A stretch of DNA of 63,865 bases, counting the filler. It is 10 parts of 10 records of this genome, joined end to end, with 100 filler letters (N's around TTAATTAATTAA, not from the genome) between each part and the next. Parts side by side here need not be neighbours in the genome. Positions count along the whole stretch, not along the records: positions 11,584 to 15,127 come from SRR15195285_1580; 9 more parts are not named here. One strand, written 5' to 3'. The notes under the pieces were generated by a model. That model was not told the origin of the DNA, ran no database searches, and saw nothing but the letters and a program-made list of their open reading frames with translations. The translations under genes were made by a program, and so were the position numbers. Within the stretch, counting starts at the first letter, position 1. Every line of letters starts with the position of its first letter. This document shows, piece after piece, positions 1 to 63,865 of the stretch.

Positions 1-347
1 AATAGGGCTGCGAGTACCATAGCAGCGGCGTTTCCGTTCGGCCGTCTGCCGAGTCAAAACACCATCCACCGGCCGGTGCCGAATGTTCCGGAACTACGTA
101 GTCAATTCCCTGTGCTCGATGGAGTCAAACGCGCCAACCACATTTTGTCAACACTACGTCCCATACAAAAAATATGTAAAATCCGTTCGTTAATGAATCC
201 ATTAGCGTAATTTCTGGTGCATTTCACTGACCATCGAACTGCCTCATAAAGTGCCGGACGATCGGTGATCCCATAGAGGTGACGGCGGAGGGTGGGCGCC
301 TTATTTTCATAACGGTACCGTAGAGTGGACTGGTGACCCCGGTGGTG

Positions 348-2388
348 ATGCCGATTGGCGGGCGGCCGGTGTTCATCGGGCGGCAGCAGCGCCCCGCTGA
401 CGTGGCGGCGGACTCCACGGCGCCGATGAAGCCGGTGCCGCCGCCGTCGTCCTCGCAGGTGGTATCCCCGCCGACGCTGCGGCCGGCACCGCCAGGGCAA
501 GAGGAGGGCGTTAGCACGTCCGGTTCGCTGGATGAGCTGGTAGCGCATGTGAGCGAGAAGGGGGTGTCGGTGCAGGTCAAGGCGCGCGAGCTGATCGTGG
601 AGAAGAAGCGGCACAACGGCCACAGCAAGAGCGACACGCTGCGGCTGTTCGAGTCGCATGCCGACATCGTTGACGGCACGATCGACCGCTCCTCGTTCAA
701 GCACGTGATGCTCGAGCGGCTTCGGCTGAGCTTGGACGAGACGGAGCTTGACATGCTGTACACCGTGCTGGGACCGGACGACGAAGACCGCGTGCAGCTG
801 TCGCGCCTGATCACAGTGCTGCACACCAAACAGCGCTGGGACCCGCGGAAGTACTTTCCCCAAAAGCAGGCGGTGGATCCAGTACTGTTGCGCCACTACA
901 GGTCTAGCATCCCTTGCCTCTCTGGTGCGTCGCACGAGAAGCGTGCGGCGCCGCCAGGCGCAGGGCGCGACGTGCCATCCCCAGAGGCGCGAGAGGAGTT
1001 CCGGAGCGCATTGGCAGTCAACATGAACCACATCTCTTCCCGCAAGGACGAGCAACGAGAGCGCGAGCAGTTGGCCCAGACGAGTGAGATGGCGCTGAAC
1101 GCGTCGTTGTCGCGTCACCGGCTTCCGAATGGCACAACCGACATAATATGTGGGGCATCGACCTCTCGCCAGTGGCCACCACGCGGCACGGTGCTCACGT
1201 CACCACGCGGGGCACCGAAGGCACAGAGCGCGAGGGAGGGGCCGGTGTCTGCGGGACAGTTCCTGTCAGGCTCCTCCGGTGACTTGGTCAGCATGAGCGC
1301 AGCGCCACTCGGCTCGCCGCGTCGAGAGTTCAACGCACAGCTTCTGCCGAGCCCGGGCTCTCCCCGGGCGGGTTTCAACGGAGTCCCCGGCGTTCGCGTG
1401 CCACCGAAGCATCACTACGAGCAACCAACTGGTGCCCAGATGGACCCCATGTGGATCCCACCAAAGGGAGGGAAAGGACCCAACGCCACGTTCTCCAAAG
1501 GAAATGGCTGGAATCTTCAGCCGTCACCCAAAGCACTCTACACCAAGGACTTTCAGACGACGCTTGCAAGCCGCGCACAGGAGCACGACTCGCAGGCTGT
1601 CTCACAGACGATCGGCACGCTCCGACGACGGAAAGAACACTTCAGCCATGGCACGCGGTTCTTCGATCCCCGCACGGAGTACGGTTGCGCTGTCGAGATT
1701 AATCCGAAGAACGGGTTGGTCGGGCGTGCTTTCGGAGACAGAGAAGGGCATCGTTTCGTTGACGAGCTACCGAAGCGCAACTCCTGGAACCCGTCGATCC
1801 ACCCGGCGCCGACGCTGCCTGGCCATCAACAGGGAGTCTTCGGATATGAGAACAAGGCATCACCGCACCCGAAAGAAAACCCGAAGGTCCATTGGAATAC
1901 TATGGTGAGTTTTGCCGTCACCGTCCGTCCGTGGCTCTATGATGCCCGCAGTCGTATTGATTAGCTGTACGTGTTCAGGTCGAGACCGGAGCATCGGATC
2001 ATATGCTTGCCTCGAGTGCGCGACCGTGGGGTCCGAAGACGCGTATGAAGCGCCTGATGCAAGGCACGCTTGGCTCACCCGTTATCCATCCGCCGGTTTC
2101 GACGTCAGATCTACCGGCCAAAACGCAGTGCGTCAGGCCTCGACTGTTTTCACTTCTCATTGTACTCTGCGCTCCTACCCCTGCCGAATGCAGCATTGAT
2201 CCACCACGGGTTGCGTCATCAGGTTTATGACCGAGGCACCGCCACGTCACGCCAAAAACTACAGCGCTGTGGCACTTCCATATCGTCCACCTCGCAATCC
2301 GAGCGGCATTGGGAGCTGCTACATGCTTGATAGCCGGACGAACGGTGCCGCTGTCGCAAACCTGCTCAGTGGGGCGTTGTCAAGTTAG
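348..2388 (+). CDS. Hypothetical protein with degenerate N-terminal EF-hand pair (3 exons: 348-1904, 1979-2127, 2223-2388)
   Basis: Long ORF 333-1964; GTGAGT donor at 1905 with CAG at 1978; GTGCGT donor at 2128 with CAG at 2222 gives a continuous frame to TAG 2386-2388. EF-hand-like segment LFESHADIVDGTIDRSSFKHVM...LDETELDMLYTVLGPDDEDRVQL. Confidence 0.7.
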
Positions 2389-2606
2389 GCAGAGTACGAG
2401 AGCAGACCTGTCTGAGTATGATCTACACAATTTATGTAGCAGAGCGATCGAGGCAGTTGCGTAGACGTAGATCTCAGTAACTCATACGATAAAAAGATTA
2501 CATTGCTCTGCAAGAATCATTGATTAGTGCACGTGCTCGAGCGCATACCGCTCAATGGACGCAGGCCTCGCACAGCACTTGTGGACACATTCTCTTGGAG
2601 TTTGAA

Positions 2607-4613
2607 TTAGATTTCACCCTCACGTCCTGGCGTCACTCGGAGTGACACCGGCCTTGAGTTGGTGCGCTGCTTTGTAGCTATGGCCTGAGGAGTGCTCAGC
2701 GCACCCTGCTGCACTCCGTTCTCATCCTGCACCAGACCCAACGCACGACGCGCTGTTTTGTGCCGTGTGAGACCACCTCCAAGTCCGGGTGCGATATCTG
2801 AAAATGGGGCTGCGTTCTCGCTTTCTTGTTGCTCCATTTGTTCTGCGGTGACGACATCGACAACCGGAATCAGCATGTAGTCACCGTGGGTGCTGCAAAG
2901 GCTTGCCCAGCCAGTAGTCCCATCTGCGCCAGGAAGCTGCAACTTGATGCGCGGACCGTGCCACCACTGGTTGTCAATCGCAGTAACCAGCGTCCCCGGC
3001 TGCAACTTCGCTACTTCTGATGAAGATGGCGTCACAAGTTTTGTTACCGTCACTTCCGCAAGAACTTTGAACTCACGTCCTTGCAACTGGACCCCACGCT
3101 GGAAGCTTTCGGCAACAAGCCGTGCCGGCGACCGTAGCGCACGCACGCCAATCTTAGGCGTGCCTAGCTGATCACTGCCAGGAGTGCAAACCGAGCTGTT
3201 AGAAGTGCTGCGGCCCACAGGGGTCTCTACAAACCCTGGGGCGCCGCGCGGGCGGCCGTTTCGGTCGAAGAGCGAGCGAGCAGCTGAGATCGGCTTCACG
3301 GTGTCTCGCGTCAGTGGTGCAGGCGGCTGTGTGCCGTCCGAGCTCGTTGAGCTCGCGCGGGCAACTGATCCGCGAGGCGGCGAAATAACTCGAGCCTTGA
3401 CGATCGGCATGCCCTTCTTGTTCCGGCGGAGGAGTCCACCGGCTTTGGCGGGGGCAGTCTCTTTTGCCTTCTTCTCTGACTTCTGCTTGGGCTTGGGCTG
3501 CCCAGGCAGCCGGGTCACTGCGCACGGACCAGCCGTGCGCAGCGGCGGCGGTGCGGCCTTCCCATGGCGGCGAGCAGATTGGTCTACTTTCGATGGCGTC
3601 TGCAACCCAACGTTAAGTGCTGGAATAGAGCGGAACACGGTGTAGGCCGGTCCGTGGTTGACCATCGGCCCACGCACTGAGACCTTGCCTTTGTTTTCCT
3701 TCATGGCCATGACGACCTTCTTCGCAAACATCTCGTCCGTGCCCGCGGCGATAAGCTGAGCATAGAGCTTGCCTTGGTTGGTACTGTTCCAATCTCCAAA
3801 TTTGGTGTTGAACTCCACGTCAATCTTGCACAGCATCGTTCCCTTGTCGACGGCGGGAGGAGCAGCGGGCGAGAGGTGCTCCGGTGGAATTTCACGGACC
3901 GAGTGCCACTCTTGCTCCTCCTCCGACGCCGACTCCTCCGACTCCTCCGTTTCTTCAGCGATGAACTTGTCAGTTTCCTGGGCAGGCTTGTTTGCCGACG
4001 CTGGTGGTTCTTGTACGGGCTGACGCATGCTGTCAGTGACGCTTCCTGCGGCTAGGCCTTGAGACTTCAGGACCGCTAGCCAGTCGGGGGTCTTGAGGAC
4101 TGCCGCTGGAGGCGGCGGCGCAGACTGGGGGGTCGCGAGCGGAGACTCTTGCACCATGGACCGAACTGATTGAGGTGTGCTGGGCTGGGAGTTCATCCAG
4201 GACGGCGTCTGCTGGCTTTGCAGCTGGTCAATCAGGGCGTCCTTGGTGAGGACTGCACTGCGTGGCACTGGCGGCAGACTGTGGGTGTTCGGAGTCGCGT
4301 CGCGCACTGCAACTACCGCCTCCTGCACCACGTCCGCTCGCTGAGCGGTCGCACCCGGCGATGATGAAGTCGTTGCCTTGACCTTTATCGTGGCGCGCAC
4401 ACGCTTGAGCTCCCGCGAGTTGCTGCGCGCAGCGCCCTTGGCCACCACAGCATCATCCGACCCGGCCGCGGCACCTACCTTGGGCACGGCTGCCTTCGCG
4501 ACCGGCGGCGCGCCGAGCGCCCCCGCCGCCACACCCCCACTGCCATTGTCGGCGGCTGGCTTCGCGATGGCCGAGCGACGGCGCTGTACTGGGCGGGAGG
4601 AGCAGCAGCTCAT
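2607..4613 (-). CDS. Hypothetical low-complexity protein with C-terminal SH3(b)-like segment
   Basis: 698-aa ORF, first ATG at 4613 (MSCCSS). C-terminal VLAEVTVT...SSEVAKLQPGTLV...PRIKL...GWASLCSTHGDYML resembles the SH3b-like modules seen in protists. Confidence 0.65.
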   Translation of the reverse strand: MSCCSSRPVQRRRSAIAKPAADNGSGGVAAGALGAPPVAKAAVPKVGAAAGSDDAVVAKGAARSNSRELKRVRATIKVKATTSSSPGATAQRADVVQEAVVAVRDATPNTHSLPPVPRSAVLTKDALIDQLQSQQTPSWMNSQPSTPQSVRSMVQESPLATPQSAPPPPAAVLKTPDWLAVLKSQGLAAGSVTDSMRQPVQEPPASANKPAQETDKFIAEETEESEESASEEEQEWHSVREIPPEHLSPAAPPAVDKGTMLCKIDVEFNTKFGDWNSTNQGKLYAQLIAAGTDEMFAKKVVMAMKENKGKVSVRGPMVNHGPAYTVFRSIPALNVGLQTPSKVDQSARRHGKAAPPPLRTAGPCAVTRLPGQPKPKQKSEKKAKETAPAKAGGLLRRNKKGMPIVKARVISPPRGSVARASSTSSDGTQPPAPLTRDTVKPISAARSLFDRNGRPRGAPGFVETPVGRSTSNSSVCTPGSDQLGTPKIGVRALRSPARLVAESFQRGVQLQGREFKVLAEVTVTKLVTPSSSEVAKLQPGTLVTAIDNQWWHGPRIKLQLPGADGTTGWASLCSTHGDYMLIPVVDVVTAEQMEQQESENAAPFSDIAPGLGGGLTRHKTARRALGLVQDENGVQQGALSTPQAIATKQRTNSRPVSLRVTPGREGEI

Positions 4614-4852
4614 CGTTGTTGATGTTGTCCTGAGCAACCTCAGAGCAGACCTGACCACCGGAGCGCAGCGTTTACAGTCGTAGTACCGTAGCGCATTCGT
4701 CAATCGACCGTTGGCGCGTTGGGCTAGATCAAGATCTACGCCGATCGCGGATCAACCTGGGAGACTCTTGATCACTCGATTACGCATTACCGTATCCGGG
4801 ATGCTGACGTGGGTTGGTCAGATGGTCACTGCCCGCAAATAGATCTATTTTC

Positions 4853-4952
4853 NNNNNNNNNNNNNNNNNNNNNNNNNNNNNNNNNNNNNNNNNNNNTTAA
4901 TTAATTAANNNNNNNNNNNNNNNNNNNNNNNNNNNNNNNNNNNNNNNNNNNN
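4853..4952. other. Artificial contig-joining spacer
   Basis: 44 N + TTAATTAATTAA (stop codons in all six frames) + 44 N. Confidence 0.98.
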
Positions 4953-5007
4953 TGCGCTTCGGAAGGCCGCTGCAGAGACAGTTTCTAAAGCGGCCTTCCG
5001 AAGCGCA
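4953..5007. repeat. Perfect 19-bp inverted repeat (hairpin) at contig start
   Basis: TGCGCTTCGGAAGGCCGCT (4953-4971) and its reverse complement AGCGGCCTTCCGAAGCGCA (4989-5007). Confidence 0.9.
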
Positions 5008-5244
5008 GCTCGAACAGGGCCCAGTACTAGAGGAGGGTCAGGTGCAGCATCGCCATCGCACGAGCTTGCGCGTCCCGTCCGGTGGGGCGCGCGCGCGCGC
5101 GCGGCGCGCGCGCGCGCCTGCGCGTGGCGCCGGCATGCATGCAGAGCAGCTTACAGTGCATTATACTGTTCTCTAGTGGCGCCCTCCTGCGCATGCGTGA
5201 TGCGTGTGCGTGCCGGCGCCAACTTGCCCAAGCAAACGTAGTCG

Positions 5245-7965
5245 ATGCCAGGCTACACCAAGGCTGCACAGCTGCTGGCGGCTCTGACAGCGCTCAGAGA
5301 GGCATATTCTCTGCCGCGTCCACACTTGTGGCTAATTGTCGCCGATGGTGCGTGTACACACAATCAGAGAATCTATACTGTCCTGCGCGCACGGGACAGA
5401 TGCTGTCATACTGAATTGTGGCTGCTGAGCGACGAGCCTGCTACTGTGGGCTGACCCGAAGCATCTTCTTGTCCCCATGCAATGCGGTCCAGACTATGGC
5501 TGGAATGACGTGGGGTTCCACCAGAACCGGAAATCCGCGGCCAACCCGCGGGGGGAAGCTACAACCGCCACGCCGATTCTTACGCCGCGCCTGGATGCGT
5601 GTGTCGCACCACGTACCTGCATATAGTGCAACCCGCAAAAGCCCCAGCGTGGTTTCACACTTGAACAGTCTCGTTTGCGTTTTAATCGTAGGCTGGCTGA
5701 AGAAGGAGTGCGACTGGAGATGTATTACGTGCAGCCCGTATGCTCCCCTACTCGTGGAGCAATCATGTCAGGCCGCTACCCATCTCACACTGGCATCGGA
5801 CCCGCTGTGATACCCCCGGCGGCACCTTACGGAATGCCCAAAGAGGAGACGCTTCTACCACAGGTGCTTCGCACAGCGGGCTACAAAACGGCGGCGCTCG
5901 GCAAGGTGCGCCGTTGACAAGCAAGAGCGCACGTCTCTCGCACTTTTATATTGTTGCATGCAGAGCGTCGGATCCAGTCACTGCAGTTCGCGACAGCGTG
6001 ATGTCACCCCGAGTTGCACATGTGCCCGTCGCCCTGTTCTGCAGTGGCACCTGGGTTTCTGCGACGAGCGATATACGCCCACGTTTCGTGGGTTCGACGA
6101 ATACCTTGGCTATTTGAACGGCGCTGAGGACTACTGGAGCCATTACCGCTGCCAGGCCCCACCGCGAGACTTGCACTCGGTTGCGAGCAATGCCACGTCG
6201 ATAGTGCCACCAGACCCACACGGAATTGTTTGCAGTGGCATCGCTTCTACGGCCACTGTCAACATGGGGGTTGACAAGTGGAACTACCTAGACTTTAGGA
6301 ATGGATCGACGCCCGGTGTTCTCGCGGCTGCCTCAAACAACAGCTTCGAGGACTATTCCGCATTCGTGTTCGCGCGGGAGGCAGCGCGCTTGGCTGCAAA
6401 GCACAGCGCAAATCACGCGGGTGTACCCTTGTTTATGTACATGGCCATGCAGTCGGTACACGAGCCGTTGCAAGCTCCTGATGACGCCGTTGCGAAGTAT
6501 GCGTCCTCGATCGCTGACTTCGACAGGCGTGTAACCGCAGCAATGGTTACTTCCATGGACACCGCAATCGGCCTTGCAGTGGATGGATGGGACAAGGCCG
6601 GCATGTGGGCAGACACGTGAGTTTGGTCGATCTGCTCCACCGGCACATGGTTGATCATTCTGAATGCTACCCTGGCGCTGACTATCGCCGCGCTTATCAA
6701 CGTCGCACTGGTTTTTGTGCTGGTGCTGCTTGTGCTGCTCAGAGTACTCGTTTTCACCACTGGTGAGCGATCAGTCGGTAGCATGCGAGCACACGTGCAC
6801 TATAATGCTTTTTAAATTGCCGACCGGGTTTGTTGAGGCTGAACATTGCATATTGCTGTACTATATCTGTCCAGACAACGGTGGCCCCCAACCGACTCAC
6901 AACAACTATCCGTTACGCGGTGGGAAGTTTACGAATTGGGTGCGAGGAACTTGCTGCGGCCCTTGCTAGTACACTGGCGCTTTGCTTGGAGATGAACTTC
7001 TGCGACCTGGTTTGCAGGAAGGTGGAGTGCGTGGGAACTGTTTCATTCGTGGCACATCGTCGACCCTTGCCAAACTTCAACCGAGTGTAGTCGGGACGTT
7101 TGCAACACCACTTATGCACGCGGTGAGAGTGCTTCACGGATATCACGTCTAATTTATCATTTTTGCTGTGCTATGCAACAGAACTGACGTTCGTTGCCGT
7201 GTTCAACCGATCTGGGCTGTCAGACTGATTGGTTGCCGACGTTAGCTGGGCTAGCGGGTATTACACGGCCGCACACGAGTCGGCCACTGGACGGTTTTGA
7301 TCAGTGGAACGCAATCAATGGCTTTGAGCCATCACCACGCAAGTCAGTTGTTCACAATGTTCCGACGTCTGGATACGAAGGCGCGATCCGGCTGGGAGAT
7401 TTCAAGCTTCTTCTGGTGCCTGCTCTGGCCAAGGCCGATCAACAACCACCAATTAATGTGCAGCACTTTTGCTAAACGTGATTGGTTGTGCATAGGTTGG
7501 GGCGCATGGTGGTATGCAGACTGTGAATACTGGAATTCACTCACAGCGCCAACCGCCGCAGGGATTCACACCCGTGGTCCCTGACGTTTTCCCGGCTGGC
7601 GTGAACACCACTGTTAACGGGCCGATTGTGGGTAGGCACGACGTGCTTGCGTGGCTGTTCAACAGTGAGTAGAGCTGAGCCTACGGTAGCGAATTTCAAC
7701 AGTAATTGTGGCTCTGACCATGCTGTTGCTTCGACGGTCTGGCTCGATAGTTACTAAGGATCCACAAGAGCTCGACAATCTTGCCTCCGATCCATCTTTT
7801 GACTCGGATCTTAATGCGTGCTTGAAATTCTATGAAGACTACCGTGAGACAGCAGTCGCTGACTTAACGATTTCCAAGGGAGACGCGGACCCAGCTGCGG
7901 ACCCTAGCCGAAGATCTGATCTCACGTGGGGACCTTTTGTAAACAGTACCCAGTGCAAGTGGTGA
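5245..7965 (+). CDS. Secreted arylsulfatase B-like (S1 family) sulfatase, about 10 introns
   Basis: Signal-like N-terminus, spliced PHLWLIVAD|DYGWNDVGFH, CSPTRGAIMSGRYP (CxPxR formylglycine motif), GK|WHLG, RGFD, QSVHEPLQ, DNGG, NYPLRGGK, EGGVR, DWLPTL, LDGFDQW, DPQELDNLA. GT-AG introns include 5348-5492 and 5599-5691. Confidence 0.93.
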
Positions 7966-8504
7966 GGGTTCATAAATCGTTTTTGCCAGTCACGCTATAA
8001 TTATCATGTGCAGTAGACTACTGTACATGGTAAGGTTCCAGAGACGCTAGTCGTGAAGAGCAACGGCAACGGACGAGAGTCTACACAAAACCGGCGTTTA
8101 AAACGCTCCGGGCGGTGCATTGCGGTCTCGTAACCATTGTGGGAATCTGATCAATTAGATTGAAGATTTGTGCACGAGTTCCACGTTCTGAGAAAACTCA
8201 AAACGTTCGCACACATCAGCACAGGCAGATACTATTCATAGTACATGTACCCACCGCGGAGTGCCCGCCGTCCTTGATCCGGTATTCGGAATTCGATATT
8301 TGGTGCAGTGCCCAGATTGTAACCGAGTCAGAATCGGAATCCAGAGCGCAGAGGGCTCGCCGCGGCCAGCGGTTTACGCCGCGCGGTTTTGAAATCCTCG
8401 GACCTTCGAAACGATACCGACACTTTGAAAACAATTCGGTCGGTGCATGTGCCACTGAGCAGGCAGGCGGCCGCCGCGCGAACGAATCGAAGCAGTACGT
8501 CGAT

Positions 8505-11174
8505 ATGGTGGCCAAGCGCGCATGCTACTTGGCGTTTACGCTCACGCCTTGTTCTTTCCGGCTCTGCCTAGCTTACTGGATCAGTGCGTCCCTATTGGCA
8601 TCCACAGGGCTGTTGAGCTGCCCACTCGTGGAGGCCAGCGCTGGCACTACTGCTGCCACATCAGCGACTCCCAGAGGTACAGCTGGTACGGGCAGTGCCA
8701 ACGCTGGGAGGGTGCAGCTGAACGCGACCGGCAGCGGCCTGCGCAGCGGGGAGTTCCTGCCCATCGTGGACGGTCCAGGGCCGCTGGTGTGTCCTCAGTC
8801 GCTCACCACACAGCAGGTCCGCCTCCCGATTCATACGTACGCAGTCGTACTGTGGGATGTCGACCAAACCCATTCTGATTCCGCAAACACCGTCACCTGC
8901 GATTGTTGAACAAACCTCAATGTCGCTGCAGGGATTGGGGCATTGCATTGGCGTCCACCCTCTCGGGAGTGCCATGTTAAACGATGACGCGCTCGGGGCG
9001 GACATCTTCTTGCACTGTGGGGCGCAAATGAAACCGCCGCAGGGCGCCTCGCTTCTCTATCGTTATCCGTTCCTTGGGCGTGAGCTGCAGGGGGGCGTCG
9101 GGGTCCCAGTATTCGGGAAGCCAGTGGCTTTACCTGACTGGTCGGCTGAATTTCCATCGCTTATGCCGAAGGCGGTTTGGTAGCTGGGCAACAGGGGCAC
9201 GGTGTTCGCAGCAGCGTTTTCTTCCGATTACATGCATCTGTTGGCCCTGAAGAATGGTACGTACTGGGAGCATGTCAACTCGACCCATTTTAATTCACCA
9301 GGGTGGAAGGGGCTGGGCTCTGTGGCTGTTAGCAGGCTACCCAACGGTGGGTGGCGGGTAGCCAGCGATTTTTATACCGGTGAGAGCCAGCGTGCGCACA
9401 GCCTTATCGACGGCCACAAGGGGTGGCGAAGCCCTACCTACCAGCCGTTTGGAGGTGATGGAATCTACCGTGGCAGCTTGCCCGTGAAAGGCGTCAAGTC
9501 GTTCGATATTGATCCACGATTTGGCAATGCCAGTAACTTCCGTGAGCTCACACCAGCTGCATGGAGCGGTGGCCTGCTTGGTCTAGCGCTTACCACCATG
9601 AGATATCGTGGAGAAGAAATTCTCCTGGGCAGCTCACACGGGGGATTAGTCTACATTATTCCGAGCAGCAACTCTACGCAGCCGACGCCGGCTGTTGATG
9701 CATCGACGGAACAGCTTTTCAAAGCCTCAGTGATCGGCGCCATGCCGATCCGCTATCCTCGAGACGAGGACAATGATGATGTCATTATCGGTGGTGAGAA
9801 CGGTCTGCATTTCGTTTCGAGCGAGCCACATAATGCATTTAGTGGGGAGAACAATCAGCAGCTGCAACTAAGGCTGAGGCATCGTGGTCCAGTATTGGAA
9901 CAGTTGACCCGCTCGAGCACGCCGCTGGCAACTGGCTCCACACCGACTGTCTCTTCTGGTGATTGGGACGACGATGGCGTTCTAGATCTCATCGCTGGCA
10001 GCGCAGAGGGTCGAATTTTCTTCGTCAAGGGGCTTGCTGCAGCAAGTTTCAACAACATCACGGAAAGCGCAACCACAAGCGTTGCAGGACTAGAAATGGG
10101 GGCGCAGTTGCCTCGATCGGCGCAAGTTGGCATTAAAGCATCCACAATGATAGGATTTGCCCGACCTGTGGCTTTGAGAACCGGGACCGGCGCTGATACT
10201 GCCGAGATCCTGGTCCAAGGTGGTTACAGGGTGGATCTGCAAGGTCCAGCAGAATCGAGGTGGGGCTACACCGCACCGACAATGGTGGACTGGAATGGCG
10301 ATGGTCTCATGGACCTTATCTCAAGCGACAATTCTGCCCGCACATTGCTGTACCTGCGCTACCGTGCTAGTGACAACAGAGCATGCAACGATAAAATTCC
10401 GAACGGTACTAGCGAGGTGAGCTCACAGCTGGCGCTGCGCCCACCAGTGCCACTCGTTTTAGACGGTCTTTTGCTCCATGGAACGTGGAGAAACGGTCCT
10501 GCTGCTGGAAAAATTGGAGGAAGGATGGCAATTGTCACGAGCGATGAGCAAGATGAGATGCACGTGTAAGTGAGAGCTTTTCCCATTGGGATTTGTGCTG
10601 GTTTTGCTGCTTCTGATGTAGATGCTTGTTTCACGGGAGCAGGTACTACCGTATTGATAATGTCAATATTCGCGACGGTGGAAAGCTGCTAGTCAGGCAG
10701 CCCGGCTCCTTCGCACTGACAAATGTGCAGACCAACTACATGCATGCAGGTGGATCGGGAAGGCTAAAGTACGCGATTGTAGACTTCGACAGGGATGGTC
10801 TAGAAGATCTGTTGCTTGGTACGTGTGGGTATCACTCAATCGGGAGCAACACAACTGGCTTGCCCGCCTGCGCCACTGCTGGTGCAGGTGGGAAATGTGG
10901 CAACAATGGTGCCACCGCACTCCTCATGCGGCAGAGCAACTCTAGCTACCACAAAACCGGCCAGCTGGTATTCGAATGGCCAGAATGGGTCACTGCGGAC
11001 GGGTATCGCGTTGCGCACGGCGGCCAGGAGCTTGGTATTGCTCCGATTGATACTGGAAATGGTGCGGTAAGCTTGATTTTGGCAACACCGGGCGGTCGTC
11101 ACATTTTCTGGGACTCAACAGATATTAGGACAAGCACTACGGAGCCGCCTATGCAGCCGCCACCAACATTGTGA
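8505..11174 (+). CDS. Secreted FG-GAP/VCBS-repeat beta-propeller protein; in-frame TAG at 9181-9183 unless spliced out
   Basis: Hydrophobic N-terminus; introns 8817-8931 and 10566-10642; repeats DWDDDGVLDLIAG, DWNGDGLMDLIS, DFDRDGLEDLLLG. Confidence 0.75.
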
Positions 11175-11483
11175 AAACGCAATATTTCAAAATTGAGCAT
11201 TTGGAATCTTCGATGTATCCCTTGACGACAAAGCGTTTGTTTGCTGCACTGTTGAGTAGTGCCTTGTCCACAGCAAAAGCATAGCCCAACTCGAACTCCG
11301 CGAGGCCCACACTAGTGTTTTCAAAATCGATCGCGCATAAATGAGGTTCAGCATCCTCAACGGCCATCAATACATTGTCATGATGAAAGTCAGCATGAAT
11401 TGTACACGTTCTCCGTGCTAATGCGTGCGATGTATTCAAGATGTCAATCGCTTGGTGAGTGACACCAAAAATGCTCGCGATGG
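11149..11483 (-). CDS. Choline/ethanolamine kinase or APH-like phosphotransferase, 5'-partial fragment
   Basis: Brenner-like HADFHHDNVL and IDFE...FELGY motifs. The frame is open to the contig end and the C-terminus looks short. Confidence 0.65.
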
Positions 11484-11583
11484 NNNNNNNNNNNNNNNNN
11501 NNNNNNNNNNNNNNNNNNNNNNNNNNNTTAATTAATTAANNNNNNNNNNNNNNNNNNNNNNNNNNNNNNNNNNNNNNNNNNNN
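11484..11583. other. Artificial contig-joining spacer
   Basis: N44-TTAATTAATTAA-N44. Confidence 0.98.
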
Positions 11584-11591
11584 CTATGGCG

Positions 11592-11640
11592 CCGTTTGTG
11601 GCGGTTTCCGCTTTTAAACAGCGGAAACCGCCACAAACGG
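11592..11640. repeat. Perfect 21-bp inverted repeat (hairpin) near contig start
   Basis: CCGTTTGTGGCGGTTTCCGCT - TTTAAAC - AGCGGAAACCGCCACAAACGG. Confidence 0.92.
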
Positions 11641-11779
11641 TGATCTCTGGATTCATGAGGTGAGGTTAGATATCTAGAGTACATTATCAAGTAGGCGTCG
11701 CCAAACCCCGTCGAAATCTTCTCGCGCAAAACGCATTCCAATTATGAAAAGGGCTGGTTCCATTAAGACCGGCGACTTG

Positions 11780-12890
11780 CTAGCCCAGCGCTATCCGCAG
11801 CGGCGCATGCACCAAGATGGCCAAGATGATCACAGTTGACCAATGGAACGCCTTGATCTGACCGTTGAAATTTTCAGAACCCCACATGTACCACCACTCC
11901 GCTCCGACCATCACAAACCCTACGAAGAAAAGCAAAAAGCCCAAGCCTAGCCCGACCAACGTCATATCGAGAGCAACCAACTTGGCTGACTTATCGACTG
12001 CCGTGGCCTGTTTGTAGGCCCCCGCGGTACACAACGTGCCGATTGTTGATTCTGTGACGATAATGGCCGCGTATGCCAGGTGGTGCAGAGTACTGCTCGT
12101 GACTGCGCGCCACTTGACCGTAATATCGCCAAGGGCTGGGATCATGGCATCCATGGCCAGCACGTGTTCCACCATGGCAAAGTTTGTGTGGTAGTCCGTG
12201 ATGTTGTTGAACGCGATCAGCAGCAACGCGCCTCCAATTCCTGCAGCAATAGCAGCTGGTACCAGCTGCGCAGCATCTGCTAGCAAGGTAGCGGGCAATT
12301 GGCACACCGTTGCTGCGGCTGCAATAGACGCAGCTGCGGCAAATGCGGCCGGGGCGGTTATCGTCCCAGCCGGAGGGCGACCAGCTGTAGGAACATGGGT
12401 TGGGTACGAGCTCGCTGGGCTTGACGATCGCCCTCGGGCTTTCTTGCGCGGGTGGGTGGGTGCGTCCACATGCTGTTCTGGCGAAGACAGTAGGTTCAGC
12501 CGACGTGCGAGCTTGAGGGCAGGCTCATTCGTGATAAACTCTGCAGCAGTGACCAGGTACGTGTCGCTGATTAGTAAGGCCAGCGTTCGCGAATGGACAC
12601 TGGCAGCTACGCAGCATGCAGCAGCAGGCAAGCGGTCGACAGGGCGCAGCGCCGCGCCGCGCCGCGTCGCGCCGCCGCCAGGCATCCCGCCAGCAGCACT
12701 AGTACCCAGTAGTGAACTCAGCAGTGCACTCACCAATACCAAGGGTGCTCAACAGTGTACTCAGAAGGAAGCGCGTCGGTGACAGCGGCAAGTCAAGCCA
12801 GCCAGGCACGAGAGCCAGGCATCGATCAAGCACTTCCACCCAGGCGTAGACCTGAAGCCAGACGATCACCCACACCGGAACAGTCATCAT
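11780..12890 (-). CDS. DUF2165-family integral membrane protein with N-terminal extension (2 exons: 12890-12734, 12540-11780; 305 aa)
   Basis: C-terminal AFNNITDYHTNFAMVEHVLAMD...WRAVTS..LHHLAYAAIIVTE...GFVMVGAEWWYMWGSENFNGQIKAF matches the DUF2165 pattern. The intron has a GTGAGT donor, TACTAAT branch site and TGCAG acceptor and preserves phase. Confidence 0.85.
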
Positions 12891-13193
12891 CGGCGCGAGC
12901 GAGTCGTCTGCAATCACCGCGAGATGCCGTGGAGGGTGCACCGGCGATGCGGGCTGCGCCAGGGGAGCTGGGCTGCGGATTGGCGCTGTGAACGAACCTG
13001 ACCGCGACGCCGCGCGGACGCGCTCGTAACGAAGTTTCGCCGCGCGCGCGGCGCGGCCGGTGCCCGCCGACATGGTCATGCACATGCGCGACGACTGCGC
13101 GCGAGGCAGGGCACGGCCGCGGCGCGCGGGGGGGCATCGGGATCGGATAACGTACAACCCGCGCGCGCCCGTTCCCCACAGAAAATGCGATAG

Positions 13194-14498
13194 ATGCTGA
13201 CGCCGATGGCACACGACTCCCCACCCCTGGGCGAGCTTGGTTGGAGAGGAAAGTTCCGTTCCGACTCGGCTGAAGTGCAGACGTTGCGCACTGAGCTCGC
13301 CGACAGGGGCGGCATCGCAGGTTTGGAGCTGGTCGACCCTGCCGCTCCGGAGTTTGCAGATGCCGCAGCCAGGTTGTTCCACCGCGACGGTTTCGTGCTC
13401 GTTCGCGACGCCTTGTCGCCGCAACGTGCAGCACGAATTCGCAAAGGTTGCGACACAGTAATCCGTGGGATGGTAGCACGAGATCCCGAGCGGCTTGGCA
13501 GTCGAGGGTCCCACAGATACGCGTTTGCCAACGCTCCCGCTCACTTCGGTTGCTGTGACGCCTGGGCGTGTCTCGTGGACAACCCAGTGGCACTTGCCAC
13601 ACTCGAGGCCATCTTTGGAAGCACAGAGTTCTGCTGCTCTGGATTTGGTGGCGATTTCGTGCTACCAGGTATATTCATTTTGGCTGCGAGACTGCATCAC
13701 TCATTTCTGAATCAAGTGCCAGCTCCTGAACATGCGCTCCCACCGACACCGTCGCACCGTGCGCTGTTTGCAGGAGCAACGGAGTTTCAGCATCTTCATC
13801 GCGACATGGGGGACTTTCTGCAAGACCCTACTGGGAGGCTGAACTACTTGGATCTTCCTTGTCCCCAAGTTGTCGTGAACTACCCCATGATTGTTGTGCC
13901 AGAACCGAGGGTGGTGACAACGCTCAGTGGCGCCACGAGGCAGATACCAGGCACCCAGAATTCTCGCGACCAAATTCCAACAGAGGCGGAGGAACCCGTG
14001 TGGATGAAGTGTTCCATAACAGCACCGGTTCCGTCTGGATGTGCCCTCTTTCGTGACGTCAGATGCTGGGTAACGCTTTGTTGTTTTGACGCACATAAGC
14101 AGTCGCATTGTTATGCTGCACACGTGCCTTCTGCCAGCAACCAGAATTGTTTGGCTGCATTTTGGTGATTTTCACTCCCACGATGCATGATGGGTGTTGT
14201 GCAGCACGGTGGTACTCCCAATGTGACTCTAGATGAGGTTCGGGCAATCCCATCGGCGACATACTGTGCTCCGTGGTTCGCTCCAGAGATGGCCACAGGC
14301 TATCGGCCACAGTCGCTGCCACGCAGCGTGTACAACACACTGTCTGCACGCGGGCGCGTGGTAGCTAGATTACTTGCTTGTGACGGTGAAGCACTTGAGG
14401 AGAACAAGTGGGTGCCAGACTGGGACGTGAATGCACGACAGGGCGGTGGTGGCGCAAACAACTCGCGCCACCGAGGGCAGGTCGTTTCCAGGCTCTAG
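13194..14498 (+). CDS. Phytanoyl-CoA dioxygenase (PhyH) family Fe(II)/2OG dioxygenase, 2 introns
   Basis: FHRDGFVLVRDALS, GGDFVLPG|ATEFQHLHRD (HxD), GATRQIPGT, GCALFRDVRCW|HGGTPN. Introns at about 13669-13772 and 14070-14204. Confidence 0.88.
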
Positions 14499-14541
14499 CG
14501 ACCGGCATGAATTCGAAGTGATTCACGATTACATTTTGTTT

Positions 14542-15127
14542 TCAGTAGTCATCCACCTGGGGCAGCCAAGCCGTAGCCTGCAAGTCGGCTGGAGAAGCTG
14601 TTGCTGCAGCCCAATCCGATGCAGCGAACTCATCGTGCCTATTTGCCTGGCGGCCTTCTTTCCGTTTGCGCCCAGTTTTGCCCTTGTATGCAGTGCTGTT
14701 TTGTTTCTGCTTGCTTGTGGCACCGGATCCGTAGCTACCGTCGGGTGTCTCATCAGAATCACGGTCAGGTTCACGCCGCATTAGTGAAAATTGTACAGCA
14801 TGCTGCTGATTCCCAACGCCCTGGGCTGTTCCCCCGAAAATGGAACTTGGAAGACCGCCTGTTGGCATTGTGCTGATGAGAAGCCTCCATTTGACTGTTT
14901 TGTCTGTTCCTGAAGCCGCACCTAAAACCCGTCCTTGGCGTCTACCGGTTGCCATACCAGGATACTCGAGTTGCAAAGGTGAGCCAGATTTGACGCCATT
15001 CTTGAGAAAACCTACGAGGTGAACTCCATTGCGCTCCTTCAGCTCAACCGTCACTACATCACCCTCTGATGCAATAATGGGAACCAGCGCCGCCCACGTC
15101 GCAGCAGCAGCAGCAGCAGCAGCAGCA
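14542..15127 (-). CDS. Hypothetical protein, 5'-partial (begins in poly-Ala at contig end)
   Basis: Open frame of about 195 codons from the contig end to the stop at 14542, convergent with PhyH. No recognisable motif. Confidence 0.45.
15101..15127. repeat. (GCA)9 microsatellite at contig end
   Basis: Direct reading; (TGC)n tracts also start the contigs at 15228 and 27703. Confidence 0.9.
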
Positions 15128-15227
15128 NNNNNNNNNNNNNNNNNNNNNNNNNNNNNNNNNNNNNNNNNNNNTTAATTAATTAANNNNNNNNNNNNNNNNN
15201 NNNNNNNNNNNNNNNNNNNNNNNNNNN
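15128..15227. other. Artificial contig-joining spacer
   Basis: N44-TTAATTAATTAA-N44. Confidence 0.98.
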
Positions 15228-15315
15228 TGCTGCTGCTGCTGCTGCTGCTGCTGCGAGTGAGTGGGTGGGTAAAAAACCTGCAGCAGGTGGAGCAGCCCAC
15301 TGAGCAGACAGAGAT

Positions 15316-18300
15316 ATGGATGAGGGCGGCGGCGAGGAGGCTTTGCAACAGACGGGGCAGGCGGACAGCGACGGGGAGAACAGCAAAGCGGGGGCGAAGC
15401 CGCTGGCGGACACCAGCAGGACGCGCTCACGCGACGAGATGCTGGAAGAGAACGTCATCGGCACATTGGCGCGGGGTTTTCAAGTGACGGTACGTGCTGA
15501 CACACGGTACACGTGGCGGACTCTGCTGTCCGCGTGAGCAGGCTGGGCGCGCGACCCTCTGCGCAGCAGACCAGCTTTTGTTATCACGCGCTCAGATGGG
15601 TGGACCGATGTGCATGGATGTGTTGCAGCCTGGCGCGAAGCCGCGCACGCTGTACGGTATGCCCGTCACGAGTGTGGCCACTCTTTATGCAGGTGCGCAT
15701 CTACCAAACCAAATGGCCCCTGTCGCTGCACGACACTGAGCCGCGCTCTGCTCACACGCTGCGCATGTGCGCCGATCATCAGCTATTGATAAGGACGGGA
15801 GCGGAACGATCGAGCTCCCAGAACTACGACAGGCGCTGCAACGCTTTGACATGAAGCTAACCGCGGAACAGCTGAATAAAATCATCGCGCTGCTGGATAC
15901 GGATGGAAACAATGAGATCAGCTACAGTGAGCTCGCTGCGGCCTTCGTGCGTGCTGGCGAAACGGAGGAGCCTGCGGGATCGTACGAGGAAGCGATGTCC
16001 AATGCGATCATGAAGCGTAGCACGGAGGCTCGCCATCGCTCTCTGAACGAATCTCAAGAGGTGTCCAACCAACAGACGGAAGAGGAGCGCACTGCGAAGC
16101 GCAGGGAGGCAGAGCAGGCGAGCGTGATAGAGGTGATGCTAAATGCTGTGAAAGGGAAGCGGACACTGTTCGGCAAGAAGTTGGACAATCCGCGGGCGCT
16201 GTTTGAAGCAATGGATAAGGACGGATCTAGCAGCATCAGTGTCAAGGAGTTTGAGCAAGCAATCGACCGGCTCGGACTGGGACTGACCGCGGAGCAAGTA
16301 CAGGCTGTAGTGGATACGATCGACGCAGACGGAAATGGGGAGATTGTGTATGAAGAGTTCTTGGATCGACTTTGGCGACACGTCGAAATGCGAATGGCTG
16401 AACGTGACGCGGCCGAGAGCCCAGGGCTGTCGGCGCTGCAGATACAGGAGCAACAGAGGAAAAAAGAGGAACAGGAAGCGGAAGACATGCGCGCCGCGCC
16501 GACTGAGGAACAAGCGAAGATACGCGCACAAGCGTTAGTGGCGAATCGTATGGGGGTGCTGAAAAACGCAGTAATGCATGGCAGCGCTACCACAGACAGC
16601 AAGGTAAACCGTAAAGCCCGCAAATTGTACGGAGTGGATGTGACCTCTGTCGCGACACTGTTCTGCGCCATTGACAAGGATGGTAGTGGCAGCATCGATA
16701 CGCACGAGCTGCACGAGGCACTGAAGCGGATGGGTCTTGAGCTTAGCGAAGAACAGCTGAAACTCATCGTCGCGGACATTGATAAGGATCAAAACCTTGA
16801 GCTGAGCTATCAAGAACTCTGCGATGCTATCGGAATAGAAGAAGATGACCAAATGTACGTCACAGCAAAGGCAGAAGCTGACGCGCGGCGGGAAAAGCAG
16901 AAGCGAAAGGATGAGAAGAAAGAACGGACGCTCTCTAAAGCTGAGACTGAGGCCCATGAAAGTGAGCGCGCACAGAAGCGGACGCAGGCCGCACGTGACA
17001 ACATCATGCGAGTGTTGCGCTTGGCGACTAAGCCGTTTCCACCGAGCACTCTCCGCCCTCGTGGCGGTCACCGCACGCTGTATGGCAAAAAGTTAACAGA
17101 TCAGTTGTCAGTGTTCGAAGCGATCGACAAAGACTCGTCCGGTGACATCACCGTAGAAGAGCTGATGGACGCTCTCGTGCGGCTTGGAGCGGATGTGGCA
17201 GAGGAACAGCTGCGGGAAATGCTCACTGCGTTTGATACGGATGGGAACGGCGTGCTGAACAAACACGAATTCTTTCTGGCCGCTGATGCTGAGAGAGCTG
17301 CAGCGACAGCGAAAGCAAAAAAAAAGGCTGGCACCTTCAACAAGAACGCCAAGGCACTCCCGACGAAAGCCGGGGGCGCGGCTAACGCAGCTGGTGGGGC
17401 TACTCGTCGGCGCCGAGCAGGAGGGGGCTGGCATGTTTCGAGTCGACCGACAATTTGGTCGAAAATGCTGAGTGCCCACCCGGCCAAGATCGGTCGCTCA
17501 GTCAAAAGCAGCCAAAACCAAGCGGGTCTTGGAGCAGTGGGTACCATGGTCAGTGGTCACACCTCTGCCCCGTGCTGGAGCCTTGCAGCAGCGGCCTATG
17601 TGTCTCCTGACTACGATCCCACCCCACCACGGAGTGGCTTTGGGATCTCCGATGGTGACCCAGTAATGTGTTGGCCGCCGACACGGCCAGACACTTGGCG
17701 AGTAAGTAAGACAGGCAAACCCTGTCGCGTTGCTGCTTCGCCGGATTACGGGCGGGTTGCAGGCTGGGAAATGAACGTTTCTTTGGGTCGGAGCCCGAAA
17801 GTGCAAGTGCGCGTACCTGACCCGGATGGCACTTCTGAACTAACTAGGGTTAGAACGTGCTCTGCAGGGGCGACTGTCCGAAGGAGACGCCGCATGCATG
17901 CATTAGGCCTCACCGCCACGAAACACAAGAAGAATACAAGTGTAGGCATTCGGAAAAACAAATTGGGACAGCAGCCTTCGAAGCGCTCCATGAGCTTGGC
18001 ATCGGCAGCTTTGCGGTCAAGTACTGCAGGGGAAATCAAGTCGGTCAAAGTGAAAAGTTCAGCAGGGTCTTCGGACATCACAGTGTCTAGCGCAGACACT
18101 GTCGGTGACCTCAAGCGGCGATGTGAAGAAGTGTGGAAGCTCGAGGCAGGTGCGATGGACAAGGAGCGTCTTGTGTTCGCTGGAAAATCGATGGGTGACA
18201 GTCGCACTCTTGGCGAATGTGGCGTTTATGACGAGGCTGTGCTGACGGTGCACAAGCCTAGTGTGTGGGCGACACACCTTCAGGCATATAAATACAAAAC

Positions 18301-19446
18301 TCTACAGTACTGGGACAGATCGACTGTGCAGGCCAGCCGTCGGATTAAGAAGACAAAATCGTCTCGCCCAACTGTAAAAGCACCGATAGCGGCAACAGCA
18401 ACTGCAACGACTGAATCATCATCATCATTATCATCAGCGGCTGCGGCTGCGGAGGAAAAAGATCTGGAGGTCAACAAGCTGGCAGCGGCAGCTGCAGAAG
18501 CGCACAAAAAGTCATTGGCACGAACATTGCAGCGGCAGGTACATGCTGAGCTCACCAAGCGCCATGTCAGTGCCAGGGCAGCATTCTCTGCTTTCGTTTC
18601 GTCTATTCCAGGTCTCGCGACAGTCGATGATTTGCGGCGTGGATTTGAAGAGCTTGGTGTGCGCATGCCGATTGGAGCCAACGGCAAGCGACCTCAACTT
18701 GCCGGGGTGATCAACGACGTTTTGCTAGGAATGGTTGAGAAAGGAGAAGACTCCACACAAGTGGGCGGGCGTGTCCGCAAGCTTGATGGCTCGATCGTAG
18801 TGGACGAGACAGCTTTTCAGCTCTGGATCGCGCCTGAACCATCAGAGGTCGCGACCGTCTATACTGAGAAGATCCTCGCTGAGGCCTCAGATGGCCAAGG
18901 TGATGTGCTTGGCCCACCAGAGTCGAAAGCAGTTGCCCGAGCACAGCGGGCGGTAGATGCTATTGAGACCCAGCTGGAAGAAATGCAGCGACAAATCTCT
19001 ACTGCTGAGGCAGAACATCAGAAGACGCTGGAGGTCGAACAAAATGTCTCCGCGCGCCGTGCAGTGGAGATGCAACGTTTGGAGGTGGAGTACAAGAGCT
19101 CTCAGGAGGTGCGATCAGAGCGAAAACAAGAGCTAGCAGAGGCCCTCGCAAAGCGAAAAGCTGCGGTCCAAGCGAGAAAAGAAGCCGAGGCGGCTCGTTA
19201 CGAAGGTGCGACAAGCCCGTCTATCGATCAACGCTGGCCACGCACAGCACCCTCGTTGCTTTGCACTTCAATTGCATATCATTGGGTGGCTCACTCCTCG
19301 CTACACCGTGCGCAGAACGCCACAACGCCCGCATTGCGCACGTCAACGCCATTGCTGCAAAGCACTCCACTGGGAGTGGTCAACAAACCACTCTGAAGTC
19401 GGGCGCGAAGTTCCAAGACATGAGCTTAAATGCAGCTCAGAAGTGA
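15316..19446 (+). CDS. Multi-EF-hand protein (4 EF-hand pairs) with ubiquitin-like domain and C-terminal coiled coil
   Basis: DKDGSGTIELPEL/DTDGNNEISYSE, DKDGSSSISVKEF/DADGNGEIVYEEF, DKDGSGSIDTHEL/DKDQNLELSYQE, DKDSSGDITVEEL/DTDGNGVLNKHEF. Ubl: DTVGDLKRR...RLVFAGKSMGDSRTLGECGV. Introns at about 15490-15628, 15694-15782 and 19206-19316. Confidence 0.85.
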
Positions 19447-19809
19447 TCGGCCGCAGGTATCGCTGTGTTGGCTTCCCATGACCATTGACTGCCTGCATCG
19501 CGTCCATACCCGCATAGAAAGGACTGCTACAATCGTCGCTGGCCACCGCTTGACTTTGGAACCAACCTCCGCCGAAAGATCAAGTAGTCCGACGCCAAAA
19601 GGGACAAGCACTGACGATCCCTCACTCCCGAGACGATCACTGAGTAGCTTAGCGAAAGCGAACCTTCGTTCGGCAGCCGCAAGCCGCTGAGAAACTCATC
19701 TCGAATCCTCGTACCAGCTCTTGACCCATTAGTGTGTGGTTGTGGCCACAAGTCTCCATCGTCAGACTGCAATGATCAGCTGTTAGTCTGGTCTATTCAC
19801 ACACTCGAG

Positions 19810-22716
19810 TCATGCATCACTTCCACCTTTTTCGAACACTGCCTTTACTGCACGCTTCGACAGCTCTAGGGTAGACTCGAGCACACTGTGCGATGCGGGT
19901 GCTTGCCTTTGATACGGCTCTTGTTTCACGCGCTCTCGCCGCCTGGCTGCCCTGTGTGCATCCCACAGTTTTCGTGCGTCCAGCACGCTGGGTTGCGCAC
20001 ACGTTGAATCCTGACCAGCCTCGAAGTCGTGGCCATGCAGTGCCGGTAGCGTGGGAGGAAAACGCAGCGTACCGGTGTCATGTGGCGATCGACGTGGGTC
20101 CTGGTCAGGACGAGGCGGAGTGAGATCTACAATTGGAGAGTGGGGATCCCAGACATCTGTCAGCTGAAGTCTCTGGTCCGGTTGCTCGTACTTCGACTGC
20201 TTGTCAGGAGATCTGCCTCTTCGCAAGGATGTCCTAGATGAATCTCCCGGTGGCGACTTGTTACGACGCTCTCTGTTACGTACATGCTCTGGTGAGAAAG
20301 CATTTGTGTCTGGCGTCCGTGGTGGTGTGGTCACAGTCGCGCTCTCACGCGAACTCGGTCTCGACCGCGTCGACTGCACGAGTTGCCCATCTAAGGACTC
20401 TCTTGACCTCGGTCTGTCGTATAGAGACACCATAGCAGCAACTTCACGGTTGATCGTACCTGACTCTGTCGATCTGGATCCTTGCTGTACTCCTTGGCCA
20501 AGCTTTGCGATCTCGTCATGGCATGGGCCTTCATCAATGTATTGCATTTCTGTCACCATCCTCTTGCGGTGGCAGCAGTCCATAGCCACTACATACAGCA
20601 GGTATCCAAGCAGTACACACATTCCTAGCCCGACCCCTGCTGCAACGGCGATAGCAATAGCTACCAAAATATCTGGCGCCTGTGGCACCTCAGGGTTGGG
20701 CTCCGGCTCTGGCTCGCTTGATTCTGAGCGAGGTGGAGGCCCCTCAGCAATGAGGACCAGTGCTGACCGAAGCTCTTCCCTGACGGCAAGTACTCGCTGC
20801 ATCATTTCTGGGTGGTCTGGAACGATGACATGGACGACCATTTGCGTCAAAACCTGTGGAGCTGATGCAACCACCTGTGTGGCGTCCAGCGTCGGGATCT
20901 CAGTCCCAGCAGAGTTGATCGCAGCTATAAAATCAGCAACAAATGAGGCCGATGATGAGAATGCAGACGCTATTTGTTGGTCAGATTTGACTGTGTAGTC
21001 CACTTCAGCATCCAATGATCCTTGCAGAGCTCGGCGGCCTTGCGTCGCAGGTCCAGGCTGAGCTGCATTGCTGGAACGGACCGAGTCGATCGTTATCGAA
21101 TTCAATGCAACTTCGATCCGGTTCCAGTAAAGGTATGTCCTAATGCCAGCCTTCAGCTGGCGACGCCCCGCCCCTCTTGCGAGCTCAAGCAGCCCACCTA
21201 CGACTACGAGGTTCTGTCTAACCTCCTGATACACGCTCAGCACTTCTATCTGCACATCAGAATCTGAAAGTCCGGTCAGGTTTGCTATCGCTGGCCCTAA
21301 AAATGACGAGTTTACATCCTGGTTGAACTGCAACGCTAACTGCGTCGCAAGCTTCCACACTACAGGCTCTGGCTCTGGCTCTGGCTGTGGAGCATTGCAG
21401 TCCTCAATCCAACTGTCGTACCCAGTGCAGCTCACTCCCCAAGAAACACAAACGTCAATATCAACGGTAGCCATACAGTCGAAGCAGTCAGCGAGCTGAT
21501 ATTCCAACACCCCACATGCATTTCGAGGCTCAGGCTCTGGCGCAGGAGGTGGCTCGAGCTGATCTATCAGTGGCTCTTCCGGCTCCAGTTCTGGCTGCGG
21601 TTCTGGTGGCTCTGGTTCTGGCTCTGGTTCAGGAACGCTGCCACAGTGCATCTCAAACCTCACTCTTGCCCTGCCCTCCATTCCCGATCCGTACAGTGCC
21701 TGGTCCCGATTCATTTGAAAAGATTGGAAATACCCGAAGAGCCACGCTTCAGATCCTGGTGGAGCGAACCAATCCGACCCCCACTCCCACGTAGCATCAA
21801 GTCCACTCCCATTCCCCACGTCAGCGTCGTGGTCGAGCAGTGATGGGGTTGCAATGACCGCGAGGTCGTTCTCATTGATGCACTCGCCCGCAAAGCACCC
21901 GTAGTTGGAGCCGTCTACATGGATCGACCCACCCCCCTGGTCATCAGTAAGGTTGGCGTAGAGGCTCACTGAACAGAACGCTCCGCCTCTGTGTCTACAA
22001 TCCGACCTGGCCATCTCACTGGGGACGTTCTGGATTCGGCAATGGCAAAATTCAGAACGATTCCGAGTTCCACCAGCATGCGCAGAGGCTAGCAATTCCT
22101 CGCAGGCAAAACAATCAGAGACGACCACCGCTCCGAACCGCGCCTGCGAACCGCGCGCCCGCATCGACGCACTCGCACAGCTGTCGCTGAGCACGAGCCC
22201 AGGTTCTGACTCGGGCTCAGGGGGTGGCGGGGGTGGTGCGACAAGCGTTTCGTTGCACAGAGCGTCGTCAGCATCAGACGCGTTGCAGGCAGCGCAAGGG
22301 CAGAGCCGCCGGTGGTTGCCATCTACTGGTACCGCACCGCAAGATGCAAACGGTGTACCGCTGTAGCATACACCACTCGAGAGAAGACCATTGTGCACGT
22401 AGGGCGAACCCCAGCTCTCGCAGCTATTCTCTCCAGGATGCCCAGGCGGCTCGCCTCCGTTGTCACACCGTACTCGCAGTCCATCCAGACAACTCAGCCC
22501 CACTTCGGCATACAGCTCTAGCAGCTGCAACTTGAGCAGTGTTGCATTGGACTCGTTTGACAATGCATCGAGCTCAGACTGCACACAAACCATGTCAAAG
22601 CGCAGTGCAGCACACACTGCGTCACAGCTCCCTGTGCCAAGGGCTGACCGTGCCGCACCTCCACCTAGCGCCCACGTGACGTTAGCAGGCTCCGGCTCCG
22701 GCTCCGGCTCTGGCTC
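19810..22716 (-). CDS. Type I membrane protein with Cys-rich ectodomain and (PE)n linkers, 5'-partial
   Basis: Frame open from the contig end (EPEPEPEPANVTW...), several Cys-rich modules, EPEPEP tracts, GRRALQ motif, single TM (ILVAIAIAVAAGVGLGMCVLLGYLLYVV), disordered tail. Confidence 0.8.
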   Translation of the reverse strand, partial: EPEPEPEPEPANVTWALGGGAARSALGTGSCDAVCAALRFDMVCVQSELDALSNESNATLLKLQLLELYAEVGLSCLDGLRVRCDNGGEPPGHPGENSCESWGSPYVHNGLLSSGVCYSGTPFASCGAVPVDGNHRRLCPCAACNASDADDALCNETLVAPPPPPPEPESEPGLVLSDSCASASMRARGSQARFGAVVVSDCFACEELLASAHAGGTRNRSEFCHCRIQNVPSEMARSDCRHRGGAFCSVSLYANLTDDQGGGSIHVDGSNYGCFAGECINENDLAVIATPSLLDHDADVGNGSGLDATWEWGSDWFAPPGSEAWLFGYFQSFQMNRDQALYGSGMEGRARVRFEMHCGSVPEPEPEPEPPEPQPELEPEEPLIDQLEPPPAPEPEPRNACGVLEYQLADCFDCMATVDIDVCVSWGVSCTGYDSWIEDCNAPQPEPEPEPVVWKLATQLALQFNQDVNSSFLGPAIANLTGLSDSDVQIEVLSVYQEVRQNLVVVGGLLELARGAGRRQLKAGIRTYLYWNRIEVALNSITIDSVRSSNAAQPGPATQGRRALQGSLDAEVDYTVKSDQQIASAFSSSASFVADFIAAINSAGTEIPTLDATQVVASAPQVLTQMVVHVIVPDHPEMMQRVLAVREELRSALVLIAEGPPPRSESSEPEPEPNPEVPQAPDILVAIAIAVAAGVGLGMCVLLGYLLYVVAMDCCHRKRMVTEMQYIDEGPCHDEIAKLGQGVQQGSRSTESGTINREVAAMVSLYDRPRSRESLDGQLVQSTRSRPSSRESATVTTPPRTPDTNAFSPEHVRNRERRNKSPPGDSSRTSLRRGRSPDKQSKYEQPDQRLQLTDVWDPHSPIVDLTPPRPDQDPRRSPHDTGTLRFPPTLPALHGHDFEAGQDSTCAQPSVLDARKLWDAHRAARRRERVKQEPYQRQAPASHSVLESTLELSKRAVKAVFEKGGSDA

Positions 22717-22816
22717 NNNNNNNNNNNNNNNNNNNNNNNNNNNNNNNNNNNNNNNNNNNNTTAATTAATTAANNNNNNNNNNNNNNNNNNNNNNNNNNNN
22801 NNNNNNNNNNNNNNNN
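22717..22816. other. Artificial contig-joining spacer
   Basis: N44-TTAATTAATTAA-N44. Confidence 0.98.
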
Positions 22817-23086
22817 ACATGCATTCGTAGGCCGGATCGTTGCTGCTGGGGATCGTTCGGGCCTGGCGCCGGCGGCCGCGCGGCGCGCCCCGCCGCCGGA
22901 TGGAGGCGCCCCGAGGGCGGGTAGCATAGGGATCCCTCGACGGTCTGTGCGCGGGGGAGCACGCGGAGCGAGCTCTACGATATTGTACGCTCCACGGAGC
23001 GAGGACTGGCTGTGGCGCGCGCGAGAGAAAGTGCGCAGCGTGGTCTACATGTATGAGGTCCATCTGCAGCTGTGAGTTGGAGACTG

Positions 23087-26000
23087 ATGAAGCATCAGCG
23101 TACCAACCCAGGGCGGGTGAACGTGACATTGACGTTGACCCAGGATTCGCTGCGAGGCCCAGTGAGACTCGTCGGACCCGTTACGCTGCTGATAGCCGCT
23201 GCGGCAGGATGGGCGATGCGGCCCGGGGCAGCGCAGCGACCACCTCCGACGCGAGCGGCCTTGGATCCTGATGCACCGAGCAGTAAGGCCGCGCGGTACT
23301 TGAACAAGCCTGCGCAGCAGGCAGCAGTAGCAAACGCAGGTTCCAACTCCAAGGAGGATGACCGCAAAGCATTGTTGGCCGCTTTCAAGCGTGACCCACG
23401 GGCCGAAGAAGCATGGTTGGAACTGGAGGGTTGGTCGGAAGAATCTGGCGTGGATGTGTGCGAGTGGGAACGAATTAGCTGTTGCAACAGCCCGACAGTC
23501 AATCCATCTTTGATTCATCCGTGTGACTGCGACATGCCACAGCCCCTCCCCCACTTTGATGGAGAGCGCATAACGAAAATCTATCTTGAAGGTCGAACAG
23601 ACCTGGCCTTTGAGCTTGGCGCGGCAATCAGCAACTTGACGGCTGTGACTTACCTTAACGTAGGTTCGACTGGCATGTACGGCACATTGCCAAAGGAGAT
23701 CGGCCAGCTAGCGGCAATGCGCAAGGACATAGCTGAGCATCAGTGCGACTCGTTTCTTGGAATTTTCGGCACAAACATATCTGGGACGATTCCAGCTCAG
23801 TTAGGAAACTTGACACAGGTAAAGCAACTGTTTCTCCACAGCAATCACAACCTGTCTGGGACGGTGCCCGCACAATTGGGCAGAATGTCACACTTGGAGA
23901 GACTGGGGCTGTTTAATCAACCGTTGCTAACGGGATCTATACCTGCTGAACTCGGTCAGCTATCGCGCCTGCAAGATTTATACATGTATCAGAATCCAGC
24001 CGTCAGCGGAACAGTTCCGCCAGAACTAGGGAACTTGAGTGCCTTTGGACCACAAGAAGCTTCGGGTGCAGGCCAGGGCGACATTCTGTTGCACAGTTAT
24101 CCTCGTCTATCTGGGACAATCCCCGGCGGGCTCATCGAGCTCCAGTCAAAGACCACACAGTTGCAGGACAACATTGGTTTGTCTGGAACCATGCCCAGGG
24201 TTGACATCACTCTTGGATTGGGTCCACAGACTCTTGACATCTCCAATACCCCACTGCTTTCTGGGACAGTTCCTGCTGGTTGTGGGCAGCTAAAGCGGCT
24301 GGAAAAACTGCGCCTAAACGGAGACATTATGCTTTCAGGTTCTTTGCCGGTGTTCAACGGCCTAGCACTCAAGCTGCTCGATGTACAAAATTGTTCGTTC
24401 TCAAATCTGCCGGCCTCTTTGCCCAGCACAATCACACACCTGTACCTGGCCAACAATCCTGTTTACGAGCATACTAATGGGCTGGTGAGCCTCCTGCAAA
24501 CCTTGCCCGACCTAGGCGTACTGGATGTTGGTTTTGTAAACACCTGGCCTGTTTTCGGCCAGGAAGGACTAGACGTTCAACGAGGATACGGGAGTCGCCT
24601 GACAAACCCAACGCAATGCCGAATTGGCCAATCTGATTGTGCATTTGTGTTGCATCTGTACGACCAGGACAACAATCCACTGCACATGGGTGGGCTTGTG
24701 TCGCAGAATCTCACTATCCGTCTTGGTAAAGACCTTGAAGATTGCGCTTTTGGCGGAGGGCACTGTCAAATCGCCCAGATGCAGGACAATCGTGACGGGA
24801 GCTTCATCGGGTACATTCCGTCGTGTTGGATCAGAAAGACCGGCAAGTACATATTCCAGTTTTTCCGCGATGAGACTGAGTTTAAACCGATGCAAAATGA
24901 TCAAAGAGTGCCAATACTTGAAGATTGTAATGATAAGAGAGGTGGCGACTGCAAGGAGTTGCGAACAGTGGAGTTCACTCCTCGTGAGTGTTTGGGTGCA
25001 CATACTGAGCCAGATGAGAGTGGAGCCTCTTGTCGATGCAAAGCAGGCTTCGAAGTCGACAGCACCATCAGTACTAAAGATGATCCAAGTTGCTTTCGTA
25101 ACTGCGGAGCTGGCGAAACCTACGATCAGACAGACGGAACGTGTGTCTGCACCGCAAACAATTACGACTCGACAATGTATGGCAATATTGTCTGTGCCAC
25201 GCGTGGCTATCTTCAAGCTGGTTTTTCTCGCGAGGTGGGAAGGTGTGTGCCGTGTCTAGACGAGTGTATGAGATGTGAACTCGGGATTCCTTTCATTCGA
25301 GAGGGCTGGCGCCTGAACTCAACAAATGATGCCGAACTCCGACAGCAGATTGCAGACGGTGCAAACGGTAGAACGCAGTGGATCTTCAGCTGCCCATACT
25401 CGTCGTCAAACTGTCCAGAAATTGACCTCTCGCAGCCCGATCGACTTGGCAGTGCCAACTGTACACATCACCATGACGGTGCTCTTTGTGCAACATGCTT
25501 GCCGCATTACAGCCGAGCAGGATCTAGCGACAATTCTTGCATCTCCTGCTCAGACATCCGTGATTATCTCCACAATCAGTTTGGATTACCACTGGCAGGG
25601 GTCATAGTTGTTTCCATCCTGGGTGTTTTGGCTATATTGTGTTGCTGTCGAGCTGAGCTGGTCCACTGGATGCATTCAAATAGGTACATAAAGACCAACC
25701 TCCGCATCTTGCTTGGGTCAGCGCAAATCTTGTCGCTAATTCCGACAGTACTGGAATTAGTATTTCCGCCGAAACCGAGGGCGGCTCTTTCATACTTGGC
25801 AGTTGTTGTGGCAGACATTAGAGGCTTCCTTCGGCTTGAATGCTATGGATGGACCTGGTACAATAAGTGGCTTGCGACTGTTTGTGGGCCTCCACTGGCG
25901 TGCTTGTGTATAGCTGCTGTATACTGGGGGTTGTGTTGGTTTAGGAACCGGAAGATTGATGAAGAAAACCGAGGCGAGGACCTCGTTCAAGCCACGCAGA

Positions 26001-26965
26001 GATGTTATAGGGGCCTTGGGTTTTGTGCTATGTTTTTTTATCCGCAGCTGTCGGCTTGTATTTTCAGTGCGCTGGAATGTAGACAGCTGGGCGAATCGTC
26101 GTCGTGGTTAGAGGCGGACTACAGCATTGGTTGTCGGACAGATCGCTACCTGCAATATCGATTCGCGGCGCAGTTGTTGGTAGTCTTCGTGCCAGTGGGA
26201 TTTCCACTGATTTTGGGCTATCAAGTGAGGAGATTGATGCGAATATCAGACGATAACGCTTCCTATCGAGAAACTGCACAACTGCTCGAGACACGATTCA
26301 CCCAGCTCAGCGACGAAGCACAAGGTGAGCAGATACGTACAGGGGAGCATTATCGGCGTATGCAAGAGGTCCTGGGATTCTGTATCTCAGACTTCAGACC
26401 GGAGTGTTATTGGTTTGAACCCTGTGACATGTTTCGAAAGCTTGCGCTGACTGCGTTGCTGCAGTTTGTACACCGTGGTACGGCGGCACAGTGTTTTTTT
26501 GGATGCGCCCTGGCGTTTGTCTCTTTTGGAATACAGCAATGGCTTCGACCATACCGCGACGTAGGGTCAAATTTACTGAAGGCGATGGTTGACACGCAGT
26601 TGTTTTTGACCTTTCTGATCAGCTTCATTTTACGCGTGCTCCCGGATGTCAACTCTTCCGAACCGTTTGAGGCGGAGACCTACGCTTGGTGGCTACTTAT
26701 CTCTATGCTGATGCTTGTGCTCACTGCTGTTTGCTTGACAGTAGCACAAGGACTACGATCGCGCAGGAAAAGAGCAAATTTGGAGGCAGATATTCAGTCG
26801 CCCCCCTTGTATTTCGCTATCAGCGAGGCCATGCGTGGTGCGGTGCGGCAAAACACACCACCCGAAGAGCCGTTGTTTAGTGTGGGCAGTGCTAGTGGCA
26901 CCACTACTGGGGCTGCCGCGCAAAGTCGGCCTGCAAGCCCAGGTCTCCTTGATGGGGCTGAGTGA
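23087..26965 (+). CDS. LRR + Ig/filamin-like + Cys-rich + multi-pass TM receptor-like protein (intronless)
   Basis: LRRNT-like DRKALLAAFK...W...DVCEWERISC, plant-type LRRs (LSGTIP/LSGTVPAQLG), DNRDGSF, CxC-rich stalk, HDGALCATC, about 9 hydrophobic segments with WLEADYSIGC, FRPECYWFEPCDMFRK and RPY....N motifs. Confidence 0.88.
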   Translation: MKHQRTNPGRVNVTLTLTQDSLRGPVRLVGPVTLLIAAAAGWAMRPGAAQRPPPTRAALDPDAPSSKAARYLNKPAQQAAVANAGSNSKEDDRKALLAAFKRDPRAEEAWLELEGWSEESGVDVCEWERISCCNSPTVNPSLIHPCDCDMPQPLPHFDGERITKIYLEGRTDLAFELGAAISNLTAVTYLNVGSTGMYGTLPKEIGQLAAMRKDIAEHQCDSFLGIFGTNISGTIPAQLGNLTQVKQLFLHSNHNLSGTVPAQLGRMSHLERLGLFNQPLLTGSIPAELGQLSRLQDLYMYQNPAVSGTVPPELGNLSAFGPQEASGAGQGDILLHSYPRLSGTIPGGLIELQSKTTQLQDNIGLSGTMPRVDITLGLGPQTLDISNTPLLSGTVPAGCGQLKRLEKLRLNGDIMLSGSLPVFNGLALKLLDVQNCSFSNLPASLPSTITHLYLANNPVYEHTNGLVSLLQTLPDLGVLDVGFVNTWPVFGQEGLDVQRGYGSRLTNPTQCRIGQSDCAFVLHLYDQDNNPLHMGGLVSQNLTIRLGKDLEDCAFGGGHCQIAQMQDNRDGSFIGYIPSCWIRKTGKYIFQFFRDETEFKPMQNDQRVPILEDCNDKRGGDCKELRTVEFTPRECLGAHTEPDESGASCRCKAGFEVDSTISTKDDPSCFRNCGAGETYDQTDGTCVCTANNYDSTMYGNIVCATRGYLQAGFSREVGRCVPCLDECMRCELGIPFIREGWRLNSTNDAELRQQIADGANGRTQWIFSCPYSSSNCPEIDLSQPDRLGSANCTHHHDGALCATCLPHYSRAGSSDNSCISCSDIRDYLHNQFGLPLAGVIVVSILGVLAILCCCRAELVHWMHSNRYIKTNLRILLGSAQILSLIPTVLELVFPPKPRAALSYLAVVVADIRGFLRLECYGWTWYNKWLATVCGPPLACLCIAAVYWGLCWFRNRKIDEENRGEDLVQATQRCYRGLGFCAMFFYPQLSACIFSALECRQLGESSSWLEADYSIGCRTDRYLQYRFAAQLLVVFVPVGFPLILGYQVRRLMRISDDNASYRETAQLLETRFTQLSDEAQGEQIRTGEHYRRMQEVLGFCISDFRPECYWFEPCDMFRKLALTALLQFVHRGTAAQCFFGCALAFVSFGIQQWLRPYRDVGSNLLKAMVDTQLFLTFLISFILRVLPDVNSSEPFEAETYAWWLLISMLMLVLTAVCLTVAQGLRSRRKRANLEADIQSPPLYFAISEAMRGAVRQNTPPEEPLFSVGSASGTTTGAAAQSRPASPGLLDGAE

Positions 26966-27147
26966 TTTTGATGTTTCGACCTCGTCACAAACTGGTTGCA
27001 GGTGGTACAACAGAAATCCGCGACTAGCTTTCCCAAAGTCTTCTCAAGCACATCACACACACAACACCCCGACAGGCGCTAACGCCCGCCGCCGCGCCGG
27101 TCATGTACCTCCATGTACCCTTACCGTAGGTACATAGGCCAACAGTA

Positions 27148-27350
27148 CACTCCGGCGCCAACTGGCCAACATTCTAATCGCACGATTTGACTGTCTAATC
27201 GTACACCCCTTTCTCCTGACGTATAATGTTTGTGGTTACTGTAAATACATTGTTTTCCGTCAGTGTCTTTAGTGCGAATCTGCCTAATATTAGGGGGGAG
27301 GACAATCGAACAGCGGCGCAGAGAATCCTAATCCGGTTAGCGCTGGAGTG
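27148..27350. mobile_element. Putative non-autonomous Tc1/mariner-type MITE (203 bp)
   Basis: TA on both flanks (27146-47, 27351-52). 18-bp imperfect TIRs CACTCCGGCGCCAACTGG / CCGGTTAGCGCTGGAGTG (15/18 match, all mismatches transitions). Non-coding, AT-richer interior. Confidence 0.7.
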
Positions 27351-27602
27351 TAGCGAAGGCCGCGATGGCAGCTCGCCACGCTGGTCGTGATGGGCCGCCT
27401 AGGGTCTCAGATCGCTGAGAGCTACCACTTAGGAGCGCCTGTGTGGGTGCTCTGGCTTTTTGCTAGGGCAGGCGCTGGCTGGCGCCTGCGGGCTGCGGCT
27501 AGAAGGCCGCCATCTGTACGAACTTCACAACATATATTCATCTACCCGTAGCCGCTACAGTCCTATCTGCTTGTCGCCACGTGGCGCTGGTCGCCACGTC
27601 CC

Positions 27603-27702
27603 NNNNNNNNNNNNNNNNNNNNNNNNNNNNNNNNNNNNNNNNNNNNTTAATTAATTAANNNNNNNNNNNNNNNNNNNNNNNNNNNNNNNNNNNNNNNNNN
27701 NN
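27603..27702. other. Artificial contig-joining spacer
   Basis: N44-TTAATTAATTAA-N44. Confidence 0.98.
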
Positions 27703-27862
27703 TGCTGATGCTGCTGCTGCTGCTGCTGCTGCGGTGACTGAATTTCATGGGACCGACCAGGTGTTTCTATTAGTTCCCGGCGACTGGCGCCAGAACAGCT
27801 ACATACGCCTGTTGGTCCAATATTAGCTGTGTGAGCGTGCTGGCCGGGCTGCGACGGACAGC

Positions 27863-30742
27863 ATGCCTGGACGATACTCGGCAGACCGCAGCAGCGGCTA
27901 CCCGGAGCCGGAGGACCTCAGGGCGGTGCCGCAGCGCTATCACAGTGAACGACAGACAAGCCCAGGGCGAGGCAGGCAGCGATCGTCGCCCTCGCGATCG
28001 TCGCCCTCGCGTTCGCGCCAGCGCTCGCCTCACCGAACACGGCGCGCCGCGACACCTCCGCGCGGCGATGGGTACGCGTCTTCAGTGCTGTCAGATGCGG
28101 CTTCGTCTGTGCCGAGTCTGCAGGGTCTGCGGAAGCAGCAGGACGCGCGGTCCCGTCGATCTCCCGCGCGCGACGACCTACGCGTGCGGGCTGCCGAGTG
28201 GATGGCGCATGAGTTCCCAGGCCAGACAGCGCAGCAGGTGGCACAGCAGCTGACTGGCGGAGGTACGAGGCCACAGTCGTACAATCGTGGGCTGGCGCGT
28301 GGCGACAGGTTCACGGCAGCCCGGCTTGCGGCTGCCCAGCCGCGGATCGACCGGCCGCATGTCGCGGCTGCCCCGTACACTCCGAGCGTGGCCAGCGACA
28401 CAGATCAGCTCGCTGCAGGCGGCACAGCCTTTCAGGTGACTGGCGGAGCGCCAGCCACAGGAAGTAGAGACCAGGCCGGGCCAGGGGGCGCTCGCTGTGC
28501 CTACTGTGGCGTGTCGGTGCCACTGACCCAGCTGGCTAGCCACATGCAGACAGGCTGCCCCGCGCGCCCACCGGCCGTCGGGGTGGCTAGCGCTACCGAT
28601 CGCGCGACTGCTGGCGCTGGCGTGGCACTCACGCCGCAAGCATACCGTGCTCGCGCAATGGAGGAGGTAACTCGGTGGCTCGAGGCATCGGGCCTCGCGG
28701 AGCATGCTACTCGTTTTGCCGAGCTGGGTTTTGACGATCTTCCGTATTTGCTGCGAGGAGCGCACGGGCAAGGTCTAGACCAAGCCGAGATACGCCAGCT
28801 GGTTGCAGATGTAGGCATGACCAGCGTGGATGAGCAGAAGTTACGAGATGCTCTACGAGGAGGGCACGTGCCTGCTTCTGCCGTGGCTGGTACTGCAGCA
28901 GCACGCGACAGCACTATCGCAGATGTGCACCATGACCCGACTGCAGATTCTGTGCCTAGGTGGTTGGAGAAACTTAACCTTGGCCAGTACGCAGCTAGAT
29001 TTGCTGCAAACGGGTATGATTCGCTCGAGTATATTATGCACAAGATGTCGGATGCAGAAGTGCAACAATTGATCGAGGACTGCGTGATGCCGCATGGTCA
29101 TGCGCAGCGCCTCCGCAACGCAATTCGTAGTGGCGATAGCTTCCAGTTGGGCCGGGCTGCCCCGACGGCAGCCACAGCTGCAGTGGCTCGAATGTTTAAT
29201 CATGATGAAGACAGTCAAGAGAGCTCAGTCGTCGGCGGTACCAAGATGAACGCGCTGCGGAAGCAGTTAGACGAAGCGTCTGGACAGCTGACCGATCTCA
29301 GTAATGCTTGGTGCGACCACACGCACCGCCATTAGTCGCTGAACATTCGCGCTGAGAACCGAATATGGCTGATGTGTGCGCAGGGATGAACTGGCGGAAG
29401 AAAAGCGTCTGATTGAGATGAAGTTGCGCGCTGAGTTTGAAGAGAGGATGGAGGAGTCGGAGCGAGCCTCAATGCTACGTATTGCAGAGGCTGAGAGAGC
29501 CCGGGAGGACGCAGAGCGCGCACTGCATGAGCAGCATGTGGAACTGGAGCTGGCGATCGCGGACAAGGATTCAGAGACCAAAGCACGAGAAAATCTTGAA
29601 AAACAAATGAGGGAGCGAGAAGATGCTGCACAGCGCACGCGAGAGGCACTGATCAAAGCGGAAGAGAAGGAGCGACGGGCAAGGCTTCACGAAGAAGAGG
29701 AGGTGTCCCGACGTCAAGACGCGGAACGACTGGCACGCGAGCGATCGGAGGCCAGCCGAATGGCTCTTTTGCGCGAGGAAGCGGAAAAGAAATCCCGTCT
29801 GGACGCGGAACGGAAGGCCAACGAGAATGAGGCGGCAATGCACGCGCAGAAGGAGGTTGCGTTAAGAGAACGCGCTGCCCGTGAGGCCGCGGAGAGCGTC
29901 GCTGCAAGAATGCAGGAAGCCGAGCGTGCTGCTAGGGCTGGGGCATCAGCAGAGCGGGAAAAGCGACTTCGTTTCGAGCGCAGTGTGAAAGAAAAAACGG
30001 CGGCGGAACGCGAGGCATTGGCGTTATCTGCCCAGCATGAGCGTGCGAGAGAAGAAGCAGAAAACCAGATGCGCATGCAGGTCGAAACCGCTCATAGGTA
30101 CACCATGTAGCTCTCTCGCTTGGGCATTCTCACTCATGTCCTTGTATATAGGGAGCGCCATGATTCACGCTCTGACTTTACCAGCCATATGAATGTTTGG
30201 GATCCCAAGTAACCCGTTTTCTTGTGCCACATCGCAGAGCACGTGTCGAGGCTGAGCGCAAGATGCGGCAGTGGCAAGATGCTAGCCTGGCTTCGAACGC
30301 AGAAAAGGAGCGTGAACGTGAGCAGCGCGAAGAACTTGAGATTCGCGTGCAAGAGCTCACACGGCGGGAGGAGGAAATCCGGACGGAGATGGAGGATGCG
30401 ATACGACAGGAACGGGAGCGACACCGTTCTGGCGTAGACACGATCCGTGGACAGTTGGAGATGGAGCAGGAAGAACGACGGCGCGTGCAACAGGTTGCAT
30501 CCCAGGCAATCGAGCGGGAGCAGCAGCTAAGGCAAACCGACCCAGCGAACCTAATTTTCGACACACTGGGTGCGCCTGAATTCAGTTCGCGTAATGGCAT
30601 CGTCACCAAGATAGGGTTTCAGCTTTCCGTGCGGTTGTGCACCGGTTGACCTGTCGCTCACGTCGGTTCGCGTGCAGATACGAACAAGGACGGCCAGCTG
30701 ACTAAACGAGAATTTCTCGCGGGCATGGCAGCGTTGCGGTGA
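27863..30742 (+). CDS. Protein with RS-rich N-terminus, zinc-finger-like motif, two SAM domains, long coiled coil and C-terminal EF-hand (4 exons)
   Basis: CAYCGVSVPLTQLASHMQTGC. SAM1 VTRWLEASGLAEHATRFAELGFDDL and SAM2 VPRWLEKLNLGQYAARFAANGYDSL...GHAQRL. E/R/A-rich exons, and last exon DTNKDGQLTKREFLAG ending at TGA 30740-30742. Introns at about 29311-29383, 30099-30237 and 30570-30677. Confidence 0.82.
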
Positions 30743-30868
30743 ACACGTAATTACACCTGGCTACTTGCTCGCATAAACGGAGGTGGGTAGTTCGTGCGGG
30801 TTGATGATGGTGCGTACAAGTCAACGCGTGCATTATAAGTCCAATCTCCTTCAACCGGGCACGACTGG

Positions 30869-32476
30869 TCAAGTAGCTCCCTCAAACAGATCTATCTCCG
30901 CGAGCAATAGTCTGCGCATCGACGCTGGGTTCTGGTCCTCCTGCCTGTCGAACGGCAGGTCTATCGGTGGCGATCGATTGGCCTCACGAAGTGTCTGTGC
31001 GTAGAGCCCGTGCAGGCCTGTCTTGTGCGCCTCGCGACGCTCTTTCTTGAACGCTGGATGCTGCAAGCTCGCTGTGGCGGTAATGCGTTGGGTTGGAGTG
31101 ATGTGCAGCATCTCTTGCATCAGGCAGAAGCTCTGGTGCCTCGGCGCGCTCGGATCCTCCTTCTTGATATCTGGAAACATTGAGCGAAACCTCTCCAGAC
31201 CAAGGGGATTTTTCAGCAGGCTGAACGTGTTGGAGAGCAGGGAGTCGGGGTCATCTAGCTCGGCCTTCAGCCACTCCTGGAACGCAGCTGGATCTTTCTC
31301 TCGATCAGGAGCAAAGTGATCTTTGTTGCCCTCAAACAGGTGAAAGCTGCCCCGTTGCCAGCCCGACTCCAGTGACATTAGCAATTCTGCAAAGATACAT
31401 CCCGCCGACCATATGTCTACAGAGGTATCGTAGATGTGACAGCGGAGAGTTATCTCCGGTGGTCGGTAGTTCCGGGTCACTACTCTCGGAGTAAGGCAGG
31501 CACATGCTAGCTCTTCGCTTGTGCTGCCTGTGCGAGTTGCCTCTGGAGGTAGAACCTGCCGCGCCAGTCCGAAATCGCAGATCCGTGCGTTGCAGTTCGA
31601 GTCACACAGGATGTTGCCTGGCTTTAGGTCACGGTGGATGATCCCACGCTGATGCAAGTATGTCAGCCCGCACATCACTTGGAACATGAGTCGGTTGACG
31701 TGAGCGAGCCGCCAAATTTTCATTCGAGTTGTAAGGACCTGGTGCAGATCCCATCGCTGTTTCTCAAGCACAATCCAGACTGCCTGAAACGTCGTCGGGT
31801 TGGGCGGTCGGAGGGCACCCCGACACTCAACGATGCACGGGTGCTGACACTGCCGCAGGATGCTAACCTCTCTCAGGGCTCTCTTCGCATCCTCAGCAGT
31901 GCGCAGGGCCTTGCTTATGCACTTGACAGCTACTGCAGCGTGATCGTAGGCCAACGTATCCGTGCCACTGTACACCATTCCGTACGAGCCATGGCCAATG
32001 GACTTGTCCAGCAGAAAGCGCTCGCCAATCGCCGCTGGTGCATGATCCGGAAGATGCAGACGAGTTGCCTGGCTCTGTAGTCGCGAGACCTTCCCACAGC
32101 AGAAAGTGGTGTCGCTCCCGACGGTTGGCTGATCGGTCGGGGCTCGGTCGCCCGTCGTCCAGTGGCTGGTTTGTGCCCGATGCTTCCGCGATAGCCTTCG
32201 AGCAGCAGCATCTCTGTCGGCGCCAGCGCGAGGGCTAGACTTATCGGCGCTGGAGCCAGTTGTGATGTTAGAGTCGGAGTTGGGGCCGACGTGCTTCGGC
32301 TCATCAGGTGGACCCTCCACAGGATCACTCGCGGTGGCGACCTCGTCAGCTGGATCGTCAGATTTGATGGGCGGCAGCCGCGTGGCGGCGCGTCCGAGTC
32401 GCTCTCGTGCGGACGCGAGTCGCTTGCGCGCAGCTGTGGCTCGTCGCGAGGTCGTCCTGCGGGACACACAGTGCAT
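30869..32476 (-). CDS. Atypical MAP kinase (CMGC group)
   Basis: IGHGSYGMV, VAVKCI, DAKRALREVSILR, HRDLKPGN, DFGLAR, LTPRVVTRNYRPPE, DIWSAGCIFAEL, RITATASLQHP. Start codon uncertain. Confidence 0.9.
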   Translation of the reverse strand: MHCVSRRTTSRRATAARKRLASARERLGRAATRLPPIKSDDPADEVATASDPVEGPPDEPKHVGPNSDSNITTGSSADKSSPRAGADRDAAARRLSRKHRAQTSHWTTGDRAPTDQPTVGSDTTFCCGKVSRLQSQATRLHLPDHAPAAIGERFLLDKSIGHGSYGMVYSGTDTLAYDHAAVAVKCISKALRTAEDAKRALREVSILRQCQHPCIVECRGALRPPNPTTFQAVWIVLEKQRWDLHQVLTTRMKIWRLAHVNRLMFQVMCGLTYLHQRGIIHRDLKPGNILCDSNCNARICDFGLARQVLPPEATRTGSTSEELACACLTPRVVTRNYRPPEITLRCHIYDTSVDIWSAGCIFAELLMSLESGWQRGSFHLFEGNKDHFAPDREKDPAAFQEWLKAELDDPDSLLSNTFSLLKNPLGLERFRSMFPDIKKEDPSAPRHQSFCLMQEMLHITPTQRITATASLQHPAFKKERREAHKTGLHGLYAQTLREANRSPPIDLPFDRQEDQNPASMRRLLLAEIDLFEGAT

Positions 32477-32766
32477 ACCAGGCGTGTGTGGTTGTGGTGT
32501 CGCTTGCTGTTGCTCTGTCCGTGTCGTCACCGGTCGCGGTGGTCATTGCGGTGCGAAGTCCGTTTCGTTCGGCTGTCAACGCCATTCTAAAAATGCGTTC
32601 ACCTGCTGCAGCGAGCGAGCGCGGGCTTGCGTGAAGGGGGCGTGCGACCGTCGCCGCACGCCCCGGGTGCGACGACGCGGTGCGTGCGTCGGTGCTCGCC
32701 ATGAATCCGACGCTACTGTACGCGCCGGTGTGTACATTCAGGTCTCCCCACGGTAAACTCGAACTC

Positions 32767-32866
32767 NNNNNNNNNNNNNNNNNNNNNNNNNNNNNNNNNN
32801 NNNNNNNNNNTTAATTAATTAANNNNNNNNNNNNNNNNNNNNNNNNNNNNNNNNNNNNNNNNNNNN
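32767..32866. other. Artificial contig-joining spacer
   Basis: N44-TTAATTAATTAA-N44. Confidence 0.98.
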
Positions 32867-33195
32867 ACTTCAGAGATGTACCACAATACACCTTAATAGT
32901 AGGTCCTATACCATAGTACTACTAGTACTATTAATAGTACTACTAGTACTAGCTAGTACGGGCTCCATGTCATGCCACCAGTACTATACTAGTACTATAA
33001 TACTTAATAGCTAGTCTGAGTACCACTTCAGCATTACCATGAAAGATTTTTACCCTAAAAATTGGTACGGTAGCGTGCCAATACTAACATTTGTACATAC
33101 GAAAGTACAGTACAGTATGTCTTTAGCAGGTGATACAGTACCGGTACTAGCTACTAGTACTATCAATAGACAATAGTACTACAGTTGTAAAATTA
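32867..33195. repeat. AT-rich low-complexity tract of TAGTAC/AGTACT/CTAG palindromic words
   Basis: For example ATAGTACTACTAGTACTATTAATAGTACTACTAGTACTAGCTAGTAC, in sharp contrast to the GC-rich flanks. Confidence 0.75.
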
Positions 33196-33569
33196 CACGA
33201 GAATCTCAAGGCCGGACGTGTGCGGGACCGTGCGCCGTGCGTGACGTGTGTGGCTGCTCGCTGCACGTGTACCGCCTGTGCATGCGTCGTCACCGTGCGC
33301 GTCCCGCGGCGACGTGGCGACGCGACACCATCTCGCGTGCGCGCCCAGCCGCCGCGGTGTGGTGGCGTAAGCCTGAATCGCAGGGAACGGCCCCAAAAAC
33401 TGCCCAAGTCAGGTTGCATGTACCAGGCTCTTTGAGCCAGGCTCGCCTAGGCGACTGCGCCGCTTGCAGTCTCGGAAGCCACGCGATCTTCGTGCCAAGA
33501 ACCGAGAGTCTGAGCGTAGTCAATTAGATAGTGCGGAGCCTGAGCGTCGTCAACTTAGTTAGCGGGGTG

Positions 33570-36500
33570 ATGGCGGACACTACTACGGCGATGATCAAAG
33601 GGGAAGAGTGGGAGGCAGCCGCAGCTGTGGAAGAGACGGATGCTTTCGAAGGGGAAGGGGGAGACTTCCCCAATATGCTGTTCGTGCCACAACGTCGCTC
33701 CGAACCGGTGGTCGAAGCTCGCGAGTTTGTGACGTTCATCTGCATGTTGATGCTGTTTAGTCACACTGTCATTGCGCAGCAGTTTGCGATCGACCAGCGC
33801 GTAAATGATGCTATGCAGTCTGTGGCGAACATCATATGCCTGCAGAAGATGAGCACCTTCGAGGACTACCAGCACTGCTGGCAAGACAGTGGTGGTATCT
33901 ACGACCAGCTGTCGTCCTGGACGGCGAGTGCCGAGACGTGCCTCGCAGAACAGGGACCCGTGGGTTTCGATCTCCAAGAACAGAAGGAGGCTGTGATGAT
34001 TGGCATCCCATTCATCTATCAGCAGCGACAGACCATTCCTGTCGGTCAAGGCGGCTTCAATGGCTCAGAAGCGTGCGCGTGGTCGCCGAATACGGACGCA
34101 CGCGGCGGTCTTTATGCATGCTACACTCATACCATCTCCAAGATTGCGACACAGGACTTCGGACCAACACAGGAGGTGTTCGCTCTAAGCAGCGAGCAAG
34201 CTCGGGGCGTGATGAATGGGACATTTGCCGGAAGGGACGCCGACGAATACTACGGGTGGTCCCCAAGCTCCTGGTTTTCGCGCGAGGAGACCGTGCGTCT
34301 CGGCCTCAACTACGTGATTTACCTACCTGGCATGAAACGCTTTGCGACGGCCCACATCACCGTTTACTTCGACGAGGCTGGGCAGGCCAAGCTAGAAACC
34401 AGAGATTTCTCAACTTACGCGCCTTTTGTACTGGACACGAACCGTTTTTCTGCCGTGCTTGAGATCGGGTTTTACGTGGTAAACGTGTACTATCTTTTCA
34501 TGGAGCTGATGGAGGTATGGGACTGCGTGTGTATGAGTGAGCTGCTGTTACCGTTCGAGGTCTTAACAGGTGCAATGACGCTATCGCTGCTCGAGATCCA
34601 GTACTTTCACGCCCGGACCAGTGAGGTGTACGACCCGCGCGATCCGAAGACGGGTGCGGCCTTCACATTTCCTGATGTAGACGATCTTGAGGAGCATCTG
34701 AACACCAAGATTAAGCCGGAGCAGAAAACTATAAAGCGGCTGCAAAAGTTGTTGAGAAAGGAGAAAGAGAAGATCATGGAGAAGGACGAGAATATCGAGC
34801 AGCAAGAGAAAGATGGTTTCATCGTGGAGATGGAAAAGCTGCAAATTGATCTGATGACTGCAGATGAGATACTGCACGCCGAAGAATTCGTGGCGGATAC
34901 CGCCGCCATTTTGCAGCTTGCTGTGATGTGGTGGAACAAATGGTCCATGGACTTTCCTCCCAATGCCCTTGCGCAGCTTGCAGATGACCCCACAGTAGAA
35001 GAAGATGGAAAAGATGCATTTCGCTCTATCAACTGGATTCAGATTGCAGAGCTATACATTGGATGGGTTGACACAGTTTGTTTGGGCAAAAATTCCAAGG
35101 TTCAGACTGATGGCAGGGCTCCAACAGCGAGGACCAATCGCTTCCTTAAAGAGGACCAATTTGGAAAGCAACAGATGACACACCAGCACAAACGGTTTGC
35201 ACAGTTGCAAAGATATGCAGACTACTTGCAAATGCTACGTGATGTGCTTTCACTGCACACCACACTTACGCAGGCAAGGGGAATCAAATATTGGAACGGC
35301 CCTAGGATTGACTTGTCCAATACGATCGAGCGATCTTTCCAGGGCATGATCCAAAAATACAACGAAACTGGCAAGACACTCAAGATGCAAATGGAGGATT
35401 TCCCAGATGAAATTCAGGCCGGCTTCCATGAGCCGAATCCAACGAAAGCAGAGACTATCAAAGTCCGAGCTGAGGCCATCCAAAGGGAGCTACAGGGAGC
35501 AATTAGCACCTGCGGCACACTAGGCTTCTATTTTCCAGGATCACCTATGTGGGAGCTACAGCGTAGGCTCAGGGAATGTGGCGAGTACGAGCGTTCAGAC
35601 TCTTTTTGGTTGTCACTCAGACCTTTGGCTACCATTCCAGGGGTCGGCTCAGGAACTGTAGATTACAACAGCCTGCAGATGTACCTCGACGCCGACCTGG
35701 TCGACAAAGACCCGCGTTTCCAGTCGACGCAGTATAGAGGCACGGCGGTTGGAAAGACAGAGCAGAAACGAAGCACGAAGCCCAAGAAGAAACGCATGAG
35801 CAGAGCAAAGAAGGACAACGAAGAGAGTCTGATGACGATGGTCAATCCAATGCAGCAGCTAGGTGACGACGGCAAGAGCAGCGAGTCTTCGAGCGATGAT
35901 AGTGATAACGATGAAGATGAAGGCACAGGCGTAGCCATTAAACCTAGTATAGCCGAAGAAATTTCAGGGAAGAAGAAAGCCGATGCAGAGATGATATTCA
36001 TCGGAACTCGTGGATGGCGCTCTTGGATCCCAGAATCTGCGAGGCATCTCGTGACATACGATGGTCAGTTCATGCCGAACAATACCAACGATATCAGCGG
36101 GTGTTGCAAGAGCAACAATTCTCTCTATATCGCCGGCCTCTGGTTCTACAACGGCCTCAAGATTTACCTCGACGACTATTGGAACTGCATGGAGCTCTGG
36201 CTTTACACGTTCTTCATGGTTGCCCTGTACTGCAAGGTACAGATGCTGCTCTCCGGTGACACGCTGAAGCAGGAGCTGATTGATGTACAGTCCGGTGTCA
36301 ACCCAGCCGGCGCTATGCCTACCATGCAGGGCGACTACCAGTTCTATAACAATCTTTACTTGTTTACAGTCATTCCGAACGCATTTATTATGTGGATAAA
36401 ACTCTTCAAGTGCACACTCCGTGTACAAACGCCTGCCAATTTTCTGTATGGCAGAATTGCTGATGTCGCAGGTATCTCTGATTGTTTTCACCCTCGTTAC

Positions 36501-37362
36501 ACGGAGCAGGTATGTTGATGTGGTGCCACAGATGGGAATGCTGATCGAAGTCTTGAAGCATGCAGGGATGCCAGTCTTGATCTTTTCGACTGTCGCCCTT
36601 ATCCCCGTCCTCGGCCTCGCCTTCGCTTACCATGCCGCATATGGCCAATACCTCCGGAACTACGAGACGGTCGGAGTTTCACTCAACACGTTGCTGCGGA
36701 TGCTAATCGGCGACTTCGACTTTGTGGAGCTTACTAAGTCTGGCAGCGCGATGGGATCGATCGTGGCTCTTCCACTATTCTGGCTGTCAACGCTGCTTCT
36801 AGTCTTCGTTTTCCTCAACATATTTGTGGCGATCATCTTAGGGTCGTACGACGCCATCCGAAGCGAGAACCCAGATGCAAACAACTCCTCTGAGTTCGTC
36901 TCAATGGTCATCATGCAGGCCAAACGCACAGCAAAACGGACCATCATGGCATCGAAAGACCAGGACGAGCAGTATGGTGAGCCGCATATTCTTCTCAGCC
37001 AGCTGGACGTCATTGAAGACGAAACCTTCTGGGACATCTTCGAAGGATACTTTAAGCCGGGCGGTCATGGGATCGACACCGTCATGAGCGAGCACGCTGC
37101 AGAGCTTGGGGGGCGAAAGAAGGCAGAGTCCATGCCTGTCGATAGCGACACGAACACAGCCAGAAGCGCTGTTGCAGGAGCAAAGCGAGGGAAGGCAGCG
37201 GCGGATACGATCGAGGAGCTTAGTAAGACTGTCTCAGTTATGCGCGAAGAGCAGCAAGTGCAGGCTCGCAGCATTGAGGCCATCCTTCAATCGCAGCAAA
37301 ACCTGGCCAGTCTCGTCAAGCAGCTTGCCTCTAGGACTGGTAGCTCAGGGGCATCCGATTAA
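33570..37362 (+). CDS. Polycystin-2 (TRPP/PKD2)-like cation channel with large S2-S3 insertion (intron 36410-36509)
   Basis: S1 FVTFICMLMLFSHTV, TOP-like ectodomain (IYQQR...NYVIYLPG..RFATAHITVYFDEAG), S2 LEIGFYVVNVYYLFMEL, S3 YLDDYWNCME, S4 WIKLFK|YV, S5 ...FAYHAAYG, pore LLRMLIGDFDF, S6 FVFLNIFVAIILGSY, C-terminal coiled coil. Confidence 0.88.
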
Positions 37363-37853
37363 GATCCCGTGCTGCCAGTCTGTACCTGCTGAGGGGTGAG
37401 GGGTATATCGCTTCTTCACGCACGCGTGTGGTTGGGTATCCGTAGCTATGTACAAGTTGACAAGCAGGGAATGCACATTTATGCGACCAGTAGTAGCTAG
37501 GCTCGCAGAACCACCACACCGCAGCACTGTGGGCCCTAGCTGGTTCCATGCTAGAAAGTTTGCGCCGTCGTCCACGTGCAGCCGGACGAAGAGGCGGATA
37601 CCCCATTGAAAAGTTCAACAGGCGTTGCTGTCGTCGGCTCGAACAGCAGCGGTGGGCGTTCGCGCAAGCAGCTCGGTGGTTGTTCCGTTATCCCACAGCA
37701 CAGATCCGTTGTAAATTGTGGTCGGGGACGAGTGCCATTCGAAGCTGTGCAACCAACCCAAATGCAGCCCATAACGACTCAAATGAAACTACTGAAAGAA
37801 ACTGGGAGTTGACGGGTTCATTGACCACACACACTCTGGGTCAAACGCTGCCC

Positions 37854-39969
37854 TCAGACGCTCGAATTCGTGAAGTTCTGTGGGATGAGCGTGAACACAA
37901 CATTGTTAGCACTCCATCGGGAAGGCACACCGCTGCCAGGGAGGACAGTTTCAAAGGCCAGTCCAATGTAGCCAGATTGCGGCACCTGCATCAGTAGACA
38001 GAGCACGAAGCAGAAAATACTGATTAGTAGCCAGTTGGGGTTGCAGCTACTTCGAGGAAAGGAGAAGGCTGCTGTTCTTAGTTGTCGTTCGGTCAGGCTT
38101 GCTCCAGAGATTCAGATCAAACACTCCAAGGCCTAGAACCAGCCACGTGGTCACACACCTTCGACAAACAGGAGTAGCTGTAGGCATTGTGGCCATTGAG
38201 CACTACAGAAGCCTCCCACGTTTTGCCCCCGTCCACACTACGACGCACGGTTCCAGACGCGCGGCCATCAGGCGGCGACTTGCTCTCTGTTGGTGTGCCG
38301 TGTCCCTAAGTCAAACACGTCAACGTGAGTGTCAACGGCCTGGTGCGGCAGCAGTGATGTCAACACTTAGGCTCATTGCTACCGGGTTTGCGTGAAACAT
38401 CGCTCCAGGCTCTCCACCATTTATCATCGTCGCCTGTCAATGTCAGCGACCGGAGGTCATTCAGTCACAGCAGAGGTCCTTCGCGTCAGATCAGGTGGGC
38501 TAATAAGACCCTATGGACGGTGGACCTGGGGGCGAGTGTATCTCGATCTGAAGCCGATGAATGCTTTGCACACCATGCACTCCGGCTCAACCAGCACTGG
38601 GTCGAAACCAAGCGGACCGAACGTATCACCACCATCCGTGCTGCGCACAGTCCCGCGGCAGTTGCATTTGCCGGGCCCATGGAAGATACCGTTGCGACCA
38701 GACCCCAAGATACCACCATCTGGCGTCTCCGCAAACCCTACTTCGCCAATACCAATCGTACAGAGCGGCCCGCCTGTGGCGTTCTTGGCAAAATGGTAGT
38801 GTTCACCATCGTCGCTGTACCAGAATTGTTGGCACCCGTTGACGTGCCCCGTGAAAACCAGGCGGTGCGGGTGAAACTTGTTGCTGGGTGAGAGCTGCAG
38901 CGCTGCGCCCGCAGAGGCCCCAATAGAGCCACCGCCATCTCCCGTGGGCGCACCAGGAATCGGCGCCCCGCAGCCTTTGATGGGGGCGGCGCCATGCACG
39001 ACTCCGTTCTGGCTGACGGTGAGGCAACGTGGTTCCGACCACGTCTCGCCTGCAAAGCAACAGAAACATCACACACATGTTAGCCACAGCATGCTCTGGC
39101 GCATGCACGATGTGGAGACTGGCTGGCGCAATCGAGTTCGGCCGCTTGCCTAAGTCGGTGGACTTGTACTCAAAGACCGCGCCACCACCGGGACAATCGG
39201 GGCAGGCCACAGACTTCGGTATGGTGGTGTAGTGCATAACTAAAACCTTGCGCAGATCATCCCACACTATTTTGCCGGTGTCTACGCCGCGCGCCACCAC
39301 GCGCAGCTTGCTCCATGTGACTCCCCCATCGTCGCTATGTTTTTGGCAGATCTTGCCCTCCTGGATCGGGTTACCGGGGGTGCCACGAGGCAGCCCACGC
39401 TCGTCCGGTGACTGGAGGGTGGCGGCACTAGCGGCGCGGGACTGCTGGACGTGCAGGCCGTTGCAGCTGTTTGCCTCAGTACCGCAGGAGCCGTGAGCGA
39501 TCAACCTAGTGTGATTTGCGAGGACGAGCGTCGGTATGTAGGCGCACTGGTAGACGGTACCGTTGGCATCCGTGTCGCCGGGCCAGAAGATGTTGCTGCT
39601 GGGAAAGCCGGCGGCGATGTGCGGGCGGGCCGGCGCTGGGTGTGGACCGACGTGCGGGGGTGGCGAGGGACCGAATCGCTGCTGCTAGCACCGACGACGC
39701 CAGCGGAGAGCCGCAATGTCCGCAGACAGCATGATAAAACAAATGATGAGTGATGAGCGTCAGTTTGACAATGCAGCACGATTCCAACGAGCGGTACGAC
39801 TGCAGGGTGCAGGGCTGTTTGGATCACAAACGGCATGGCTGCATGATCAAGAGCCACGTACGCGTGCAGGCGGCCCGGCTGTTTCCGGGTCGAGGATCAG
39901 CGTCGCACTCGCCGTCGCACTCGCCCAAATCGCCGTGAACCACAGACCTCGACAGACTCCTCCCATCAT
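37854..39969 (-). CDS. Secreted GH33 sialidase-like BNR/Asp-box beta-propeller, multiple introns
   Basis: Signal-like MMGGVCRGLWFTAIWASATA. Asp-boxes SDDGGVTW, STDLG|ETW, SDDGEHY, STDGGDTF, SVDGGKTW. Also GEVGFAE...GRN, LVEPEC, AYSYSCL and IGLAFE. Stop TGA at 37854-37856. Confidence 0.85.
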
Positions 39970-40237
39970 TTTGTGACTGCTAGAAATCACTCAATCACGC
40001 CATTCAGTGTATTAGGGATAGGCACGTGGTAGGCACAAACTGCTGCTGGTGCGCCACGTGCGTACAGTACGCCGCCGGCGCGAGTGCGCATCGTCTCTCG
40101 CGCTCTGCTCTACTAGAGTCAAGCAGCGAGTCAACTGGGGACGACCGGCGTCCCGGACGCGCGACACCGGCGCGCGCCGACCATGCGCACGCACCGGCGC
40201 CCGCGCGCATGGGGGTGCAGCACTGAAAAGAGGCCAG

Positions 40238-40337
40238 NNNNNNNNNNNNNNNNNNNNNNNNNNNNNNNNNNNNNNNNNNNNTTAATTAATTAANNNNNNN
40301 NNNNNNNNNNNNNNNNNNNNNNNNNNNNNNNNNNNNN
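40238..40337. other. Artificial contig-joining spacer
   Basis: N44-TTAATTAATTAA-N44. Confidence 0.98.
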
Positions 40338-40497
40338 GGCAAAACCCAGGGTCACCGGCCCGGGTGGATACATGTAGTGCACCGCGGTGCACGCGCGCGT
40401 TGAAGCGCGGCGATCAGAGGGAGCCATCTATATATCGATACTGCGTGGATCTAGCTGCTAGCAGTACGCGCCGGGCGCAGCCTAGCTACTCACCAGT

Positions 40498-43251
40498 ATG
40501 GCGGCGTGCTTCGTCCTGATGCTGGCCCTTGCAGCGAGCGCCCCTGCAGCAGCTGCTGGCAGCCCGCCCACACACCTCACGAGTGCCCAGCTGCTACAGT
40601 ACGTGCGATCCGTTTCGAACGCGACGCTCATTCCACAGTACTGCGATGCGAGCTCGTCCAGGGTCAAGTGGGACGTCGGCCACGCTTCAATGTGGGGGGA
40701 GTGCGCGGCGTTGCAGGCGCAGCTCTTTGTGCATAGTGGTGGCGACAAGGCTGCGGCCAACCACTTAGCCGCTGGCGCTGTCAGCGACATACGTAGACTC
40801 GTGGAGCAAGTGAATCAGACAAAAACAGCGGACTTCTTCACGTCACCGAGTCTGATGCTGGCCTTTGCAGCGCTGAAGCGCGCAGGGGTGCTCTCTGCGG
40901 CCGACGAGGCCGCTGTGCGCACATACGCGACCAAGACCTTCAAGCCCGCGGTCCCGGCCGACAGCAACAATCAGCACTACCAGCGCGCCGTTGGCCTGGA
41001 GCTTGCAGCCCAGGCATTTCCCGATGCACCGCAGGCAACAGTGTGGCAGGAGTATGCGGAGGATGTGTGGTCGCTTGTGGACGCGCTGGGCGACATCACT
41101 GAAGATGCACCGAACTACAATCGGATCGACCTAACCTACCTGTGGGTGCTTGCGGACTTACTCGGGAAGACCGAACGGCTGCGTGCCCCGAGCTTCCATG
41201 CCATGTTTGCTCGCTTCAGCGCCCAGGTATCGCCGAGTGGCGTCCTGCCTTCGTATGGCGACTCTGGCGCCAGCCAAAAGCTCACCACGCACAACTTCAG
41301 CAACGTACCTTGGAGCAACCCATGGGGAGGCTTTGTCGCGGGATTTGTGCGGGCGGCGTCCGAATGGCAAGACGCTGAACTGTCAGATACGGCATCACTG
41401 ATGTTCGCGAGTGGAGTGTCGTCGCAACCACTTGGCGGAGTTTATGGCGATGTCTCCGAAATGTTTCGACTAGCCCTCGCTATTGACTGGTTCAACCGCC
41501 AACCTGTTCGGTCTATGGCATCAGTTCCGCGTAGCACGAGGGTGGACGCAGCGCCGAGCGCTGTGCTCACGCGCCCAGATTCCAACGGAGTGGACAGGTT
41601 TGACAAGGTGGTGCTGCGCTCGAACAACCGATCGGACACTGGCGGCGCTTTTCTGTTGTCAGATCTTTTTGCTTCAGAAGTGCCGGTGCCTCCGCACGCC
41701 CACGAGAACCAGCATGGGCAGGTGAACTGGTTTGAGTATGCAGGAGTTCCTTTGGTCAGCTCTTTGGGCTACGACAACAGAGGTCCAGCTGACACAAACC
41801 TACTGCTGCTACGCAGAGCTAACAGCAGCTTTCCTCACAGAATTCCTAAGTTTGACGCTAACACGTGGGAACACGCTACGCTACCGACACGACGAATGGG
41901 CTCTGGTCGCGTTTCCATTTCACAGCTGACTCTGCGCATTGAGTGGGACGGGAAGCCGATATCTTTCTCCGCTGCCGAATTCTCACTGCACGGACCGTCT
42001 GGGAAGCGAGCGTTGAATCTATTTGACGATCCAGCTATGTGGCAGTATCCTAGGGGAGCATCAGTGTCGAAGCAAAACGTCTCACTTCCGGGTGACGACG
42101 GCAGGAGAAGTGTCAGTGCGTTGGTATGGTCACTACCCTCTGGTAAATCTGGGCAAGCTGGTGCACAGTTTATCGTTCACAGGATGGAGCAACCACTGAC
42201 GTTTCAGGCGGAGGACTTCCCTGAGATTCATGTTGATTGGCGAATCAGCAGTAACTCTGATGTGACGCGAACTTTCATCCTTCGTGTTGCATCCTCCCCC
42301 AATGCAGTAGACTATCACGCGTCAGAGCTCAACCTTGCACCGATACTGCAAAGCGCCACGGTGGACACGACTGGAGACGATGCTGTTGCACAATTGGCTT
42401 ACACGCAGTGGTTTGGCTATGACATGTCGCTTAATCGATCGATGATCCTTGCAGGTCCAGAGGGCGTGTTGTTGGTGCGGGATGTTCTAGACATCGGGAC
42501 GGCAGCTGTGGAAACTGGCATGCAAGCTGGACCCATCTGGCATTTTGGACCAGTGGCACAACCCGTTGTTGGCGGCAGTGACGCACGTGGTGCTCTCAGC
42601 AGCAGTGGTGGTAGCTCTGACAAGTGGGTCTTGAGCCAGAACGCCAGCGTAAACTTGTGCGTGGTTTTCAACTACAAGCATGATGCTGGTCGTTCAGATG
42701 GGCGAGTGCCTATGATTCCTGCTACATCGGACCTACAAGTTGGTTTTCAGACCGCTGACGTGTGGAGCAAATCCGGGCAGCAGAGCGCCTATGCGAACAC
42801 AAAACTGCTGTCGGCAGGTCGACACTCCTTCGTTTCCTTGCTTGTGCCGGTTCGCGTCTCTGACTTGCCATCACAGCACACATACGGGTTTACAGAGGAT
42901 CGTATACTGCGGAGCTTTGAGACAGATCTTGTGCAAACAGCGACCGGTGTCGTCGCAACTGTCAGATGGCCCCGCAGCATGTGCGTTTCGAGCAGCACAT
43001 ACTGTGGAACTACTGTCGAAATTGCATTGAACGACACAATCGTTGGCGGTTGTGGAAGTGCGCTGCAGCGTGCGTGCGCGATGCAGCGCACTGATGTGTT
43101 GAACTGTGCGCAGTGCACGGGTGGCCACCAGTCGTCGTTGCACAAGGCAGGCTGCGACAATAGCGATATCGCGACCTGGTGCAGATCGAGCAATGACCTT
43201 TGGCTCGTGAAGCGGAGGCCGCTCGCTCCAATTGCCCACACCCCACCGTGA
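40498..43251 (+). CDS. Secreted heparinase II/III-like (polysaccharide lyase-like) protein with C-terminal Cys-rich module (intronless)
   Basis: Signal peptide, helical N-half with NNQ and EDAPNYN, SPSGVLPSYGDS, HAHENQ...FEYAG..LV..LGY, beta-rich C-half with NRSMIL...LLVRDVL. Confidence 0.7.
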   Translation: MAACFVLMLALAASAPAAAAGSPPTHLTSAQLLQYVRSVSNATLIPQYCDASSSRVKWDVGHASMWGECAALQAQLFVHSGGDKAAANHLAAGAVSDIRRLVEQVNQTKTADFFTSPSLMLAFAALKRAGVLSAADEAAVRTYATKTFKPAVPADSNNQHYQRAVGLELAAQAFPDAPQATVWQEYAEDVWSLVDALGDITEDAPNYNRIDLTYLWVLADLLGKTERLRAPSFHAMFARFSAQVSPSGVLPSYGDSGASQKLTTHNFSNVPWSNPWGGFVAGFVRAASEWQDAELSDTASLMFASGVSSQPLGGVYGDVSEMFRLALAIDWFNRQPVRSMASVPRSTRVDAAPSAVLTRPDSNGVDRFDKVVLRSNNRSDTGGAFLLSDLFASEVPVPPHAHENQHGQVNWFEYAGVPLVSSLGYDNRGPADTNLLLLRRANSSFPHRIPKFDANTWEHATLPTRRMGSGRVSISQLTLRIEWDGKPISFSAAEFSLHGPSGKRALNLFDDPAMWQYPRGASVSKQNVSLPGDDGRRSVSALVWSLPSGKSGQAGAQFIVHRMEQPLTFQAEDFPEIHVDWRISSNSDVTRTFILRVASSPNAVDYHASELNLAPILQSATVDTTGDDAVAQLAYTQWFGYDMSLNRSMILAGPEGVLLVRDVLDIGTAAVETGMQAGPIWHFGPVAQPVVGGSDARGALSSSGGSSDKWVLSQNASVNLCVVFNYKHDAGRSDGRVPMIPATSDLQVGFQTADVWSKSGQQSAYANTKLLSAGRHSFVSLLVPVRVSDLPSQHTYGFTEDRILRSFETDLVQTATGVVATVRWPRSMCVSSSTYCGTTVEIALNDTIVGGCGSALQRACAMQRTDVLNCAQCTGGHQSSLHKAGCDNSDIATWCRSSNDLWLVKRRPLAPIAHTPP

Positions 43252-43407
43252 CGATTTGCAAGTTTGCGCGTGTGCGTGTGCATAACGGCTGTACAATTAT
43301 CAATAGTCCATTACTCTACTAGTGTGCATACGTGTAAAGTATGATTGTGATATGAGCATCTATACATGACGCGCCGACTTGTGCTCGGTGCCACTGCATC
43401 GATGTAG

Positions 43408-45034
43408 TTATCTGCCACCGCCCACACCGAACGCCGACTGTGCCCCACGTGCGAATTCCAGCACCTGAGGACCATGCGGCGCGTGACCACCGCCACCTTC
43501 CGCGAGGGATGCAAGGAGGGTTGGGGGCGCTGTCTCGAGAGTGTAGCCGGGGACCCAACTCCCGAGAGACTGTCGCTTTGTGTTATCAGCCAATGCATTG
43601 AATCGTTGCCTGCAAAACGACTGCATGCCGTACGCCTTGTGCAGCATACCAATCCAGCAGAGAGCCGGGATGTGAACTCCCGCGGATGATCTGTCAAAGC
43701 AGTCGGGAATGCCGTGCCACCAACTACGTTCAAAACTTTCATCGATTCCAGCACACCTGTACCGCACGCACAGGTCAAATGATCTCAGCCGAATGTAGCG
43801 ATCGTGGCACAGTATAATCACTGATCATAGCACAGTTTGCACACGAACCTTCGCAGTGCGGTAAGCTTCGCCTCGATGGGCGGCACTATCTCATCCACCT
43901 TATTGTACATCTCCGCAGCAGCAAAGTGCTCATCCCAATCGGACGCTTTGGCGGCCCCGACGGAGACAGTAGAGACTGCATTGCATACCTCACCATCTGC
44001 ACCGACTGCACGCCGCGACCAGAGCCAGTGGGATGCGTATTGTATTGGATGCACTGGGGCGCAGGCTTCGAGCAGAGGGCGCGGAGGGTCATACACCCGT
44101 CCACCCTTGTCAAATGGGCTGATGATGAAAACGCCCATGCCCCGAGCGCACGCAGCAGCGACAGCGGCACCATTGCCTCCGTCAGGGACTGGCACCCCGT
44201 CCACGCCAGCACAGCCGACGGCGCCGACCGGAGCGGTCCCACTGCTTGTGTAACTCCCCACGAAATGATAGTGCTGCAATTGCACAGCAGCACACATGAA
44301 AAATGCTATGTTTTAGCCAGGCTCAGGCACACGGTAGGCCAACCGTAGCTCCGTGGCGCTGGCACTGCACGCACGAGATTGACGTAATCAAACGCGCCAC
44401 TCTCGATTGCAGCGAGGATGACAGGAGTGGGTGCGTGCGTCGAGAAACCGATATGACGAATCTTCCCCTCCTTCTGCAGCTGCCGGACGACCTCTAAACA
44501 GCCACCCTTGCGCAGGATGTAATCGAGTTCTGTCGCACGGTTCACGCCGTGGAAGGCAAACAGGTCCAAATAGTCGGTCTGCAGATTGGCCATCGACGAC
44601 GCGATTTCCGATCGGAACTTCTTCGGGTCGCGCTTTGGGGCAACCTTCGTCTGCAGGATGAAGGATTCGCGTGGATAGCGGCGGAGCGTGCGACCGAAGT
44701 CCTTCTCGGAGCGCCCACCCATGTACATGCGGGCTGTCTCAAAGTGGTTGACACCGAATGCCATCGCCCGATCGACAACTGCGTCCAGTGCGGCGGTCGA
44801 GTCGTGACGCATTCCACCGCACGACAGCACCGGCATCTCCAGCCCGGTCGAGCCAAACGGACGGGTCGGACACCGTGCTCCCCCTCCTGCAGCGGCACTC
44901 GTCATCGCGGAGGCTTCGTCGTGGGGGCGGGTGTACGCACTCGCCCAGCACCCGCCGTCGCCGCTCCGCTCTCGCGCGCTCCGGGGCGCCTTGCTGCTTG
45001 CTACGCGCCTTATACGCGCTGCGCTGCGCAGCAT
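43408..45034 (-). CDS. Aldo/keto reductase of the bacterial COG1453-like type, 2 introns, possible organellar transit peptide
   Basis: RPFGSTGLEMPVLSCGGMR, GVNHFETARMY..SE, ILQTKV, LQTDYLDLFAFHG, GKIRHIGFSTH, FDYVNL|HYHF, MGVFIISPFDKGG, SVGAAKASDWDEH, WVPG. Alternative start at 44905. Confidence 0.9.
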
Positions 45035-45532
45035 GCGCACGCTATACTATGAATAAATAGTACGCGGCTGCACGCGCCTGATCTGCGTGGATTGTTGTGC
45101 GAGCGCCTCATCCTCAAATCCGCCCGCGGACGTCCATGATGTTTTCAGTATATTTCAATTCATGCTCGTACTAGTACACAAGAAGACCGAAGATGTATTC
45201 TCTGCCTCACGTAGGTCCTGTATTGTTGGTCAATTGTGTATCGAATGACGCTGCTGTACAGCTGTAGCTACTCGGGCGGGGGTGGGATTCCAACTAGCAG
45301 ATTTGTGATGCATTGTGAACAATTGAGAATTGTAGTTCGAGTAATCCACATATTTGCAGGCGTCTCTCCAGGATTACCTTGTACAATGGAAAGAACGGGA
45401 ATTGCGGGCTGGGAATTTGCCCCACGGATGGCGGTTCGCTCCGTTTAGTGCGTGGCATAAAATTCATGTTCAATCTTTGCCCACGGGTGGCACTAGCTAG
45501 CCCACAGCACCACGTAAAGCACAGTGTTTAGC

Positions 45533-48500
45533 TCACTCGAGTGTTGCGAGCGTGCGCCCATTCGGCCCTATCACGACTTGCTGCACGTGGACAATCCACG
45601 ACACGCCAGATCTAGACTTAGCACGGCGGCGGAGGTAAGTCACTTCCACTTGCTCGTCTGGCATCCCAACCACCACTAGAGACTCACCCACGGCCACGCC
45701 TGATGCTGCTCTCGTTGTTGCCGCCTGTTCTTGCTCGTGCTGTGCCTCCTCCTCTGCGGCTGCTGTTGCATTGCCACCACTCCCATTGCTACTAGGTAGG
45801 CGAAAGCGGTACCCAGAGAGACTGACAAACTTGCTGCAATCGCCAAGGAGCACAAAATCCGCCTCCGACTCCACCACCCACACTTGCCAGACCTCGACTG
45901 TATGAAGACAGTTTGGACCCGCCGGTAGGACACCGCCTGCGTAGGGAGGTTGGGAGCAGGTGGCGTTTGCAGTGCTCACATCAAAGAGCGGAGTGGTCGC
46001 AGTGGGTACCACCTTTGCCGCCGGCACATCCACCAGTGTGACGCAGCCGCTGGCAACCGCGTCGGTGCCAGCGACGCACTGCTTCCCTCCGTCGGTCGCC
46101 GAGCGCACCAATACCACACTCTTGTTGAGAGTCGGAGGCAGCGGTGGGTACAGATCACCCACTTGTAAATCAAAGGACTCTGGCTGGTCGACCGACACCA
46201 CAATATGCTGTAGCAGGAACTCTCCACCTCCTCCACTTCCCACCGCCCCCACCGCCCCCACCGCCGTCGCCAAAGCAGCTGGGACGGAGGCCTGAGCAGT
46301 CGCATCAACACCTGCGTGCGATACCAGTCGACGGGTAGGCGCTGTCGCCAACTCGGGTGCTTTAGCTGGGTCCTCCATCCACACCGTCGCATGTGTCTGC
46401 CACAGCCGTGATCCACACTTCTGGCTCCGTGGTAGGTCTGGGGCCTTCTCCTCCGCTGGTGTGCAAAGTCCTGGCATGGAGCGCTGCTGCCTACTGCCTA
46501 GCAGAGCCCCAAACATGACGTCCACCGGAGCCAGAGGGCGGTCCGGGCGCAGCAAGATGCCGTCGGCGCGCGCGAGGCGATGTACGAGTGTTGCGTTGAC
46601 CATGCACTCTTGTCCGACGCAGGTGTCGCCCAATCCGACCGGTCCAGTGCTCAAAACCGCCGCAAGGGCGTGTAACTGGGCGTCTTTCCCGTTCCGACCG
46701 CTGTCTTGCGCACCACCATCCTTGTACAGGTCGCGGAAGCTGGACCAAAAGTTATCCTTGGAAGGAGCGATACGTGTTGCCCAAAACACCCAGCCATTGT
46801 CTGGGCTCGCCCAGTTGTGCGCACCGTTGTTCCCCCGTGTTCCCGTGTTCTTCGTCGGGTCGCCGTCCCAATCATAGTCGATGCTCGCTCGAGCATTCGT
46901 GATCCGCGGCATCGTCAGCGCTTCAAGGAAGGAGGGTGGATTGCCAGCGCAGAGCTGGGCTGTCATGTTGTGGCTCGCACACGCCTTGTCAATACCACCC
47001 AAAAATTCCTCCCCCGCCCCAAGAACCTGCCGCAGCTCTGGGGTGTTGGACACGATGTTGTGATAAAAATCAGTCTCGTAGGCCGCCAGATTCTGCCCCT
47101 GCCACCCAGCGAGGACCTGCTGCGGAGCCCAGGTACCAGGCCAGGCTGGGGCGGTGCGGTCGACCGACTTTGACGCGAGCATAGTGCCGTAATCAAACAT
47201 GTCGTTCCAAAAGCGCTCTGACTGGTTGGCAATCGGCAGGACGAAGCCGGACTCGGCGGCGGTATCCGACCACGTGTATTTCCCGCCCTTGTTCCACGCG
47301 TTGTCGACGCACAGGGTCGGAAAGTACATCATGAGCGGTACCCCTTGCCGTTTCCGCAGCCCACCTTGGCCGTTTGGGTAGTAATCCTCCGGCAGCACCC
47401 AGTCACTAACGCACCAGTCAGGGTGCTTGCTGCCTGGTGCAGCGCCTCCTGTCTGGACTGGATACCACCAGCAATCGCTGCAACATATGCAGTGCAAGGC
47501 AACGCCAAGTGTTTTCGTTAAAGCCCAGGGAGGCAACGAGCAAACCGTCTGAGCGTGCTGCCGAATCTGGACGATATCTGAAGGGTGGAAGCGAGAGTTG
47601 CTATACTCACAGCTGTGTCGCCCGCGGCGCCACACCCGTCGCCTTGATGCTATCCGCGACCCTGCCATACACCTCCGTCGAGACCATCGACCAGTTCCAG
47701 TTCATGTACGAGATATTTGGCCCAAGATCGTGAGCGTCTGGGCCCACCGGTCCAGGGGCGACGGCCGGCGGGATGGTACCAGGTTTGGCGGTCCATGCAG
47801 CGCCGAGAGTTGCCGCCCCGTTGTCGGTCCACATTGTGAGAGCAGCCAGGAAGATGTCCTCGTCGGCCACCTTCTTTGTGTCATACGCCGCCCGCATGGC
47901 GCTGCCCCACTCATCCCATGCCGCGGTTGCACCGGAGCCTGAGTGCACCAGCAGCGTGGACTGCTCAAAGCCAGCAGGAACACTCTTGACATCCCCGGAG
48001 ACGCCGAATGACCACACAGACGATGTACCCAGCCCGTTCGACGGCTGCGATGCCTGGGTGTAGCCAACAACCACCGAGCTTGCGACCTTGACCGGGTTGG
48101 ACAGCTTGCCAGTCTTGAGGTAGCAAACACCGCCACTAGAAGAGGTCTTCCAGGCGCTGCAGGCAGGTGCGGCAGCTTTGCACGCTGCGCAACACTCGGC
48201 CGGGCTGCTAACGTTGAGCTGCTTCAAGTCGCAACAGACGTAATCGGTGCCGGTGTGTGGCTCGCACAGGCCCTGCGCTGGCAGTGGCGCATCCAGGTAG
48301 CCGAGGACTCCTTGGCTGGAATAGCCATGCCCCGTCGCCCACGCCTTACTCTTCGCCGTAGCCGCGGCCATGTGGTGAGTGCCGTTGGCATTGGAGAACA
48401 TCTCCAAGGCAATCCGCTTTTTGCCGGGCCAGCTATAGATGTATCCCTGCAGACAATCAGCCAGCGTGTCAGACGCTAGACGCACATGAGGAGGTGGCAC

Positions 48501-49608
48501 AGCAGCAGAGACACAACGTAACGCTGTTGGTACAACTCACGTCCTTGTTCCCGAAATTCTTGTAGCTCGGGCCCGGCTGGGCAGAGGAATTGGTGACCCA
48601 GTTATCCTTGTTTAATTCCGAGTACGAGAAGTACAGCTGCGTCGAGTAGCCCTTGCCGCCGGGCATCCCGGGTGGTGGGATCGAGCTTGGGTTGATGGTG
48701 CCCTCGTCTGCAAAGAGAAGGGTGTAGCCGCTCGCTTGCTGCGTGTGGTCGCACTGAGTGGAAAGGCAGAAAGTTACATCGCCCCGGGCTGCGTTGAACC
48801 ACAGCTTAGCGGTTAGCAGCTGCGCCGCTGAGGCCACGCTATCGGCAATGCGGTGGTAGTTGAGGTGGAAAGAGCTCGCGGGGCCGGCGACGAGCGCTTG
48901 CATGCCGCCCCCGCCGCCCACTGTATCCATTGCTGCTGGCCACAGCTGTGTCGCGGGTCCGTTACCAAGGTGGAAGCAGCTCTCGATATTCCCTTTGCCC
49001 GAGATGCCGCCGCCACCGCCCGAGAACGAGTGGGCGCTATATAAGTGCGACTTGTCGCCGCCGTAGCACAGGAACGCGGAGCTGTTGAACGCGCCCTCCA
49101 CGCGCCAGCTGGGGAAAGGGGCGAACTGCACTGGGCTGGTCTGATGGATATCGAACGCCCCTTGCGCGGCAGTGTCGTTGGCGCCCTCCGGCAGGGCGAG
49201 CGTCCCCACCAGCTTGCCCTCGCTGCCTGCGCGGCAGGCGTAGGCGCGCCATGAGAACACCACGGGCGTTGTCGCCGTGCGGCCCGCCACGCACTTCAGC
49301 TCCGCGCCTTGGAACGCCCCGAAGCTGTCGCTGCCGCTCGTCTGCCTCGGGGCGGCCGGGCAACGCAGCCCATTGTTTGCCACGGTGTGCGCCGCGCCGC
49401 CGGCGAACACAGACAGCGGCGCGCCGCGCACCGGCGCCTCACCATCGACCGTCAGGGTGTAGCTGCCGTTTACGCCCATCGTCAGAGAGAGCCCACCCGA
49501 ACGCAAGCTGACTGCGGGAGAAACGGTAGCAGCAGCAGCAGCAGCAGAGGCGCCAGCCGTGGTGTATAGCCATGCTGCTGCTGCTGCTGCGAAGACAACA
49601 TGTAGCAT
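45533..49608 (-). CDS. Secreted glycoside hydrolase-like protein (clan GH-D-like barrel) with DUF5648-like repeats and a PAN/apple domain (3 exons)
   Basis: Signal MLHVVFAAAAAAWL; introns 48447-48540 and about 47478-47610. Motifs WTDNGA, QL|DCWWY, AYETDF, NARASIDY, PSKDNFWS, LSTGPVGLGD, ADGILLRPDRP. PAN: TDY..CDL....SSPAECCAAC....CSAW......CYLK. Confidence 0.72.
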
Positions 49609-50201
49609 ATTGGGGGTGGCTGTAATGCGGCACCGACGCCGAGATCGCGGAGAAGGCGACGCGCGACGCGGAGCGCGCACGCCGCACGCGCGCGCGCCGC
49701 CGCGCCGCGCGACGCCGGTAGCATGCGCCGGCCGGGTGTGGAGTGTCCGACTGATGCGCACGCTGCAATAATCTACAATTCTACATTATAATGAGCCAGC
49801 GTCACTGGAACAATGTCCTACAGTACTATTCTGTATTCATAGTACTGTCATAGCGGGTACCGTATGCGGCTATATACAGTAGCAATGTACGGTAGTGTAC
49901 ACAGCACGCGCTGTACCGAGTAGCTATTCACCCCGGCGGGAGCATGCAGGCGACGACGACCTTGACGCCGCCGGCCGCGCGCGCGCGCCGGAGCACACCA
50001 GCTACTAAGTACTACGCTAGTACCTGTAGGTATAGTATCATATCGCGCGCGGCGTATCGATCCGGGACGCGATACGAGTGCGCAGCGACGTTTCCGTCCT
50101 CGCTCACTGGCACGTGGCGCTCCGTCCTCAATCTCTCCGCCCCGGGCGCCGGGGGGAGTCCACCGGAGGGTCCACCGAACGCTTCAGCGGGCGCTGCTGT
50201 G

Positions 50202-52285
50202 ATGATGCGGCAGCCCGCGCTGTTCGGCACTGTTCTGCTCGCCTGCACAGCGCAGCGCGGTGCCCAGGCTGCGGTGGCAACGAACGCGCTTTTCAGCGAC
50301 AATATGTAAGCCGCCTCGCAGCAGCCGTGAAATTGGCATCAGTGCACTACGATTGTTTGTGCTCAGGGCGGGTGGCTGCTGGATGGACCAATTGTCTGAC
50401 CGACGGACGCTGCCGACACCACAGGGTTCTCCAGACCTCCGCGGGTCTGTTAGGCTCGCCACCACCAACCACCCTCTATGGCACTGCTGATCCAGGAGAG
50501 GCCGTCACGCTGAAGGGAAGCGCCGGCTTCCCTGGCTCACCATACACAGCAACGGCAGACACCAGTGGCAAATGGTCCATCGCTCTGAAGTCTGATTCGA
50601 CTGTCGCGACGGCGAACGCAGCCGGTGGCTCCTACACGCTGACGCTGACTGGCAGCAAGGGTGGCAGCCCCGTTGTCGCGAAGGATGTTGTGTTTGGGGA
50701 CGTTTACTTGTGCACCGGCCAGTCGAACATGGAGAAGACCGTGTCGTACACATTCAATGGCACGGCTGAGATCGCAGCGGCAGTCCCTGGTACACCGGGA
50801 GGCCCACCGACGATGCGCCTTTTTCAGCATCAGACTGTGAGTTGCCCTGGGAATCGCGGGCCAACGGGGGGCCCAATGGCAGACATATGCGGACCGAATG
50901 GCGCGCACTGGGGCACACCTTCCCGCGCACTAAATGGCAGCTGTAGCTTCGAGGGCTCTAGCGGCAAAAGCTGCCTCAACCCGGTCCGACAGTGGACTCC
51001 TGTCTCGCCCAAGGTAGTTGGCGATTTCTCAGCGATCTGCTATCTCACGGCGCGGGATGTCAGCCGTCTTCACACGGGATCGCGGCCGATCGGTCTCATC
51101 GAGAGCGACTGGGGCGGCACTCCGGTGCAGGCATGGACACCTCCGGCAGGGCTGGAGGCGTGTGGTCTGCCACTCCACAATTGTACTACAGAGCCAAATG
51201 GCAACTGCACTGACTATCCAAGCAAACTTTTCAACCACATGGTTCAGCCGTTTGTCGGGTTTGGCCTCCGCGCAATTCTCTGGTACCAGGTGAGCAACCA
51301 TGCCACTAGAACACTATAATTATCATCCTATGGAAGTTCTCAACGATCTTAGATTGTCGCCATGATTCCAGTCCCTGGCTGCATTCGAAGTGTCAGCCAA
51401 TGATAGGAGATGTCTCGTCTGTGGCAGGGTGAAGCGAATTCTGACGAGGGATTTCCTATGACCCGTCCACAATACGCGTGCGCCTTTGGGCAGATGATCG
51501 AGGGTTGGAGGAAGGCTTGGAACTCTCCCTCGTTGCCCTTTGGCTTTGTGCAGCTCAGCAGCTGGACAGGAAACTGGGGTTTCGATCAGATGCCTTGTGT
51601 GGCGAACTACTGCCCTGTAATTTCGCGCATTCGACTTGCTCAGGCGGATGTAGTAGGACAGGCTGGACCACCCAGCGCATCCGAACGGGGTGCACCAATA
51701 CCAGGCGCACCGTCTTTTCCTCTGAGCAACACGTTCATGGCTGTGGCGTACGACCAAGGAGACAACCAGCAGCATGGTGTGCACCCGAGATTCAAATCTG
51801 AACCTGCGCGTAGGCTAGCGCTGCAGTTGATTCACACCGTCTTTGGCACGTCGACGCCATACTCGGGACCTCTTCCTCTCTCCGCCCACCATGCAACCTC
51901 CACGACGCCTGGCGAATCGACCGCGGAAGCGATCTCTGTCCGAGTGATCGTCTCACACAGCTCCATGCTACGACTGAACGACACGCACACATGCAACGAG
52001 CAATTCGAGAAGAAGTGCTGCGCAGCTGGCGCTTCTGGCTTCGGGGCGCGCATCTGTACAGCTGCCGTGCCCGCAGATTGCGCCATTGCTGCGGATGGCA
52101 AGACGGTCTTCAACGCGAACGTCACGATCGATAGTCCTACCAGCTTCCTCGTGACGGCCGCGGATACCGCAGAGTATAGTAGTGTAGCTTCGTTCGTAGA
52201 GTTTGGTGTCACTGATTTTCCGCAGTGCTCTGTTGTGAACGAGCTAGGAATCGCGATGGGGCCATTTATACTGCCTGTCAAGTGA
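50202..52285 (+). CDS. Secreted sialate O-acetylesterase (SIAE/SASA-domain SGNH esterase), 2 introns
   Basis: LFSDNM|VLQ, GDVYLCTGQSNM, FSAICY, PIGLIESDWGGTPVQAW, LFNHMVQP...ILWYQ|GEAN, PFGFVQL, GVHPRFK. Confidence 0.92.
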
Positions 52286-52482
52286 TATGAAGGGCCCGAG
52301 GTGCTTCAAAACTGAGCCCTGACCAGTTGTTCGCACTGGGTTGACCGCGCACTTCGTGGGATGCGCTATAAATGAACTCAAGCGTTCTTGAATTCGTCAA
52401 CGGGGAGAGCAGTCAACAGTACATGTACTACTGCTCTTGCAAGGCAGATTGGATACAAGTAGTGACACCGCAACGGCCTACA

Positions 52483-55400
52483 TTAAGCATCATCGGTACT
52501 CATCGGCGCGGCCTCATCTGACTCCTCCAGAGCAGGATCGAACAGGAACGACTCGAATGGCTCTGGCTCGTCATCGTCAATTCCTATGAGCAAAGACGTG
52601 CATTGTTCAAGGTCTCCCGCGTCAGCCAACCAAGAGCGTGGGAGCGAAAGTGGGCGCAGCATGCGTGCAAGTAGACTAGTGGTACACACCAGCAGACGAG
52701 TTCATAGACGGTTTGTTGACCTTGACGTACTCCACCGGCTCCTCCGGTGTGGTGTCCGTCACGATCAGAACCCCCGACGGCCGACCCTGCACACGGTTTG
52801 CAACAAAAATCGAACAAGTAACTGTGTGAGCAGTCTTGCAGAGAGGCGGTGCGGTGGACATGCTACAGCAGCGATTGGTTTCTCATACCGGCGTGATAGG
52901 GCGGTAGCGCTCGTCCTCCCACACGACATGCTTCTCTTGGTCCGCCGTCACCCGTGCAGGATTCGTCAGCATCTCAAACGTCTTCTCCTCCTCCTGCTTC
53001 TTCTCCTCCTCCTCGGTTTCGCCAGCCTTCTTTTCTGCTTTGTCCTTGTCTGTGCTAGGGCTCTCGACGTCCATCGCTGCAGACCCATCCGCATCACCGT
53101 CCTTTTTCGCGAGCTTCGCTTTCTTACCAGCTGTTGACAACACAGCCTTCGTGATCGGGCCGTGCTTTTTCTTCTTCTCCTCAACCAGGTTCGCCGTGTA
53201 GGCGAAGATTGACGGCTTCGCGTCCGACTTCACGTCCAGCTTCGGCATCTTCAGCTCTGAGTTCAACGCAATCATCGTGGTCGGCGTGAAAGAGAGCGAC
53301 AGGAAGTGCAGCAGCGGGTGCCAGTACCATGACTGTGTGAACACCGCCATGCCGATGATTGCGGACATGCGCTTGTGTCCAGAGCGGCTGCGCAGCGAGA
53401 TGGTGACGTTGCGGCCGCCAGCATCCAGCATGCCCGCTGCCAAGATCGCACCAAAACGGCTGAGCACCTCGTCGTGCGGGTCCTTCGTGTATTTATCCAG
53501 CTGTTCGCGGAACTTTTTCACAAGCGGTGTCTGGGTATCGTTGTGCTGAATGAGTACCATCGCCGTCCCCATGAACGCGCCCTGCCGCACAAAGTCCACC
53601 TGGTCCGCCCACAGCGGCTCCAGCAGCTCCAGTGCCGACTCCTGGCCTGTACCAGCGCAGGCGATGCCAACGGCCATGGCGGCACCGTACCGCAAATGCG
53701 GGTTGTATGAGGCAGCCAGCAGGGAGACCACCCGCGGCGCCTGGTGCGGCACGCGGAACAAAACAAACCCAAGCGCCACAACAGCTGCACGCCTGACATC
53801 GTCGCTCATGTCGCTGACAGCGACGTGGAGCAGGATCTTCATTGCGCTGTTGTTGGCCGTGCCACAGTAGGCCATACCGATGGCATACATTCCACCGTAG
53901 CGAAGCAGGTGGTCCTTGTCGTCCGCAAGCTGCCGGATGAGGGTGTCCGCGCGCTCTTCGCAGCCGTACACCAGCAATGCGATGCCGATAGCCAGCCCAC
54001 GCACAATTTTCTCGTGGTCAGTATCATGGGCATACTGCAGCATCGACTGCAACGCCATGTCATCCATGCTGCCTGCCATAACAAGGCCCATCGACAGACC
54101 CGCCGCCTCTCCTGCCACAGCGTTGTCCGAGGACTGCATGATGTCGTTGAGCTGCGTCCAAATCTCGCTGTCGTGCGAGTTGATGGCCGCGAGGCCCACG
54201 CCAAGACACGCGCCGTGCATCAGGCACTCTGACTCCTCGGGCCGCCCCGAAGTCGACTGGAGCTGGTTGCGCAAGTACGTGATCGTATCCTGTCCCCCTG
54301 GGTGGGCTGGTGTGGTGTGTTTTCCGTGGTTGACGTACGTCAGACCGAGCGCATACAGCGCACCACCGCCGGCGTAGTCAGGGCCAGGGGTTCCCGAAGG
54401 AAGGAAGCCCGCGGACGACAGAAGGTTGAACCCATCCTCCAGGTGTCCCTGGTTGATCACACCAATCGCTGCTGTGGCTGTGAATCGCGACCAGTGATTT
54501 GCACGCTGTAGCCACGCCTGGTTGTCACGGAGCCACGCGTTGACCGTCGTGCCTGCTTGCATGTACGCGTACGAGACAATTGTGGCGCTGTGCTCTACCG
54601 GACGCCATTTGCGGCCGTTGCCCGCCACTGCCGCCTTAATGTTCTTTGCGATGAGAGGATCGGCCTTGTTCTGCGAGTACAAAAACTCCAGGAACAGTCG
54701 CACGGGCAGCTTGCCGTTCAGAATGCTGGCCATGTTCTCAAGCTTCTCCTTCAGCGCGTCGTCTATGTCGTCAGCTGCGCTCTCCGGCGCCGCCACGGGC
54801 GGTTCTGGCTCTGCAGCGGCCTCCGCAGCTGCCTCGCCCTCCGGAGCAGCAGCTGGCGCGGCAGCTGGCGGCTCCGGCGGCGCGGGTGGTGCGCAGAGCT
54901 TGGAAACTGCGGCCATGAACGCTTGCTGTTCGTTGTCCACCAGATCGAATCCGATCTGATAGGCCAGTGCCACCTCATCTGCGCCCCCGCGCACCAGCTT
55001 GTTGAGGATCTCAGCCACCCCTGCTGAGTCGTCCAGGAACATCAGGCACTGGCAAATGTTGACGTAGTCCGGGCTGCCGAAGCCTCCGTACAGCTCCACC
55101 AGCTTGCGCAACACCAGCTTCCGGAATTGTCCGCTCGTCACCAGGTCTTGTGCAACGAGATAGCAGTAGTTCAGGATTTCGTGCGGGTTGTCGGCACGCT
55201 GCACGCACTCCTCGAGCTTGTCGAGGCGGCGCGACTCGAGCGCGATCCCGAGCGCCTGCTTGAACTCCTTGTCCTGGTAGCAGCGCTCGAACATGTTTTC
55301 GACGATCGCCTCGAGCTGTGCGAACACGGCCGGCTCCCTGAGCGCGCTGTTGCTGTCCTCGGAGACCGACGTGCCCGACATCTCCGCGTCGGACTCGGCG

Positions 55401-55790
55401 GCCTTGATCTCGATGTACTTGTCGATGCACTTGGCGGCGATCGTCTCCTGGTACTCCTTGCGCGCCCAGACGTCGAACATGGGCCCAGCGTTGAGAGCGT
55501 ACTGCAGGGCATCTTCGTGCTCGCCGAGGTGGAAGTACACCTTTGACGTGACGAGCGCGGCCAGGTTGCGGTTGCCAAAGTCCTCGTCCTCGTACATGGC
55601 CTCGCTGCACGAGCGGCAACAGACAGAGGGATTGTGAACACGAGAGAGATGCTGAAGAGAGCGAGCGAGGGACAGACACAGAGCAGCGGTCAGACCGCCG
55701 CAGCGCTTCGGCGCACATTTTTGAGATATCCTCCGAGATCTCGGTCCAGAACACATCCACGATCTCATCCAGCGACTGCAGGGCGTGCTC
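52483..55790 (-). CDS. PSMD1: 26S proteasome non-ATPase regulatory subunit 1 (RPN2/PSMD1), 5'-partial, multiple introns
   Basis: IVDVFWTEISE, LAALVTSKVYFHLG, ALGIALESRRLD, WLRDNQAWLQRANHWSRFTATAAIGVI, PC repeats, LRYGGMYAIGMAYCGT, DAGGRNVTISL, NPARV, C-terminal DEPEPFESF. Confidence 0.97.
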
Positions 55791-55923
55791 CTGCAAGCAA
55801 CAGACCGCGCGGAGACGGGGCAACACGAACCCGTGTCAGCAGGGGGAAGAGCAGCGCTGCGTCTCCAAACCCATCACCCTTGCTAGCCTGTATCCAAAGA
55901 GCGGCAACACCCCGCCTCCCTCT

Positions 55924-56023
55924 NNNNNNNNNNNNNNNNNNNNNNNNNNNNNNNNNNNNNNNNNNNNTTAATTAATTAANNNNNNNNNNNNNNNNNNNNN
56001 NNNNNNNNNNNNNNNNNNNNNNN
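55924..56023. other. Artificial contig-joining spacer
   Basis: N44-TTAATTAATTAA-N44. Confidence 0.98.
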
Positions 56024-56182
56024 CCCATACTATTGACTGGGGCGAAAAAGCAGTCTTTTGGCAAGCATCCTACACCATACGATTGACTGGGGTTACGTTC
56101 CGTTGACTCCCCACGGTTCGGAGGGGATTACGTTGGGGGGGCTGGCCATCAGCGGGCTGTCCAAGGAGCTCAGGGACGCCGC

Positions 56183-56267
56183 CTTCTCGTGCTACTAGAA
56201 GGTGCTGCTACTAGAAGGTGCTTCTCGTGCTACTAGAAGGTGCTGCTGGTGCTGCTGGTGCTTCTCG
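56183..56267. repeat. Short tandem repeat (GCTACTAGAAGGTGCT x3 plus CTTCTCG x3) upstream of a gene
   Basis: Units at 56191, 56207 and 56229. Confidence 0.8.
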
Positions 56268-56312
56268 CTGCGGGGCGTGGGACGGAGGTTGGGGTGGGCT
56301 GGGGTTTGTCGG

Positions 56313-63865: not shown

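Follow-up and report, generated by a model that had tools for sequence, protein, structure and literature searches.

A DUF2165 membrane protein gene of probable bacterial ancestry in a marine eukaryote, with an added leader exon and a probable intron

How does a membrane domain that is overwhelmingly bacterial, DUF2165, come to stand in what appears to be a eukaryotic gene, and what was added to it on the way? The question is raised by a minus-strand reading frame in a stretch of DNA of 63,865 bases (hereafter, the window), composed of ten short contigs (3.1-15.6 kb, GC 0.53-0.61), with nine N44-TTAATTAATTAA-N44 linkers between them. A contig of 3,544 bp (11584-15127) bears the gene; it is one of a chain of unplaced contigs, and true adjacency on it extends only rightward, to 15127. 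Clearly eukaryotic genes are found on other contigs of the window, such as that of the RPN2 proteasome subunit, which is eukaryotic according to the ESM Atlas. The contig, or part of it, is contained in 19 public runs from 17 studies, nearly all labelled seawater or marine metagenome; six of these runs are RNA libraries.

We consider it likely that the gene belongs to the nuclear genome of a marine eukaryote, goes back to a single ancient transfer from bacteria and was later supplied with a leader exon and a 193-nt intron. The transfer would have brought the DUF2165 membrane domain, at full length and now forming the C-terminal 150 residues, into a eukaryotic lineage. Several changes would have followed: the codon composition became host-like; an N-terminal extension of about 150 residues was gained, made of a hydrophobic leader on a separate exon, a basic Ser/Pro-rich linker and an Ala-rich hydrophobic stretch; and one phase-1 GT-AG intron came to split the gene. 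The positions of these parts and of the neighbouring features are collected in Table 1.

Table 1. Features of the contig, with positions counted along the whole window
Feature	Position	Strand	Basis
Perfect hairpin, 20-nt arms and 9-nt loop	11592..11640	.	Two perfectly complementary arms, 0 expected by chance
Exon 2, including the stop codon; basic Ser/Pro/Ala-rich linker, then DUF2165 domain	11780..12540	-	Translation, relatives
DUF2165 (PF09933) domain, predicted membrane helix bundle	11807..12265	-	Pfam, alignment, AlphaFold2
Probable spliceosomal intron, 193 nt, phase 1	12541..12733	-	GTGAGT, TACTAAT, TGCAG; comparison with P0270
Exon 1; 52-residue hydrophobic leader and first base of the junction codon	12734..12890	-	Translation, P0270
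Spacer, 303 bp, between the divergent DUF2165 and PhyH-like genes	12891..13193	.	Coordinates
PhyH-like 2-oxoglutarate/Fe(II) dioxygenase gene	13194..14498	+	Alignment with ten homologues
PhyH-like exons	13194-13668, 13774-14069, 14205-14498	+	Homologue alignment
PhyH-like introns	13669-13773 (105 nt), 14070-14204 (135 nt)	+	Homologue alignment

The DUF2165 domain

The original prediction had read a DUF2165 signature in the last 150 or so residues of the protein, and this assignment holds. The minus-strand ORF 11780-12742 contains all three of the motif blocks that had been quoted for it, and a search with the Pfam profile, proposed at the time as a check, returns PF09933 (DUF2165) with an E value of 1.5e-40 and 139.2 bits, against a gathering cut-off of 24.9. 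The match spans residues 160-312 of the ORF and positions 3-154 of the 157 in the profile, and it is far beyond chance.

When the window protein is aligned with 26 family members, 11 columns are invariant (N41, D44, Y45, N48, V52, V55, M58, R73, F137, W144 and W148, in the numbering of a 181-residue piece) and 7 are nearly so; the window protein keeps them all. It also has each of the family blocks that were tested, namely N-N-x-T-D-Y-x-T-N-F, W-R, H-H and E-W-x-x-M-W. By every feature tested, the protein is a member of PF09933. NCBIfam holds no model for it. A tblastn search with the domain gave no second DUF2165 copy in the window, and Rfam produced no match on the 3,544-bp contig at E<=0.1.

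The AlphaFold2 model built on the 27-sequence alignment has a mean pLDDT of 93.4 and a pTM of 0.87, with long helices predicted at residues 12-43, 78-108, 112-144 and 156-180 and shorter ones in the loops. Foldseek found no match to it in the PDB at E<=1e-3, the best being 5vtl (E 0.17) and the DoxX-like NACHO chain 9h9e_B (E 0.58, probability 0.84). A wide search with VIA-align gave Z scores of up to 10.4, where about 13 is needed for helical proteins, and all of its matches were generic four-helix bundles. A functional analogy from these fold searches was not adopted, as they return generic helical bundles only. In the ESM Atlas the only clusters found are bacterial DUF2165 proteins, at 0.86, under the 0.9 level.

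How does the protein compare with its bacterial counterparts? Those of Hyphomicrobium (L003), Nitrosomonas (L005) and Vibrio caribbeanicus (L043) have in common with it the full-length domain, the invariant residues and the predicted bundle of helices. Bacterial members of the family run to about 160-175 residues, lack introns and are 35-47% identical to the window protein, whereas the latter has 305 residues, a two-part N-terminal extension, a probable spliceosomal intron and a eukaryotic gene context.

Probable bacterial ancestry of the gene

The prokaryote search, which took one genome per species and worked on pattern-matched stretches, was rich in relatives: at least 588 of the 600 matches listed encode DUF2165 proteins. 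Identity to the window protein is 35-47% for the 80 best of them, which belong to the Alpha-, Beta- and Gammaproteobacteria, Cyanobacteria, Actinomycetota, Acidobacteriota and Verrucomicrobiota, along with a few Bacillota records. A representative library contributed 751 relatives at E<=1e-3; short fragments aside, identities above 46% occur there only among eukaryote-like sequences.

Six such eukaryote-like rows were entered in the trees, these being the window protein, P0005, P0006, P0007, P0008 and the spliced product of a metagenome locus, L001. A quick tree of 133 rows unites them as one clade with an SH-aLRT value of 99. A more careful tree was built from 95 rows, after removal of two rows whose branches were long and whose composition was odd, and of 36 out of 79 bacterial rows; its bootstrap had not fully settled and it has no root. 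It again gives one clade among the bacterial rows (100/100), and the stem of this clade measures 1.35 changes per column. This phylogeny, which the original prediction had proposed for its idea of a horizontal transfer, agrees with that idea, and the comparison supports a single origin, with bacterial ancestry, for the eukaryote-like copies.

Who was the donor? The sister group in the careful tree (90/93) consists of P0048, P0053 and Vibrio caribbeanicus L043; when these rows were placed in an interim tree, it was P0023/P0047, at 78. A marine gammaproteobacterium as donor is only a lead. As for a viral vector, IMG/VR contained no DUF2165 relative among 4 pattern matches.

A different history has to be weighed, in which no gene was acquired laterally from a free-living bacterium and the family is either an old, vertically inherited eukaryotic one or a legacy of endosymbiotic transfer from the plastid ancestor. 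The tree has no known root, cyanobacterial members of the family exist (L009, L032, L049), and the eukaryote-like clade is deep: the P0008 group is 53-60% identical and the rest of the clade 78-93%, which makes at least two deep lineages. Such depth means that a transfer was not recent, and it would suit a vertical history as well. This alternative is nevertheless unlikely. In the careful tree the sister group is not cyanobacterial, a single long stem carries the clade within a wide radiation of bacterial sequences, and named eukaryotic proteins were absent among the matches of two word-indexed searches that included NCBI, UniRef and EukProt entries.

A transfer from bacteria thus stays the preferred reading. 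A literature search, with supplementary lists of horizontally transferred genes outside its scope, found no report of DUF2165 in a eukaryote, and no mention of PF09933, COG5472 or IPR018681 was found in the literature. Among about 8.4 million papers the name DUF2165 appears in five: three deal with bacteria, one presents a Cys-in-DUF database and one concerns repeats of P. aeruginosa. Genes that passed from bacteria to protists and later gained introns and targeting leaders are of a general, well-documented kind. The likeness extends to the bacterial domain, the host-like composition, the introns that postdate the transfer and an N-terminal addition provided by a new exon, and the window gene is clearly a typical, fairly ordinary case of a gene from bacteria that became fixed in a protist. 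DUF2165 joins the bacterial gene families fixed in a marine eukaryote, a finding that does not open a long-standing question.

Exon 1, the probable intron and the eukaryotic host

The structure of the gene is the second part of the question. Adjacent ATGs at 12890 and 12887 open exon 1, and joining 12890-12734 to 12540-11780 gives an uninterrupted frame of 305 codons. The segment removed begins with GTGAGT (12733-12728), has TACTAAT at 12576-12570, with its branch A 30 nt before the 3' splice site, and finishes with a TGCAG that ends at 12541; its ends are of the same kind as those of the two introns verified by homology in the neighbouring gene. Splice compatibility alone proves nothing, because 36 combinations of an ATG and a GT give an open frame with the same acceptor. 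If the transcript were left unspliced, the exon-1 frame would meet a stop 12 codons past the donor, and the exon-2 frame would stay open through the whole 193 nt.

More telling is the comparison with two relatives found by profile search, P0270 (379 residues) and P0310 (389 residues), which are 87% identical to the window protein. In these database ORFs the gene caller ran the exon-1 homologue, the intervening segment and exon 2 together, so that the three parts can be compared one by one. The exon-1 peptide is identical at 45 of 51 positions in P0270, whose Met aligns with the ATG at 12887, and exon 2 at 223 of 255. Between these flanks (88% and 87%), the segment retains only 14 of 55 identical positions, in a gapped alignment. 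It comprises 72 codons (216 nt) in P0270 and 193 nt in the window gene, a difference of 23 nt. This is not a multiple of three, so P0270 falls into two frames of the window, residues 1-62 into frame -3 and residues 69-378 into frame -1. Conserved blocks that lie in different frames across a fast-changing spacer are the signature of an intron.

The comparison therefore speaks for both novelties that had been predicted. The hydrophobic N-terminal exon, added to the domain, is conserved in P0270 and P0310. For the 193-nt intron at 12733-12541, the signals are those originally described and the comparison supports them, and spliced transcripts, the remaining element of that claim, did not appear: assembled contigs from the runs of four RNA libraries, at low depth, show no 12734/12540 joint in any of the four. 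In sum, exon 1 and the intron are supported by comparison, splicing being inferred. The database gene calls read through the intron, as in P0004 and P0270, and the true 305-residue product is absent among the entries seen.

The RNA-library data deserve a closer look. What was compared with the contig are low-depth assembled contigs rather than raw reads, and these libraries may contain DNA or pre-mRNA. Exon 2 is covered at 11819-12323, 12208-12450, 11885-12070 and 12144-12301, and a contig of an oligo-dT library, at 12037-12303, has no differences from the window. Exon 1 is covered at 12734-12912 and 12689-12878. In run X14 the contigs are unspliced at the acceptor (12466-12637) and at the donor (12689-12878) alike. 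One contig of run X16 begins exactly at 12734, the last base of exon 1, which would fit a branch of the assembly graph at the splice site and is a weak hint. On the two sides of the intergenic spacer, the RNA-library contigs extend to 12912 and to 13139; the spacer presumably holds the 5' UTRs of both genes and a shared promoter.

Could the gene do without the intron? Translation might start at the ATG at 12685, which lies inside the supposed intron and is the only in-frame ATG upstream of exon 2, or in some unrecognised upstream exon, and the exon-1 ORF would then be an untranslated leader. The open exon-2 frame and the X14 contigs, unspliced at both junctions and with no joint seen, would fit such a gene. 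So would the relatives in which an in-frame Met stands five codons before the acceptor. Similarity begins at the acceptor in four lineages; in the P0005 group and at L001 it starts exactly at ...GCAG/AG TTx ATC ACG (the slash marks the junction), and it is in these two groups that the Met is found, which means that exon 1 may not serve every lineage. A scan of metagenomes yielded one locus only, without the region upstream of the acceptor. A further point is that three in-frame ATGs farther upstream, at 13085, 13079 and 13073, share the exon-1 frame.

An intronless gene is quite unlikely all the same. In P0311 and P0313, which are near-identical strain variants, a frame-shifted stretch runs across the position of ATG 12685, putting this ATG out of frame, so that no Met is left before exon 2. 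The contrast between the middle segment and its flanks, and a length change that is not a multiple of three, tell against a translated segment as well. As to the upstream ATGs, of the ten residues that precede the P0310 Met, only five are identical to those of the window, which is why the ATG at 12887 or 12890 most likely starts translation, as judged from the sequences, with starts at 13073-13085 as possible alternatives.

That the gene is a decaying, functionless relic of the transfer is very unlikely. Its function is not known and its expression is unproven, which would suit a relic, but the frame is intact over 305 codons and all 11 residues that are invariant in the family are kept. The frame is likewise maintained in relatives at 78-93% identity and, at L001, across four exons, and the exon is present in contigs of four RNA libraries.

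The remaining doubt concerns the host itself, and here the neighbour is informative. A divergent PhyH gene with introns had been part of the original prediction, and both of its introns are verified by homology. The PhyH-like gene has 92 homologues, with E values down to 1e-128 and in many cases a precomputed PF05721 assignment; the PhyH profile scores 19.6 bits on the raw ORF, against a cut-off of 22, and 16.9 bits or nothing on single exons, and a sequence search of the PDB gave nothing below E 0.15. A 35-residue block (13669-13773, GTATAT...TTGCAG) is missing in 10 out of 10 homologues, and its excision restores LPG/ATEFQHLHRD. Past RDVRCW the ORF meets an in-frame TGA, which lies inside the second intron; 7 of the 10 homologues continue here with H-GGTPN, whose codons in the window follow 135 nt later, past GTAACG...GTGCAG, and removal of this intron restores RCW/HGGTPN. 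P0179, a relative at 68%, breaks at the same point. Since the frame of the neighbour is cured by GT-AG introns, the contig carries spliceosomal introns.

A second line of evidence comes from L001, where the DUF2165 relative is 70-97% identical to the window protein per segment and its domain is interrupted three times by GT-AG introns. The exons 77-499, 613-822, 935-1020 and 1271-1327 are the sole combination that restores the frame among the nearby GT and AG choices. A third is composition: GC3 is 0.68 in the domain and 0.67 in exon 1, and 0.53-0.78 in the other genes of the window. The neighbour's introns, the three introns of L001 and the host-like GC3 mean that bacterial contamination is effectively excluded; together with the tree, they bear out the earlier preference for gene transfer. 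To take the contig for bacterial and the intron for a chance GT...AG pair is highly implausible, even with a family so largely bacterial, a contig that is short and unplaced, an acceptor that so many ATG and GT pairs fit by chance and a PhyH-like neighbour whose nearest named homologues are also bacterial (about 40% identity), for against these stand the cured TGA and block of the neighbour, the introns inside the L001 domain, a 150-residue low-complexity N-terminal extension that only the eukaryote-like rows of the 27-sequence alignment have, and a best bacterial identity of 47% among the best 80 matches.

Possible function, the PhyH-like partner and intron gain

What might such a protein do in its new host? 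The exon-1 peptide has a Kyte-Doolittle (KD) hydropathy peak of 1.58 at residues 3-21. This leader, the basic Ser/Pro/Ala-rich linker and the Ala-rich hydrophobic stretch look like targeting or anchoring parts, and there is perhaps an even chance that the leader serves as a signal peptide or as an anchor in the membrane and directs the bacterial four-helix core to an internal membrane.

The conserved polar residues give another clue. According to the alignment and the AlphaFold2 model, NN.TDY.TNF lies where helix 1 ends, HH where helix 2 begins and EW..MW where helix 3 ends; with those at the start of helix 4, they are all found at one end of the predicted bundle. Basic residues occur at the N-terminus of the bacterial proteins and in the 2-3 loop, and by the positive-inside rule, which is established knowledge, the conserved end should therefore face away from the cytoplasm. 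A doubtful but conceivable proposal from the model is that these residues form a putative site that binds a metal or a small molecule, hydrophobic or redox-active, at the non-cytoplasmic surface of the membrane.

Two publications touch on the bacterial genes. One places DUF2165 genes, in three genera, next to a cluster for a phenazine antibiotic (PMC11350110); the other has a DUF2165 gene in a cluster that is induced by quorum sensing and includes an AfsA-like enzyme, a MarR regulator and efflux pumps (PMC12114271). A DUF2165 gene adjoins the D-alanylgriseoluteic acid cluster of Pantoea agglomerans, and the copy of Chromobacterium subtsugae is induced by quorum sensing. Among the 79 bacterial DUF2165 loci there is no conserved neighbour, the commonest non-overlapping flanking gene being present in 9 of them, all of one related group.

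The PhyH-like gene is the partner in the eukaryote. The head-to-head arrangement appears to be conserved, to the extent that it can be inferred from equal contig sizes only, the partner proteins of relatives being encoded on equal-sized contigs (3764, 3631, 7471 and 6581 nt). The product of the window's PhyH-like gene ends in SRL, and those of its relatives in SRL, ARL or AKL. We take these ends to resemble the peroxisomal PTS1 signal.

None of the 79 bacterial DUF2165 loci holds a PhyH gene, hence the pair is not a bacterial operon, and if it forms a module, this was assembled in the eukaryote rather than inherited with an operon. A rather speculative picture, to which we attach little probability, would make the DUF2165 and PhyH-like genes a conserved two-gene module assembled in the eukaryote, with the leader and the SRL end routing both products to the same organelle, where they would process a small lipophilic compound, and with the pair of the sister lineages invaded by an active intron-generating element. 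If this were true, the pair would amount to a natural time series for the gain of introns in a gene that started intron-less.

The introns of the relatives are of interest in their own right. The window gene has none inside the domain and L001 has three, and every intron in the DUF2165 domain counts as a dated gain because the domain certainly began without introns. For the study of recent intron gain, such differences among relatives provide a case that is small and clean.

From its first base onwards, intron 1 of the L001 DUF2165 gene matches the read-through tail of P0180, a relative of the PhyH-like protein (20/31 identical, E 1e-10). The shared sequence looks like an introner-type element. 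Introner elements are described as intron-generating transposons of marine protists (bioRxiv 10.1101/2022.06.06.494994 = PMC9860276). The likeness is that, in the relatives, two unrelated genes have an intron sequence in common; the difference is that only two gene contexts are seen for this sequence. It has no match in the window, and the window's own three introns have only 8-9-nt matches (E 0.25-1.0) with the element or with each other.

A last observation concerns the contig end, outside the DUF2165 gene, where the perfect hairpin listed in Table 1 is a repeat: in RNA-library contigs it reaches a depth of 228-246, with many different flanks.

The PhyH-like neighbour and an intron sequence common to two genes

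The PhyH-like gene that diverges from the DUF2165 gene (13194-14498) has its closest named homologues in bacteria, namely proteins from Actinomycetota, Ilumatobacteraceae and Pseudomonadales MAGs, at 34-42% identity and with E values down to 1e-48. Judging from these similarities, a bacterial ancestry may apply to this neighbour too. Its last exon (14205-14498) encodes a C-terminal extension (..WVPDWDV..GGGG..) finishing in SRL; in an alignment, this extension is common to the eukaryote-like PhyH relatives, which end in SRL, ARL or AKL, and is absent from the bacterial homologues. These endings resemble a peroxisomal PTS1 signal.

Intron 1 of the DUF2165 relative at metagenome locus L001, which lies within the DUF2165 domain, matches an intron read through at the C-terminal end of a PhyH relative, P0180 (20/31 identical, E 1e-10, tblastn), and the homology starts at the very first base of the intron. 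Since two unrelated genes hold one intron sequence, it looks like an introner-type, intron-generating element. A search of the window for the L001 element gave 0 matches.

Features of the contig and of the shared intron sequence
Feature	Position	Strand	Remarks
Perfect hairpin	11592-11640		20-nt arms, 9-nt loop; contig's very end, adjoining linker
GC-rich simple stretch	12644-12675		inside DUF2165 intron
Third ORF of contig	14542-15127	minus	cut by contig end
L001 DUF2165 intron 1	L001:500-612		begins GTGCGAAAA...; homologous to PhyH-relative read-through intron
Matching sequence in proteins	C-terminal tails of P0180, P0010, P0011

DUF2165 copies outside the main eukaryote-like clade

Metagenome DUF2165 proteins P0023/P0047 and P0021, all with long N-terminal extensions, fall outside the main eukaryote-like clade. 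Their conserved blocks give way to unrelated terminal residues (..EWFAMC then SRRGG.., ..EWFYMW then CVAIL..), abrupt ends that have the appearance of intron read-through. There may be further eukaryotic copies of DUF2165, possibly acquired separately.

Contig boundaries, repeats and the third ORF

The window consists of ten unplaced contigs chained by nine identical N44-TTAATTAATTAA-N44 linkers, so that adjacency across 11484-11583 and 15128-15227 is a concatenation artefact and the genes flanking these positions are neighbours in appearance only. At the lower end of the DUF2165 contig, the hairpin occurs at a depth of 228-246 in RNA-library contigs; given this depth and its many, varied flanks, it is a widespread repeat, and it probably caused the assembly break here. 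An Rfam search of the contig returned no match at E<=0.1. The GC-rich stretch is present in many unrelated RNA-library contigs, which diverge on either side of it, and the frame-shifting indels of P0311/P0313, near-identical strain variants, fall within it.

At the other end of the contig, the break lies within a GCA/GCT (poly-Ala) repeat of the third ORF. This ORF had no Pfam match at E<=0.01, and it is covered by contigs from two RNA libraries.
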